50,850 nt of DNA from Minisyncoccia bacterium (GTDB lineage: Bacteria > Patescibacteriota > Minisyncoccia > Phycocordibacterales > Zambryskibacteraceae): NCBI GenBank assembly GCA_049651785.1, contig JBASCT010000021.1, positions 1 through 50,850 on the forward strand, in the 5' to 3' direction. Position numbers and translations under genes: made by a program. The notes under the pieces were generated by a model that saw only the letters and a list, made by a program, of their open reading frames with translations, was not told where the DNA came from and ran no database searches. Positions 1 to 50,850 of the stretch are shown one piece after another (the stretch's first letter is position 1; each line of letters begins with the position of its first letter).

Positions 1-218
1 CAAAACCGAGTCCATTGTTTAGAGCGTACGAGGTAGTTTCGAGCCACCACGCACGCGGAGCGTGCGATTAGTCGGCATCAGGATTTTGTTCGTAATAGGT
101 TCGGACTTTGTTAATGACACACCACCCTCGTTCACAGGCCTGTTTCCCCTCTAGGCTAGGCGTGCTATAATGGCTAGTGGCAATTATTTAGTCGATAAGA
201 TCAATAAGAATCATAAAT

Positions 219-374
219 ATGGATAAAGTAGTTGGATATTGCGTGAAGTGCAAGACCAAGCGAGAGATGAAGGACACGAAACAGGTTGAGATTAAACCTG
301 GTCGTCCGGCCGTTAAGGGCACTTGCTCGGTTTGCGGCACAGGCATGTACCGAATTCTCCCGAAGAAGAAATAA
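219..374 (+). CDS. Small zinc-ribbon protein, 51 aa (DUF5679-like)
   Basis: ATG 219, TAA 372-374. MDKVVGYCVKCKTKREMKD...GTCSVCGTGMYRILPKKK has two CxxC pairs. Below the ORF-track size cutoff. TGcTATAAT box at 163-171. Confidence 0.6.
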   Translation: MDKVVGYCVKCKTKREMKDTKQVEIKPGRPAVKGTCSVCGTGMYRILPKKK

Positions 375-388
375 TACCCCTTCTCTCT

Positions 389-1012
389 ATGAAGAGAACG
401 AATAGCCCCCAGAGAGGCAAGGCCTCGAAGGGGGCTTGCTCGTGGCCGAGGGAGGACCCCCTGATGCGGCGTTACCACGACCGAGAGTGGGGCGTGCCCG
501 TCACGGCCGAGCGGAAAATCTTTGAATTCCTGGTCCTCGAGAGCGCCCAAGCTGGGCTCTCTTGGCGCACCATCCTCTACAGACGCGGGGGCTATAGGCG
601 CGCCTTTGCGAGCTTCAACTACAAGAGGGTCGCACGCTTCGGTAGGCGAGACGCGGCCCGGCTCCTCAAGGACGCGCGGATTATCAGGAATCGCCTGAAG
701 ATAGAGGCGACGATAAACAACGCCAAGCGCTTTTTGGAAGTTCGGAAGGAATTCGGCACTTTCGCCAAGTATATGTGGGGTTTTGTCGGCGGACACTTGA
801 GGGATGGCAAGAGGCGAAGGGAGAAGGATGTGCCCGCGACAAGCCGGGAGTCTGACGCTTTCGCGGCGGACCTGAAGCGGCGGGGTTTTAAATTCCTCGG
901 CTCTACTGTCGTCTATGCTCACATGCAGGCCGTGGGGATGGTGAACGACCACATCAAGACCTGCCCGAGGTACAAAGAATTGAAAAAGAGGGGAACGCGG
1001 GTTAAGATTTAA
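389..1012 (+). CDS. tag: DNA-3-methyladenine glycosylase I
   Basis: Track ORF 323..1012. Motifs YHDREWGVP, LESAQAGLSW and VYAHMQAVGMVNDH are typical of Tag. Internal ATG 389 preferred because the 219..374 ORF occupies the upstream part. Confidence 0.85.
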   Translation: MKRTNSPQRGKASKGACSWPREDPLMRRYHDREWGVPVTAERKIFEFLVLESAQAGLSWRTILYRRGGYRRAFASFNYKRVARFGRRDAARLLKDARIIRNRLKIEATINNAKRFLEVRKEFGTFAKYMWGFVGGHLRDGKRRREKDVPATSRESDAFAADLKRRGFKFLGSTVVYAHMQAVGMVNDHIKTCPRYKELKKRGTRVKI

Positions 1013-1014
1013 TC

Positions 1015-1329
1015 ATGCACGACAAGGCACTACTCCTTATAGGTTTCGCCTCTCTTATAGCGCTCGCGATTCTCTTTACCACACCGATGGATGACAAAAA
1101 GCCGGCCCCCGCTCCTGGCGGCGGCACGAAACTTACCCTATGCCGAGCTACGGGCTGTAGCGGACAAATCTGCGCCGAGGAGGACCTTATAACCACCTGC
1201 GAATTCAGAGAAGAATACGCTTGTTATCAGAACGCGCGTTGCGAAAGGCAGCCGAGCGGCGGCTGCGGCTGGACCGAGACTCCGGAACTTCGCCAGTGTC
1301 TCTCGCGCTCGGGTGCCCAAGCAATCTAG
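1015..1329 (+). CDS. Small membrane-anchored Cys-rich protein (hypothetical)
   Basis: N-terminal hydrophobic helix LLLIGFASLIALAILF followed by 8 Cys in about 60 aa. No family recognised. Confidence 0.55.
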   Translation: MHDKALLLIGFASLIALAILFTTPMDDKKPAPAPGGGTKLTLCRATGCSGQICAEEDLITTCEFREEYACYQNARCERQPSGGCGWTETPELRQCLSRSGAQAI

Positions 1330-1335
1330 CGAGGC

Positions 1336-2538
1336 ATGTACGAAGACTACAGACCGAAGGGGCGCAAATTTCTTTTAGTCGTTGCGGTCTTCGCCCTCTC
1401 TATCGTCGGGGCGAACTTTTATCTCAAATCTGGGATTGAGCCGCCCCCGCCTGCGGTAACTCCGCCGCTCGCCGAAGAGGCGCCGATCAAGGAACTCCCC
1501 GCCCGAACGACTGACGTCGTTCAGTCGGGCAGGTCGGCCAGAGCCACAAGTGTGGCGACAGGGTTTAGCATCCCGTGGGAGGTCGCCTTTCTTCCCACGG
1601 GCGAGATGCTTGTGACGGAGCGACCGGGGCGCCTTGTGAAAATTAACGGATTCGATAAACTCACCGCAGGTGGAGAGACGCGCGAGACCATCGCTGTTAA
1701 GGGCGTGCGCCACTCGGGTGAGGGTGGGCTCTTGGGTCTCGCCCTCCACCCCGACTTTGCCTCCAATAATTTCGTCTATCTCTACTTCACGGCGGCGAAA
1801 GCGGACGGGGTCGTAAACAAGGTCGTAAGATACGTTCTCCATAGCACGGTTCTCGTGGAGGACAGAATCATTCTCGACGAGATACCCGGCTCGGCGAATC
1901 ACAACGGCGGGCGTATCGCCTTCGGCCCCGACGGTCTTCTTTACATCACGACCGGGGACGCGGGTGACGCAAGCTCAGCGCAGGACCCGTACAGTCTCGC
2001 CGGCAAGATTTTGCGCGTTACGGCTCTGGGCAAAGTGCCGCCCGACAATCCTTTCAACAATGAAGTTTATTCTTATGGGCACAGGAATCCGCAGGGACTG
2101 GCTTGGGACAATTTAGGACGCCTTTGGGCAACGGAGCACGGACGCTCGGGTCTGCAATCGGGCTATGACGAAATCAATTTGATTGAAAAGGGCGCCAACT
2201 ATGGCTGGCCCGATATTGAAGGTGATGAGACGGCTGAGGGGATGCGAGCGCCTGTACTCCACTCTGGCGCCGATACCACTTGGGCGCCCGCGGGACTTGT
2301 TTTCCATTCAGGCAAGCTCTACTGGGCGGGTTTGCGCGGTGCCGCGCTCTACGAGGCGGAAATTACTCCCGAAGGCAAACTTACCAATCCCAAAAGTTAT
2401 TTTGCGGAACAATTCGGCCGCCTGCGAGCCGTGGCGCTTGGTCCCGACGGCCTGCTCTACCTCTCGACCTCCAACACCGACGGTCGCGGCCGCCTGCGAG
2501 AGGGGGATGATAGAATCATAAAAGTAGGCTTCGAATAG
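1336..2538 (+). CDS. PQQ-dependent sugar dehydrogenase (soluble glucose/sorbosone dehydrogenase, YliI-like)
   Basis: NHNGGRIAFGPDG, GHRNPQGLAWD and GYDEINLIEKGANYGWP motifs of the beta-propeller family. N-terminal TM anchor. Confidence 0.8.
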   Translation: MYEDYRPKGRKFLLVVAVFALSIVGANFYLKSGIEPPPPAVTPPLAEEAPIKELPARTTDVVQSGRSARATSVATGFSIPWEVAFLPTGEMLVTERPGRLVKINGFDKLTAGGETRETIAVKGVRHSGEGGLLGLALHPDFASNNFVYLYFTAAKADGVVNKVVRYVLHSTVLVEDRIILDEIPGSANHNGGRIAFGPDGLLYITTGDAGDASSAQDPYSLAGKILRVTALGKVPPDNPFNNEVYSYGHRNPQGLAWDNLGRLWATEHGRSGLQSGYDEINLIEKGANYGWPDIEGDETAEGMRAPVLHSGADTTWAPAGLVFHSGKLYWAGLRGAALYEAEITPEGKLTNPKSYFAEQFGRLRAVALGPDGLLYLSTSNTDGRGRLREGDDRIIKVGFE

Positions 2539-2543
2539 AGTTT

Positions 2544-3464
2544 ATGAAAAGTCTTCTGAATACGGCCTTAAGTTTTTTCATCATTGCGGCGGGTCTTTTC
2601 GCCCTGAATCGGTGGGACTTCTCTTTCGCTCCGCCGCCGGCCTGCGCAAAGCCGATCACCTACAACATCGGCGCCTTCGACAGGCGCTTCGGCATCTCGC
2701 ACGAAAACTTCCTTAAAGCCCTGGCTCTTGCCGAAGCAATTTGGGAGAAGCCCTCCGGGCGCGACCTCTTCAGCTACTCTCCGGAGAAGGCCACCCTGCC
2801 GATAAATCTTATCTACGACTACAGACAGGAGACGACCAGTACCTTGACGGACCTTGGCGAGACGCTCGAGCGGACTGAAGAAACTTATAACGCAATGAGG
2901 GCGACCTACCTTGGCCTCAAGGTGGATTACGACAAAGCCAAAGCCGCTTACGAATCACGGGTCGTCGCCTTCAACAGCGCTAACGACGCGTTCGCCGAAC
3001 GGGTCGAGGCCTGGACCGGGGGCTCGAGAACTTCTAAGAGCGAGTTCGAGGCGCTCGGCCGAGCGCGCGAGGCGCTTGAACGGGAGGCGGCGGAGCTCAA
3101 ACGGCTTGAGCGAGAGCTCAACAGGATTGTCGATGAGATTAACAGGATGGTCGGCGAGCTCAACAGTCTCGCGACCGAACTTAATCTCGAGGTCGAGCGG
3201 TACAACACCATCGGCGCCTCCCGCGGCGAGACCTTCACCGGCGGGGTTTATTATGAAAACTCGGGCAAGCGCGGCATTGATATCTTCGAATTCTCAAACC
3301 AGGACAAACTCGTAAGGATTCTCGCCCACGAACTCGGGCACGCGCTCGGACTCGAGCACCACGCCGACCCCGAGGGGATTATGTATCGCCTCAATAAGGG
3401 GGAAAATATTGCGCCCTCAGCGACGGACCTCGCCTCGCTCGAGGCTCTCTGTGGCGCCGAGTAA
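2544..3464 (+). CDS. Matrixin-like zinc metalloprotease with coiled-coil insert
   Basis: HELGHALGLEHH zinc site followed by Met-turn-like GIMY. N-terminal TM/signal segment. Central Ala/Glu/Arg-rich helical region. Confidence 0.75.
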   Translation: MKSLLNTALSFFIIAAGLFALNRWDFSFAPPPACAKPITYNIGAFDRRFGISHENFLKALALAEAIWEKPSGRDLFSYSPEKATLPINLIYDYRQETTSTLTDLGETLERTEETYNAMRATYLGLKVDYDKAKAAYESRVVAFNSANDAFAERVEAWTGGSRTSKSEFEALGRAREALEREAAELKRLERELNRIVDEINRMVGELNSLATELNLEVERYNTIGASRGETFTGGVYYENSGKRGIDIFEFSNQDKLVRILAHELGHALGLEHHADPEGIMYRLNKGENIAPSATDLASLEALCGAE

Positions 3465-3487
3465 ATTTTTGCTATAATCTCCTGACT

Positions 3488-3715
3488 ATGGGAATAAAAG
3501 ATTTCTTTCTGCGGCAAGCCCTTAAGGTCAAGATGAAGGACGTGCCCGAGGCGCAAAGGAATGAACTTATGGCGCTCATGGAACAAAACCCAGATTTTTT
3601 TAAAAAAATAGGTGATGAGGTTAAAAAGAGGGTAAAGCAGGGTCAGAGCGAGACGGCGGCGACTATGGTTGTCATGCGCGAGCATCAGGCGGAATTTCAG
3701 AAACTAAAGAGATAA
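3488..3715 (+). CDS. Hypothetical small helical protein, 75 aa
   Basis: Track ORF. TGcTATAAT at 3470-3478 lies 9 nt upstream of the ATG. No family recognised. Confidence 0.5.
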   Translation: MGIKDFFLRQALKVKMKDVPEAQRNELMALMEQNPDFFKKIGDEVKKRVKQGQSETAATMVVMREHQAEFQKLKR

Positions 3716-3717
3716 AA

Positions 3718-4308
3718 ATGTTTTCAGCTAAGCCCAAAAAAATTTTCATCCTGCTCGGCCATCCCGACCCCGACAGCTTTAACTGCACTTTAGCCAACGA
3801 ATATCAAAGGGGAGCGGAACAAGCCGGGCATGACGTACGCAGGATGAATGTCGGTGATATGAAGTTTGACCCAGTACTCCACCACGGCTACCGCCTGAAG
3901 CAGGACCTTGAACCAGATCTCGTCGCCATGCAGGAGAATGTGAGGTGGTGCGACCACTTCGTCATAATCTACCCATCTTGGTGGTCCACGATGCCGGCGC
4001 TACTCAAAGGGCTCTTCGATCGCGCTTGGCTCTCCGGTTTTGCTTTCAAATTCCATCCCTCGGGCAACTTATGGACGAGACTCTTGAAAGGCAAGAGCGC
4101 TTCTATGATTGTCACCTCCGACACCGAACCCCTTGTCCAGCGCATCGTCTTCGGCGACACGACGAACGAACTGAGAAAAGGTATTTTATGGTTCTCGGGC
4201 CTTTCCCCGATTTATGTTCACAAATTCGGCTACCTCAAGCACTTCGGTCTCTGGCGAAGAGAGATGGTGAAGCGCAAGGTCTACGACCTCGGCCGCAAGG
4301 CAAAATAA
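3718..4308 (+). CDS. NAD(P)H dehydrogenase (quinone), flavodoxin-like fold family
   Basis: KIFILLGHPDPDSFN and IIYPSWWSTMPALLKGLFDR resemble the Flavodoxin_2/NQO-type family. Confidence 0.75.
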   Translation: MFSAKPKKIFILLGHPDPDSFNCTLANEYQRGAEQAGHDVRRMNVGDMKFDPVLHHGYRLKQDLEPDLVAMQENVRWCDHFVIIYPSWWSTMPALLKGLFDRAWLSGFAFKFHPSGNLWTRLLKGKSASMIVTSDTEPLVQRIVFGDTTNELRKGILWFSGLSPIYVHKFGYLKHFGLWRREMVKRKVYDLGRKAK

Positions 4309-4331
4309 AATCCGCCCAAAGGGCGGATTTT
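4307..4331. terminator. Bidirectional hairpin terminator between convergent genes
   Basis: aaaatccgccc-aaa-gggcggatttt: perfect 11-bp stem flanked by A and T runs. Confidence 0.75.
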
Positions 4332-4353
4332 ATTCTCTAAAGGTTCTATTTAA

Positions 4354-5343
4354 CTAATTCGAGGTCGAAGCGCTGAAGACCGGGGTCACCGTGCGGTTGC
4401 CCGAGCCGTCGCGCGATTCGGCGGCGAAGTAGTAGAGAGTAGAGGTTGAGAGTCCCGAGAGATTCAGAGCATGACTCTGCTTCAAGGAAGTGTTTTCCAA
4501 GAAGTTCGTGGAAGTGGCGTTGACATCAAGCGAAGCTGAGGTGCCGTAGTAGACTTTCGAGGTTGCGTTCTCGTTTGTCTGCCAGGAAACCGTGGCACTC
4601 GTGCTTGCCACGAGGAGCGTTACATTCGAGATGGTCGGCGCCGTAACGTCGGCTACCAGAGATTTGGTCGCGAAGGAAAGCTCGGAGGAAGTCGAGACAT
4701 TTCCGGCCGCATCCTTGGAGCGAACAATGAAGTAGTAGGTGGTGGAGGCCGTAAGGTTTTCAAGAACGATTTTATGTTCTTTAACCCTATCGCTTTTTGT
4801 AACGGAAGCCGTTGTGGAGCTGTTAACATTTACTCCGGCGGTGGCGCTCCAGAAGACGGTTGAGTCCGACTTCTCGTTGGTATTCCAAGTGATCACTGCT
4901 TTCAGAGTATTCGGCTTAGCAGAGATGTTCGAGAGAATCGGCGCTACGGTGTCGACCGTGGAGGAAGCCGTGCCGGTGAAGGTGGCGTTCACTCCGAACG
5001 GCCTAAGACACTCGATAAGATCGGCAATGTCGGCGTTATTCGCCAAGAAGCCGTGACCGAAGAGGCGCTTAAAGACCTGTCGGCAGGATTTGGCGAGAGC
5101 CTGATCAGACTTCTTTTTGGTCCAATCTTCTTGTCTGTCGCTTCTCCTGTTGTCGTCTTTGTCGTCATCATCATCGTCGCTGTCATCGTCGCGATCGTCG
5201 TTGATTTCGACTCTTTCGGAACGGTCACTCGACTTGCGCTTCTTTTTGCCATTGTCGTTGTCATGGGCAAACGAGAGAGCCGGCGCGAGCAAGATTGCCA
5301 GCACGAGGGAAAACACGGTTAACTTTCTAAAGGTATCTGTCAT
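4354..5343 (-). CDS. Secreted protein with poly-Asp tract and two FN3-like repeats
   Basis: Signal peptide LVLAILLAPALSFA. DDRDDDSDDDDDDKDDN tract. Two tandem ~95-aa repeats (..ISN..W.TNE...YYF...D..GN). Confidence 0.65.
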   Translation of the reverse strand: MTDTFRKLTVFSLVLAILLAPALSFAHDNDNGKKKRKSSDRSERVEINDDRDDDSDDDDDDKDDNRRSDRQEDWTKKKSDQALAKSCRQVFKRLFGHGFLANNADIADLIECLRPFGVNATFTGTASSTVDTVAPILSNISAKPNTLKAVITWNTNEKSDSTVFWSATAGVNVNSSTTASVTKSDRVKEHKIVLENLTASTTYYFIVRSKDAAGNVSTSSELSFATKSLVADVTAPTISNVTLLVASTSATVSWQTNENATSKVYYGTSASLDVNATSTNFLENTSLKQSHALNLSGLSTSTLYYFAAESRDGSGNRTVTPVFSASTSN

Positions 5344-5488
5344 AAGGTTTTTTTAAGTTTTATGGAGACTTTTCGTCTCTCCCTTATTCAGACGCCCGAA
5401 ACGGAGGCTTCTTTCGTAGACAGGAATGGGTTTATATCGTATTGTTTTGAGGCGGGAAACCGCGAAAGTTTGTGTCCCCCAATCCGTC

Positions 5489-6007
5489 ATGTCTATTAGT
5501 GAGCTCGAAAAGCGCTTTAGCGATATTTACAATAAAGAGTCGGACGCCCTGTTCCGTTTCTGTTTCCTGCGGGTTTCCGACAGGGAAAAGGCGCTCGATC
5601 TCACTCAGGAAGCGTTTACCCGCCTCTGGCGAACTTTTACAAGCGGAAAGGAAGTAGGGAACCCGCGCGCCCTTGTCTTCGTCACGGCGCGGAATCTCAT
5701 TATCGACTGGTACAGGAGGAAGAAACCCCTCTCCCTCGAGGGGCTCTCGGCTGATGACGACAAGTCCTTCGATATTCCCGACGAGAAAGCGTTAAGAGAA
5801 ATTGAACTTTCATCCGATGCTCGGCGCGCGCTCGAACTTGTCGAGGAACTCGAAGCTGAGTACCGCGAAGTAATCTACTTGCGTTTCGTCTCCGACCTCG
5901 AGCCCCGCGATATCGCCGAGGTTTTGGGACTCAACGCCAACACCGTCTCGGTCCGCCTGACCCGGGGGATGGACGCTCTGCGCCGACTCATGGGTATCGA
6001 AAAATAG
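5489..6007 (+). CDS. ECF-type RNA polymerase sigma-70 family factor
   Basis: Region 2 (ARNLIIDWYRR) and region 4 HTH (PRDIAEVLGLNANTVSVRLTRG). ATG 5489 preferred over the track start 5426. Confidence 0.8.
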   Translation: MSISELEKRFSDIYNKESDALFRFCFLRVSDREKALDLTQEAFTRLWRTFTSGKEVGNPRALVFVTARNLIIDWYRRKKPLSLEGLSADDDKSFDIPDEKALREIELSSDARRALELVEELEAEYREVIYLRFVSDLEPRDIAEVLGLNANTVSVRLTRGMDALRRLMGIEK

Positions 6008-6031
6008 TTCGATAAACTCACCACAAGTAAA
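6008..6031 (+). promoter_or_regulatory. Conserved intercistronic spacer motif, copy 1
   Basis: ttcgataaactcaccacaagtaaa fills exactly the 24 nt from TAG of the sigma gene to ATG 6032. See copies at 22160, 22643, 24967 and 27818. Confidence 0.7.
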
Positions 6032-6910
6032 ATGAACGAAAAAGATTTCAACAAAGGAATAGAAGAGCTCAAAAATATCCGTCTTTCAAAGTCGGAGAAA
6101 GAGAGTATTTTCAAACAGGTTGTGTCGGCGCCGATTGAATCTCCGTACGTTAAGCGCTCACCGATTTTCATCTCCATTTTTACAAGGCACGCTCAGGTAT
6201 TTGTCGCCGCCTCGCTCATCTTCGTAGTATCTTTCGGCGGCGTCATCTACGCTTCCGACGAAGCCCTCCCCGGCGACATTCTCTATCCGGTAAAGACGGC
6301 CATGGTTGAACCCGTGCTCGACCGAGTTTACAGCGCGCCGGACGACAAGCTTGTTTGGGAAGAGGAAAAAGTCGAGCGACGCATCGCCGAGGCGGAGAAA
6401 CTTATAGAAAAAGATGAGCTCGATGATGAAAAGCTCGCCAAGCTTGAAGCAAAAATCGAGAGAAGCTCGATCGCCTTCGCGGAAGCGGCCAGTCTCGTCG
6501 CTTCTTCTACCGCGACCTCGAGCTCTTCTAAAAAAGAGAGAGAAAAGAAGATAAAAGAAAATTTTAGGGCTAAAATAAACGAGCGGAAAATTGCTTTTGA
6601 CGATGATGACGATGAGGAGCTTGATGATTCGGCGTCTTCCGCCACCATGATGATGTCGGTTCCCGTTGCCGACCAAGACAGAGTTTTGAATGAATTGACG
6701 GGTGAGAGCTCAAAGCGCGGCGGCAAGAGTCTCAACAAGGACAAAATTGAAAGATTGAAGAAAGCCGCGACCAGAAACCTCAACGGCGATGATGACGACC
6801 ACGACGATGATGAAAACAGGGACGATGATGACGACAACGACGAGCGAGACGATAGGGAGAATAGTGTCGAGACTGAAGTGGAGATTAAAATAGAGGACGT
6901 TCGTATATAA
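6032..6910 (+). CDS. Putative anti-sigma/membrane partner of the ECF sigma factor
   Basis: Immediately downstream of the sigma gene. Single TM helix VFVAASLIFVVSFGGVIYA, coiled coil, Asp-rich tail. The role is inferred from position only. Confidence 0.5.
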   Translation: MNEKDFNKGIEELKNIRLSKSEKESIFKQVVSAPIESPYVKRSPIFISIFTRHAQVFVAASLIFVVSFGGVIYASDEALPGDILYPVKTAMVEPVLDRVYSAPDDKLVWEEEKVERRIAEAEKLIEKDELDDEKLAKLEAKIERSSIAFAEAASLVASSTATSSSSKKEREKKIKENFRAKINERKIAFDDDDDEELDDSASSATMMMSVPVADQDRVLNELTGESSKRGGKSLNKDKIERLKKAATRNLNGDDDDHDDDENRDDDDDNDERDDRENSVETEVEIKIEDVRI

Positions 6911-6914
6911 AAAA

Positions 6915-6936
6915 CGGGCTGTATTGCTACAGCCCG
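6915..6936. terminator. Bidirectional hairpin terminator
   Basis: cgggctgta-ttgc-tacagcccg: 9-bp stem with an A-run before and ctttg after. Lies between convergent genes. Confidence 0.7.
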
Positions 6937-6957
6937 CTTTGACATCTGATATTAATC

Positions 6958-7374
6958 TCACACTCGCCGGCTGACGAACCCAATGGCAACGATGAGAATC
7001 ACGATAAATCCGACAAGCATCCACGTGGTGGTGTTTGCAGAAGGGTTTCCTTTCTTGACATACGTCCCCGGAATCGTGAGAAAACTTTCCGGAACGTTTA
7101 TCGGTGAGTATTTGCCCTTCTCCTGCTCTCCATCGAGACAGAGCCCTTGGAACTTGAGGTTGCTCCGCTTCGCGTAACTCTCGACGAGCTCGCGATCGGA
7201 AACAGAGAGCGACTCGGCGTGGAAACAGAGCGCTCCGGGAACCTCGGCTGTTGTTTCGCCCATCGTGTCCTCGAGGAAGTCTTCGTCGTCGGTCGTGGGG
7301 AAGTGAGTGATGCTCTGCGCTCCTGCGCCGATGGCGAAGAATGTGCTGAGCACGAGAACCAGAATCTTGAACAT
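6958..7374 (-). CDS. Hypothetical exported protein with C-terminal TM anchor
   Basis: AAGGAG 8 nt upstream of ATG 7374 (track ORF extends to 7419). Signal-like N-terminus, C-terminal helix WMLVGFIVILIVAIGFV. Confidence 0.55.
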   Translation of the reverse strand: MFKILVLVLSTFFAIGAGAQSITHFPTTDDEDFLEDTMGETTAEVPGALCFHAESLSVSDRELVESYAKRSNLKFQGLCLDGEQEKGKYSPINVPESFLTIPGTYVKKGNPSANTTTWMLVGFIVILIVAIGFVSRRV

Positions 7375-7505
7375 GTAAGGAACTCCTTTTTGAGTAGATT
7401 TAGCCTTGGAACTAGCCAAGACACCTGCAAGTATTCTATCATATTTAACCTATTTGTCAAGTATAAGGTTTTGAGATTAAGACCTTAAGTGATAGATTTA
7501 TACGC

Positions 7506-8327
7506 ATGTCCAAATTGTCCGTAGGTATTGTCGGGCTACCGAATGTGGGGAAGTCCACGCTCTTTAACGCGCTCACCAAAAAAGGTGTGCCCGCCGAGAA
7601 TTATCCCTTCTGCACCATAGACCCTTCGGTCGGCATCGTACCTGTGCCCGACGAACGTTTGGAAAAACTTTCTAAACTGTCTAAATCGAAGAAAACTATC
7701 CCAGCTGTGGTTGAGTTTGTGGACATCGCAGGACTCGTTAAGGGCGCCTCCGAGGGGGAGGGGCTCGGCAATAAATTTCTTTCGCACATTAGAGAAGTGG
7801 ACGCTATAATCGAAGTGGTGCGCACCTTCGAAGACTCGGACATCATCCACGTTCACAACAAAGTGGATCCGCTCTTCGACATCGGCATCATTAATATTGA
7901 GCTGGAAGCGGCAGGTATAAAAAAACCAACTCTTTATGTTCTGAATATCTCCGAGGTTTCTGAACAGATTTCTCAAGAATTTAAATCAAAGATTCCGGGA
8001 CCGTACTTGGAAGTTGATCCGGTCTTCGGTACGGGGCTGGACAAACTTATTGTCGAGGCATACAAACTTTTAGATTTGATTACATTTTTTACCACGGGCG
8101 AGAAGGAGTCGCGCGCCTGGACTACACATCGTGGCGCCAAAGCGCCCGAGGCGGGGAAGTCAATCCACAGCGACTTCCAAGAAAAGTTTATCCGCGCCGA
8201 AGTGATCCACTACGACAAACTCTTGGAAGCCGGCTCTTACGCCGCGGCGCGTGAGAAGGGCTGGCTCCGGACGGAGGGGAAGGATTACACTGTCCAAGAC
8301 GGCGATGTTATTGAATTTTTGATATAA
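7506..8327 (+). CDS. ychF: Redox-regulated ATPase YchF (compact form)
   Basis: [16 protein letters not shown]-loop, [11 protein letters not shown]-terminal [13 protein letters not shown]...FIRAEV. At 273 aa it is shorter than typical YchF. TGaTAGATT lies 7 nt upstream of the ATG. Confidence 0.85.
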
Positions 8328-8328
8328 T
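8320..8328 (+). promoter_or_regulatory. Extended -10 box (TGaTATAAT) 6 nt upstream of ATG 8335
   Basis: The box overlaps the ychF stop codon (TAA 8325-8327). The spacing implies a leaderless transcript. Confidence 0.55.
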
Positions 8329-8334
8329 AGAGGG

Positions 8335-9252
8335 ATGAACACAAAAACAACAGCCAAAGATTTTCTTTTACACCTCGCCACCGTTGCCCTTCTTTATGCG
8401 GGCACGGTTGCGCTTCTTAACATTTTATTTAGAGTTATAAACACCGCCTTCCCTGAAGTTAATCAATATGGCTACTATGGCTCGTCTTCTATAAGCTTTC
8501 CCGTCGCCACTCTTATCGTTGTATTCCCACTCTTTCTCTTCCTCGCCAATGTTTTGCGCAAGGGATATGCCGAAGACCCTTCTCGCAAGGAGTATGCAGT
8601 GCGTAAGTGGCTTATCTATATAACTCTTTTTATCGCAGGAGCAGTGCTCGCCGGGGATCTAATCATCCTCATCTACAGATTCCTTGACGGACAAGAACTT
8701 ACCACCGCCTTTCTCTTGAAAGTCTTTGCTGTCTTTGTTGTCACTGGTTCAATCTTCGGGTACTACTTTGATGACCTTAAAGACAGATTAAGTGGCTCAA
8801 GGAGAACTTTGTGGAGAGTCGCCGCAGTCGTACTTGTGGTTGGCTCGATAGTGGCGGGTTTCTCGGTTCTTGGAACACCGCAGAGTCAACGCATGCTCCG
8901 ATACGATTCACAAAAAGTTTCCGACCTCCAGAGTATCCAATGGCAATTAATAAATTACTGGCAGCAGAAGGGTTCTCTTCCTGAAAATCTTGAGAGCTTA
9001 AAAGATCCAATCTCCGGCTACTCTCTGCCTCTTGACCCAGAGTCTAAGGCTCCATACGAGTACAAAAAGACAGGAGCAATGTCGTTCGAACTCTGCGCCG
9101 AATTCAATAAAGAGAGCACGAAAGATTCCATGAGTCGCATGGCCTATATTGAACCTGTCGGCAAGACTCCCGAGAATTGGCAGCACAGCGCGGGGCGCAA
9201 CTGTTTCTCCCGCACTATTGATCCTGAACTCTACCCCGTCAGGTCTAAATAA
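8335..9252 (+). CDS. Multi-pass membrane protein (DUF5671-like N-terminus), hypothetical
   Basis: Several hydrophobic helices in the first ~190 aa, then a soluble C-terminal domain. Confidence 0.6.
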   Translation: MNTKTTAKDFLLHLATVALLYAGTVALLNILFRVINTAFPEVNQYGYYGSSSISFPVATLIVVFPLFLFLANVLRKGYAEDPSRKEYAVRKWLIYITLFIAGAVLAGDLIILIYRFLDGQELTTAFLLKVFAVFVVTGSIFGYYFDDLKDRLSGSRRTLWRVAAVVLVVGSIVAGFSVLGTPQSQRMLRYDSQKVSDLQSIQWQLINYWQQKGSLPENLESLKDPISGYSLPLDPESKAPYEYKKTGAMSFELCAEFNKESTKDSMSRMAYIEPVGKTPENWQHSAGRNCFSRTIDPELYPVRSK

Positions 9253-9257
9253 TCCTC

Positions 9258-9266
9258 TGTTATACT
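9258..9266 (+). promoter_or_regulatory. Extended -10 box (TGtTATACT) 6 nt upstream of leuS ATG
   Basis: tgttatact ggccac ATG. The same 9-mer occurs upstream of metG at 42268. Confidence 0.55.
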
Positions 9267-9272
9267 GGCCAC

Positions 9273-11420
9273 ATGGCTAGGGAATACGAACCGAAAGAAA
9301 TTGAGAGCAAGTGGCAAAAGGAGTGGCAGAGGTCAGGCATCTATGAAGCCGCCTCTTCATCAAAGAAACCAAAATATTACGCTCTTATAGAGTTTCCTTA
9401 TCCTTCCGGAGACGGCCTGCATGTCGGGCATGTTAGAAGTTATACAGCTCTTGATATTCTTGCCAGAAAAAAGAGAAGGGAAGGATTCAACGTACTCTAT
9501 CCAATAGGTTGGGACGCTTTTGGTTTGCCGACAGAGAACTTTGCCCTAAAAACTGGCAAAGATCCGAAGGTGGTGACGAAGGAAAATACCGACAACTTCC
9601 GTAGACAGCTAAAGTCACTCGGCCTCTCCTTTGACTGGTCGCGAGAAGTAAATACCACAGACCCGAAGTATTACAAATGGACGCAGTGGCTCTTTTTAAA
9701 ATTTCTTGAAAAAGGTTTGGCGTACAAGGCGAAGATGCCTATCAACTGGTGCCCGAAGGATAAAATCGGTTTGGCGAACGAAGAGGTTGTCGATGGCAAA
9801 TGCGAGCGTTGCGGAACAGAGGTTGAAGAGCGTGAGAAGGAGCAGTGGATGCTTGCCATAACTAAATACGCTGACCGACTGCACTCTGACCTAGACACCG
9901 TTGACTATCCAGAGCGAGTAAAAACTCAACAAAGAAATTGGATCGGACGAAGCGAGGGCGTTCTAATCAAATTCGACGAGATAGAAGTTTTTACCACTCG
10001 TCCCGACACCATCTGTGGCGCCACCTTCGTCGCGGTCTCCGGCAAGGCTGATAAGTTTACGGGAAAGTATGTGACAAACCCCGCGACGAAAGAAAAAGTT
10101 CCCGTCTGGGAGGCCGAGTATGTACTCTCCGACTACGGTACGGGCGCTGTCATGGGCGTGCCCGCTGATGACGAGCGCGACCTCGCCTTTGCCGAGAAGT
10201 ACAAGATTCCCGTAATCAGAGATTATAAAAAAGCCGAGAATGGTGAATTCGGGAAGCAAGTCACGAGATACAAACTCCGCGACTGGATTTTCTCCCGCCA
10301 ACGTTACTGGGGCGAGCCGATACCGGTTATTCACTGTACCTCCTGTGGTATCGTCCCCGTGCCGGAAAAAGATTTGCCCGTAGAACTTCCAGAGGTGGAG
10401 AAGTACGAGCCGAGAGATGACGGCGAGTCACCCCTTGCCAGTATAGAAGGATGGGTTCGTGTTAAGTGTCCGAAGTGCAAAGGGGAGGCAAGACGGGAGA
10501 CGGACGTGATGCCCAACTGGGCGGGGAGCTCGTGGTACTTCCTGCGCTACGCCGATCCGGAAAATAATAAAGAATTCGCGTCGGCAAAAGCGCTAAAAAA
10601 CTGGCTGCCGGTCGATTGGTACAACGGGGGGATGGAACACACCGTTCTCCACCTTCTCTACTCCCGCTTTTGGAATAAATTTTTATACGACCTCGGCCTT
10701 GTGCCCACGGACGAGCCGTACCGAAAGCGCACTTCGCACGGGCTCATTCTTGCCGAGAACGGCGAGAAGATGTCCAAATCGCGGGGCAACGTCGTGAATC
10801 CAGACGATATTGTCGAGCGCTTCGGCGCCGACACCATGCGCCTTTACGAAATGTTTATGGGACCGTTTGAACAAGCGATCAGCTGGAACGAGGATTCGCT
10901 CGTTGGTCCCAGAAGATTTCTCGAAAGAGTCTGGAGGCTTAAAGAAAAAATCTCTGATAAATCTAGTAGTGAAGAAACAGCTCTGCACCAGACGATTAAA
11001 AAAATTTCTGACGACATAGAGACCATGGGATTCAACACGGCTGTTTCGGCACTTATGATTTATGTAAACACTCTCGACAAGCGAGAGACGATAACGAAAG
11101 AAGAGTTCGAAGCCCTGCTCTTGCTTCTTGCCCCATTTGCGCCGCATATAACGGAGGAACTTTGGCACGATCTCGGACATAAAAAATCAATTCATCTTGA
11201 GGAATGGCCTAAGTACGAAAATGGCAAACTTGAGCTCGAATCCATAAGAATAGCCGTGCAGGTTGATGGAAAAGTTAGAGCTGAGATTGTTATATCCAAA
11301 GGTGATAGTGAGGAGAAGATAAAAAGACAAGCCCTTGAGGCGTCCCAAAAATGGCTCAATAACAAGGCGCCAAAGAAGGTCATTATTGTGCCGAAAAAGA
11401 TTGTAAGCATCGTTACTTGA
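9273..11420 (+). CDS. leuS: Leucyl-tRNA synthetase (compact, 715 aa)
   Basis: HIGH region PYPSGDGLHVGHVRSY, KMSKS (GEKMSKSRGN), TTRPDT editing-domain signature. Confidence 0.95.
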   Translation: MAREYEPKEIESKWQKEWQRSGIYEAASSSKKPKYYALIEFPYPSGDGLHVGHVRSYTALDILARKKRREGFNVLYPIGWDAFGLPTENFALKTGKDPKVVTKENTDNFRRQLKSLGLSFDWSREVNTTDPKYYKWTQWLFLKFLEKGLAYKAKMPINWCPKDKIGLANEEVVDGKCERCGTEVEEREKEQWMLAITKYADRLHSDLDTVDYPERVKTQQRNWIGRSEGVLIKFDEIEVFTTRPDTICGATFVAVSGKADKFTGKYVTNPATKEKVPVWEAEYVLSDYGTGAVMGVPADDERDLAFAEKYKIPVIRDYKKAENGEFGKQVTRYKLRDWIFSRQRYWGEPIPVIHCTSCGIVPVPEKDLPVELPEVEKYEPRDDGESPLASIEGWVRVKCPKCKGEARRETDVMPNWAGSSWYFLRYADPENNKEFASAKALKNWLPVDWYNGGMEHTVLHLLYSRFWNKFLYDLGLVPTDEPYRKRTSHGLILAENGEKMSKSRGNVVNPDDIVERFGADTMRLYEMFMGPFEQAISWNEDSLVGPRRFLERVWRLKEKISDKSSSEETALHQTIKKISDDIETMGFNTAVSALMIYVNTLDKRETITKEEFEALLLLLAPFAPHITEELWHDLGHKKSIHLEEWPKYENGKLELESIRIAVQVDGKVRAEIVISKGDSEEKIKRQALEASQKWLNNKAPKKVIIVPKKIVSIVT

Positions 11421-11427
11421 CGCTCAC

Positions 11428-11456
11428 TTGACACGTGTTTGTATAGGTGATACAAA
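11428..11456 (+). promoter_or_regulatory. Sigma-70-type promoter TTGACA-17-TACAAA
   Basis: TTGACA 11428-11433, 17-nt spacer ending in TGa, TACAAA 11451-11456, ATG 12 nt downstream. Confidence 0.55.
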
Positions 11457-11468
11457 TACGAAACAATT

Positions 11469-12506
11469 ATGAGCGAGAAGCTTGTTTTAAATTTCAAACC
11501 CAAGGAGGTCGTCAAGCGCCTTTTATCAAGTTTGACGAAAAGGGGGCAGGATGTACTTGTGAGTCGCTACGGCTTGGGCGCGAAAACGGGCAAGATGACC
11601 CTCGACACCATTGGCAAGAAATACAGCATTACCCGTGAGCGTGTCCGTCAGATTGAGAATCACTCCCTCGCCACTATCAGGAAATCAAAGACCTACAAGG
11701 AGTCAGAGTCGGCTCTTACGGAACTCAAGGCGCTTATCATGGAGCTCGGCGGTATTGTCTCCGAAAAAGATCTTCTGAACCATCTCTCAAAAGACCAGAG
11801 CACCCAGAACCATTTTCATTTCCTGCTCGTTATCGGCGAGAGCTTCAAGCGCGAGAAAGAGGACGAGGAGTTCAAACACCACTGGCATGTCGATCAAGAG
11901 CTTGCCGCGAAGATTAAGACGGCCCTCCGCAAGCTCTACTCCAAACTCTCCGACGATGAACTTGTGTTCGAGAGCGATATGGTTGACTCCTTCTTAGACG
12001 AGGTCAAAGACATAAACGAAAAGTATAAAAACGAAGAGGTGGTCAAGCGCTGGCTCTCGCTCTCCCACAAAATAGGCAAGAATCCCTTGGGCGAATGGGG
12101 TAAATCTTCTTCTTCCAACGTCAATGCCAAAGGTATGCGCGATTACGCCTTCCTTGTCATCAGAAAGCACGGCTCACCAATCCACTTCAAAGAAGTGGCC
12201 AAGGCCATCACAAAATATTTTAATAAAAAAGCGCATGTCGCCACGACCCACAACGAACTTATCAAGGACCCGCGCTTTGTTCTTGTCGGCCGCGGGCTTT
12301 ATGCTCTCGCCGAGTGGGGTTACATGTCCGGTGTGGTTAAAGATGTCATCAGGAATATCATCGAGAAAGAGGGACCCCTGACCAAGGACAAGATTATCGA
12401 GAAAACCCTCAAGGAGCGCTACGTTAAGGAAAACACGATTCTCGTTAACCTCCAGAATCCGAAGTATTTCAAAAAAGACTCCGCCAACAGATACCATAAT
12501 GCCTAA
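11469..12506 (+). CDS. Sigma-70 region-4-like HTH protein with C-terminal HARE-HTH-like domain
   Basis: TLDTIGKKYSITRERVRQIENHSL resembles sigma region 4. The C-terminal MRDYAFLVIRKHGSPIHFKEV...GRGLYALAEWG resembles RpoE-delta/HARE-HTH. Confidence 0.6.
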   Translation: MSEKLVLNFKPKEVVKRLLSSLTKRGQDVLVSRYGLGAKTGKMTLDTIGKKYSITRERVRQIENHSLATIRKSKTYKESESALTELKALIMELGGIVSEKDLLNHLSKDQSTQNHFHFLLVIGESFKREKEDEEFKHHWHVDQELAAKIKTALRKLYSKLSDDELVFESDMVDSFLDEVKDINEKYKNEEVVKRWLSLSHKIGKNPLGEWGKSSSSNVNAKGMRDYAFLVIRKHGSPIHFKEVAKAITKYFNKKAHVATTHNELIKDPRFVLVGRGLYALAEWGYMSGVVKDVIRNIIEKEGPLTKDKIIEKTLKERYVKENTILVNLQNPKYFKKDSANRYHNA

Positions 12507-12549
12507 ACCTGGGGTTTGAGAAGCATCCAAAAGCGTGTAAAATTAAGTA

Positions 12550-13851
12550 ATGATTGAAGAGTTTATTTCTCTTTTCCAGACCGACCTTTATTTAAGAATC
12601 TGGGGCTACGTCGCCGCCACCTGGCCTATCTGGCTCCCGATAGCCATGTTCAGTCTCTTCATGAACACTTGGCTTTCCTACAAACGCCGCGAATGGATCA
12701 GGTCCAAGGGCGCCATGCTTCTCGAGATAAAACTTCCTAAGGAGATCGAGCGCTCGCCCGCGGCCATGGAAGTCGTTTTCAACGGCCTTCACGAGGGTGT
12801 CGTCGGCTCGCTGACTGATGTCTATTTGAACGGGCGGGTCAGATCGTGGTTCTCTTTCGAGATAGTTTCACTCGGTGGTGAGGTCAAATTTTTCATCTGG
12901 GCTTTCCCGCAATGGAAAAGCATCATCGAGTCGCGCATCTACGCGCAATATCCGGGGGTTGAAATTTTCGAAGCTCAAGACGACTACGCGCTGAAAGTAA
13001 TCTACGATCCGAAGAGAATGGACATCTGGGGCGCTACGATCAAACTCAATAAGGCCGACGCCTATCCAATCAAAACTTACATCGACTACGAACTCGATAG
13101 AGGCGGCAAGGAACCCGAGGAAATTGTCGACCCGATTATGCCGGTTCTCGAACAGCTAGGCTCTCTTAAGCCCGGTGAGCAAGCTTGGTTCCAGATTTTG
13201 GTTCAGGCTCACCGCAAAGAAGGTTTTAAAGATACCCGTATTTTTCCCAAGTCCGACTGGCAAGAGGGTATAAAGAAGGAAATAACAAAGATTATCGAAA
13301 AGGAATCGTTCACTAAGCCGACCAAGGCAACGGGCGACAAAGATTCCATGCCCTACATGACCTTTCTCACGAGAACCCAGGACAAGACCATCGAAGCGAT
13401 AGAGCGCAACGCCGCCAAACCCGCTTTTGACACCATGATTAGAGTTTTATACACCGCGCCGATTGGTATTTTCAGTAAAGGGCGAATCGGCGGACTCCTG
13501 GGCAGTTTGCGCCAATTCGGTTCCCAGAGCCTCAACAGTTTCCGTCCGGACTGGATGCTTAACACCGACTATGAATGGGAAGATTTTCGTAACTTCGGCA
13601 AGAAACGCAATTCGCGCACGCTGCTTGAGGCCTATAAAAGAAGGTCGTTTTTCAATGTGCCTTTTAAACATTTGCGCGGGAAGCCTTTTATTCTCACGGC
13701 CGAGGAGCTCGCCACGATTTATCACTTCCCGGGCAGGGCCATAACGACGCCGACCCTTGCTCGCGTGCCTTCTAAGAAAGCGACCGCGCCGCCAAACTTG
13801 CCCGTCAAACACTTGGAGGTAGAGGATGCCTCGGAGAGGTCGCCGAATTAG
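12550..13851 (+). CDS. Hypothetical membrane protein, 433 aa
   Basis: Track ORF with an N-terminal TM pair. TAAAAT box lies 6 nt upstream of the ATG. No family recognised. Confidence 0.6.
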   Translation: MIEEFISLFQTDLYLRIWGYVAATWPIWLPIAMFSLFMNTWLSYKRREWIRSKGAMLLEIKLPKEIERSPAAMEVVFNGLHEGVVGSLTDVYLNGRVRSWFSFEIVSLGGEVKFFIWAFPQWKSIIESRIYAQYPGVEIFEAQDDYALKVIYDPKRMDIWGATIKLNKADAYPIKTYIDYELDRGGKEPEEIVDPIMPVLEQLGSLKPGEQAWFQILVQAHRKEGFKDTRIFPKSDWQEGIKKEITKIIEKESFTKPTKATGDKDSMPYMTFLTRTQDKTIEAIERNAAKPAFDTMIRVLYTAPIGIFSKGRIGGLLGSLRQFGSQSLNSFRPDWMLNTDYEWEDFRNFGKKRNSRTLLEAYKRRSFFNVPFKHLRGKPFILTAEELATIYHFPGRAITTPTLARVPSKKATAPPNLPVKHLEVEDASERSPN

Positions 13852-13854
13852 AAG

Positions 13855-14805
13855 ATGTTTTCGGCGCTTCCTAAAAACTGGCGAATCCACCTTGCCGCTC
13901 TCGGCGCCGTTTTGTTTTTAATCCTCGTATTTGCTCTCTCGGCGCCGCGCGGTTTCCCAGAAAAATCTTTAATTGTCGTCAAGGAAGGCACGGACCTCTT
14001 CGCACTTTCGCGCGAACTCTCTGAAGCTCGGGTTATTCGCTCGCCGTTTTGGTTCCGTGCCCTCGCCATCCTCATGGGTGGCGAGCGCGATATGAAAGCC
14101 GGCGAATACTTTATGGATCGACCGCAAAGCTCGCTTAGAATCGCTTGGAGAATTCTCTACGGTCGCCACGGTATTGAGACGATTAAGCTCACCGTACCCG
14201 AAGGCTTCACAATCGAAAAAATTTCAAATCTCTTCGACGGAAGGTTTGGTTATTTCAACAAAAAAGACTTCAAGGAGCTCGCCCAAGAAGGCTTTATGTT
14301 CCCCGACACTTATTTTGTGCCGATAACGGCCACGGCCTCCTCGACCGTAAAAATGTTTAGCGACAACTTCGAGAGAAGACTGGAACCGCTTCTCGCCGAG
14401 ATTGCCCAATCCGGGAGAACCTTGGATGAAATTATAAAAATGGCTTCAATCCTTGAAGGCGAGGCGAAAAGTTCCGAGGACATGAGAATCGTTTCCGGTA
14501 TTTTATGGAAGAGACTCGACAACGACATTGCTCTTCAGGTAGACACGAGCTTCGCCTATATCAACGGCAAGACGACCAAAGAGCTGACGGCCGAAGACCT
14601 CAAAATTAAATCACCCTATAACTCCTATCTCTACAGAGGCTTGCCGCCAACACCGATTTCTAACCCCGGGTTAGAAAGTATCCGCGCCGCCCTTAGCCCC
14701 ACGACGACGCCCTATCTCTACTTTCTCACCGGGGATGACGGAGCGATGTATTACTCGCGCACCTTTGACGAGCATGTGGAGAAGAAAAGACGGTTAATCA
14801 GATAA
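13855..14805 (+). CDS. mltG: Endolytic murein transglycosylase MltG (YceG-like)
   Basis: N-terminal TM, then FMFPDTYF, ASILEGEA and SPYNSYLYRGLPPTPISNPG motifs of the YceG family. Confidence 0.85.
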   Translation: MFSALPKNWRIHLAALGAVLFLILVFALSAPRGFPEKSLIVVKEGTDLFALSRELSEARVIRSPFWFRALAILMGGERDMKAGEYFMDRPQSSLRIAWRILYGRHGIETIKLTVPEGFTIEKISNLFDGRFGYFNKKDFKELAQEGFMFPDTYFVPITATASSTVKMFSDNFERRLEPLLAEIAQSGRTLDEIIKMASILEGEAKSSEDMRIVSGILWKRLDNDIALQVDTSFAYINGKTTKELTAEDLKIKSPYNSYLYRGLPPTPISNPGLESIRAALSPTTTPYLYFLTGDDGAMYYSRTFDEHVEKKRRLIR

Positions 14806-14834
14806 TTGACAACTATTTAAATTAAGCATATAAC
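14806..14834 (+). promoter_or_regulatory. Sigma-70-type promoter TTGACA-17-TATAAC
   Basis: TTGACA 14806-14811, 17-nt spacer, TATAAC 14829-14834, about 48-nt leader to ATG 14883. Confidence 0.6.
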
Positions 14835-14882
14835 TCTCGTCGGCAGGTACCTTTAACAAATTCAGGAAAAGGGGATAGAAAC

Positions 14883-15401
14883 ATGTTCGTAATCGTCGAC
14901 GGTCCGCCTCCGGATGATCCGGTCTTTCCGGTTTTTCTGGAGACAAGTGTCGGCGGTAAGTCTGACGATGAACTACTCTCAGAACTCCCGCCGGAAACTT
15001 ACTATATCCACCCAGTAGTAAGGGAGTACTTCACTTCCCAAAAGAAGCGTGCGGAGAAGAAATTTTCCGAGACAGTCGCGTTTGCGTGGGCTCGGGTCCG
15101 CGACCTCGACTATTATCGCGACCTGCCGCCGTTTTACGCCGAAGTGTGGGCGCGTATAAGGAGTCTGGGCCATAGCCTCTGTGAGCCAAGTGACGCTCTG
15201 GTCTTGCGCCGCGAGATTATCCAGCCACTCTGCGACAAGACCTTTCTCGCCATGGATAGCGTTGTACGTAAAGGTGGGATACACCACATCTACTACCTAT
15301 CCCAGTACTACGAGTCGGCGATTCTTGGCGCTCGTTTCTTCAGGCCAAGCCACAAGATTCCTCTTGATACAAGAATTATTTTCCGCCTCAAGCGGTCCTG
15401 A
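14883..15401 (+). CDS. Hypothetical protein, 172 aa (orphan transcription unit)
   Basis: Own promoter and own terminator. No recognisable motif. Confidence 0.55.
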   Translation: MFVIVDGPPPDDPVFPVFLETSVGGKSDDELLSELPPETYYIHPVVREYFTSQKKRAEKKFSETVAFAWARVRDLDYYRDLPPFYAEVWARIRSLGHSLCEPSDALVLRREIIQPLCDKTFLAMDSVVRKGGIHHIYYLSQYYESAILGARFFRPSHKIPLDTRIIFRLKRS

Positions 15402-15410
15402 ATTAGAACA

Positions 15411-15445
15411 AGCGCTGCGCACCTAGTGCGCGGCGCTTTCTTTTT
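15411..15445 (+). terminator. Rho-independent terminator
   Basis: agcgctgcgca-cctag-tgcgcggcgct (one G-T pair) followed by tttctttttat. Confidence 0.7.
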
Positions 15446-15461
15446 ATGTAGGATGGGGCAG

Positions 15462-16526
15462 ATGAAGAAAAAAGTTTTCGTCGGCCTCTCAGGTGGAGTG
15501 GATTCCGCCGTCTCGGCAGCCCTTCTTAAGAAGCAAGGCTTTAGCGTGACCGGTGTTTTTATAAAAGTCTGGCAACCCGATTTTCTGCCCTGCAGTTGGC
15601 GCGAAGAGAGAAGGGACGCGATGCGGGTGGCGGCGGCGCTTGAGATTCCGTTTCTTTTCTTCGACTTCTCCGACGAATATAAAAAGGGCGTTGTTGACCG
15701 CGCCATAGCGGAATATAAACTGGGACTCACCCCCAACCCAGACGTTTTATGCAACAAGGAAATAAAATTCGGCTCGTTCTGGAAGAGGGCTCGAGAATTA
15801 GGCGCCGATTTTATCGCCACGGGTCACTACGCGAGGGTTGAGGGGGGCAAACTTCTCGAGGGTCGGGATGGAGAAAAGGACCAATCCTACTTTCTCTGGA
15901 CTATTCCGCGCGCGGACCTGCCGCACATCTTGTTTCCTATCGGTGATTTGGAAAAGAAAGAGGTTCGTAAACTTGCGCAAAAATTCGGACTACCCGTCTC
16001 GGAGAAGAAGGATAGCCAAGGCATCTGCTTTATAGGTGACGTGGAAATGTCGGAATTTCTCTCGTACTTTATTCCGCCGAAACGAGGCAAGGTGCTCGAC
16101 ACCAAGGGTGTCGCTATCGGGCTCCATCAGGGTGCCGTGTTTTACACGATAGGGGAAAGGCATGGTCTTGAGATTACCAAAAAGAAATCGACCGACGGCG
16201 CCTTCTATGTCGTGGCCAAGGATTTAAAGGCCAATACCCTCACGGTCTCAAACCACGAGCCAGAGATTATTTCGTACTCACCTAAAGGGGTTGTGGCCGG
16301 AGACTTGAATTTGATTACTGAGCCGAGCTCAAGCAGGACAACCGCAAGAATCAGATACCGTGGAGAAAAAGTGCCGGTGACTCTCCAAAAACTGGAAGAC
16401 AAACTTGAAATAAAATTCGATAAGCCGATGAAAGGACTCTCACTCGGGCAGTCTATAGTCTTATATGACAAGGAGACATGTCTTGGCGGCGGAGTGATGG
16501 AGAAAGTGTTTCTCGGTTATAATTAA
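15462..16526 (+). CDS. mnmA: tRNA 2-thiouridine(34) synthase MnmA
   Basis: PP-loop GLSGGVDSAVSA, DQSYFL and GICFIG motifs. Track start 15426 lies inside the upstream terminator, so ATG 15453 or 15462 is more likely. Confidence 0.9.
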   Translation: MKKKVFVGLSGGVDSAVSAALLKKQGFSVTGVFIKVWQPDFLPCSWREERRDAMRVAAALEIPFLFFDFSDEYKKGVVDRAIAEYKLGLTPNPDVLCNKEIKFGSFWKRARELGADFIATGHYARVEGGKLLEGRDGEKDQSYFLWTIPRADLPHILFPIGDLEKKEVRKLAQKFGLPVSEKKDSQGICFIGDVEMSEFLSYFIPPKRGKVLDTKGVAIGLHQGAVFYTIGERHGLEITKKKSTDGAFYVVAKDLKANTLTVSNHEPEIISYSPKGVVAGDLNLITEPSSSRTTARIRYRGEKVPVTLQKLEDKLEIKFDKPMKGLSLGQSIVLYDKETCLGGGVMEKVFLGYN

Positions 16527-16530
16527 GGGC

Positions 16531-17370
16531 GTGGCAGAGTTCAACAAGCAAATAATAATCCTAAAGGCGAACGGCGAGCGCGAAGCGTTTGACCCCGAGA
16601 AACTGCGCGCCTCGCTTCTTAACGCTGGCGCCTCCGATGAGATAGTGACAAGTGTTTTAAGCCACGTCATGCCGGAGCTTCACGACGGCATGACAACCTC
16701 CCAGATTTACCAGCACGCCTTCTCGCTCCTTGCGAACACGAGTAAGCCCATCGCCAGAAGCTACTCTCTCCGCCGCGCCATCATGGACCTCGGACCGTCC
16801 GGCTTTCCCTTCGAAGATTTCATTGCCGAAATTCTCAAAGCCAAGGGTTTCGAGTGCAAAACTCGCCAGACCGTTCTCGGCGGCTGCGTCCCGCACGAAG
16901 TTGACGTTGTCGCCTACAACGCCAAGAAACTTATCATGGTCGAAGCGAAGTTCCACAACGAACTCGGCACCAAGTCCGATCTGAAAGTCGTTCTTTATAT
17001 CAAAGCGCGCTTCGATGATCTGAAGGATAATGTCTACAACTATGGCGGAACCAACAGAAAGATTACCGACTCCTGGCTCGTCACTAACACCAAGTTCTCA
17101 AGCACCGCCGTCCACTACGGCGTCTGCACCAATCTGACTATGATAGGATGGAACTATCCGGAAAAGGGCAATTTGCAAGACATGGTTGAGGCGGAGGGAC
17201 TCCACCCGATTACTTGCCTCACTTCACTTTCACCCTCGGATAAAAAAACTTTACTCGAAGCTCGCGTGGTGCTCTGCTCCGAGATAAAGAAGAATCCAGA
17301 TTTGCTTAAAAACTTTTTGGGTAAAGACTTTGACCCTCAACCCGTTATTAGCGAAATAGCAGGACTATGA
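16531..17370 (+). CDS. ATP-cone domain fused to PD-(D/E)xK (Mrr-like) nuclease fold
   Basis: The N-terminal KANGEREAFDPEKLRASLLNAGAS...IY is ATP-cone-like. The C-terminal HEVDVVAY...LIMVEAKFH gives a D..ExK signature. GTG start. Confidence 0.7.
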   Translation: MAEFNKQIIILKANGEREAFDPEKLRASLLNAGASDEIVTSVLSHVMPELHDGMTTSQIYQHAFSLLANTSKPIARSYSLRRAIMDLGPSGFPFEDFIAEILKAKGFECKTRQTVLGGCVPHEVDVVAYNAKKLIMVEAKFHNELGTKSDLKVVLYIKARFDDLKDNVYNYGGTNRKITDSWLVTNTKFSSTAVHYGVCTNLTMIGWNYPEKGNLQDMVEAEGLHPITCLTSLSPSDKKTLLEARVVLCSEIKKNPDLLKNFLGKDFDPQPVISEIAGL

Positions 17371-17795
17371 CAGACTCACTTTATCTTTTGATGATTGCTT
17401 TGGTACTCGGCTCCATGCTCGGCTTCGAACGCACGATGGCGGGTAAGAGCGCGGGCTTCAGAACTTTCGGCCTGGTTTCCATGGGCTCATGCCTTTTTAT
17501 CCTGATTGCGCGCTTTGTTGTTCCGACGGCAGAGAACTTCGCCGACCCTATGAGGATGGCGGCGGGGATTGTCATGGGTATTGGCTTTCTCGGTGGCGGC
17601 ACGATAATTCTTAAGGACTCAACGGTAACGGGACTCACCACGGCGGCCGGACTCTGGGTGGCGGCGGGCATCGGCATGGCGGTCGGCTACGGCCTCCTGC
17701 CTCTCGCCTTTTTCACCGCGGCGGCGACCATTCTTGTCTTCACCGTCTTTTGGATCATAGAGCAGAAAATCGTTTCCAAGAAAGTAAATGAGTGA
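17367..17795 (+). CDS. MgtC/SapB family membrane protein
   Basis: GFERTMAGKSAGFRTFGLV...GIGFLGGGTI...GLTTAAGLWVAAGIGMAVG matches the MgtC core. 4-nt overlap with the upstream gene. Confidence 0.75.
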   Translation: MTDSLYLLMIALVLGSMLGFERTMAGKSAGFRTFGLVSMGSCLFILIARFVVPTAENFADPMRMAAGIVMGIGFLGGGTIILKDSTVTGLTTAAGLWVAAGIGMAVGYGLLPLAFFTAAATILVFTVFWIIEQKIVSKKVNE

Positions 17796-18384
17796 TATCG
17801 ACGGGGCTCTGAAGAAAATAAAAGACGAAATTATAAATCTCACCAGCTCGCCCCTCTACGCATATCGGGTGGCGAACAAATATTTTCCTGTCATCGGAGA
17901 GGGCAGTCACTTGGCGAAAATCATGTTTGTGGGCGAGGCGCCGGGAGAGACGGAGGCGAAGACGGGCAGACCTTTTTGCGGCCGGGCCGGCAAGATTCTC
18001 GACGAGCTCCTCGCCTCCATCGGCATTGATAGGAAAGACGTTTACGTGACAAATATTGTCAAAGACCGACCACCCTCGAACCGCGACCCCGAGCCTTCGG
18101 AAATAGACCTTTATGCCCCCTTCCTCGACCGCCAGATAGAAATAATGCGGCCGAAAATCGTTGCGACCTTGGGCCGCTTTTCCATGCAGTATGTTATGAG
18201 TCGCTACGGTCTCGAGTGGGAGCTTGGGCCCATTAGCCGCATTCACGGCAAGGTCTTTGAAACGAAACTAGGGGAGGAAAAGCTTCTTGTCGTGCCTCTC
18301 TACCACCCCGCCGCCGCGATTTACAACCAAGCGCTCTTGGGCACGCTCAAAAACGATTTCGCGATTTTAAAAACTCTAAGTTAA
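17788..18384 (+). CDS. Uracil-DNA glycosylase, family 4-like
   Basis: GEAPGETEAKTGRPFCGRAGKILD and LYHPAAAIY motifs. The N-terminal Fe-S cysteines are not evident. Confidence 0.8.
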   Translation: MSDIDGALKKIKDEIINLTSSPLYAYRVANKYFPVIGEGSHLAKIMFVGEAPGETEAKTGRPFCGRAGKILDELLASIGIDRKDVYVTNIVKDRPPSNRDPEPSEIDLYAPFLDRQIEIMRPKIVATLGRFSMQYVMSRYGLEWELGPISRIHGKVFETKLGEEKLLVVPLYHPAAAIYNQALLGTLKNDFAILKTLS

Positions 18385-18403
18385 TTGTGATATATTGACT
18401 TCC

Positions 18404-20029
18404 ATGCAGTCCAGGGAAATCAGGGAGAAATTCTTGGAGTTCTTCCGCGAGCGGGGTCACACGCCGGTACCCTCCTCATCGCTCGTGCCGCAAAACGATA
18501 CTTCGGTCCTCTTTACTACTGCCGGCATGCAGCAGTTTAAGCCGTATTATCTGGGAAAGGCAGATGCCGAAAACGCCTTCGGCTCGAAAAATGTCGCTTC
18601 CGCCCAAAGATGTCTTCGCACCTCCGACATCGAGGAGGTGGGGGACGAGCGGCACCTGACATTCTTCGAAATGCTCGGCAATTTCAGTTTCGGCGGTTAT
18701 TGGAAAAAAGAGGCCATAGAATATGCCCATGAATTCGTGACGAAAGTTATGGGTTTAAAAATAGATTATGTCACTGTTTTCGAAGGAGAAATGAGCGTGC
18801 CGAAAGATGCGGAATCGGAAGCGATTTGGAAAAAACTTGACCCGAGTCTAGAAGTCAAAGCTTTCGGACGCGCCGATAACTTCTGGGGTCCGACGGGAGA
18901 AGAAGGACCCTGCGGACCGACCACGGAAATTTATGTGGATGGCATAGAAATCTGGAATATCGTCTTCAACGAGTTCTATCAGAATAGAGATAAAACTTTA
19001 AAGCCCCTTGAGATTAAGGGCATCGATACGGGCATGGGGCTCGAACGTCTCACCAAGGTGGTGCAGAAGGTGCCAACCGTTTTCGACACGGACCTTTTCA
19101 AGAAGCTTATAACTATTCTGCCGAAGCTTACGAACGAAAAGAAGAAACGAATTCTCGCCGATCACTCGCGCGCCATCTCTTTTCTTATAAACGACGGTGT
19201 CGTGCCGGAGAATAAGGGCGCCGGCTACATCTTGCGCCGCCTCTTACGCCGAATCCTCGCCCAATTTACCGAAACGGAAGTTAAGCTTGGACTCAATATC
19301 ACGACCGCGAGCTTTCCCGAACTCAACCGCGATCTTATCTGGAAGGTTGTGGCTGAGGAGAGGGCGCAATTTATGGCAGCACTAGAGCTCGGCAAAAAGG
19401 AGCTTGACCGACTTAGCACAATTACCCCGCAGGCGGCCTTTGGCCTCTACAACACCTTCGGCTTGCCTTTCGATGTTATCCGCGACAAATTTCCGGAACT
19501 CGAGCAAGCGGAATTCGAAAAGGAATTCGCCAAGCACCGGGAAGTGTCCTCGGCCGGCATGGAACAAAAGTTTAAAGGCGGGCTCGCGGGCACAAGCGAC
19601 GCGGAAGTGAAGTTCCATACGGCAACGCACCTCCTGCACCAAGCGCTGCGGACGGTCCTCGGTCCGGAAACTTTTCAGCGTGGCTCGAATATTACTCCCG
19701 AGCGCCTGCGCTTCGACTTCGCTTTCCCGAGGAAACTCACGGAAGAAGAAAAGCAAAAAGTAGAGAATCTGGTCAACGAAAAAATACGAGAAGCCCTGAT
19801 AGTCTCCCACGAAGACATTCCTCTCGCGGAGGCTGAGAAGAGAGGTGCCATTGGACTTTTCGAAGAGAAATACGGTGACAAGGTCAGAGTTTATAAAATC
19901 GGGGACTTCAGCCTTGAATTCTGTGGCGGACCGCACGTGGAAAACACTCGTGTTCTCGGCCGATTCCGCATTATTAAAGAAGAAGCGGTCTCCCAAGGGA
20001 CGCGAAGGATAAAAGCTATTTTGGAATAG
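18404..20029 (+). CDS. alaS: Alanyl-tRNA synthetase, compact form lacking C-Ala domain
   Basis: FTTAGMQQFKPYYLG, FEMLGNFSFG and DTGMGLERL in the catalytic core. Editing motifs HTATHLLHQALR and CGGPHV. ATG 18404 is preferred to TTG 18395 because TGaTATATT lies 7 nt upstream. Confidence 0.9.
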   Translation: MQSREIREKFLEFFRERGHTPVPSSSLVPQNDTSVLFTTAGMQQFKPYYLGKADAENAFGSKNVASAQRCLRTSDIEEVGDERHLTFFEMLGNFSFGGYWKKEAIEYAHEFVTKVMGLKIDYVTVFEGEMSVPKDAESEAIWKKLDPSLEVKAFGRADNFWGPTGEEGPCGPTTEIYVDGIEIWNIVFNEFYQNRDKTLKPLEIKGIDTGMGLERLTKVVQKVPTVFDTDLFKKLITILPKLTNEKKKRILADHSRAISFLINDGVVPENKGAGYILRRLLRRILAQFTETEVKLGLNITTASFPELNRDLIWKVVAEERAQFMAALELGKKELDRLSTITPQAAFGLYNTFGLPFDVIRDKFPELEQAEFEKEFAKHREVSSAGMEQKFKGGLAGTSDAEVKFHTATHLLHQALRTVLGPETFQRGSNITPERLRFDFAFPRKLTEEEKQKVENLVNEKIREALIVSHEDIPLAEAEKRGAIGLFEEKYGDKVRVYKIGDFSLEFCGGPHVENTRVLGRFRIIKEEAVSQGTRRIKAILE

Positions 20030-20056
20030 CCCAGGATAAGCTATAATCTAGAAGCG

Positions 20057-21403
20057 ATGAAACACCTTGAAGACATGATTGTACCCGAGCGCAAGAGAAC
20101 CATCAGGAATATTCCCATTCCCGAAAGTCGCCGCAAACTCTCCGATGTCGCGCCGTCTTTTCCACCCCGCCCAGAGTCAGCGCCACCCCCTCCGCCCAAA
20201 ACTTCTCTCGAATCGGATACTCAGGAATTCGATTTTCACAGAACAGGCGCGCGTTTCCCGAAGCTCCCGGGCAAAAGGGCTTGGATTGCCATCGGTCTTG
20301 GCGCGATGCTTGTTTTCATCTTTATCTTGCTCTCCATCTTCGATGGCGCCACTTTCTCCTACACACCGAAGTCGGCGGCCGTATCTTTCGAAGGGGAGGA
20401 ATACAGTGCCACCAAGTCCGGCGCCGGACTAATATTTAGCGTCATCAAACTTTCCAAAGACAAGGGAAAGAGCCTCTCCGCCTCCGGTGAGGCCGAGGTG
20501 AGCCGCAAGTCGAGCGGTACTATCGTTGTCTACAACAATGCGACCAAAGAACCACAGAAACTCCGCGCCACCACCCGTTTCGAAACTGCCGATGGCAAAG
20601 TTTACAGAACCCAGAACGACATTTCTGTTCCCGGCAAAAAGCTTGTTGGCGGCAAGGAGGAGCCCGGCTCGGTTGAGGTGATGGTTTACGCCGATAAGCC
20701 CGGCGCCGAATACAACATCGGTCTTTCGGACTTTACCTTGCCGGGTCTCAAGGGCGGCTCTCTTTTCTCCAACGTTTACGCGCGCTCCAAGACGCCTATG
20801 ACGGGCGGCTTTGTCGGGACGGAGAAGGCGATAAGCGAGGTGGACAAGGCGAACGCCCGCGCCGAGCTTGAAGAAAGCTTGAAGGTCGAACTTCTTTCCG
20901 AAGCTAGAGCCCAGTCGCCGGAGGGATTCGTTATTTTACCAGACCTTTCGTCCTTCTCGTTTGAAGAATTGCCGCAGACCGAGTCCACAAACCGCTCGAG
21001 CGCCATGTTTAACCTTAGGGGTAATCTGGAAGGAGTTATGCTCAAGGCCGTCGATCTCTCGACTCACCTCGCGAGGGAAAAAGCGGCCCTCGCTCCCGGT
21101 GACTTGGTCGATCTCTTTTCTCTTGAAGAACTCGACTTCGCCTTCGCCGAAGGCTCGAGCTCGAGTGCCCTCTCCGCCGACGAAATAAGCTTTACCGTCT
21201 CTGGCAGCGCCACGGCAGTTTGGCGCACGGATGAGACCGCTCTCAAATCGGATCTTCTCGGTAAGTCGAAGAAAGAGATAAACGCCATTCTTAATAATTA
21301 TCCGACGGTCGAGAGCGCCAATGTTGCCTTGAGACCCTTTTGGAAAACTTCGTTTCCGCGAGACGGCGAAGATATCTTAATCAAAAAGCTCGACGTTAAA
21401 TAG
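20057..21403 (+). CDS. Hypothetical membrane-anchored protein, 448 aa
   Basis: Pro-rich N-terminus, single TM ([20 protein letters not shown]), large extracytoplasmic domain. TATAAT lies 9 nt upstream of the ATG. Confidence 0.6.
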
Positions 21404-21405
21404 CA

Positions 21406-21627
21406 ATGGCTCAAGGCAAAAATCCTGATTTGGAAAAGACCGGTGTCGTCACCGAATCGTTGCCGAATATAATGTTTCGAGTGAAGCTCGATGAGACCGG
21501 CGAAGAGGTGCTCTCTTACCTTTCCGGCAAAATGCGGCTTAATCGCATCAGGGTCCTTGTGGGGGACAGGGTGCTTCTGGAACTTGAGCCATACGGCGGT
21601 AAAGCCAGAATTATCAAACGTCTCTAG
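21406..21627 (+). CDS. infA: Translation initiation factor IF-1
   Basis: 73 aa. G.V.E.LPN.MFRV.L......L.YLSGKMR...IR...GD.V S1-like pattern. Confidence 0.9.
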
Positions 21628-21664
21628 ACAGAAAAGCCGGTTCGGGTTAGAATCGAGACCTGTT

Positions 21665-21781
21665 ATGAAAGTTAAGGCGGCGGTCAGGAAGCTCTGTGCC
21701 AAGTGCCAAATAGTCCGAAGAAAGGGCTATGTTTACGTTACCTGCAAAGCCAATCCGAGGCATAAACAAAGACAAGGTTAG
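21665..21781 (+). CDS. rpmJ: 50S ribosomal protein L36
   Basis: [38 protein letters not shown], 38 aa. Internal ATG of track ORF 21491..21781. Confidence 0.9.
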
Positions 21782-22159
21782 ATGAGAGTACTCGGCATCA
21801 CCATTCCCGACCATAAGCGTCTTGAAATTGGGCTAACGGTCCTCTACGGCGTCGGCCGTTCGCGCGCCCGAAGCATTTTAAAGAAAGCCGGTGTTGAGTA
21901 CGGCAAGAAGCCCAAGGAGGTGAGCACGGAGGAAGAAAATAAGATCCGCGCCGCAATCGAAGGCCTGACTATCGAAGGTGACCTGAAGCGCGAGGTCGCT
22001 GGCAATGTCAAGAGACTCAAAGACATCAAGACCTACAGGGGCATGCGCCACCTGAGGAACTTGCCTGTGTATGGTCAGCGCACCAAGACCAACGCGAGAA
22101 CCAAGCGGGGCGCGAGAAAGACTATGGGTACCGGCAGAAAAGTAGCCGAGAAGAAATAG
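21782..22159 (+). CDS. rpsM: 30S ribosomal protein S13
   Basis: MRVLGITIPDHKRLEIGLTVLYGVGRSRA...YRGMRH. Operon position after rpmJ. Confidence 0.95.
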   Translation: MRVLGITIPDHKRLEIGLTVLYGVGRSRARSILKKAGVEYGKKPKEVSTEEENKIRAAIEGLTIEGDLKREVAGNVKRLKDIKTYRGMRHLRNLPVYGQRTKTNARTKRGARKTMGTGRKVAEKK

Positions 22160-22183
22160 TTCGACAAACTCACTATAAATAAA
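22160..22183 (+). promoter_or_regulatory. Conserved intercistronic spacer motif, copy 2
   Basis: ttcgacaaactcactataaataaa: exactly 24 nt from TAG of rpsM to ATG of rpsK. Confidence 0.7.
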
Positions 22184-22642
22184 ATGGGTAAAAAGCGAAT
22201 AGTAAAAACAGAAGAGGAATCCGCCGCAGCCGTCGTCAAGGGCGAGGCTCCTGCCGTTAAGGAAGGTGGCGACGAGTCGAAATCTTCCCGTCGCCGCGTC
22301 GACTCGGGCGTTCTTTATATAGAGTCAACTTACAACAATACTAAACTGACGCTCACCGACAACAAGTCGAACACCCTCGCCTGGTCATCGTCCGGTTCGC
22401 TCGGTTTCAAGGGCGCGAAGAAAGGCACCCCCTTCGCCGCCGCGAAAGTGGGCGAGACTCTGGCTCTGAAGGCCGCAAATATCGGTGTAAAGGAAGTCAG
22501 GGTTGTGGTCAACGGCGTTGGTTCCGGCCGCGAATCGGCGATCCGGGGCTTTATCTCAAAGGGTATTGGTCTTGTAAGTATTCAGGACAGGACCGCCGTG
22601 CCGCACAACGGACCGAAGCCCCCTAAACCAAGAAGAACCTAG
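22184..22642 (+). CDS. rpsK: 30S ribosomal protein S11
   Basis: The core YIESTYNNTKLTLTD..GNTLAWSSSGSLGFKGAKKGTPFAA is typical of S11, preceded by an N-terminal extension. Confidence 0.95.
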   Translation: MGKKRIVKTEEESAAAVVKGEAPAVKEGGDESKSSRRRVDSGVLYIESTYNNTKLTLTDNKSNTLAWSSSGSLGFKGAKKGTPFAAAKVGETLALKAANIGVKEVRVVVNGVGSGRESAIRGFISKGIGLVSIQDRTAVPHNGPKPPKPRRT

Positions 22643-22666
22643 TTCGATGCACTCACTATAAATAAT
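22643..22666 (+). promoter_or_regulatory. Conserved intercistronic spacer motif, copy 3
   Basis: ttcgatgcactcactataaataat: exactly 24 nt from TAG of rpsK to ATG of rpsD. Confidence 0.7.
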
Positions 22667-23272
22667 ATGAAAATAGGACCGAAATACAAAATTGCCAGAC
22701 GCTTGGGAGCCCCAGTCTTCGAGAAGACCCAAACGCCCAAATACACCCTCTCCCTCGCCAGGAAGGAGAAAAGCGGCAAGAGTTCCAAAAGACCGGCGAG
22801 CGAATTCGGCCAAGAGCTTCTTGAAAAGCAGAAGGCGCGCTACACCTACGGCATGAGCGAAAGGCAGTTCGGCAATTACGCCGGCCGAGCTCTCGGCGCC
22901 AAAGAGCCGGTGCAAAAACTTTTCTTGATGCTCGAGACTCGGCTCGACAACGCGCTCTATCGCGCCGGCTTCGCGAAGACTCGTGCCCAGGCGAGACAAG
23001 CCGCGAGCCACGGCCACACTCTCGTCAACGGCAAGCGTGTCACCATCCCTTCAATCCTTCTAAAGAAGGGGGATAAGGTCTCTATCCGACAGGGTTCCGT
23101 CTCCAGCCCGCTTTTCGCGGAGGTGGAGGAGAGGATGAAGACGGTTACCGTGCCGGCTTGGCTCAAGGTCGACCCCGCTCTTCGCGAGGCGACGGTCGAA
23201 GGGGAGCCGGTCTACGTCCCGCAGGAACACGTCTTCGATTTAGGCACTGTTATTGAATTCTATAACAGGTAG
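22667..23272 (+). CDS. rpsD: 30S ribosomal protein S4
   Basis: LE.RLDN.LYR.GFA.TR.QARQ...HGH..VNG motif set. Operon position. Confidence 0.95.
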   Translation: MKIGPKYKIARRLGAPVFEKTQTPKYTLSLARKEKSGKSSKRPASEFGQELLEKQKARYTYGMSERQFGNYAGRALGAKEPVQKLFLMLETRLDNALYRAGFAKTRAQARQAASHGHTLVNGKRVTIPSILLKKGDKVSIRQGSVSSPLFAEVEERMKTVTVPAWLKVDPALREATVEGEPVYVPQEHVFDLGTVIEFYNR

Positions 23273-23305
23273 TGTTATAATTAAAACCTTAATTTTTTAT
23301 ATTTT

Positions 23306-24268
23306 ATGGCAGATTACACAATACTTTTACCTTCCAAGCCAAAGGTCGTATTTGAGGAAAAGGAGAGCGGTGTTTTCGAAATAGAAGGTCTTTACCCTGG
23401 CTACGGTCACACGCTGGGAAACTCGCTTCGCCGCATCATCCTTTCGTCTCTGCCGGGTGTTGCTATCACTTCCGTAAAGATTACGGGGGTAAACCACGAG
23501 TTCTCGGTTATTGAGGGAGTGAAGGAAGATGTCGTGACGATTCTCTTAAATCTTAAGAAAATCCGTATGGGCTTCACCACCGACGAGCCGCAGACGCTCT
23601 ATCTTAAGGCCAAGGGCGAGAAGGTGATAAAAGCCTCCGACCTCGAGACTCCCGGACAGGTAGAAATCTTTACCCCCGACGAGGTTATTGCCACTCTTAC
23701 CGGCAAGAACGCTTCGCTTGAAATGGAGATAAAAGCGGAGAAGGGTCTGGGCTTCATGCCGAAGGAGATGATTGAGAAGTCCCGCGTCGATATCGGCACG
23801 ATTGCGCTCGACGGCATTTTCACCCCCATTCGTCGCGCAAGCTACGAAGTGGAGAACATGCGTGTCGGCGACAGGACCGATTTCAACAAACTCCGAATCT
23901 CCATCGAGACCGACGGTTCCATCTCGCCTTCGGCCGCCCTTACGCACGCGATAGAGATTATGATAAACCAGCTCAAGGCCATTGTCGGCTTCAGAGAAGA
24001 GGAGCCCGTTGTCGCCGACAGAATCGATAAAGAGGAGAAGACGAACGGGGCCGAAAGCGAAGTTGATCCGGAAGTGCTCAAGACCCGCGTTGAGTCGCTC
24101 GACATCTCCGTCCGCGCTCAGCACGCCCTTTCGCTTGCCAATATCCGCACGGTCGGCGGCTTGGCCAGGAAGAAAGAGAAAGACCTGCTTGAGATCGCGG
24201 GTCTTGGCGCCAAAGGTCTTCAGGAAATCAAGAAGGCCTTGGGTGAATTCGGTATCACGCTGAAGTAA
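23306..24268 (+). CDS. rpoA: DNA-directed RNA polymerase alpha subunit
   Basis: GYGHTLGNSLRRILLSSLPG-type N-terminal domain. C-terminal domain LDISVRAQHALSLANIRTVGGL. TGtTATAAT at 23273-23281. Confidence 0.95.
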   Translation: MADYTILLPSKPKVVFEEKESGVFEIEGLYPGYGHTLGNSLRRIILSSLPGVAITSVKITGVNHEFSVIEGVKEDVVTILLNLKKIRMGFTTDEPQTLYLKAKGEKVIKASDLETPGQVEIFTPDEVIATLTGKNASLEMEIKAEKGLGFMPKEMIEKSRVDIGTIALDGIFTPIRRASYEVENMRVGDRTDFNKLRISIETDGSISPSAALTHAIEIMINQLKAIVGFREEEPVVADRIDKEEKTNGAESEVDPEVLKTRVESLDISVRAQHALSLANIRTVGGLARKKEKDLLEIAGLGAKGLQEIKKALGEFGITLK

Positions 24269-24616
24269 ATGAGACACCACAAGGCCAACAGAAAATTCGG
24301 ACGGGAAAGAAACCAGAGGCGAGCCCTGATGCGCTCGCTCGCGTACTCTCTGGCCCTGCGGGGGAAGATTAAGACAACGGAGCCGAAGGCAAAAGAGCTC
24401 CGTCCCTATATGGAAAAGTTGATAACCCTCGGCAAGAAACAAACCCTTGCCTCGCGCCGCGAACTCGAGAGTCGAGTCGGCAAAGAGACCGCGAAAAAGA
24501 TTGCTCTGGAGCTCTCACGGACTTATAAAGACAGGTCCGGCGGCTACACCCGAGTGGTTAAGCTCGCTCCGAGAGCTTCGGATGCAAGCAAGATGGCGAT
24601 TATAGAATTTGTATAA
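24269..24616 (+). CDS. rplQ: 50S ribosomal protein L17
   Basis: MRHHKANRKFGRERNQRRALMRSLA...T..KAKELRP. Starts on the base after the rpoA stop. Confidence 0.95.
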   Translation: MRHHKANRKFGRERNQRRALMRSLAYSLALRGKIKTTEPKAKELRPYMEKLITLGKKQTLASRRELESRVGKETAKKIALELSRTYKDRSGGYTRVVKLAPRASDASKMAIIEFV

Positions 24617-24618
24617 AT

Positions 24619-24966
24619 ATGAAGAAGCACGTCATAGACGCCAAAGGGAGAGTCCCGGGAAGAGTCGCGACAGAGGTGGCGGTTATTCTCATGGGCAAGA
24701 ATCGCGCCGACTTCGCGAGAAACAGAATTCCCGAAGTTGAGGTTGAAGTGGTCTCCGCCGCCCAAATGTCGCTCTCGCCCAAGAAACTGAAGGAGAAGAT
24801 GTATTACACCCACTCGGGCTACCCGGGCAACCTTAAGGCCCGCTCGCTTTCAGAGGTGGTCGCGACCAAGGGTGCTCGCGAAGTTCTCCGCCGCGCGATC
24901 TACGGCATGTTGCCGAAGAATAAGCTTCGCCCGAGGATGATGAAGAACCTCAAGATCAAGGAATAG
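24619..24966 (+). CDS. rplM: 50S ribosomal protein L13 (compact, 115 aa)
   Basis: GR.A..VA..L.GK......P and YY.HSGYPG...A...Y.MLPKN signatures. Confidence 0.9.
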   Translation: MKKHVIDAKGRVPGRVATEVAVILMGKNRADFARNRIPEVEVEVVSAAQMSLSPKKLKEKMYYTHSGYPGNLKARSLSEVVATKGAREVLRRAIYGMLPKNKLRPRMMKNLKIKE

Positions 24967-24990
24967 TTCGACAAACTCACCATAAATAAC
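24967..24990 (+). promoter_or_regulatory. Conserved intercistronic spacer motif, copy 4
   Basis: ttcgacaaactcaccataaataac: exactly 24 nt from TAG of rplM to ATG of rpsI. Confidence 0.7.
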
Positions 24991-25386
24991 ATGACGGAGA
25001 AACACAAATACATTGAGGCAGTAGGGAGGAGAAAGACGAGCGTCGCGCGCGTGCGTCTTGCTGCCGCTTCGAAGACCTCTATTCTGGTCAACGAAAAGTC
25101 TTTTGAAACATATTTCCCGACCCAAGCTCTCCGCCACGCTATCATGTCGGTCTTTGAACACACTCCGGAGAAATTCAGCATCACGGCAAAGCTTAAAGGC
25201 GGCGGGACGGCTTCCCAGGCCGAGGCTCTGCGCCACGGCATTGCCCGCTCGCTCGTCTCGCTCGACCACAATCTCCGCACCAAGCTAAAAACCAGGGGGT
25301 TCCTGAAACGCGACCCGCGCGCTAAAGAGCGCCGAAAGTTCGGCCTCAAGAAAGCGCGCAAAGCACCACAGTGGAGTAAGCGATAA
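24991..25386 (+). CDS. rpsI: 30S ribosomal protein S9
   Basis: GRRKTSVARV...GGG.SGQA.A.RHGIARAL...LTRD.R..ERKK.G..KARK..Q.SKR pattern. Confidence 0.95.
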   Translation: MTEKHKYIEAVGRRKTSVARVRLAAASKTSILVNEKSFETYFPTQALRHAIMSVFEHTPEKFSITAKLKGGGTASQAEALRHGIARSLVSLDHNLRTKLKTRGFLKRDPRAKERRKFGLKKARKAPQWSKR

Positions 25387-25392
25387 AAGCAA

Positions 25393-25917
25393 ATGAAGGA
25401 GGAAAACGATGACATCGTGATAGAAGAAGATCCGGAGTCAGAGGCCTCGCCGAACACCGAAAAGAAGCTCCGAGAAAGACTGAAGGAAGCCGAGGCCAAA
25501 GCAAAGGAACACTTAGACGGCTGGCAGAGAGCCCAGGCGGACTTTGTGAATCTCCGCCGCCGCGACGAGGAGGCCAAGGCCGAGTTCGTTAAATTCGCAA
25601 ACCTCTCTCTTATCGAGGAACTTATCCCGGTTCTCGACAGTTTCCAGGCCGGTCTCTCCCAGGGGCTCGAGAACCTGCGGCCGCCGTATCTTCAGCTCCT
25701 TGCGGCGCTGAAAGCGGCGGGGCTTGAAGAAGTCGAGCCCTTGGGCAAAAGGTTTAGTCCGCATGAACACGAGGCGATGGCGACGGTGCCGACAGAAAAT
25801 AGCGGTGACGACCACAAAGTACTTGAAGTTTTACAAAAAGGATATAAATTAAATGGCAAACTTGTGCGTCCGGCGAAGGTCAAAGTCGGAGAATTTATAA
25901 GCAAGAACAATAAATAA
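25393..25917 (+). CDS. grpE: Nucleotide exchange factor GrpE
   Basis: [18 protein letters not shown] and HEAMA...[14 protein letters not shown] motifs. Upstream of dnaK. Confidence 0.9.
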
Positions 25918-25918
25918 T

Positions 25919-27817
25919 ATGGCAAAAATCATTGGGATAGATCTAGGAACGACAAATTCGGCCGTAGCGGTCATGGAAGCCGGCCAGCCGAAAATTATCG
26001 AGAACGCCGAGGGGGCGCGAACGACCCCCTCGATTGCAGCGGTCTCAAAGACGGGCGACCGCCTGGTGGGACTCCTCGCGAAGCGTCAGGCCGTAACCAA
26101 TCCGAAGAACACCGTCTTCGGCATCAAGCGCTTTATCGGCCACACTTTCGCCGACCCTGGCGTAGAGAAGGATAAAGCAACCGTCCCCTACGAGGTTAAG
26201 GCTGGTCCGAACGGCGGGGTGCTCGTCCGGCTCGCGGACAAAGATTATCGTCCCGAAGAAGTCTCCGCGATGATTTTACAGAAATTGAAGACCGACGCCG
26301 AAGCGAAGCTCGGTGAAAAGATTACCGAAGCGATTATCACGGTGCCGGCCTACTTCAACGACTCCCAGCGCCAGGCGACTAAGGACGCGGGGCAGATCGC
26401 GGGGCTCGACGTCAAGCGCATTATCAACGAGCCGACCGCCGCCGCTCTCGCTTACGGCTTTAATAAAAAGAAGAATGAAAAGATTGCCGTCTTCGATTTC
26501 GGCGGCGGGACCTTCGACATCTCGATTCTGGAAGTGGGAGACGATGTCGTGGAGGTCAAATCAACCGACGGCGACTCACACCTCGGCGGCAGGGACATCG
26601 ACCAGAAGGTTCTCAACTACATCGCGGGAGAGTTTAAGAAAGAGTCCGGTATTGATGTGCGCTCCGACGCTCTGGCCCTCCAGCGCCTGGACGAAGCCGC
26701 CGAGAAGGCAAAAATCGAGCTTTCGACCGCAACCGAGACGGAAATAAATATTCCCTTCGTAACTTCCGACGCTTCCGGTCCGAGGCACCTCTTAATGAAG
26801 CTCTCGAGGGCGAAGCTTGAAGAACTTTCGCGCGAGTTCGTCGACCGCGCCATGGAGATTACCAAGCGGGCGATGGAGGCCTCGCCCTTTAAAACGGGCG
26901 ATCTTCACGAAGTGATTCTCGTCGGCGGCCAGACTCGTCAGCCCCTGATAGTAGAGGCGGTGAGAAAATTCTTCGGCAAGGAGCCGAACAAGTCCATCAA
27001 CCCCGACGAAGTCGTCGCTCTCGGCGCCGCGATTCAAGGAGGAATTCTCGCTGGTGATGTTAAGGATGTTTTGCTTCTCGATGTTATTCCGCTCTCTTTG
27101 GGAATCGAGACCATGGGCGGCGTGGCAACGAAACTTATAGAGAAGAACACGACAATTCCCTCGGCGAAGGCGCAAGTTTTCTCCACCGCCGCCGATAGCC
27201 AGACTTCCGTCGAGATTCACATCGTTCAGGGCGAGCGCGCGATGGCCGCGGACAACAAGTCGCTCGGTCGCTTTATCCTCGACGGCATTCCGCCCGCGCC
27301 TCGCGGTGTGCCACAGGTTGAGGTTACTTTCGACGTTGATGCTAACGGTATTTTGAGTGTAAAAGCGAAGGACAAAGCGACGGGCAAGGAGCAGTCTATC
27401 AGGATTGAGGCAAGCTCAGGGCTCTCAAAGGCCGATATTGAGAAGATGCAGAAGGACGCCGAGATGAACGCCGCCGATGACCAGAAGAAAAAGGACTTGG
27501 TCGAGGCCAAAAACTTGGCCGAGCAGATTATCTATACCGCCGAGAAGGCGCTCAAGGACAGCCCGACTGTGCCTGAAGATATTAAAACCGCGGTCAATGA
27601 CAAAGTCTCGGCGCTCAAGAAAGAGCGTGAGAGCGGTACCGTCGATTCTATTAAAGCCGCGACCGAAGCGCTCTCGACCGAGATGCAGAAAATCGGCGAA
27701 TATCTCTCGAAGAATCCGCCGCCCGCCTCTGCCGGAGGCTCCGGCGCGCCGAAGCAGGAGGGCGAGGTAAAAGATGCCGAAGTCGGGGACGAGCCGAAAG
27801 AAGAGGGTAACAAGTAA
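25919..27817 (+). CDS. dnaK: Molecular chaperone DnaK (Hsp70)
   Basis: [18 protein letters not shown] and VILVGGQTR signatures. 632 aa. Confidence 0.97.
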
Positions 27818-27839
27818 TGGTTCGACCAGCTCACCATAA
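27818..27839 (+). promoter_or_regulatory. Conserved intercistronic spacer motif, copy 5 (shorter)
   Basis: tggttcgaccagctcaccataa: 22 nt from TAA of dnaK to ATG of dnaJ. Keeps the TTCGA and CTCAC blocks. Confidence 0.65.
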
Positions 27840-28730
27840 ATGAAAGATTACTATAAAATTCTAGGGGTGGAGAAGAACGCCTCCGAAGAGGATATCAAGA
27901 AGGCCTTCAGGAAACTGGCGCACGCGTATCACCCGGACAAAGCTGGAGGTAATGAAGCGAAGTTTAAGGAAGCAAGCGAGGCCTACGCCGTGCTCTCGGA
28001 TAAAAAGAAGCGTGCCCAATACGACACCTTTGGCCAAGCGGGCGCCGGCGGTTTCCAAGGCGGTGCTTATGGCAACGCAGGATTTAATCCCTCCGACTTC
28101 GGCTTCGATTTCTCAAACTTCGGCAACGCCGGCTTTGACGCAGGCGACCTTGGCGATATTCTCTCCTCAATTTTCGGCGGTCGACGCGTCAGACGCGGTC
28201 GCGATATCGCCGTCGATATCGAACTCTCGTTTCAGGAATCAATTTTTGGCGCTGACCGCAAGGTTGTCATCAATTCAAAGTTTGTAAAACAAAAAGAAGT
28301 TTCCATAAGCGTTCCGCCCGGTATCGACGACGGGCAGATGATTCGCCTGAACGGGCAGGGAGAGCTGCTTGAAGGGGGAGTGCCCGGGGATCTTTATGTC
28401 AAAGTGCATGTGAGGAAGCACCCGTATCTTAGGAAGGAAGGTTACAATCTTTTGATGGACTTGGAGGTTAAGCTCTCCGAGGCGCTCCTCGGCTCCGAGA
28501 GAAAAATTCACACCCTAGACGGCGAGATAACTCTGAAGGTTCCCGCCGGTACCCGCCACGGTACGATTTTGAGGGTGAAGGGTAAGGGTGTGCCGCATGT
28601 CTCAATGCAGCCGGGCACTTCGAGCAAGGCCCGCGGTGACTTATATATCCGTATGTCTGTCCAGATTCCGGACAAACTTTCCAAAGAAACGAAGAAACTT
28701 ATCGAGGAGCTCAAAAAACTTGGACTCTAG
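27840..28730 (+). CDS. dnaJ: J-domain co-chaperone (DnaJ/CbpA type, no Cys-rich zinc-finger region)
   Basis: DYYKILGV...AYHPDK J domain, G/F-rich linker, C-terminal substrate-binding repeats. No CxxCxGxG repeats seen. Confidence 0.85.
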
Positions 28731-28809
28731 CTAACTCTTGACATAGAGCCATATTTTATATTACAGTTGCCCGCGGAACGGGTTATATTGACCCAAAAGG
28801 AGCTTTGAA

Positions 28810-29619
28810 ATGAAGAGTTTTCTCGTGCTTTTCCTTCTCCCTCTCGTGGCCCTCGCCGGTGCGCCGAATGACGGCCCGCCGGAGGAGCCGCCGCAGGAAC
28901 CTCCCTCGTGGGAACGGGTTCTCAAGATGAACCAGGATGTTGATGTCGAGAACACCAACGTCAACACCAATATCGTGAAGACCGAGGTCGGCGCTCAAGC
29001 TGAGGCCGACGCGGATGCCAATGCAATCGTGGGTGACACGACCGCCATCGCCAAGGGTGGCGAAGGTGGCCAAGGAGGTCAGGGTGGACAGGGTGGGGCG
29101 GGCGGTGCATCTACCGTCGGCGACACGACCGCTACCGTGGGCAACGTCACTGGCGGAAGTGTTTCCGTCGTGAACGAGGGTAACAAAGTCGATTACCCCC
29201 GCCAAGCGCCTCCGGCTTACGCACCCAGCGTCTTTCCTTCGTCCGACAAGTGTGACAGTGGCGGCTTCTCGATCGCCCTGTCCTCGCCGGTCGGCGGCGT
29301 CTCGGCCGGCAAAGGCAAAGGCAAGCCGAGTAAAACGCCGAGTGACGACTGTCTTTTCTCCCTCTCACAGCAATTTGCTGCGGGCGGGAGGTACGATCTC
29401 TGGTGCAGAACCCTGATGGCAAGCAATTCGGCAACCTACGTTTTCCGTGAAGACGAAGTCAAGCCGATCTGTGACAACGTTCAGGGCCCCGCGCCGCTCG
29501 TACAGACACCCGCCCAGAACCAGCCGACCATCGTTGTTTTACCGGTCGGCGCACCGGGAACAGACTTCGACGAGAAGCTCAAACGTGCCTTCGAGGCCGC
29601 CATGGCTAATCCGAAATAG
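28810..29619 (+). CDS. Secreted hypothetical protein with GGQ repeats
   Basis: AAGGAG 7 nt upstream. Signal peptide FLVLFLLPLVALAGA. GGEGGQGGQGGQGGAGG tract. Confidence 0.6.
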   Translation: MKSFLVLFLLPLVALAGAPNDGPPEEPPQEPPSWERVLKMNQDVDVENTNVNTNIVKTEVGAQAEADADANAIVGDTTAIAKGGEGGQGGQGGQGGAGGASTVGDTTATVGNVTGGSVSVVNEGNKVDYPRQAPPAYAPSVFPSSDKCDSGGFSIALSSPVGGVSAGKGKGKPSKTPSDDCLFSLSQQFAAGGRYDLWCRTLMASNSATYVFREDEVKPICDNVQGPAPLVQTPAQNQPTIVVLPVGAPGTDFDEKLKRAFEAAMANPK

Positions 29620-29639
29620 CGCACCTCGTGTGCACACAG

Positions 29640-29671
29640 GGTCAGTTGGAGAAATCCAACTGACCTTTTTT
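29640..29671 (+). terminator. Rho-independent terminator
   Basis: ggtcagttgga-gaaa-tccaactgacc followed by tttttt. Confidence 0.85.
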
Positions 29672-29722
29672 ATTTATTTTTGCCTGTGCTAGGATGCTTT
29701 CAGGCACAAAGGAGTTGAGACT

Positions 29723-29905
29723 ATGAATACAAAGCCTGATTCCAGAGCCAAGAAAATGGCTCGCCGTGTTATGGAGTTCTATGCAACTCCGGAAGGGAAG
29801 AAGGCGCTCCAAGAATCTCAAAAACGGATGAAAAGAACCCACGAGCTTCTTGCCAAGGGGCGAGAGATTGACCCCGAAGAGCTTCGCAAACCTTTCACGA
29901 TCTGA
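29723..29905 (+). CDS. Hypothetical small basic protein, 60 aa
   Basis: AAGGAG 8 nt upstream. Hairpins at 29896-29915 and 29930-29960 downstream. Confidence 0.5.
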   Translation: MNTKPDSRAKKMARRVMEFYATPEGKKALQESQKRMKRTHELLAKGREIDPEELRKPFTI

Positions 29906-29929
29906 CAATCGTGATCAGCAGATTCAGAA

Positions 29930-29965
29930 GGGCCAGTTCGGTTTTACCACCAACTGGCTCTTTTT
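29930..29965 (+). terminator. Rho-independent terminator
   Basis: gggccagtt / aactggctc 9-bp stem (one G-T pair), 13-nt loop, followed by ttttt. Confidence 0.65.
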
Positions 29966-29978
29966 ATTTATACAACTA

Positions 29979-30006
29979 TTGACACATAGGTATTTTATGA
30001 TATAAT
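29979..30006 (+). promoter_or_regulatory. Near-consensus sigma-70 promoter TTGACA-16-(TGa)TATAAT
   Basis: TTGACA 29979-29984, TATAAT 30001-30006 preceded by TGa. Lies upstream of the ABC exporter. Confidence 0.75.
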
Positions 30007-30022
30007 CAAGGCAGACTTCAAT

Positions 30023-30088
30023 ATGTCCTTTGTCATTCGGACCAAGGATTCTTTGATTCAATCTACTCAAAAGAGAGGCAGCAGATGA
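30023..30088 (+). CDS. Possible 21-codon upstream ORF overlapping the ABC exporter start (ATGA)
   Basis: ATG 30023, MSFVIRTKDSLIQSTQKRGSR, TGA 30086-30088 overlapping ATG 30085. About 17 nt downstream of the -10 box. Coding status is unproven. Confidence 0.3.
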   Translation: MSFVIRTKDSLIQSTQKRGSR

Positions 30089-31926
30089 ACAAATTGAAAG
30101 AGACGGTAACGACGCTGCTTCTTGCAGCTCGCTACTCGCTATCTTTCTGCTGGAGAAACAGCAGAAATGAGACGATCGGGCGACTAGTAATTGCCCTGGG
30201 AACAACTCTCTTGCTTTACTTTGGCATTCAGGCAACGGGCTTCGTTATCAACGAGGTTCAGGAACTGATGCTTAAGCCGGGGACGCCCACGCTTACCGAA
30301 TTTTTCGGCAGTAGCGTCTTTGTCTCAAGCCTTTTCCTCGTCGGCGTACTTCTCTTCGGAGTGGTACTCGGCAGGTTCAACTGGTATTACCGGAACAAGT
30401 GGAATCACACTCTTCGGTTTGCCAACCAGCGGGAGCTCAACGACCACCGAGCCACACTCGATGTTGCTCGGTTTCGTAGCAAAGAGTTCGACGACCTGTC
30501 CAAGCGCATAGAGGACCTTCCCACTTCGTGGCAGACGAGAATCTGGTTTTCTGACGAGATGTTTAGTCTCTTCACGACCACAGTTTCGTTTGTTCTCTTC
30601 GGTGCGTCCCTTCTCTGGTATGAGCCATTCTACGCCCTCATTCTGGTGCTCTTCGCACTACCGATGATGACTGTAGAGTTCCGGCTTACATCGAAGTGGT
30701 GGAACCTGTTCCAAGAACTTGTTCCTCAACACAAGAAGAGAAGTGTCCTGGAGAAGCCATATCGCATGGCCAACACTTTTGTGCAGGCGCTCATGTTCAA
30801 CCAAATGCCTGCCATCAGGAAGAAGGTCGATATCAATGTCGGCGAAGTGCTGAGCTCCTACGAACAGATTCGCAAATACAGCATTCGTAATGAGATGTTT
30901 CCGCATCTTCTTGCGATACTCGGACTTTGCGGAGTACTGGTTCACGCGATCTACTCGACGATTGTTCAGGCGGGGGAAATTGGAACACTCACCATCGTCA
31001 TTGCGGCGTCACGAACCTTCCAAGGCAACTTGGAGGCGATCGTTTCGCTTATTGCCGACCAGTGGAACAGTGCCAAGGGAGTTATCCTCATCGAGGAAGA
31101 CTTTTTCGGCACAAAACCGTTTATCAAAACGGAGTATCCGGTTACCCCACGCTTCGATACCGTGCCTCGGATCAGGTTTAACGGTGTTTCGTTTACCTAT
31201 CCCAGTGCCAATACAGAGGCATTGAGAGATGTAAACTTCACCATTGAACCGGGCTCCAAGCTTGCCATTGTCGGCAAGAGTGGTGCGGGCAAGTCGACTA
31301 TCCAAGCGCTTCTCATGAGGCACTACGATCCGACCTCGGGCACGATTTATGCAGGCGACATCAGCTTGCGCAACTTCGAGCCGAATGTCTGGAGTAACGT
31401 AGTTTCTGCCCTGACCCAGGAGTACACGGTGCTTGAGCGTCGTGTCGGAGAGGAGATCGCCTCTTCTCGGCTCGACCAGCCGGTAGACCTAGGAGCAGTT
31501 GCGGTCTCCGCCCGTTTCGCCAACTTCGACGAGGTAGTGAGTTCTGACCCAAATGGTTATGACTCACAAATTGGCGTCGAGTTCGGCGGTCGAGACTTTT
31601 CCGGCGGAGAGAAGCAGAGGCTTGCTCTGGCGCGTGTTCACTACCGTGGCACGCCGATCCTCATTCTCGATGAACCAGACGCGAAACTCGATCCCGAGTC
31701 CGCGGAAAAGGTCATCAATCAGGTGTTTGCCCTTCAGGGTGTTACCGTGATTATGATTACTCACCATGTCTCCCGTGCTGAACGGTGCGACAAGGTGATC
31801 GTCATGGAGAGAGGCAGAGTTGTCGAGCAGGGCACTCATCAGGTGCTTATGGCACTCGGCGGGGTCTACGCCTCAATGTACAAGAAGGATAAAGAACGCC
31901 TTGGTCCCGAATCAAGTGATGAATAG
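30085..31926 (+). CDS. ABC exporter, fused permease/ATPase
   Basis: N-terminal TM domain. Walker A GKSGAGKST, signature FSGGEKQRLALAR, Walker B ILILDEPDAKLD. Confidence 0.9.
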   Translation: MNKLKETVTTLLLAARYSLSFCWRNSRNETIGRLVIALGTTLLLYFGIQATGFVINEVQELMLKPGTPTLTEFFGSSVFVSSLFLVGVLLFGVVLGRFNWYYRNKWNHTLRFANQRELNDHRATLDVARFRSKEFDDLSKRIEDLPTSWQTRIWFSDEMFSLFTTTVSFVLFGASLLWYEPFYALILVLFALPMMTVEFRLTSKWWNLFQELVPQHKKRSVLEKPYRMANTFVQALMFNQMPAIRKKVDINVGEVLSSYEQIRKYSIRNEMFPHLLAILGLCGVLVHAIYSTIVQAGEIGTLTIVIAASRTFQGNLEAIVSLIADQWNSAKGVILIEEDFFGTKPFIKTEYPVTPRFDTVPRIRFNGVSFTYPSANTEALRDVNFTIEPGSKLAIVGKSGAGKSTIQALLMRHYDPTSGTIYAGDISLRNFEPNVWSNVVSALTQEYTVLERRVGEEIASSRLDQPVDLGAVAVSARFANFDEVVSSDPNGYDSQIGVEFGGRDFSGGEKQRLALARVHYRGTPILILDEPDAKLDPESAEKVINQVFALQGVTVIMITHHVSRAERCDKVIVMERGRVVEQGTHQVLMALGGVYASMYKKDKERLGPESSDE

Positions 31927-31935
31927 TCACACACG

Positions 31936-31964
31936 ACCGCCGAGATTACACTCGGCGGTTTTTT
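31936..31964 (+). terminator. Rho-independent terminator
   Basis: accgccgag-attaca-ctcggcggt followed by ttttt. Confidence 0.85.
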
Positions 31965-31990
31965 ATATACAAGATAGAGAGTTTTTCCAA

Positions 31991-32010
31991 CGTGGTATTA
32001 TTAAAAAATG
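31991..32010 (+). promoter_or_regulatory. Promoter/leaderless-start module copy A (CGTGGTATTATTAAAAAATG)
   Basis: Extended -10 TGgTATTAT with the ATG 6 nt downstream. Identical 20-mers occur at 33648 and 35912. Confidence 0.65.
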
Positions 32011-32124
32011 AGTTTTCCCGTTTTTAGTATTACTCTTGGAGTGACGGCTGGACTCCTTCAGCTTATCGGATACTTCTTTTACGTAAAGAAAATAAATGTT
32101 GGCAGGGTGAAGCCGAATGCTTGA
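32008..32124 (+). pseudogene. Truncated 5' fragment of a membrane-protein gene (38 codons)
   Basis: MSFPVFSITLGVTAGLLQLIGYFFYVKKINVGRVKPNA then stop. Homologous to the fragment at 33665. It could instead be a genuine small TM peptide. Confidence 0.45.
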
Positions 32125-32149
32125 CACAATAACGAGGTTTCTGTATAAA
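32121..32149 (+). promoter_or_regulatory. Sigma-70 promoter TTGACA-17-(TGt)TATAAA
   Basis: TTGACA 32121-32126, TATAAA 32144-32149. Drives the acidic peptide gene. Confidence 0.65.
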
Positions 32150-32195
32150 GCAGGCAGGTTCAGGTTCTTCCGAGAGCGACAAGGAGGTGAGACGG

Positions 32196-32342
32196 ATGCT
32201 CAAATTTTTCAGCTTGGCCGGCCCTGGGGGTGACAGCGACAGTGACGACAGCAGCAGTAGCGACGATGACGACGACGGCTGCGATCACGGAGACTACAGT
32301 GAAGACAGCGATGCGGACTCGCCGGACACCGATGCTGGCTGA
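32196..32342 (+). CDS. Highly acidic Asp/Ser-rich 48-aa peptide
   Basis: AAGGAGGTGA 5 nt upstream of the ATG. MLKFFSLAGPGGDSDSDDSSSSDDDDDGCDHGDYSEDSDADSPDTDAG. A strong terminator follows. Below the ORF-track cutoff. Confidence 0.6.
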   Translation: MLKFFSLAGPGGDSDSDDSSSSDDDDDGCDHGDYSEDSDADSPDTDAG

Positions 32343-32361
32343 CCAGTTGTCAGCGCCGAAC

Positions 32362-32405
32362 ACGGGTCAGTCGGATTTTAGTCCGACTGACCCGTCATCT
32401 TTTTT
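32362..32405. terminator. Bidirectional terminator, 14-bp stem
   Basis: acgggtcagtcgga-ttttag-tccgactgacccgt followed by catctttttt. Lies between convergent genes. Confidence 0.85.
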
Positions 32406-32989
32406 ATAACATTATCTGGTCCAATTTTTTCCATTAATGTAAGAGCTTCACTATATTCATTAGTACTATGGTCACTTGTGCGCCGTGTTGTAATATCCCA
32501 TAAATCAGTATCCAAGATTTTCTTAAGAACTGAAAAAACTATTACATGATTATTTGTGGTATCGGATTCTTTTTCATCAAACTTTATTCTTTTAATTCTG
32601 TTGTTAGTTAATATTACGTGAATTAATTCGTGAGCCAGAGTAGCAACAAACTCTTTTGGTGTAAACCCACTTTTTATTATTATTGGATTACTAGATGCTC
32701 TAGATATACCACTCACTATATACACATCAATCACATCTCGGTTAAACGATAAGTTAAGGCAATTAGAAATATCCTTTGTAATAGTATACTTTTTCCACTC
32801 ATTCTTGTATGCATTTATTCTTTTTTCCAACTCTTCTTTCTCTGGTGGTTTCCATTCGCTCCAACCCTTCTTTTTCAATTCAGGGTTATTCTGGCAGTAA
32901 AAAATAAAAACCGGGTCAATTAGACGCCCATATTGAATATTGACTCTCGGCTCTTTTCGCCAACTAAAATAGCGTTTTAAAAAGCTCAT
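32378..32989 (-). CDS. Putative HExxH zinc metallopeptidase-like protein
   Basis: TLAHELIHVIL motif (ImmA/IrrE- or SprT-like flavour). Start ATG 32989 (MSFLKRYF) is preferred over 33022 because a TATAAT box lies between them. Very AT-rich. Confidence 0.5.
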   Translation of the reverse strand: MSFLKRYFSWRKEPRVNIQYGRLIDPVFIFYCQNNPELKKKGWSEWKPPEKEELEKRINAYKNEWKKYTITKDISNCLNLSFNRDVIDVYIVSGISRASSNPIIIKSGFTPKEFVATLAHELIHVILTNNRIKRIKFDEKESDTTNNHVIVFSVLKKILDTDLWDITTRRTSDHSTNEYSEALTLMEKIGPDNVIKKMTGQSD

Positions 32990-32990
32990 A

Positions 32991-33019
32991 TTGACAATCT
33001 CTAAATTAAGTATTATATT
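32991..33019 (+). promoter_or_regulatory. Sigma-70 promoter TTGACA-17-TATATT
   Basis: TTGACA 32991-32996, TATATT 33014-33019. AAGGAGG at 33054-33060 precedes ATG 33065. Confidence 0.65.
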
Positions 33020-33064
33020 CATAAATAGACTAGCACTTAGACAATCTTAAAGCAAGGAGGTTAC

Positions 33065-33595
33065 ATGTCCACGGTTTTAAGCACAAGGAGAGTATTTCTC
33101 CGCCCAGTCAGTGAAGAGGATGCGGAGCTTCTTGCCGAATGGCGCAATACCAAGCACTACCTGGAATTCATTTCTTCTAGAGAAAGAAGAAATTATCAGA
33201 CCCAATTCCTTGTGTGCTTGAAGAAGAACAATAAGTCGATAGGTGTTGTATACACTTTTGCTCACAACAAGAACGACGGCTACATGTTCCTGAGTGTTTT
33301 CCTTGTTGACGGGTATCGGAGGGTTGGTTACGGCATAGAGGCGTGTGCCTTGATGGTTTGCCACACCTTCGAAAATTTTCCCATTTACAAGATTTACTGT
33401 GATGCCTTCTCTTCCAACACACAGTCGATATCGATGATGAGGGGTGCCGGTCTGCAACAGGAAGGTTTCTTCGTTGGCCACCGGCTGTATAACGGGAAAA
33501 GGTATGACGTGATTCGTTTCGCCGTTCACCAGAAAGATCTTGCTTTTGCAAAAGTGTTGGTGGAAAAGTTCAATCGTTCTAAACAGACGGACTAG
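33065..33595 (+). CDS. GNAT family N-acetyltransferase (RimJ/RimL-like)
   Basis: RRVFLRPVSEEDAELLAEWRN N-terminus and the later G.G.EA...... /N..S......GF core pattern are typical of the Acetyltransf_3 type. Confidence 0.75.
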   Translation: MSTVLSTRRVFLRPVSEEDAELLAEWRNTKHYLEFISSRERRNYQTQFLVCLKKNNKSIGVVYTFAHNKNDGYMFLSVFLVDGYRRVGYGIEACALMVCHTFENFPIYKIYCDAFSSNTQSISMMRGAGLQQEGFFVGHRLYNGKRYDVIRFAVHQKDLAFAKVLVEKFNRSKQTD

Positions 33596-33623
33596 CGTTT
33601 TCAAACAGCGCTAGTCCGTTTTT
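33587..33623 (+). terminator. Rho-independent terminator
   Basis: acggactagcg-(11-nt loop)-cgctagtccgt followed by tttt. The stem includes the GNAT stop codon. Confidence 0.75.
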
Positions 33624-33647
33624 AACATCATAAAAGAATTTCTCTTG

Positions 33648-33667
33648 CGTGGTATTATTAAAAAATG
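33648..33667 (+). promoter_or_regulatory. Promoter/leaderless-start module copy B
   Basis: CGTGGTATTATTAAAAAATG, identical to copies at 31991 and 35912. Confidence 0.65.
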
Positions 33668-33748
33668 AGTTTTCCTGTGTTTACCATAACACTTGGTATC
33701 TTTGCTGGGTTTGTGCAACCAATTACAACACTAGTAGTAACAATTTAG
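33665..33748 (+). pseudogene. Truncated 5' fragment of the same membrane-protein gene family (27 codons)
   Basis: MSFPVFTITLGIFAGFVQPITTLVVTI then TAG. The first 29 nt from the module start are identical to copy A; the sequences diverge after that. Confidence 0.45.
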
Positions 33749-33829
33749 CAGATTAGTGCATTATCTTGATTTCCTTGATCCGTTCCTGTAGTTTGGTGCC
33801 CAGATGTTCATTTAAATCCGGAGAAATCA

Positions 33830-34828
33830 ATGGAAATTCGCTTTGTTGTTGCAACACATTGCAACGCTGACTGCTACTTCTGTCTCAATGAGTATGTTGG
33901 AACAAAGTCCCCAAATTTCGCACTCTACCCAACTCATTATGAAAGAATAATGAGATCGGCGGCTGATCTAGCCGTAACAGATTGCACAATTACAGGAGGA
34001 GAACCAACCTTAAGAAAAGATCTCGGTGGAGTTATGTCTGCGATACGAGGTAATGCTTCTCGTATAACACTCATTACCAACGGGTATCGTCTTCCGCAAC
34101 ACAAACTTGCGCTTGAGCAGATCGATGAGCTCCATGTTAGTTTCCATTCAATGAATGAAGGTGAGTGGAAACGAATAACTAATGTCGGAGGTGGTCCCGA
34201 ACGCGTGATTCGTGGTTTGCGTTTTGCACGATCAGTAAACGAGGAGATGAGGATTAAGCTCAACGTTGTGAGTGAGGAACAAAACTCTACCAATGAGGAG
34301 ATTGAAAAATATCTCACTCTCGCAAAGGAGATCTCAGCTGACATCAACGTTTTTAAGGAAGGATATTTTTCTTTCCTTAGTGAAATGGGTGTGGAGGTTA
34401 AGAAATCTCCTGTTCCAGTAGAACTTTGGGAATTGGAATCATTTTCCCCCATTCTTCTTGGAAGTACCCACAGAAAGAAGACTTTCTCTGTAAATGGTGT
34501 GAAAGTTTCACTTTCTCACACGAGTACCGACTTTCCTAGTTGGGATTCATGCTGGATTACTCCTATGGGACAAGCGTTTGTTGATTCTAGGCAACGCCTA
34601 CCGCTCATAGATCTCTTACCCGCCATCGAATCCGAAAACTACAAAAAAATTAGGGGTTCTCTGGATTCTCTTTTTAGAGAAGCAGAGATATGGCGCGGGT
34701 GCGGAGACGTTGGAAAGGGTAATCTACCAAAGGAGATTGAAACTCTGGGGAAAGAGCGCTCAGAAATTTTCGACACATCGAAATCTGTCAATGTTGCGAG
34801 GTTAGTGAAATGGCAAAAGCAAAGATAG
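33830..34828 (+). CDS. Radical SAM enzyme, MoaA/viperin-like
   Basis: CNADCYFC (CxxxCxxC) at residues 11-18, ITGGEPTLRKDL, LITNGYRL. The C-terminal Cys triad of MoaA is not present. GGAG 6 nt upstream of the ATG. Confidence 0.8.
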   Translation: MEIRFVVATHCNADCYFCLNEYVGTKSPNFALYPTHYERIMRSAADLAVTDCTITGGEPTLRKDLGGVMSAIRGNASRITLITNGYRLPQHKLALEQIDELHVSFHSMNEGEWKRITNVGGGPERVIRGLRFARSVNEEMRIKLNVVSEEQNSTNEEIEKYLTLAKEISADINVFKEGYFSFLSEMGVEVKKSPVPVELWELESFSPILLGSTHRKKTFSVNGVKVSLSHTSTDFPSWDSCWITPMGQAFVDSRQRLPLIDLLPAIESENYKKIRGSLDSLFREAEIWRGCGDVGKGNLPKEIETLGKERSEIFDTSKSVNVARLVKWQKQR

Positions 34829-35361
34829 TTTCTTTTGACGGACATGATTGTGTCGGCAAGACATCTCTGATGAGCGCGACTGTTCACGCGCTTTCAGAGA
34901 AAGGTCTTTCGGTTACAATGTTCAGGTCAGTAAATAAGGACTTTGAGACAGAGCGTCTGCGTCACTCAGAAGTATCTCAGAACATTTGGTTCTATGTGAG
35001 CGCATGGTTGAACACTGAAAAGGAAATCCTTAAATCAGTAGATTCAACAAACTTCATCTTCATCGACAGGTCTTATTACTCGACCATGGTTCTTGCTGGG
35101 GCCCTTGACCTCTATTTTCCTCATTTTCTCCTTCAAACATTCTTGAAGCCAGACTATGCGTTTTGGGTTCAGGTTAGTGAAGAGGAGAGAATGAGACGAC
35201 TCGAAAGAAAAAGAGCCACACGAGAGGACTACATAACCGTAAACGCCACACTCATAAGTAAGGCCGATCTGATTTACACATCCTTGGGGCTACTTCCGCT
35301 TAATAACGAGGGCCCACTTCAGGATGGAGCGCAAAGGCTTTCGGCGATTCTCCTTCGCTAA
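34810..35361 (+). CDS. Thymidylate-kinase-like P-loop nucleotide kinase
   Basis: FDGHDCVGKTS P-loop, FIFIDRSYYST (DR motif), PDYAFWVQVSEEERMRRLERKR lid-like region. 19-nt overlap with the radical SAM gene. Confidence 0.7.
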   Translation: MAKAKIVSFDGHDCVGKTSLMSATVHALSEKGLSVTMFRSVNKDFETERLRHSEVSQNIWFYVSAWLNTEKEILKSVDSTNFIFIDRSYYSTMVLAGALDLYFPHFLLQTFLKPDYAFWVQVSEEERMRRLERKRATREDYITVNATLISKADLIYTSLGLLPLNNEGPLQDGAQRLSAILLR

Positions 35362-35365
35362 TTAT

Positions 35366-35401
35366 AACTGCGTACTGTAAAATTATGGTACGCAGTTTTT
35401 T
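35366..35401 (+). terminator. Rho-independent terminator
   Basis: aactgcgtac-(12-nt loop)-gtacgcagtt running into tttttt. Confidence 0.7.
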
Positions 35402-35893
35402 ATGAAATTGTTATCAAAAAAAGTAGTCAATCTTAATAATTCTAATTTGAACGTCTCTATTTTTAAGATAGAGAGCGATAGTGACCTTTTTGGTGCAAGT
35501 CGAGTGTATGTACTAGGGGTAAATAAGGGCGGTTCAGTCTGCATAATTTTCAATGCAAAGAGAAAAATATGGGGTTTCCCAGGAGGTCATATAGACGAAG
35601 GCGAATCAGTGACAGAGGCAATAAAACGAGAAAGCATGGAAGAATGCGGATATTCTCTTGAGATTGTTGAGCCAAAATTTGTTATTGAAAATGTTGTTGA
35701 TGATAAGGTTGAGAAACAGGTAATATGTTTTGGCAGATTTGAACATAATATCAATAAGCTTAACGCAGCAGAAGGGGAGACTGTTACAGATGTAAGGTTT
35801 GTGAATCTGTCCGAATTAAACACACTTATTTCTTTGCCTCAAGTTTGGTCAGAAATAATTGAGGAATTTGAATTGTGGTTGAAAAACACCTAA
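35402..35893 (+). CDS. Nudix hydrolase
   Basis: Complete Nudix box GGHIDEGESVTEAIKRESMEECGY. Confidence 0.85.
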   Translation: MKLLSKKVVNLNNSNLNVSIFKIESDSDLFGASRVYVLGVNKGGSVCIIFNAKRKIWGFPGGHIDEGESVTEAIKRESMEECGYSLEIVEPKFVIENVVDDKVEKQVICFGRFEHNINKLNAAEGETVTDVRFVNLSELNTLISLPQVWSEIIEEFELWLKNT

Positions 35894-35911
35894 AAATAAC
35901 AAATCTCCTAG

Positions 35912-35931
35912 CGTGGTATTATTAAAAAATG
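35912..35931 (+). promoter_or_regulatory. Promoter/leaderless-start module copy C
   Basis: CGTGGTATTATTAAAAAATG. Here the ATG opens the 161-aa membrane protein gene. Confidence 0.65.
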
Positions 35932-36414
35932 AAAGAGGGGCACAAGAAAGTGGGGATTATTGCCGTAAGCTTCACTGTTGTTGAAGCGTTGAACTTTGCT
36001 TTTGATTTCATCACTTATCCACTGGCGATAGGATATCTTGGCGCCACCAAAGGTGGTGCTATTATGACAGTGCTCGCTCTCGGTTTAAATTATGGGTTGG
36101 TTGTTTTTTATAATAAAACAAACAGGGATTGGTTCGGTTTTGAGTGGTTAAGGCTTCAGAAACAAGAGGAGGCTAAGAGCGGACCAGGAAGAATTCTTCG
36201 CCACATACTACATTTTGGTCACTGGCCAGCTTATGTTTTTCTTTCGTGGCAAGATCCTTTCAAAGCTTTCGTTTTTGTCCGTGGTCGCAAGGCAGTAGGG
36301 GAGAAATTTAACAAAGCTGATTGGGCATGGTTTTTTGGGACAAATCTTCTCGGTAATTTAATCTGGATTGTAATAGTCTCTGGTGCGATTGAACTTATTA
36401 AACGCCTAATCTAA
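35929..36414 (+). CDS. Hypothetical membrane protein, 161 aa
   Basis: Track ORF with at least three hydrophobic helices. No family recognised. Confidence 0.6.
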   Translation: MKEGHKKVGIIAVSFTVVEALNFAFDFITYPLAIGYLGATKGGAIMTVLALGLNYGLVVFYNKTNRDWFGFEWLRLQKQEEAKSGPGRILRHILHFGHWPAYVFLSWQDPFKAFVFVRGRKAVGEKFNKADWAWFFGTNLLGNLIWIVIVSGAIELIKRLI

Positions 36415-36457
36415 ACAACACTGTCTATACGTTTTCAAATAGGTGTATAATTTGTGT

Positions 36458-36844
36458 ATGTCTATATCCTTAGATGAAAACACAAAAAGGTTGTTTGCTT
36501 TAGTGTTGATTCTTGTATTTGGAGTAATAACTTTCTCTACCTATAAATATTATGCACAAGAGAACTATACTCTCTATATTAAGACAAGTTGTGATCCAAC
36601 ATTAAATAATTGTTTTGTACAAAATTGTGATAGCGAAGAAGATATACGTTGTCCTTACACAGGAGATTACTATTACAAGATAATATTAAAAAATGCTTCT
36701 CAAATACCCTCATGTTTATCTGATGATTCCAACGCCTGTGGCGAGTTGACTTGTAACGACGATAATTGTGAAATTATCTATTGTTCTGAAGAAAACATTG
36801 AATTATTCGGACCCGAAGACACCTGTTCTTCCATAAGTGACTAA
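36458..36844 (+). CDS. Membrane-anchored Cys-rich protein (hypothetical)
   Basis: TATAAT 36446-36451 lies 6 nt upstream of ATG 36458; the track GTG start 36443 would sit inside the promoter. One TM helix, then a domain with at least 10 Cys. Confidence 0.55.
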   Translation: MSISLDENTKRLFALVLILVFGVITFSTYKYYAQENYTLYIKTSCDPTLNNCFVQNCDSEEDIRCPYTGDYYYKIILKNASQIPSCLSDDSNACGELTCNDDNCEIIYCSEENIELFGPEDTCSSISD

Positions 36845-36851
36845 CAGAAAA

Positions 36852-37646
36852 ATGGTAGAAGCGACACATACCACGATTGTTAACGAGATATACTCGACTC
36901 TTTCAGAAATAGAGCACGAATTAGTAAAACGCAGAAAGAATAAAAAACTCAAAAAATTGGTAGAAGATTTTCTTGGCACTTATTTACTAGAAGAACTTAG
37001 ACTGAAACCAAGAGCAGTTTTGTCACGAACAATAATTAATCCCAACACCGAATTTAGATATTTCTTAGATTTAGCCAAAGAACTTAAACTTGATCCATTA
37101 GGATTTGAGTATCACGATAAGTTTGTGACAAAGAATCCTGACAAATATCATCTTGCAAAAATGTATTTTGCAAAAAAAGAAAACGATGGCACTCAAACTT
37201 TATCAAGTACCAAAATAGTTGATTTTAATAAATACGAAGGTAAAAATTTTGAAGAAATAAAAACCCAAAATAATGAATCTCTAATTGACTTCCATCACAA
37301 AATCCTTCTTTCTAAATATCCAGAAATGCTTAATAATATTGTAGATATTACCCAATGGTTTCAGACCACAAGAAAGTTGTCCAAGTTTTATTACTTGTAT
37401 TTTTTATCCTTGTTTATTTGTCACGGGGTGTTATTTGATAACTTTCTTTTGAAAGAAAAAGGTGAGGCAGATTTTTTTGAAGAAAAAGTTTATCCGAGTT
37501 TTCAGGAAATAAGTAAAATGTTTGGCGTTAAACCACTTATTTACCCGCTTTTACCAATAGAGTACGAAAAAGATAGCCAATGGATGGCTTACGAGGATGA
37601 TATGAAACAGGAGATTGATGACAATTTTAATGATAAACTAAAATAG
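36852..37646 (+). CDS. Hypothetical protein, ~264 aa
   Basis: Track ORF 36837..37646 (GTG). ATG 36852 is more likely. Ends 2 nt before the kinase gene. No family recognised. Confidence 0.55.
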   Translation: MVEATHTTIVNEIYSTLSEIEHELVKRRKNKKLKKLVEDFLGTYLLEELRLKPRAVLSRTIINPNTEFRYFLDLAKELKLDPLGFEYHDKFVTKNPDKYHLAKMYFAKKENDGTQTLSSTKIVDFNKYEGKNFEEIKTQNNESLIDFHHKILLSKYPEMLNNIVDITQWFQTTRKLSKFYYLYFLSLFICHGVLFDNFLLKEKGEADFFEEKVYPSFQEISKMFGVKPLIYPLLPIEYEKDSQWMAYEDDMKQEIDDNFNDKLK

Positions 37647-37648
37647 TA

Positions 37649-39274
37649 ATGGGTTACAACTTAGAACAAAATATTGAATATTGTAGAGTAATTGTGGAAG
37701 AGTTTTCTGGTCTTTTATATTACTCACACATCCCTTCTGCAGCCGTAGCACTTTTAATTGGATTTTTTGTGTTCTGGAAAAATAAAGACTCTCTTCTTGC
37801 CATTCTTTTATTGATCATTAGTGTTTTATTTACTTTCTGGAGCGCTCTAGATTTGGCTATCTGGATGAACTATGCCAAGGGTGACATTGTGATGGCGGCG
37901 TGGGCACCAATAGAGCTTATTGCTGTACTAATATTTGTTTTCTGTTTGTACTTTGTGTATGTCTTTACTGATGGTAAAGATGTAAGTCTGTCTAAAAAAC
38001 TTATTTGGACTGCCCTTGTGTTACCAATGATATTAGTTTTGCCAACAGTATTTAATCTAGAGGGCTACGATATTCAGGAGTGTATAGCAACAGAGAGTAC
38101 GTATTACCAGCTGTACTATCGTGCACTTAAAATTATATTTTCTGTATGGATAGTATTTACTCTGATTCGCAAATACATTGAAACCAAAGGTGAGTTTAAA
38201 AAACAAATAATGTTTCTAGGGCTAGGAATGACTATTTTTATTCTAAGTTTCTTTGTAGCGGGTTATGTATCAGATACAACTTTTGACTATAGTTACGAAA
38301 TGTATGGTTTGTTTGCCATGGCAATCTTCATGGCATTCCTAGCGTATCTAATTGTTAAATTTAAAACATTCCATCTTAAACTCTTTGGCGCCCAAGTTCT
38401 TATAATTTCTCTAATTATTCTCATCGGTTCTCAATTTGCTTTTATTCAGACTACTACTAATAAAATCCTTACCTCTGTAACATTAATAATTACCGGTCTC
38501 ATCGGCATTAATTTGATCAGAAGCGTTAGAAAGGAAATTGAAGCTAAGAAGCACATTGAAAAACTTGCAGGTGAGTTGCAGACAGCCAACGAAGGTCAGC
38601 AAAATCTTATCCATATTATTAACCACCAGATTAAGGGCTACTTGGCGAAGGCGAGAAATATATTCTCCGAACTTTTGAATGAGCCGAGTTATGGCCCCGT
38701 CTCGGACGCTTCTAAGCCGATGCTTGAAGAAGGATTCAAGTCGCTCACGGAGGGTGTTGACCTCGTCAAAGACTTTTTGGATGCCTCCAATATCGAGCGG
38801 GGCTCGTATGCCTTCAGTCTCGCACCCCTTGATTTCAGGGCACTCGTCGAAGAGATGGCGGAGAAAGAGAAGAGTCTCGCGGAAGATAGAAAGCTTTCTT
38901 ACGAAGTGAAAATTGAGAATGGTGACTACAACACAAAAGGGGATAAGCTCCAGCTCGGACAAGCGGTCAAGAACCTGATAGACAACTCTATCCGCTACAC
39001 TCTCGAGGGTGGTCTCTCTGTAAATCTCTCAAGGAAGGATGGCAAGATTCTCTTCTCGGTCAAAGACACTGGCGTTGGTCTCTCGGAAGAGTTGAAGCCG
39101 AAACTCTTTACCCAAGGCGGTCGTGACAAGAACTCTATCAAGATAAACATCAACTCCACTGGCTTCGGTCTCTCCTTCGTTAAAAGTGTTGTTGAAGCAC
39201 ATAAGGGTCGTGTCTGGGCCGAGTCCGACGGTCCCAACAAAGGCTCCACTTTTTACATGGAATTGCCAGTGTAA
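37649..39274 (+). CDS. Sensor histidine kinase with large multi-TM N-terminal domain
   Basis: About 8 hydrophobic helices. H-box region IHIINHQIKGYL. N box NLIDNSIRYT, G1 DTGVGL, G2 GFGLSF. No response regulator nearby. Confidence 0.85.
   Translation: MGYNLEQNIEYCRVIVEEFSGLLYYSHIPSAAVALLIGFFVFWKNKDSLLAILLLIISVLFTFWSALDLAIWMNYAKGDIVMAAWAPIELIAVLIFVFCLYFVYVFTDGKDVSLSKKLIWTALVLPMILVLPTVFNLEGYDIQECIATESTYYQLYYRALKIIFSVWIVFTLIRKYIETKGEFKKQIMFLGLGMTIFILSFFVAGYVSDTTFDYSYEMYGLFAMAIFMAFLAYLIVKFKTFHLKLFGAQVLIISLIILIGSQFAFIQTTTNKILTSVTLIITGLIGINLIRSVRKEIEAKKHIEKLAGELQTANEGQQNLIHIINHQIKGYLAKARNIFSELLNEPSYGPVSDASKPMLEEGFKSLTEGVDLVKDFLDASNIERGSYAFSLAPLDFRALVEEMAEKEKSLAEDRKLSYEVKIENGDYNTKGDKLQLGQAVKNLIDNSIRYTLEGGLSVNLSRKDGKILFSVKDTGVGLSEELKPKLFTQGGRDKNSIKININSTGFGLSFVKSVVEAHKGRVWAESDGPNKGSTFYMELPV
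38978..39271 (+). repeat. Direct repeat copy 1 (3' end of the histidine kinase gene)
   Basis: 294 nt aligns without indels to 44290-44583 with about 18 mismatches counted by eye. Codon-level similarity extends ~12 nt further upstream. Confidence 0.9.
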
Positions 39275-39289
39275 TGAATATTTAACTTT

Positions 39290-40504
39290 ATGCTCAAACG
39301 CATTACTGGATATGATTATTCTCCTGATTTAGAAGAAGTAGAGGTTATCGAGAGAAAGGGGATTGGCCATCCAGATAGCGTTGCAGACATAATTGCCGAA
39401 TCATTTTCAAATGATTATTCAAAATATTATCAAAAAAAATACGGCAAAATTTTAAATCACTGGTTTGATAAAGTTTTAATTTCTGGAGGGGAAGCTATCC
39501 TTAGACCTGGATTTGGTAGTATTATCAAAAAACCAAAGGTATATCTTTTTGGCAAAATAACCAGAGTAAGCAATGACGATTTAAATATTGAAGAATTTTT
39601 TAAAATTACAGTTTTTAGGGTAATGCGCGATATATTCGGTATTGAAGATGAAATAATGCCAGATATTGTTGTAGATACCAACTCTGGAGTCGGAGCAGAA
39701 CACCCTATAAGTTTTTATAATACCAATGTTTATGATATTACTAAAGAGAGTGATGACTTAGTTTCAAACGACACAATTTTCTGCAATGGATACTATCCAT
39801 ATACTAAATTAGAACATTACGTTTGTGACCTTGAAAATTATATTAACTCCAAATCATTTAAAGAAAATCATTATTATACTGGTTTTGATGTTAAGGTTCT
39901 TGCTAAACGAATTAAAAATAATATAGATATCACGGTATGCATTCCTTTTATTGCGGCCAGAACAGAATCTTGGGCATTATATTTTGAATTAAAGAAAAAC
40001 ATTGAAAATGATCTTTACTTTTTTACTAAAAAATTTAAGTGGGACAGCGTCAATATACACCTAAACACAAAGGATCGAGAAGGCAAGGGCTTTTTAACTT
40101 TATATGGAAGCGCCTTCGACAAGGGTGATTTTGGTGTGGTAGGTAGGGGAAATAGATATTTGGGCTTCATCACCTCTTGTCGTGGGGAAACCCAAGAAGC
40201 TTATAGTGGAAAAAACCCAGTTATTCACTCGGGAAAATTATTCTCGATAATAGCTCATCGTATTGCAAGAAAGATAAGTATTCTAGATGGTGGTCCTGTT
40301 AAGGTTATTATATGTATCAATAACGGGTCTCCTATTAAAGAACCAGAATCTGTATTTGTATTTACTAAAGATAAGAAAATATCTGATCAGCATATAAGAG
40401 GATTATTGCTCAACGAATTTAATAATATTCACAATATTACTACTCACATTATTAATTTAAATCCAGTAGAAGAGTTTGTTACAAAAAGCATTCTACTATC
40501 ATAA
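39290..40504 (+). CDS. Archaeal-type S-adenosylmethionine synthetase (MAT, PF01941-like) homolog
   Basis: ERKGIGHPDSVADIIAE, SNDTIFCNGYYP, GDFGVVGRGNR and SGKNPVIHSGK align by eye to the conserved blocks of archaeal MAT. Confidence 0.7.
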   Translation: MLKRITGYDYSPDLEEVEVIERKGIGHPDSVADIIAESFSNDYSKYYQKKYGKILNHWFDKVLISGGEAILRPGFGSIIKKPKVYLFGKITRVSNDDLNIEEFFKITVFRVMRDIFGIEDEIMPDIVVDTNSGVGAEHPISFYNTNVYDITKESDDLVSNDTIFCNGYYPYTKLEHYVCDLENYINSKSFKENHYYTGFDVKVLAKRIKNNIDITVCIPFIAARTESWALYFELKKNIENDLYFFTKKFKWDSVNIHLNTKDREGKGFLTLYGSAFDKGDFGVVGRGNRYLGFITSCRGETQEAYSGKNPVIHSGKLFSIIAHRIARKISILDGGPVKVIICINNGSPIKEPESVFVFTKDKKISDQHIRGLLLNEFNNIHNITTHIINLNPVEEFVTKSILLS

Positions 40505-40510
40505 AATATT

Positions 40511-41374
40511 ATGCATATATTGGTTTCTTTATTTCACACTACTATCGATTTGCCCAGCTTATATGTTTTTGACTCTGATTTGAATCCAGTACTTAAATTT
40601 GCAAATGAATACAGAAACATCAAAGGATTGTTTTTAAGTAAAAGTTTTATATATGCCGGCTATAAGGATGAAAATAATGATTGTTGGCTGTTAATATTTT
40701 CCAAGCAATTTTTTAAACTTGTAAATAAATGTTTACTAATAAACACCATTGACATACACTCCATCTACATAACGAATAATCTGTTGTATGTAGTATCAAG
40801 TGGGACAAACAGTATTTATGTGTATAAAATTGATAACTTGGAGAATCTGAATAAAGCCAATCCCATCAGTAACATAAAAACATTAATTACTGATATAGAC
40901 AATGAAGACATTCTTCATTTAAACAGTATTTATATAAAAGAAAACAACGACTTATTTATTACGGGTTTTGGAGGCAAGAAGCAGGGGGAATGGAATAAAG
41001 AATGCAATGGCTTCATATTGAACATTAAGCAGAATATAGTACTATTGGATGGAATATTTCACCCGCACTCATTATTTTTTAGAGACTCTGATATGTGGTT
41101 TTGTGAATCTGGTAAAAAAAGAGTATATAAAAATAAAGAAATCGTGGTGGATAAAGCAGATGGGTATACTAGGGGTCTCGCTCTTTCTGAGAACGGCAAG
41201 TTTCTATTACTAGGAACTTCTACTTCACGTATTTATGGTCAAGAAGAGGTTGACCTAAAAACAAGTGGGGTTCATAAATTTGAAATAAATGAAAAATCAT
41301 TTTTAGTGCCTGTAAAGTCATTTTATTTTAAAGATACACAGGCGGAGATTTATGACTTAATAGAGTTAAGATGA
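40511..41374 (+). CDS. DUF4915/TIGR03032-like beta-propeller protein
   Basis: LHLNSIY, HPHSLFFRDSDMWFCESGKKRV, GYTRGLAL and EIYDLIEL resemble the conserved blocks I recall for that family. Assigned from memory only. Confidence 0.5.
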   Translation: MHILVSLFHTTIDLPSLYVFDSDLNPVLKFANEYRNIKGLFLSKSFIYAGYKDENNDCWLLIFSKQFFKLVNKCLLINTIDIHSIYITNNLLYVVSSGTNSIYVYKIDNLENLNKANPISNIKTLITDIDNEDILHLNSIYIKENNDLFITGFGGKKQGEWNKECNGFILNIKQNIVLLDGIFHPHSLFFRDSDMWFCESGKKRVYKNKEIVVDKADGYTRGLALSENGKFLLLGTSTSRIYGQEEVDLKTSGVHKFEINEKSFLVPVKSFYFKDTQAEIYDLIELR

Positions 41375-42255
41375 AAAAAACGATAACTTATATTGGAATA
41401 TCGCCGTTTAATAGTAGTCCTAGAATGGGAGGCCTGAGGACAATGCTATACACATATGTTTTTACTCGTCATAATAATGGACTTATATATTTAAAATCAG
41501 ATGATACTAATCCAGGCAGTAGAATTAAGGACAACTATTATTCCCAAGTTAAGTTTTTAAATGCGTGCGGCTTAAACTTTGAAAGCAATGAGCTAAAGAA
41601 TCCTAGTGGATCATCAATTTTTCAATCTGAAAATAGCACAGTTTATACTGAATATTTAAATAAATTAGTTGATTGTGGGCTGACATCTGAAAAAGATAGC
41701 TTAGTCTCTTTAGATATTAGAGCAATAATTGATTATTTAAAATTGAAAAACATAACCATACACGATTTATTAAGGGGTGACATAAATTTTAAAGCAGATA
41801 GATTGGGTTATGAATATATACCACTATATTCTCGCAGTAAAAAAAGGTTTTTCTTCCATCTCCCAACTATTATTGATGAGTCAATCTACGGAACCACCCT
41901 GCTTATAAGAGGCGAAGATAAAATTTCTACAGCCCCGATTCATGAAATTTTAAAAAAATTCTTTTTGTTAGAGAAGCAAGATTATCTACACCTACCTTTA
42001 TTGTTAGACAAATCAACAAATAAAAGAATAAAAAGTGATAATTATTTAGTAAGCGAGATGGTCAAAAAGTACCCAACCCCTGTAGTGGTAGCATACTTAC
42101 TTTTATCTGGTTATAGGAGTAGAAGGTTTAAATATGTTTCATTAAGTGAATTTACTGAAGATTTCAATTATCACAAATTGAAAAAGCAGTCCGGAAAGTT
42201 TTATGAGGAAGATCTTATTAAAATATCCGAAAAATACCGTAAGCTAATTAAATAG
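41371..42255 (+). CDS. GluRS/GluQRS-like class I catalytic-domain paralog with degenerate HIGH and KMSKS
   Basis: ISPFNSSPRMGGLRTMLYTYVF (HIGH position reads PRMG), FQSE, LLIRGEDKISTAPIHE, YLHLPLLLD..NKRIKS. 294 aa with no anticodon-binding domain. ATGA overlap with the upstream gene. Confidence 0.6.
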   Translation: MKKTITYIGISPFNSSPRMGGLRTMLYTYVFTRHNNGLIYLKSDDTNPGSRIKDNYYSQVKFLNACGLNFESNELKNPSGSSIFQSENSTVYTEYLNKLVDCGLTSEKDSLVSLDIRAIIDYLKLKNITIHDLLRGDINFKADRLGYEYIPLYSRSKKRFFFHLPTIIDESIYGTTLLIRGEDKISTAPIHEILKKFFLLEKQDYLHLPLLLDKSTNKRIKSDNYLVSEMVKKYPTPVVVAYLLLSGYRSRRFKYVSLSEFTEDFNYHKLKKQSGKFYEEDLIKISEKYRKLIK

Positions 42256-42267
42256 TTAACAATTATA

Positions 42268-42276
42268 TGTTATACT
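42268..42276 (+). promoter_or_regulatory. Extended -10 box TGtTATACT, 12 nt upstream of metG ATG
   Basis: Same 9-mer as upstream of leuS (9258-9266). Confidence 0.5.
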
Positions 42277-42288
42277 CAAAGATTAATT

Positions 42289-43743
42289 ATGCAGAAGCAA
42301 AAGTATTTTTACATAACGACGACATTGCCGTATGTAAACGCACAACCGCACATAGGTCACGCCTTGGAATTTGTACGTGCAGATTCGATAGCAAGATATA
42401 AAAAAATTAATGGCTATAATGTCTTTTTCAACACAGGCACTGATGAGCACGGGCAAAAACTGCTAGAAGCAGCAAATAAAAAAAATATTAACATTAAAAA
42501 TTATGTTGATACCAACTCGCAAGTATTCAAAAAATTACTCGTGATTTTGGGTATAAGTGAAAACATTAATTTTATTCGTACTACTGATCCTAATCATATA
42601 AAAGCGGCACAAGAATTTTGGAAAAGGGTCGAGAAAAACGGATTTATATATAAAGCCAAATATCAGGTAAGGTATTGTGTGGGGTGTGAACTTGAAAAAT
42701 TCGACTCAGACTTGGTGGATGGGAGGTGTCAGTATCATCCGACACTAGATATTCAGATAATAAATGAGGATAACTATTTCTTTAGACTTTCTGATTTTCA
42801 AGATAGATTAATCAGTCTTTTTGAGAAAAACATAAATTTTATTTTACCAGAGTCTAGATACAATGAAGCAAAAAATTTTATTTCACATGGGCTTAAAGAT
42901 TTTTCAATATCTAGATTGAAATCAAAGATGTCTTGGGGCATTCCGGTTCCCGGCGATGACGAGCACGTAATGTATGTATGGTTTGATGCCCTAACGAGCT
43001 ACATAAACGCCTTAGGATGGCCTGAAAACGTAGAAATTTTTAAGAAATATTGGGTTAATGGAACTCCTGTTCAGTATTGTGGACAAGACAACCTAAGACA
43101 ACAGTCAATTATATGGCAAGCAATGTTGATGGCTGCTAATTTACCAAACTCTAATAAAATAATTGTAAATGGTTTTGTGCTTGGTGAAGGCGGGGTAAAG
43201 ATGTCTAAAACTGCGGGTAATGTTATAGACCCCATTAAGTTGGTTGAAAATTATGGTAAAGACGCAGTACGTTTATACTTGCTGAAAAATATCCACCCAT
43301 GGAATGGCTCACCTATTTCATACAAATCATTCCATCTTACATATGAAGCTGAGCTTGTTAATGGTCTTGGTAACTTAACCTCACGGCTGTTGAATATGTC
43401 AGAAAAATATTTAAACGAACCAGTTAGTTTCCCAGATAAATTTGAATCTAAAGAATGGTTCGACCACTTTGAAGACTATAGAATGGATTTAGTTACTGAG
43501 TTTATATGGGGGAAAATCTACAAATTAGATAAATCGATCTCTGAAACTGAACCCTTTAAATTGGTCAGTACAGATCTGCCAAAAGCGCAAATGTTGTTAA
43601 AAGAATACGCAAGAGATTTATACACTATCGCCCAAATGCTAGAGCCGTTATTACCAGAAACAAGCCGTCAAGTTAAAGGTTTAATAAAACAGAACAAAAA
43701 ACCTAGGGCACCTCTTTTTCCAAGAAAAAGGATGTTAAAATAA
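42289..43743 (+). CDS. metG: Methionyl-tRNA synthetase (core form, 484 aa)
   Basis: PYVNAQPHIGHALE (HIGH), single knuckle CVGCE...CQYH, VWFDAL, KMSKTAGNVIDP. Confidence 0.9.
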   Translation: MQKQKYFYITTTLPYVNAQPHIGHALEFVRADSIARYKKINGYNVFFNTGTDEHGQKLLEAANKKNINIKNYVDTNSQVFKKLLVILGISENINFIRTTDPNHIKAAQEFWKRVEKNGFIYKAKYQVRYCVGCELEKFDSDLVDGRCQYHPTLDIQIINEDNYFFRLSDFQDRLISLFEKNINFILPESRYNEAKNFISHGLKDFSISRLKSKMSWGIPVPGDDEHVMYVWFDALTSYINALGWPENVEIFKKYWVNGTPVQYCGQDNLRQQSIIWQAMLMAANLPNSNKIIVNGFVLGEGGVKMSKTAGNVIDPIKLVENYGKDAVRLYLLKNIHPWNGSPISYKSFHLTYEAELVNGLGNLTSRLLNMSEKYLNEPVSFPDKFESKEWFDHFEDYRMDLVTEFIWGKIYKLDKSISETEPFKLVSTDLPKAQMLLKEYARDLYTIAQMLEPLLPETSRQVKGLIKQNKKPRAPLFPRKRMLK

Positions 43744-43747
43744 TACT

Positions 43748-43822
43748 GGGAGGGTAGCTCAGCCTGGTAGAGCACTGGTATCATTTACCAGAGGTCATGG
43801 TGTTCAAATCCCATCCCTCCTA
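43748..43822 (+). tRNA. tRNA-like gene, anticodon CAT (Met/Ile2 type), atypical structure
   Basis: Hand fold. Acceptor GGGAGGG/CCCTCCT (G1-U72). D arm GCTC-AGCCTGGTA-GAGC. Anticodon stem CTGGT/ACCAG with loop ATCATTT. T arm ATGG(T)G-TTCAAAT-CCCAT needs a bulged U. No CCA encoded. Confidence 0.6.
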
Positions 43823-43860
43823 CTAACTTTAATATTAAAAATATTGTAAGAGTTGTTGCA

Positions 43861-44589
43861 ATGATTGAATTTGAAGCAAAATTTTTAGATATAGAAAAGG
43901 GAAAGATTAGGGCACTCCTAAAACATAAGGGCGCGCGCCTTGTTAGACCTGAATATAGCCAAAAACGATTCAACTTTCACCTGCCTAAAGATAAGAGATC
44001 TAATGATGCTTGGTTAAGAGTTCGTAATGAGGGTGATAGGATCACACTAGCCCTCAAAATGATTACGGGATCTAGCATAGAAGATCAGAAAGAAATCCAA
44101 CTAGTAATTGATAGTTTTGATAACGCAATTACTCTCCTTGAGTCAATAGGATGTGAGAAAAAAGCTTTTCAAGAGTCAAGGAGAGAGCTTTGGAAGTTAG
44201 GTCAAACAGAAATTACAATAGATGAATGGCCTGGATTGGAGCCGTTTGTTGAGATTGAGGGATCCTCTGAAGATGAGGTAAAAAACCCTATAGACAACTC
44301 TATCCGCCACACTCTCGAGGGTGGTCTCTCTGTAAATCTCTCAAGGAAGGACGGCAAAATTCTTTTCTTTGTCAAAGACACCGGTGTCGGTCTCTCGGAG
44401 GAGCTGAAGCCGAAGCTCTTCACCCAAGGTGGTCGTGACAAGAACTCTATCAAGATAAACATCAACTCCACTGGCTTCGGTCTCTCCTTCGTTAAATGTG
44501 TTGTTGAAGCACATAAGGGTCGTGTCTGGGCCGAGTCCGACGGCCCCAACAAGGGCTCCACTTTTTACATGGAATTGCCCGTGATTTAA
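43861..44589 (+). CDS. Chimeric ORF: C-terminally truncated CYTH (CyaB/triphosphatase-like) domain fused to a histidine-kinase HATPase_c fragment
   Basis: N-terminal IEFEAKF (ExExK) CYTH signature for about 140 aa. From ~44278 the sequence duplicates the last ~100 codons of the kinase at 37649..39274. Confidence 0.65.
   Translation: MIEFEAKFLDIEKGKIRALLKHKGARLVRPEYSQKRFNFHLPKDKRSNDAWLRVRNEGDRITLALKMITGSSIEDQKEIQLVIDSFDNAITLLESIGCEKKAFQESRRELWKLGQTEITIDEWPGLEPFVEIEGSSEDEVKNPIDNSIRHTLEGGLSVNLSRKDGKILFFVKDTGVGLSEELKPKLFTQGGRDKNSIKININSTGFGLSFVKCVVEAHKGRVWAESDGPNKGSTFYMELPVI
44290..44583 (+). repeat. Direct repeat copy 2
   Basis: See 38978-39271. The central ~110 nt are identical. Most differences are third-codon positions. 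Confidence 0.9.
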
Positions 44590-44590
44590 G

Positions 44591-45301
44591 ATGGTAACAA
44601 GTAACCAAAAAGAAGTACTTTTCAGGGAAATTTTCTCGTATATAAAAAAATACCAAGTTAAGTCACTCCTCGATATCGGAGCGGGGGATGGTCCTTTGGC
44701 CAAAAGATTGGCGGGCAAGGTTTCCGAATATCTTGCTGTTGAGCGCGACAGTAGGCGAGCTAAAAATTTAAGATCACTAGGACTAAACGTAATTCACGGC
44801 ACTTTTCCTGTAAAAACAGGGAAGAAGTTTGATATGGTGCTTGTCTCTCATTCCATACCAGAAAACGCTACATTCTATAAACCATTTTTAAAAAGAGCGT
44901 GGAATTTGGTTAACGGCGATGGGATTTTGCTGATAATAACTTTTAAAGGCCAACTCGGCGAGCTATATAAACTTAGAAGAGAATGGCGAGCTACTGATAG
45001 TCAAGGAAATCGAGACATGGAACCCTACAAACTCATGCTAAAGATTCTCAGAAGTTTTGGCGGTGTCAAAATTCATAGGGCCGTCAGCGAATTCAAATCC
45101 ACCAATCTTGCTGAAATCGTCAAGTTAACCATGTTATCGGTAGGTCCCGCGAAAGCAAAAAGACAAGCGTGCAAACAATTTCTCGGAAAATTTTTAAAGG
45201 ACAGCCGTCGCTCCAGGAAACCATACACCCTCAGTCACCAACACATCTTTTTATCCGTCCGCAATAAAAAAGGGCCAGCAACCTATGTTGCTGGCCCTTA
45301 A
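44591..45301 (+). CDS. Class I SAM-dependent methyltransferase
   Basis: Motif I LLDIGAGDGPLA. Starts 2 nt after the stop of the chimeric ORF. The 3' end runs through the terminator hairpin. Confidence 0.7.
   Translation: MVTSNQKEVLFREIFSYIKKYQVKSLLDIGAGDGPLAKRLAGKVSEYLAVERDSRRAKNLRSLGLNVIHGTFPVKTGKKFDMVLVSHSIPENATFYKPFLKRAWNLVNGDGILLIITFKGQLGELYKLRREWRATDSQGNRDMEPYKLMLKILRSFGGVKIHRAVSEFKSTNLAEIVKLTMLSVGPAKAKRQACKQFLGKFLKDSRRSRKPYTLSHQHIFLSVRNKKGPATYVAGP
45272..45297. terminator. Bidirectional hairpin terminator
   Basis: gggccagcaac-ctat-gttgctggccc, preceded by aaaaaa. Lies between convergent genes. Confidence 0.75.
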
Positions 45302-45315
45302 GTCAAGCGGGCACC

Positions 45316-45678
45316 CTACGTTTCGTAGTGACCCTGGTGTTGTGTACCGTCCGGCGTTCTGAGGCAGTGGCAGGCCATGCGAACATCTCCATCGCGGCCC
45401 AGGCGCCAGCTCGTCTCGAGGATGTTCTGGCCACGGACGACGTCGGCAGAAACGGATCTGATGATCTGCTCACGCGTCTTGCGGTTGGTGGTCTCGAACA
45501 GGACTTCTCCTTCATTGATTGGGAAGTGAGTGTGCAGGATGTTGATCCCGAAACGGTCAAGGGCGTTGTGCTTCTCGAGCACCTCCGCGAGTTCGCGGAA
45601 GAGCCCATCGTCCGCCGCAGTTTTCGGTCTGACCGAGTCGACATCTGGCAGTCTCGAATATGCAAGTGCCACGTTCAT
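45316..45678 (-). CDS. Hypothetical protein, 120 aa, GC-rich
   Basis: GGAGG 7 nt upstream of ATG 45678 (track ORF extends to 45723). MNVALAYSRLPD...ILHTHFPINEGEVLFET. Family not recognised. Confidence 0.55.
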   Translation of the reverse strand: MNVALAYSRLPDVDSVRPKTAADDGLFRELAEVLEKHNALDRFGINILHTHFPINEGEVLFETTNRKTREQIIRSVSADVVRGQNILETSWRLGRDGDVRMACHCLRTPDGTQHQGHYET

Positions 45679-45798
45679 CGTGTCGCCTCCGTAATGGGTT
45701 GGTAAAAAACAAATATTGCTCAACAGTTGTACGTATTTTCTGCCGCTACATTAAGTGTTTTTATCTTTTTTGTCAATCATACCATCCGTAATTCTCCC

Positions 45799-45828
45799 TT
45801 GTAGTCTAATTCGCGCGAATGATAGAAT
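45799..45828 (+). promoter_or_regulatory. Promoter with embedded palindromic operator ATTCGCGCGAAT
   Basis: TTGTAG 45799-45804, palindrome 45809-45820, TGaTAGAAT ending at 45828, ATG 6 nt downstream. Confidence 0.65.
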
Positions 45829-45834
45829 AAGGGT

Positions 45835-46110
45835 ATGAAAGACAGGGAATTAGAAAGAGTATTAAAAGCGCTGGCCAACAGAAGACGCCTTGCGATTCTT
45901 GAGAGCTTACGCAAAGACAAAGAAAAAAGTGTTGGCGAGATCGCCGATAGTATCAAATTATCATTTCGCGCCACCTCAAAACACCTATTAATTCTTGTCG
46001 GCGCAGAAATTCTTGATAAAGAACAAAGAGGGCTACAGATGTTTTATAGTCTGAATAAATCTGCTCCGGACGTGGTCAAACAGCTTCTCCGCACTCTCTC
46101 CCTAGTCTAG
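45835..46110 (+). CDS. ArsR/SmtB-family HTH transcriptional regulator (no Cys)
   Basis: LKALANRRRLAILESL......SVGEIADSIKLSFRATSKHLLIL winged-helix pattern. There is no cysteine in the protein. Confidence 0.8.
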   Translation: MKDRELERVLKALANRRRLAILESLRKDKEKSVGEIADSIKLSFRATSKHLLILVGAEILDKEQRGLQMFYSLNKSAPDVVKQLLRTLSLV

Positions 46111-46111
46111 C

Positions 46112-46138
46112 TAGTCTAATTCGCGCGAATAGGAGAAT
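46112..46138 (+). promoter_or_regulatory. Second copy of the operator (tagtctaATTCGCGCGAAT) with a GAGAAT -10-like box
   Basis: 19 nt are identical to 45802-45820. Lies 48 nt upstream of ATG 46187. Confidence 0.6.
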
Positions 46139-46186
46139 AGTTTGGGAACGATTGACCGAGGATGGGTGGGTTGCTAGAGTAGCGGC

Positions 46187-48643
46187 ATGAAAAGGTTTCC
46201 GGTCCTGATTTTAGCCTTATTTTTCCCCATTTTTGCGAGCGCCGCGATAGAGAATCCTTATGTTGTTGATGAGAAACCAAGGGTACTATTTGGAGACAGC
46301 GTGGAATGGAATGGTCACTACGGTTTGGAAAACTATGCTTACGAGTATGTGAATGGATACCTACATATAACATTTACTTATACTCATGGACCATTTTTCC
46401 CGGGCTATCCGCCAGTTTTATACATTACTGGTTCGGATCCACGAAGCACCTCGACGCCCGAGGTAATCGCTAATGAAGTTATTCTCGAACTCACACCCTT
46501 TTCCGGTGGGATTGGCGCCCCTTCTGGTTGGTATACATACGATATTCAATTTTATGAAAATCTTTATCATGTCACGATAAAACTTTCTGGAGTTTCCGTT
46601 GCTTACGAATTCGATAAATCCTATTCAGGATCTGGAGACAATAAGTGGGCAGCCCTAGCAAATAACCACCCAAATGTTGGGGACAATCAATCGATGGCGT
46701 TCACACCCGTCCCTGTTAAGGAAACAGGCCCGGTAGAAGAATGTTGCTCGAGCGTCCTTTTCTTGCCGGGGATGAAGGGCAGTGTGTTGAAAATGGGGTC
46801 TGACACTTTATGGCCGGCGACATTCTTTGGCAACGACTTGCCGGCGCTAGCCTTAACAGAAGAAGGGGAGAGTGTGAATAATGTTTATGTGGACGGAATC
46901 TTACAAGAATTTGCTAATGCTGATATCTATCTACCGTTCTCAACATTTTTGGACGGTCTTGTTTCTGAAACGCTGATAAACGATTGGCTCCCTATGGCGT
47001 ATGACTGGCGCTTTTCTCCGGAAAAAATTCTTGCAGACGGAGTTAAAACAGAAAGCGAGACTATAGATATCATTGAAGAAATAGAAGAACTGGCCTCAAG
47101 CTCGCAGACCGGGCAGGTGACTATCGTGGCGCACTCCATGGGCGGGCTTATGGGCAAGGCGATTATCAAAGAACTTGAGGCGCTGGGGAAGGATGATTTG
47201 ATTGATTCATTTGTCATGGTGGGCACGCCTCAGCTCGGCACACCACAGGCAATAGGGGCTCTTCTCCACGGTTATGACGAAGACATTTTAGGTGGGTTTG
47301 TCGTTGGCCCAGCTCAGGCGCGCACGGTGTCTCAGAATATGCAAAGCGCATATAACCTTCTGCCATCCAGAAAATACTTCGAAGAAGTAATTGATCCGGT
47401 TATCACCTTCGACCCCCAAGCTTCTTTTACCCAAGAGTGGAGGGATTTTTGGGGCGAAGACGGCATAAATGACTATAGCGGCTTCTCTTCATTTTTGACT
47501 GCTACTGGAGTAACTAGGGAAAGACCCGGCGAATTAGACCTTAGAAATCCTGAGGTACTACGCGCAGACTTGGTTAACACCGCTGATGAAACTCATCAAG
47601 TGTATGACAACTACGCATTACCAAGTCATATCAGAACGGTGCAGGTGGCTGGGTGGGGCTTCCCGACGGTCAAGGCCATTCACTATAGAAACCGACATGG
47701 TCAGCCGAGTTACGACGTGGCATTCACTGTAGAGGGGGATAAGACCGTTGTTTATAAAAGTGCAATTGCATCTGTTGGAGAAACGTATTTTTTTGATTTA
47801 GCCACATATAATTCTCTCGAAGATACACCAGATTTCCAGCATAGAAGCGTTTTAAATTCTTTACCAATACAAGATTTAATCAAAACCATTGTTGAAGAGA
47901 ATGATGTTACAACAAATTCATTCGTCAGAATAACAAAACCACTACCAGACGATGTTACTAGGGCTTTAATTGTAAGCGCACACTCTCCAGTAATTTTAGG
48001 CGTGTATGACGAATTCAATAATTTCACCGGCATTGACCCAAATCAAGATTTATCCGCAGAAATTCTGTCTATAACGGAAGACATTCCTGGAAGCGCCTTT
48101 TTGTACACTAGCGAGAGCCAATATATATTCTTACCGAAAGAAGGTCTTTATAACTTTGTCTACACGGGTATAGATAATGGCTCCACTACAATAGAAATTA
48201 AAGATTTCACAGCCGATGTTGTCACACCTATTACCGCCTATTCAGATATATCGACCACAGAATTGACCACGGCAACCTTTACCGTAAATAGCGAGAATCC
48301 AGATACTACGATAATAAAACTTGATACGGATAGTGACGGAGAACTTGATGAAATAATTGTCTCTGACGATGCCGATATCTATGATTTACTCGCACTTCTC
48401 AAAGATAAAATAAAATCGCTGAACATCAAGGAAAAACTAAAGGTTAACCTTTTAAAGAAAATAGAAAATCTAGAGAAAAAGATAGAGAAGAAAAAAGCAA
48501 AAGACAAATCACTAGAAACAATAAAGAAGAAGGTTGGGAATCTCATCAAGAGAATACTTAAGAAAGAAGAAAAGAGTGTTGTTAGCGAAGCTGATGCGCA
48601 GGAAATTATTAAACTATTAGAACAAATAGAAAATGCGATATAA
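46187..48643 (+). CDS. Large secreted alpha/beta-hydrolase (lipase/LCAT/PGAP1-like) with Lys-rich coiled-coil tail
   Basis: Signal peptide VLILALFFPIFASA. Nucleophile elbow VTIVAHSMGGLMG. C-terminal KEKLKVNLLKKIENLEKKIEKKKAKDK. Confidence 0.7.
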   Translation: MKRFPVLILALFFPIFASAAIENPYVVDEKPRVLFGDSVEWNGHYGLENYAYEYVNGYLHITFTYTHGPFFPGYPPVLYITGSDPRSTSTPEVIANEVILELTPFSGGIGAPSGWYTYDIQFYENLYHVTIKLSGVSVAYEFDKSYSGSGDNKWAALANNHPNVGDNQSMAFTPVPVKETGPVEECCSSVLFLPGMKGSVLKMGSDTLWPATFFGNDLPALALTEEGESVNNVYVDGILQEFANADIYLPFSTFLDGLVSETLINDWLPMAYDWRFSPEKILADGVKTESETIDIIEEIEELASSSQTGQVTIVAHSMGGLMGKAIIKELEALGKDDLIDSFVMVGTPQLGTPQAIGALLHGYDEDILGGFVVGPAQARTVSQNMQSAYNLLPSRKYFEEVIDPVITFDPQASFTQEWRDFWGEDGINDYSGFSSFLTATGVTRERPGELDLRNPEVLRADLVNTADETHQVYDNYALPSHIRTVQVAGWGFPTVKAIHYRNRHGQPSYDVAFTVEGDKTVVYKSAIASVGETYFFDLATYNSLEDTPDFQHRSVLNSLPIQDLIKTIVEENDVTTNSFVRITKPLPDDVTRALIVSAHSPVILGVYDEFNNFTGIDPNQDLSAEILSITEDIPGSAFLYTSESQYIFLPKEGLYNFVYTGIDNGSTTIEIKDFTADVVTPITAYSDISTTELTTATFTVNSENPDTTIIKLDTDSDGELDEIIVSDDADIYDLLALLKDKIKSLNIKEKLKVNLLKKIENLEKKIEKKKAKDKSLETIKKKVGNLIKRILKKEEKSVVSEADAQEIIKLLEQIENAI

Positions 48644-48652
48644 TTAGAGACT

Positions 48653-49069
48653 ATGAAAACTATCATATTGTTTTTAATCCCATCAATAATTTTGTTAATC
48701 GTTGGTTATGTATTTACCAACTCTATTAAATTTAATATTTGTATAGTTAATGAAACGGTAACAGAGGCGGCGTGCATAAATAAATTTGAAAGAATTGGTG
48801 ACCCGCTATTTTACGGCATGGGCGCTCTTACTCTTGTATTTTTAGTTCTACTATCCGCACAACAGGCGATTCCAGCTTGGAAAAAGTTTGCCAAATGGTT
48901 TATTCCGCTTGCCGCCCTTGTTTTCATATTCTATTCAGAACCGGGGTCTGGAAACTATTTTGCCCCCTATCCTGAACAGGTTTTCAAATGGTTAAGCGGT
49001 CTCTATGTGGTAATAAGTTTCTGGATTATCGGTCGTGTTGTCTTGAATCAAAAGAATCCGAGTAACTAA
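48653..49069 (+). CDS. Hypothetical membrane protein, 138 aa
   Basis: Track ORF with four hydrophobic segments. Confidence 0.55.
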   Translation: MKTIILFLIPSIILLIVGYVFTNSIKFNICIVNETVTEAACINKFERIGDPLFYGMGALTLVFLVLLSAQQAIPAWKKFAKWFIPLAALVFIFYSEPGSGNYFAPYPEQVFKWLSGLYVVISFWIIGRVVLNQKNPSN

Positions 49070-49093
49070 TAAGGATATTTAAGGCAGAAAATC

Positions 49094-49102
49094 TGGTATT
49101 AT
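49094..49102 (+). promoter_or_regulatory. Extended -10 box TGgTATTAT, 10 nt upstream of trpS ATG
   Basis: Same TGGTATTAT core as the three cassette-junction modules. Confidence 0.5.
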
Positions 49103-49112
49103 TGAGGGATAT

Positions 49113-50066
49113 ATGACAGAGAAGAAAGTTCTAGTTTCGGGCGTTAAGCCCACAGGGCGGCCGCATATCGGCAATTATTTCGGCGCGATGAAGCAATTCG
49201 TTGAGCTCGGTACCCTCTACCAGAGCCACATTTTCATCGCTGATCTGCACGCCGTAACGAGTGTTCAGAATGGAGATGAGTTAAGTAAGAACAGCTTTGA
49301 AGTGCTCTTGGACTACCTTGCTATAGGTCTCGATCCGCAGAAGGTCTCCCTCTACAAACAGTCGGACGTGCCGCAAGTGGCGGAGCTCGCCTGGATTTTC
49401 AATTGCCTCACGACGATGCCCTACCTCATGCGCGGACACGCGTTTAAAGACGCCGAGGCGAAGAATAAGGAGATAAATGTCGGCGTCTTCGACTATCCGA
49501 TCCTCATGGCGGCGGACATCTTAATCCAAGACGCCGATGTCGTGCCCGTCGGCGCCGACCAGAAGCAACACGTTGAAATCGCCCGCGATGTGGCGCAGAA
49601 GTTTAACAATACTTACGGCGAGACCTTTAAACTGCCCGAGGCGGTAATCTTGGACCAAGTGGCGACGGTGCCGGGTACCGACGGGAGAAAGATGAGCAAG
49701 AGTTACGGCAACACGATAGAGCTCTTCGCAACCGACGATGAGATTGAGAGGGCAGTGATGAGTATTGTCACCGACTCGACCAAAGATATGCCCGCGAATG
49801 TCTACGCGATACACCTTCTCCTTCGCAAGAAAAGTGAACTTGATAAACTCTACGACGAGAAGCGCGGCAAGTATCAGGAATTGAAAAAGGCCCTGATTGA
49901 GGACCTGAAAAAGTTTATCGGCCCCATACGCGAGAAGCGGCAGGCGCTCGAGCATGATAGGAAAAAGGCGCTCCAGATACTCGAGTCCGGCGGCCGCGCG
50001 GCGCGCCTCCGAGCGGAGAATAAGATGGCGGAGGTAAGGGAGAAGATAGGCTTGACACTTGCATGA
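49113..50066 (+). CDS. trpS: Tryptophanyl-tRNA synthetase
   Basis: GVKPTGRPHIGNYFG (HIGH), VPVGADQKQH, KMSKS (GRKMSKSYGN). Confidence 0.93.
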   Translation: MTEKKVLVSGVKPTGRPHIGNYFGAMKQFVELGTLYQSHIFIADLHAVTSVQNGDELSKNSFEVLLDYLAIGLDPQKVSLYKQSDVPQVAELAWIFNCLTTMPYLMRGHAFKDAEAKNKEINVGVFDYPILMAADILIQDADVVPVGADQKQHVEIARDVAQKFNNTYGETFKLPEAVILDQVATVPGTDGRKMSKSYGNTIELFATDDEIERAVMSIVTDSTKDMPANVYAIHLLLRKKSELDKLYDEKRGKYQELKKALIEDLKKFIGPIREKRQALEHDRKKALQILESGGRAARLRAENKMAEVREKIGLTLA

Positions 50067-50850
50067 TACAAGGATTCGTACACGCTCTAAGAGTGCAGTC
50101 AAAAATTATTTTCGTCATCGTGCGAAATAGAGGGGGGCTTACCCAGCTTGTTGTTACCGCCGACAATCCCGAGTTTGAAATCGCCAAGAACCTTTCTTTG
50201 GAATCCGTTATCCGTGCCGAGGGTGAGATGAAAAAGGAGAAGAATGCTCCCGGCGGGGAAGAAATGCATCCGAAAAAGATTGACGTCCTCTCCCGCGCTC
50301 TGCCCGAGCTTCCCATACCCGTCGTAACACTCAAGGGCGGAGAGGAGACGGAAGCACCCCTCCGCTTCGACTACCGCTGGATTGACCTGAGGAAACCAGA
50401 GCGCACTCAGATTTTCAAAGTTTGGACCGAGTTCGAGAAAGGTTGGCGGAAGTATTGGGACGACAACGACTACATCCAGCTTTACCCGCCGGCGTTTATG
50501 CCCACTCCATCCGAGAGCGGAGCGGATGTCTTCGAGGTCAATTACTTTGACAGGAAGGCGTACTTGGCGCAGTCACCGCAGTTTTATAAACAAATGGCCA
50601 TGGCGGCGGGGTTTGAAAAAGTCTTTATGACGTCACCCGTCTTTCGCGCCGAGCCGTCCTTCACCACCCGCCACCTTACCGAATTCACGGGCTGGGACTT
50701 CGAAATCTCATACATCAATGATCATCGCGATTTAATGGACGCCGAAGAGGGGATGATTATAGAAGGCTTCAAGGCGGTGCTCAAAAAGTTCCCCGACCTT
50801 GATATCAAGGTGCCTAAAAAACCTTTCCCGAGAATCACAATGCTTGAGGC
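50063..50850 (+). CDS. aspS: Aspartyl- (or asparaginyl-) tRNA synthetase, class IIb archaeal/eukaryal type, 3'-partial
   Basis: ATG 50063 overlaps the trpS TGA (ATGA). My own translation gives MIQGFVHALRVQSKIIFVIVRNRGGLTQLVV (OB fold) ... AQSPQFYKQ ... FRAEPSFTTRHLTEFTGWDFE (motif 2). The frame runs off the window end. Confidence 0.75.
   Translation, partial: MIQGFVHALRVQSKIIFVIVRNRGGLTQLVVTADNPEFEIAKNLSLESVIRAEGEMKKEKNAPGGEEMHPKKIDVLSRALPELPIPVVTLKGGEETEAPLRFDYRWIDLRKPERTQIFKVWTEFEKGWRKYWDDNDYIQLYPPAFMPTPSESGADVFEVNYFDRKAYLAQSPQFYKQMAMAAGFEKVFMTSPVFRAEPSFTTRHLTEFTGWDFEISYINDHRDLMDAEEGMIIEGFKAVLKKFPDLDIKVPKKPFPRITMLE

Follow-up and report, generated by a model that had tools for sequence, protein, structure and literature searches.

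The window, by which we mean the whole stretch of DNA analysed (50.8 kb), is an entire contig from a genome of 570 kb in 38 contigs with a rated completeness of 96%, and it holds a single tRNA gene according to ARAGORN, a tRNA(CAU) on the forward strand. The small genome size and the occurrence of cassette relatives in named Patescibacteria records suggest a Patescibacteria-like host. This gene (43748–43822; given by ARAGORN as tRNA(cat), 43748–43823) stands at the end of a cassette with the order archaeal-type SAM synthetase (MAT), optional DUF4915 protein, GluRS-like catalytic core, MetRS and tRNA(CAU). The four ORFs of the cassette are all intact and all on the forward strand: the MAT at 39290–40504 (Pfam PF01941, E 4.5e-81), the DUF4915/TIGR03032-like protein at 40511–41374 (Pfam and NCBIfam), the 294-aa GluRS-like core at 41371–42255 (Pfam tRNA-synt_1c) and the 484-aa MetRS, the second of the genome, at 42289–43743 (Pfam tRNA-synt_1g; NCBIfam TIGR00398). 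The cassette has a G+C content of 27–35%, versus ~50% for the genome, and lies within a 17-kb accessory mosaic.

The cassette tRNA in its host genome

The MetRS gene ends in a TAA stop codon (43741–43743) that is separated from G1 of the tRNA by the four nucleotides TACT, and the placement of a tRNA(CAU) 4 nt downstream of the cassette MetRS, first proposed from the letters alone, is borne out by the sequence, ARAGORN and Rfam. The match to Rfam RF00005 runs end to end (43748–43822, model positions 1–71 of 71) and scores 49.3 bits, with an E value of 1.2e-07 for the whole window. Scoring with a covariance model had been suggested in the sequence-only reading as a check, and the result, ~20 bits above the Rfam gathering score of 29, agrees with the ARAGORN call. 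The architecture described in that reading also held up against the sequence and the Infernal alignment. The acceptor stem (GGGAGGG/CCCTCCT) has a G1-U72 terminal pair, and the discriminator is A73. In the D arm (GCUC/GAGC), which is normal, G18 and G19 are present, and the anticodon stem CUGGU/ACCAG carries the loop AUCAUUU (A32-U33-C34-A35-U36-U37-U38), in which position 37 is a U and A32 and U38 are able to pair. The variable loop is AGGUC, and the T stem, AUGG(U)G/CCCAU, closes only with one U bulged, which Infernal aligns as an inserted residue. The T loop (UUCAAAU; GUUCAAAUC) is fully canonical, as is the D loop with its two guanosines. The minimum-energy fold from ViennaRNA is the cloverleaf itself, with 32-38 closed and the T-stem bulge included, at −25.5 kcal/mol (fold z-score −1.6).

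By its Rfam score the window copy falls below all 31 host tRNAs that were scored (51.3–74.7 bits) and below its eight homologues from other loci (53.4–68.3 bits), which fits a T-stem bulge that is private to this copy. It is the weakest-scoring among them, yet clearly a tRNA, and its extra U is either tolerated or a slight damage.

A consensus scan placed a promoter-like site, TTTCCA-16 nt-AATAAT, at 43717–43744 on the forward strand, ending 4 nt before the 5' end of the tRNA, although such sites are no commoner than chance where the sequence is this rich in AT. All nine tRNAs of the family described below, including the two that are inverted (loci L139 and L141), for which read-through from MetRS is impossible, have a -10-like box 6–12 nt upstream, often preceded by TGn. 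This recurrence suggests that the box may serve as the promoter of the tRNA.

The host genome has 44 tRNAs, three of which carry a CAU anticodon: the window copy, an elongator-type tRNA on contig C25 (44657–44728) with the loop CUCAUAA, and an initiator-like tRNA whose CCA is encoded and which has A11-U24 and mismatched A1/A72. A tRNA-Ile(UAU) is also present. Comparison with the other CAU tRNAs of the genome, a further check that had been proposed, identified the window copy as supernumerary and as the only tRNA among the 44 with a pyrimidine at position 37, all 43 others having a purine. The host also has a MetRS on contig C34 that is 45% identical to that of the cassette; since it possesses its own MetRS and CAU tRNAs, the cassette MetRS and tRNA are extra. 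The observation that the tRNA lacks an encoded CCA (A73 is followed by C and then TAACTT) was correct, but it is not the oddity it had been taken for. It is normal for this host, as CCA is not encoded in 34 of the 44 tRNAs and a gene of the CCA-adding-enzyme family is present on contig C28.

The cassette and its tRNA in other genomes

A search with the GluRS-like family, which numbers 12 proteins, led to nine related loci, one in a Collierbacteria genome (G044) and eight on metagenome contigs. The archaeal-type SAM synthetase, the GluRS-like protein and MetRS were found in all nine, so that the MAT occurs in 10/10 cassette loci when the window is included, whereas DUF4915 is limited to three of the ten (L135, L137 and the window). 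Each of the eight loci that extend past MetRS has a homologous tRNA(CAU) directly at the 3' end of this gene, the ninth being on a contig that ends inside MetRS and does not cover the tRNA position. Even where the tRNA is inverted, it still directly adjoins MetRS. The genes flanking the cassette vary from locus to locus, and this combination of a constant gene set and differing flanks indicates that the mobile unit consists of MAT, optional DUF4915, GluRS-like, MetRS and tRNA. In the Collierbacteria genome, too, no tRNA apart from that of the cassette has a pyrimidine at position 37 (the other 40 of its 41 tRNAs all have a purine), the genome also encodes tRNA-Ile(UAU) and a canonical elongator tRNAMet, and two MetRS genes score above the metG cut-off, one of them housekeeping. 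The cassette MetRS/tRNA pair is supernumerary in both host genomes inspected.

Searches beyond these loci gave no further carriers. The 80 closest MetRS homologues from species genomes (50–64% identical; Paceibacteria, Nomurabacteria and similar groups) were rejected as cassettes, as they are housekeeping genes and none has an adjacent tRNA(CAU) or a cassette partner gene. Three loci, L001–L003, have a MetRS of the cassette clade, but it is followed by dnaJ or other housekeeping genes; no tRNA remnant was detected beside MetRS, nor any close relative of the tRNA in their genomes. BLAST of the tRNA region against 24 genomes of the same genus and 16 of the same order returned generic arm matches only, and the exact 17-mer of the anticodon arm gave 41 matches in genome contigs and four in viral contigs, none of them a tRNA and in numbers that fit chance. 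An archaeal-type MAT occurs in only 3 of 37 genomes of the host's genus, and a MetK-type enzyme, for which the host genome was searched, was not found there. Two genomes of this genus (G047 and G051) were considered as carriers and dismissed, their MAT standing alone, 31% identical and with no cassette. The literature search returned no paper that mentions DUF4915 and none on the cassette.

The MetRS of the cassette has the features of a working enzyme. It scores 353.9 bits against metG TIGR00398 (cut-off 336.35), keeps HIGH at residue 21 and KMSK at 304–307, aligns over its full length to solved bacterial MetRS structures (2csx, E 1e-95) and agrees with housekeeping MetRS at 164 of their 192 conserved columns. 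The MetRS proteins of the related loci are 56–63% identical to it. A search for cassette-specific substitutions found ~10 of the 192 conserved columns to differ, most of these differences being common to the housekeeping sisters, and there is no clear sign of a changed specificity in the sequence. In the tree, cassette MetRS and the housekeeping MetRS of L001–L003 form a well-supported clade nested in Paceibacteria-type MetRS; monophyly of the cassette MetRS was not recovered in the free tree and was not rejected (AU p = 0.24). It looks like an ordinary, active-type MetRS that was captured from a low-G+C lineage.

Alignment of the window tRNA with its eight homologues required one gap column, for the extra U of the window copy, and revealed a strongly maintained fold. 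Of the helix cells in the nine tRNAs, 99% are paired, and compensatory changes occur in 13 of the 22 pairs of the cloverleaf, values that were reached in none of 500 shuffles; in a control in which the 3' partners were slid by 1–3 columns, pairing was only 44–57%. All five pairs of the anticodon stem covary and are replaced between family members. The 32-38 pair covaries as well (A-U in six, U-G in two, U-A in one) and is pairable in all nine. C34, A35, U36 and A73 are invariant, as is U72, whereas position 1 is G in six, A in two and C in one, so that the 1-72 pair is always weak or mismatched. The anticodon loop is AUCAUUU in six tRNAs and UUCAUUG, UUCAUAA and UUCAUAG in one each, which gives U37 in seven and A37 in two; U37 is thus not obligatory. 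On this covariation, the cassette tRNA is under structural purifying selection, and the pyrimidine at 37, the pairable 32-38, the weak 1-72 pair with U72 and A73 are, judged by their distribution, inherited traits of the family and not decay.

The suggestion that this might be a decaying tRNA gene consequently finds no support for the family, and for the window copy it appears unlikely. A narrower version would hold that the cassette tRNA is functional elsewhere and that only the window copy has recently become a pseudogene, its extra U disrupting the T arm. In favour of this, the bulge is confined to the window copy, the other eight having a clean 5-bp T stem of GUAGG/CCUAC type, and the copy has both the lowest score of the family, below the host tRNAs scored, and a modest fold z-score. 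However, the window lineage has kept all of its stems through compensatory changes of its own (in the T stem at 49-65 and 51-63, in the acceptor stem at 5-68 and 6-67, and throughout the anticodon stem), from which we argue that its fold stayed under selection. The score remains 20 bits above the Rfam threshold, the four cassette ORFs are intact, and the extra base could be a sequencing indel. Among the features that had seemed odd, U37, A32-U38 and U72 are shared by the family and only the bulge could be damage. We consider recent loss of function in the window copy improbable.

Insertion site and decoding identity

The cassette is bracketed by two direct repeats of 300 nt that are 93% identical and 5312 nt apart, both on the forward strand, as determined by repeat search and tblastn. 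The first (38965–39264) is the 3' end of a resident histidine-kinase gene (37649–39274), and the second (44277–44576) is fused in frame behind a CYTH domain (ORF 43861–44589). At this position neither the closest relative, G008, nor G004 carries a cassette, and each has only one copy of the kinase 3' end. The two repeat copies in the window are more alike than either is to the kinase end of these relatives. The kinase gene of L141 is arranged in the same way, and the repeat copies there are 98% identical across the 93 nt that remain on the contig.

This layout bears on the proposal that an integrative element uses the tRNA as its attachment site or has left it as an att remnant. Integrative elements often target tRNA genes, and this gene is located at the 3' end of the cassette. 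Nevertheless, the partial second copy of its 3' half that had been suggested as a test was not found in the genome (best match 17 nt, E 0.18), no integrase domain was detected in the cassette or the flanking ORFs, and the bracketing repeats in both the window and L141 are kinase 3' ends, not tRNA. Moreover, comparison with the empty sites of G008 and G004 places the tRNA inside the inserted block, and the gene is full length and conserved in nine loci. We give the attachment-site explanation hardly any credence; the position of the tRNA within the block suggests that it is cargo, not an attachment site.

A CAU anticodon was initially read as compatible with an elongator, an initiator or, after modification, an Ile2 tRNA. 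The elongator assignment holds in part. All nine family members have the CAU anticodon and A73 expected of elongator tRNAMet, but the window copy does not have the purine 37 of the CUCAUAA-type loop that is found in 74 of the 94 other CAU tRNAs of the loci examined. The initiator identity was rejected. Initiators are defined by a 1-72 mismatch, A11-U24 and three G-C pairs at 29-41, 30-40 and 31-39, in place of which the window copy has a G1-U72 wobble, C11-G24 and U31-A39 as the third pair, while the tRNA of L135 has three A-U pairs at these anticodon-stem positions, and the host has a separate initiator-like tRNA. An Ile2 identity is unlikely, as no match to TilS (TIGR02432) was found in the 96%-complete host, a search in which all 14 control genomes matched (10 of them above cut-off), and as the host has tRNA-Ile(UAU) and the fixed partner of the tRNA is MetRS.

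A related explanation is that the tRNA decodes AUA after modification of C34, as Ile2 or by inserting methionine, and thereby aids expression of the AT-rich genes of the cassette or island. The low G+C content of the cassette in its ~50% G+C genome would give such a tRNA a use, and the GluRS-like core brings to mind the GluQRS-type enzyme, which acts on wobble position 34 of another tRNA. GluQRS-type esterification needs a diol, though, which C34 does not offer, and the missing TilS, the tRNA-Ile(UAU) already present in both host genomes inspected and the pairing with MetRS instead of IleRS are also against it. AUA decoding is in our view very improbable.

Candidate functions and known systems

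Among the three explanations in the sequence-only reading, decay and att remnant are not supported and the third, a specialised substrate for the adjacent synthetase-like enzymes, is the one we favour, because MetRS, the GluRS-like gene and the tRNA are inherited together in every sufficiently long locus and the tRNA shows structural selection. The GluRS-like core has no anticodon-binding domain in the alignment to solved GluRS, its HIGH motif is replaced by R/S-x-G (one member keeps H) and its KMSKS by K-R-x-K/R, a motif that may still bind ATP. The true GluRS of the host, on contig C9, is 28% identical to it.

We tentatively propose, with confidence a little short of even, that the private tRNA, in a constant partnership with a second MetRS that was gained by horizontal transfer, belongs to a mobile cassette of 4–5 kb and acts as a dedicated non-ribosomal carrier. 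Transcription of the tRNA would rely on its own -10 box, the CCA-adding enzyme of the host would mature it, and the cassette MetRS would charge it with methionine. CAU and A73 are classical MetRS identity elements, and charging by this enzyme is suggested by their invariance and by the retention of HIGH, KMSK and most conserved columns. The combination of U37 and a closed 32-38 pair would probably make it a poor decoder of AUG. A purine at 37 stacks on the first codon-anticodon pair and normally carries t6A for ANN codons, and a Watson-Crick 32-38 pair weakens A-site binding (PMC6103715). Given poor decoding, the charged tRNA would most likely be kept largely off the ribosome, where it could be a dedicated methionyl carrier or a scaffold for the other enzymes of the cassette; the GluRS-like core would be the prime candidate to use Met-tRNA, and the SAM synthetase works on the same amino acid.

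Several observations weigh against the carrier proposal. The canonical T and D loops, unlike those of non-proteinogenic tRNAGly, are compatible with use by the ribosome and EF-Tu, A37 is found in two family members, the window copy has G51-C63 and the weakest Rfam score of the family and of the host tRNAs scored, and the cassette contains no known aminoacyl-tRNA transferase (Fem, MprF, CDPS or LanB/PEARL). In addition, 49 of 50 matches to the loop pattern in IMG/VR were phage tRNA(CAU) genes with U37, mostly initiator-like (the control pattern with A37 gave at least 119 matches), and the existence of such genes means that U37 is compatible with some ribosomal use. A more far-reaching form of the proposal, which we regard as possible while leaning against it, is that the cassette is a hitherto undescribed tRNA-dependent pathway, transmissible between hosts, in which the private pair would deliver methionine, or a SAM-related derivative formed on the tRNA, to the repurposed GluRS core off the ribosome, the anticodon arm with its pyrimidine 37 and closed loop having evolved to exclude the carrier from translation.

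The phage tRNAs lend weight to a different explanation, in which the cassette is a translation-competent spare set, with a back-up MetRS, tRNAMet and SAM synthetase that would sustain translation and methylation under an attack on the host's components; the changes at loop positions 32, 37 and 38 would make the tRNA insensitive to an anticodon-loop nuclease or a similar toxin. These positions vary while CAU is fixed, as an arms race would produce, U37 is frequent in tRNA(CAU) genes of phage contigs, the T and D loops are canonical and the cassette resides in an accessory mosaic. Phage tRNAs have also been proposed to evade VapC- and PrrC-type nucleases through mutations in the anticodon loop (PMC10264068). 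Conversely, no cassette protein matched a PADLOC defence model, and no nuclease or toxin partner is visible beside the cassettes. The GluRS-like family was absent from IMG/VR viral contigs, matches of the cassette proteins to PHROGs were to generic synthetase PHROGs only, and the phage U37 tRNAs are not adjacent to cassette genes. A closed 32-38 pair together with U37 should weaken A-site decoding of an A/U-rich codon, and a spare set would leave the GluRS-like core and DUF4915 unexplained. We therefore rate the spare set as unlikely, though deserving of attention.

Dedicated non-translational tRNAs are rare and informative, as with the tRNAGly used for staphylococcal cell walls and the tRNAs of selenocysteine and pyrrolysine. 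The cassette is unusual in having a Met-type tRNA family with a pyrimidine at 37, which is otherwise almost never seen, in tying that tRNA firmly to a SAM synthetase, a GluRS core with altered motifs and a synthetase of its own, and in moving as a set among ultra-small bacteria, most members of the host's genus appearing to be without any SAM synthetase. Should the tRNA be a non-ribosomal carrier, the cassette would define a new pathway that depends on tRNA and would contain a naturally occurring, near-orthogonal pair of MetRS and tRNA; should it instead be a nuclease-proof spare, the idea of tRNA-based counter-defence in phages would extend to mobile cassettes of cells.

The cassette shares individual features with four known systems. 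The GluRS-like core resembles GluQRS (YadB) in being a GluRS core without an anticodon-binding domain, and it gives a partial match to TIGR03838 (E 9e-15). However, the score of 54.8 bits is far from the cut-off of 276.7, HIGH is replaced, MetRS is present in every cassette, and the partner tRNA has C34, unlike the queuosine-bearing tRNAAsp of GluQRS. The pyl cassette offers a second comparison, as a private tRNA lies beside a dedicated synthetase and biosynthetic genes and is moved horizontally. The present cassette is like pylT-pylS in joining a tRNA to a dedicated synthetase and to enzymes of the same amino acid in a block that moves horizontally, and unlike it in having the sense anticodon CAU, an ordinary-looking MetRS and no sign of a new amino acid. 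The phage tRNAs proposed to evade nucleases are likewise mobile, with changed loop positions and a retained anticodon (PMC10264068), whereas those with U37 are mostly initiator-like and lack an adjoining MetRS or GluRS-like gene, and the cassette was not found in viral contigs.

By analogy, the closest functional parallel would be the non-proteinogenic tRNAGly of Staphylococcus, in which position 37 is a pyrimidine and a 6-bp anticodon stem closes a 5-nt loop; it also has A51-U63, binds EF-Tu weakly and feeds FemXAB for the pentaglycine of the cell wall and not the ribosome (PMC6103715; PMC7826273). Differences from tRNAGly(UCC) are that the cassette tRNA is Met-type (CAU), mobile, equipped with its own synthetase and without a Fem-type transferase, and that its T loop is canonical, T-psi-C having been lost in the staphylococcal tRNAs. 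Both, on the other hand, are extra isoacceptors with a pyrimidine at 37, a 32-38 pair that leaves a 5-nt loop, and an anticodon retained as an identity element for the synthetase. They are also alike in A51-U63, which is present in eight of the nine cassette tRNAs and is suggestive, by analogy, of weak EF-Tu binding, although the window copy has G51-C63 and the T loop is canonical. With a third CAU tRNA in the host, the only pyrimidine 37 among its tRNAs and a 32-38 pair that can form in all nine family members, the cassette tRNA has the marks of the non-proteinogenic type, and it is best filed as a specialised supernumerary tRNA, with a function that these sequence features suggest.

Genes at the histidine-kinase 3' end

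In the window, the cassette is bracketed by two copies of the 3' end of the resident histidine-kinase gene (38965-39264 and 44277-44576), and the same arrangement was found in an unrelated metagenome contig, L141, which carries the same cassette (586-678 and 4402-4494). The duplicated sequence belongs in both cases to a conserved histidine-kinase gene, and the close relatives G008 and G004 have other genes directly after the kinase (loci L405 and L406). It appears that accessory genes insert repeatedly at this kinase 3' end, where no recombinase was seen.

The duplication also contributes to a chimeric ORF (43861-44589): its residues 1-139 are a CYTH (triphosphate tunnel) domain, and the duplicated HATPase_c end of the kinase follows in the same reading frame. 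In place of this chimera, phosphate-handling genes lie next to other cassettes: a pyrophosphatase upstream of the MAT gene in L134, and an NDK-like ORF immediately after the cassette tRNA in both L134 and L142. Directly after the duplicated kinase end of the window is a methyltransferase-like ORF (44591-45301) that matched the PADLOC model mad2 (mads_2; E 2.6e-12).

Upstream of the cassette, a trio of radical SAM, kinase and Nudix genes occupies 33830-35893, and a conserved module of roughly 25-60 nt, GCGTGGTATTATTAAAAAATG..., occurs in three copies at gene starts within the accessory region (31978-32039, 33635-33696 and 35902-35931) and resembles a promoter common to all three, with a leaderless start. 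In L136, genes after the cassette tRNA (4651-6395) encode a C39-type peptidase and a radical SAM enzyme, a setting reminiscent of peptide maturation. The metagenome contig L142 has a LOOT RNA (11597-11715; Rfam RF03000, 93.9 bits) about 5.6 kb downstream of its cassette.

SAM synthesis and AUA decoding in the host

Neither a MetK-type SAM synthetase nor TilS was found in the host genome, in which tRNA-Ile(UAU) is apparently the reader of AUA. A SAM synthetase of any sort is present in only three of the 37 genomes of the genus, and in those it is archaeal-type.

Possible counterparts in viruses and phages

An ESM Atlas look-up of the GluRS-like core (41371-42255) placed two clusters of catalytic-domain-only GluRS-like proteins among its nearest feature clusters. 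Both are mostly viral (71% of 382 members and 86% of 60), a proximity that we treat as a lead only.

Approximately 49 tRNA(CAU) genes with U37, the anticodon-loop trait of the cassette tRNA, were identified on phage contigs from IMG/VR (L195-L244), and U37 also occurs in tRNA(CAU) genes of 16 of the loci L143-L194. Similar genes were observed in genomes of Lachnospiraceae, Muribaculaceae, Bacilli and Polyangia, where their location is possibly in prophages. The phage-contig tRNAs are initiator-like in nearly all cases, having a CGCGG/UGCGG acceptor stem, a GGG/CCC anticodon stem and anticodon loops such as CUCAUUC and CUCAUUA. Initiator-type tRNAs with U37 appear to be a trait that recurs among phages.
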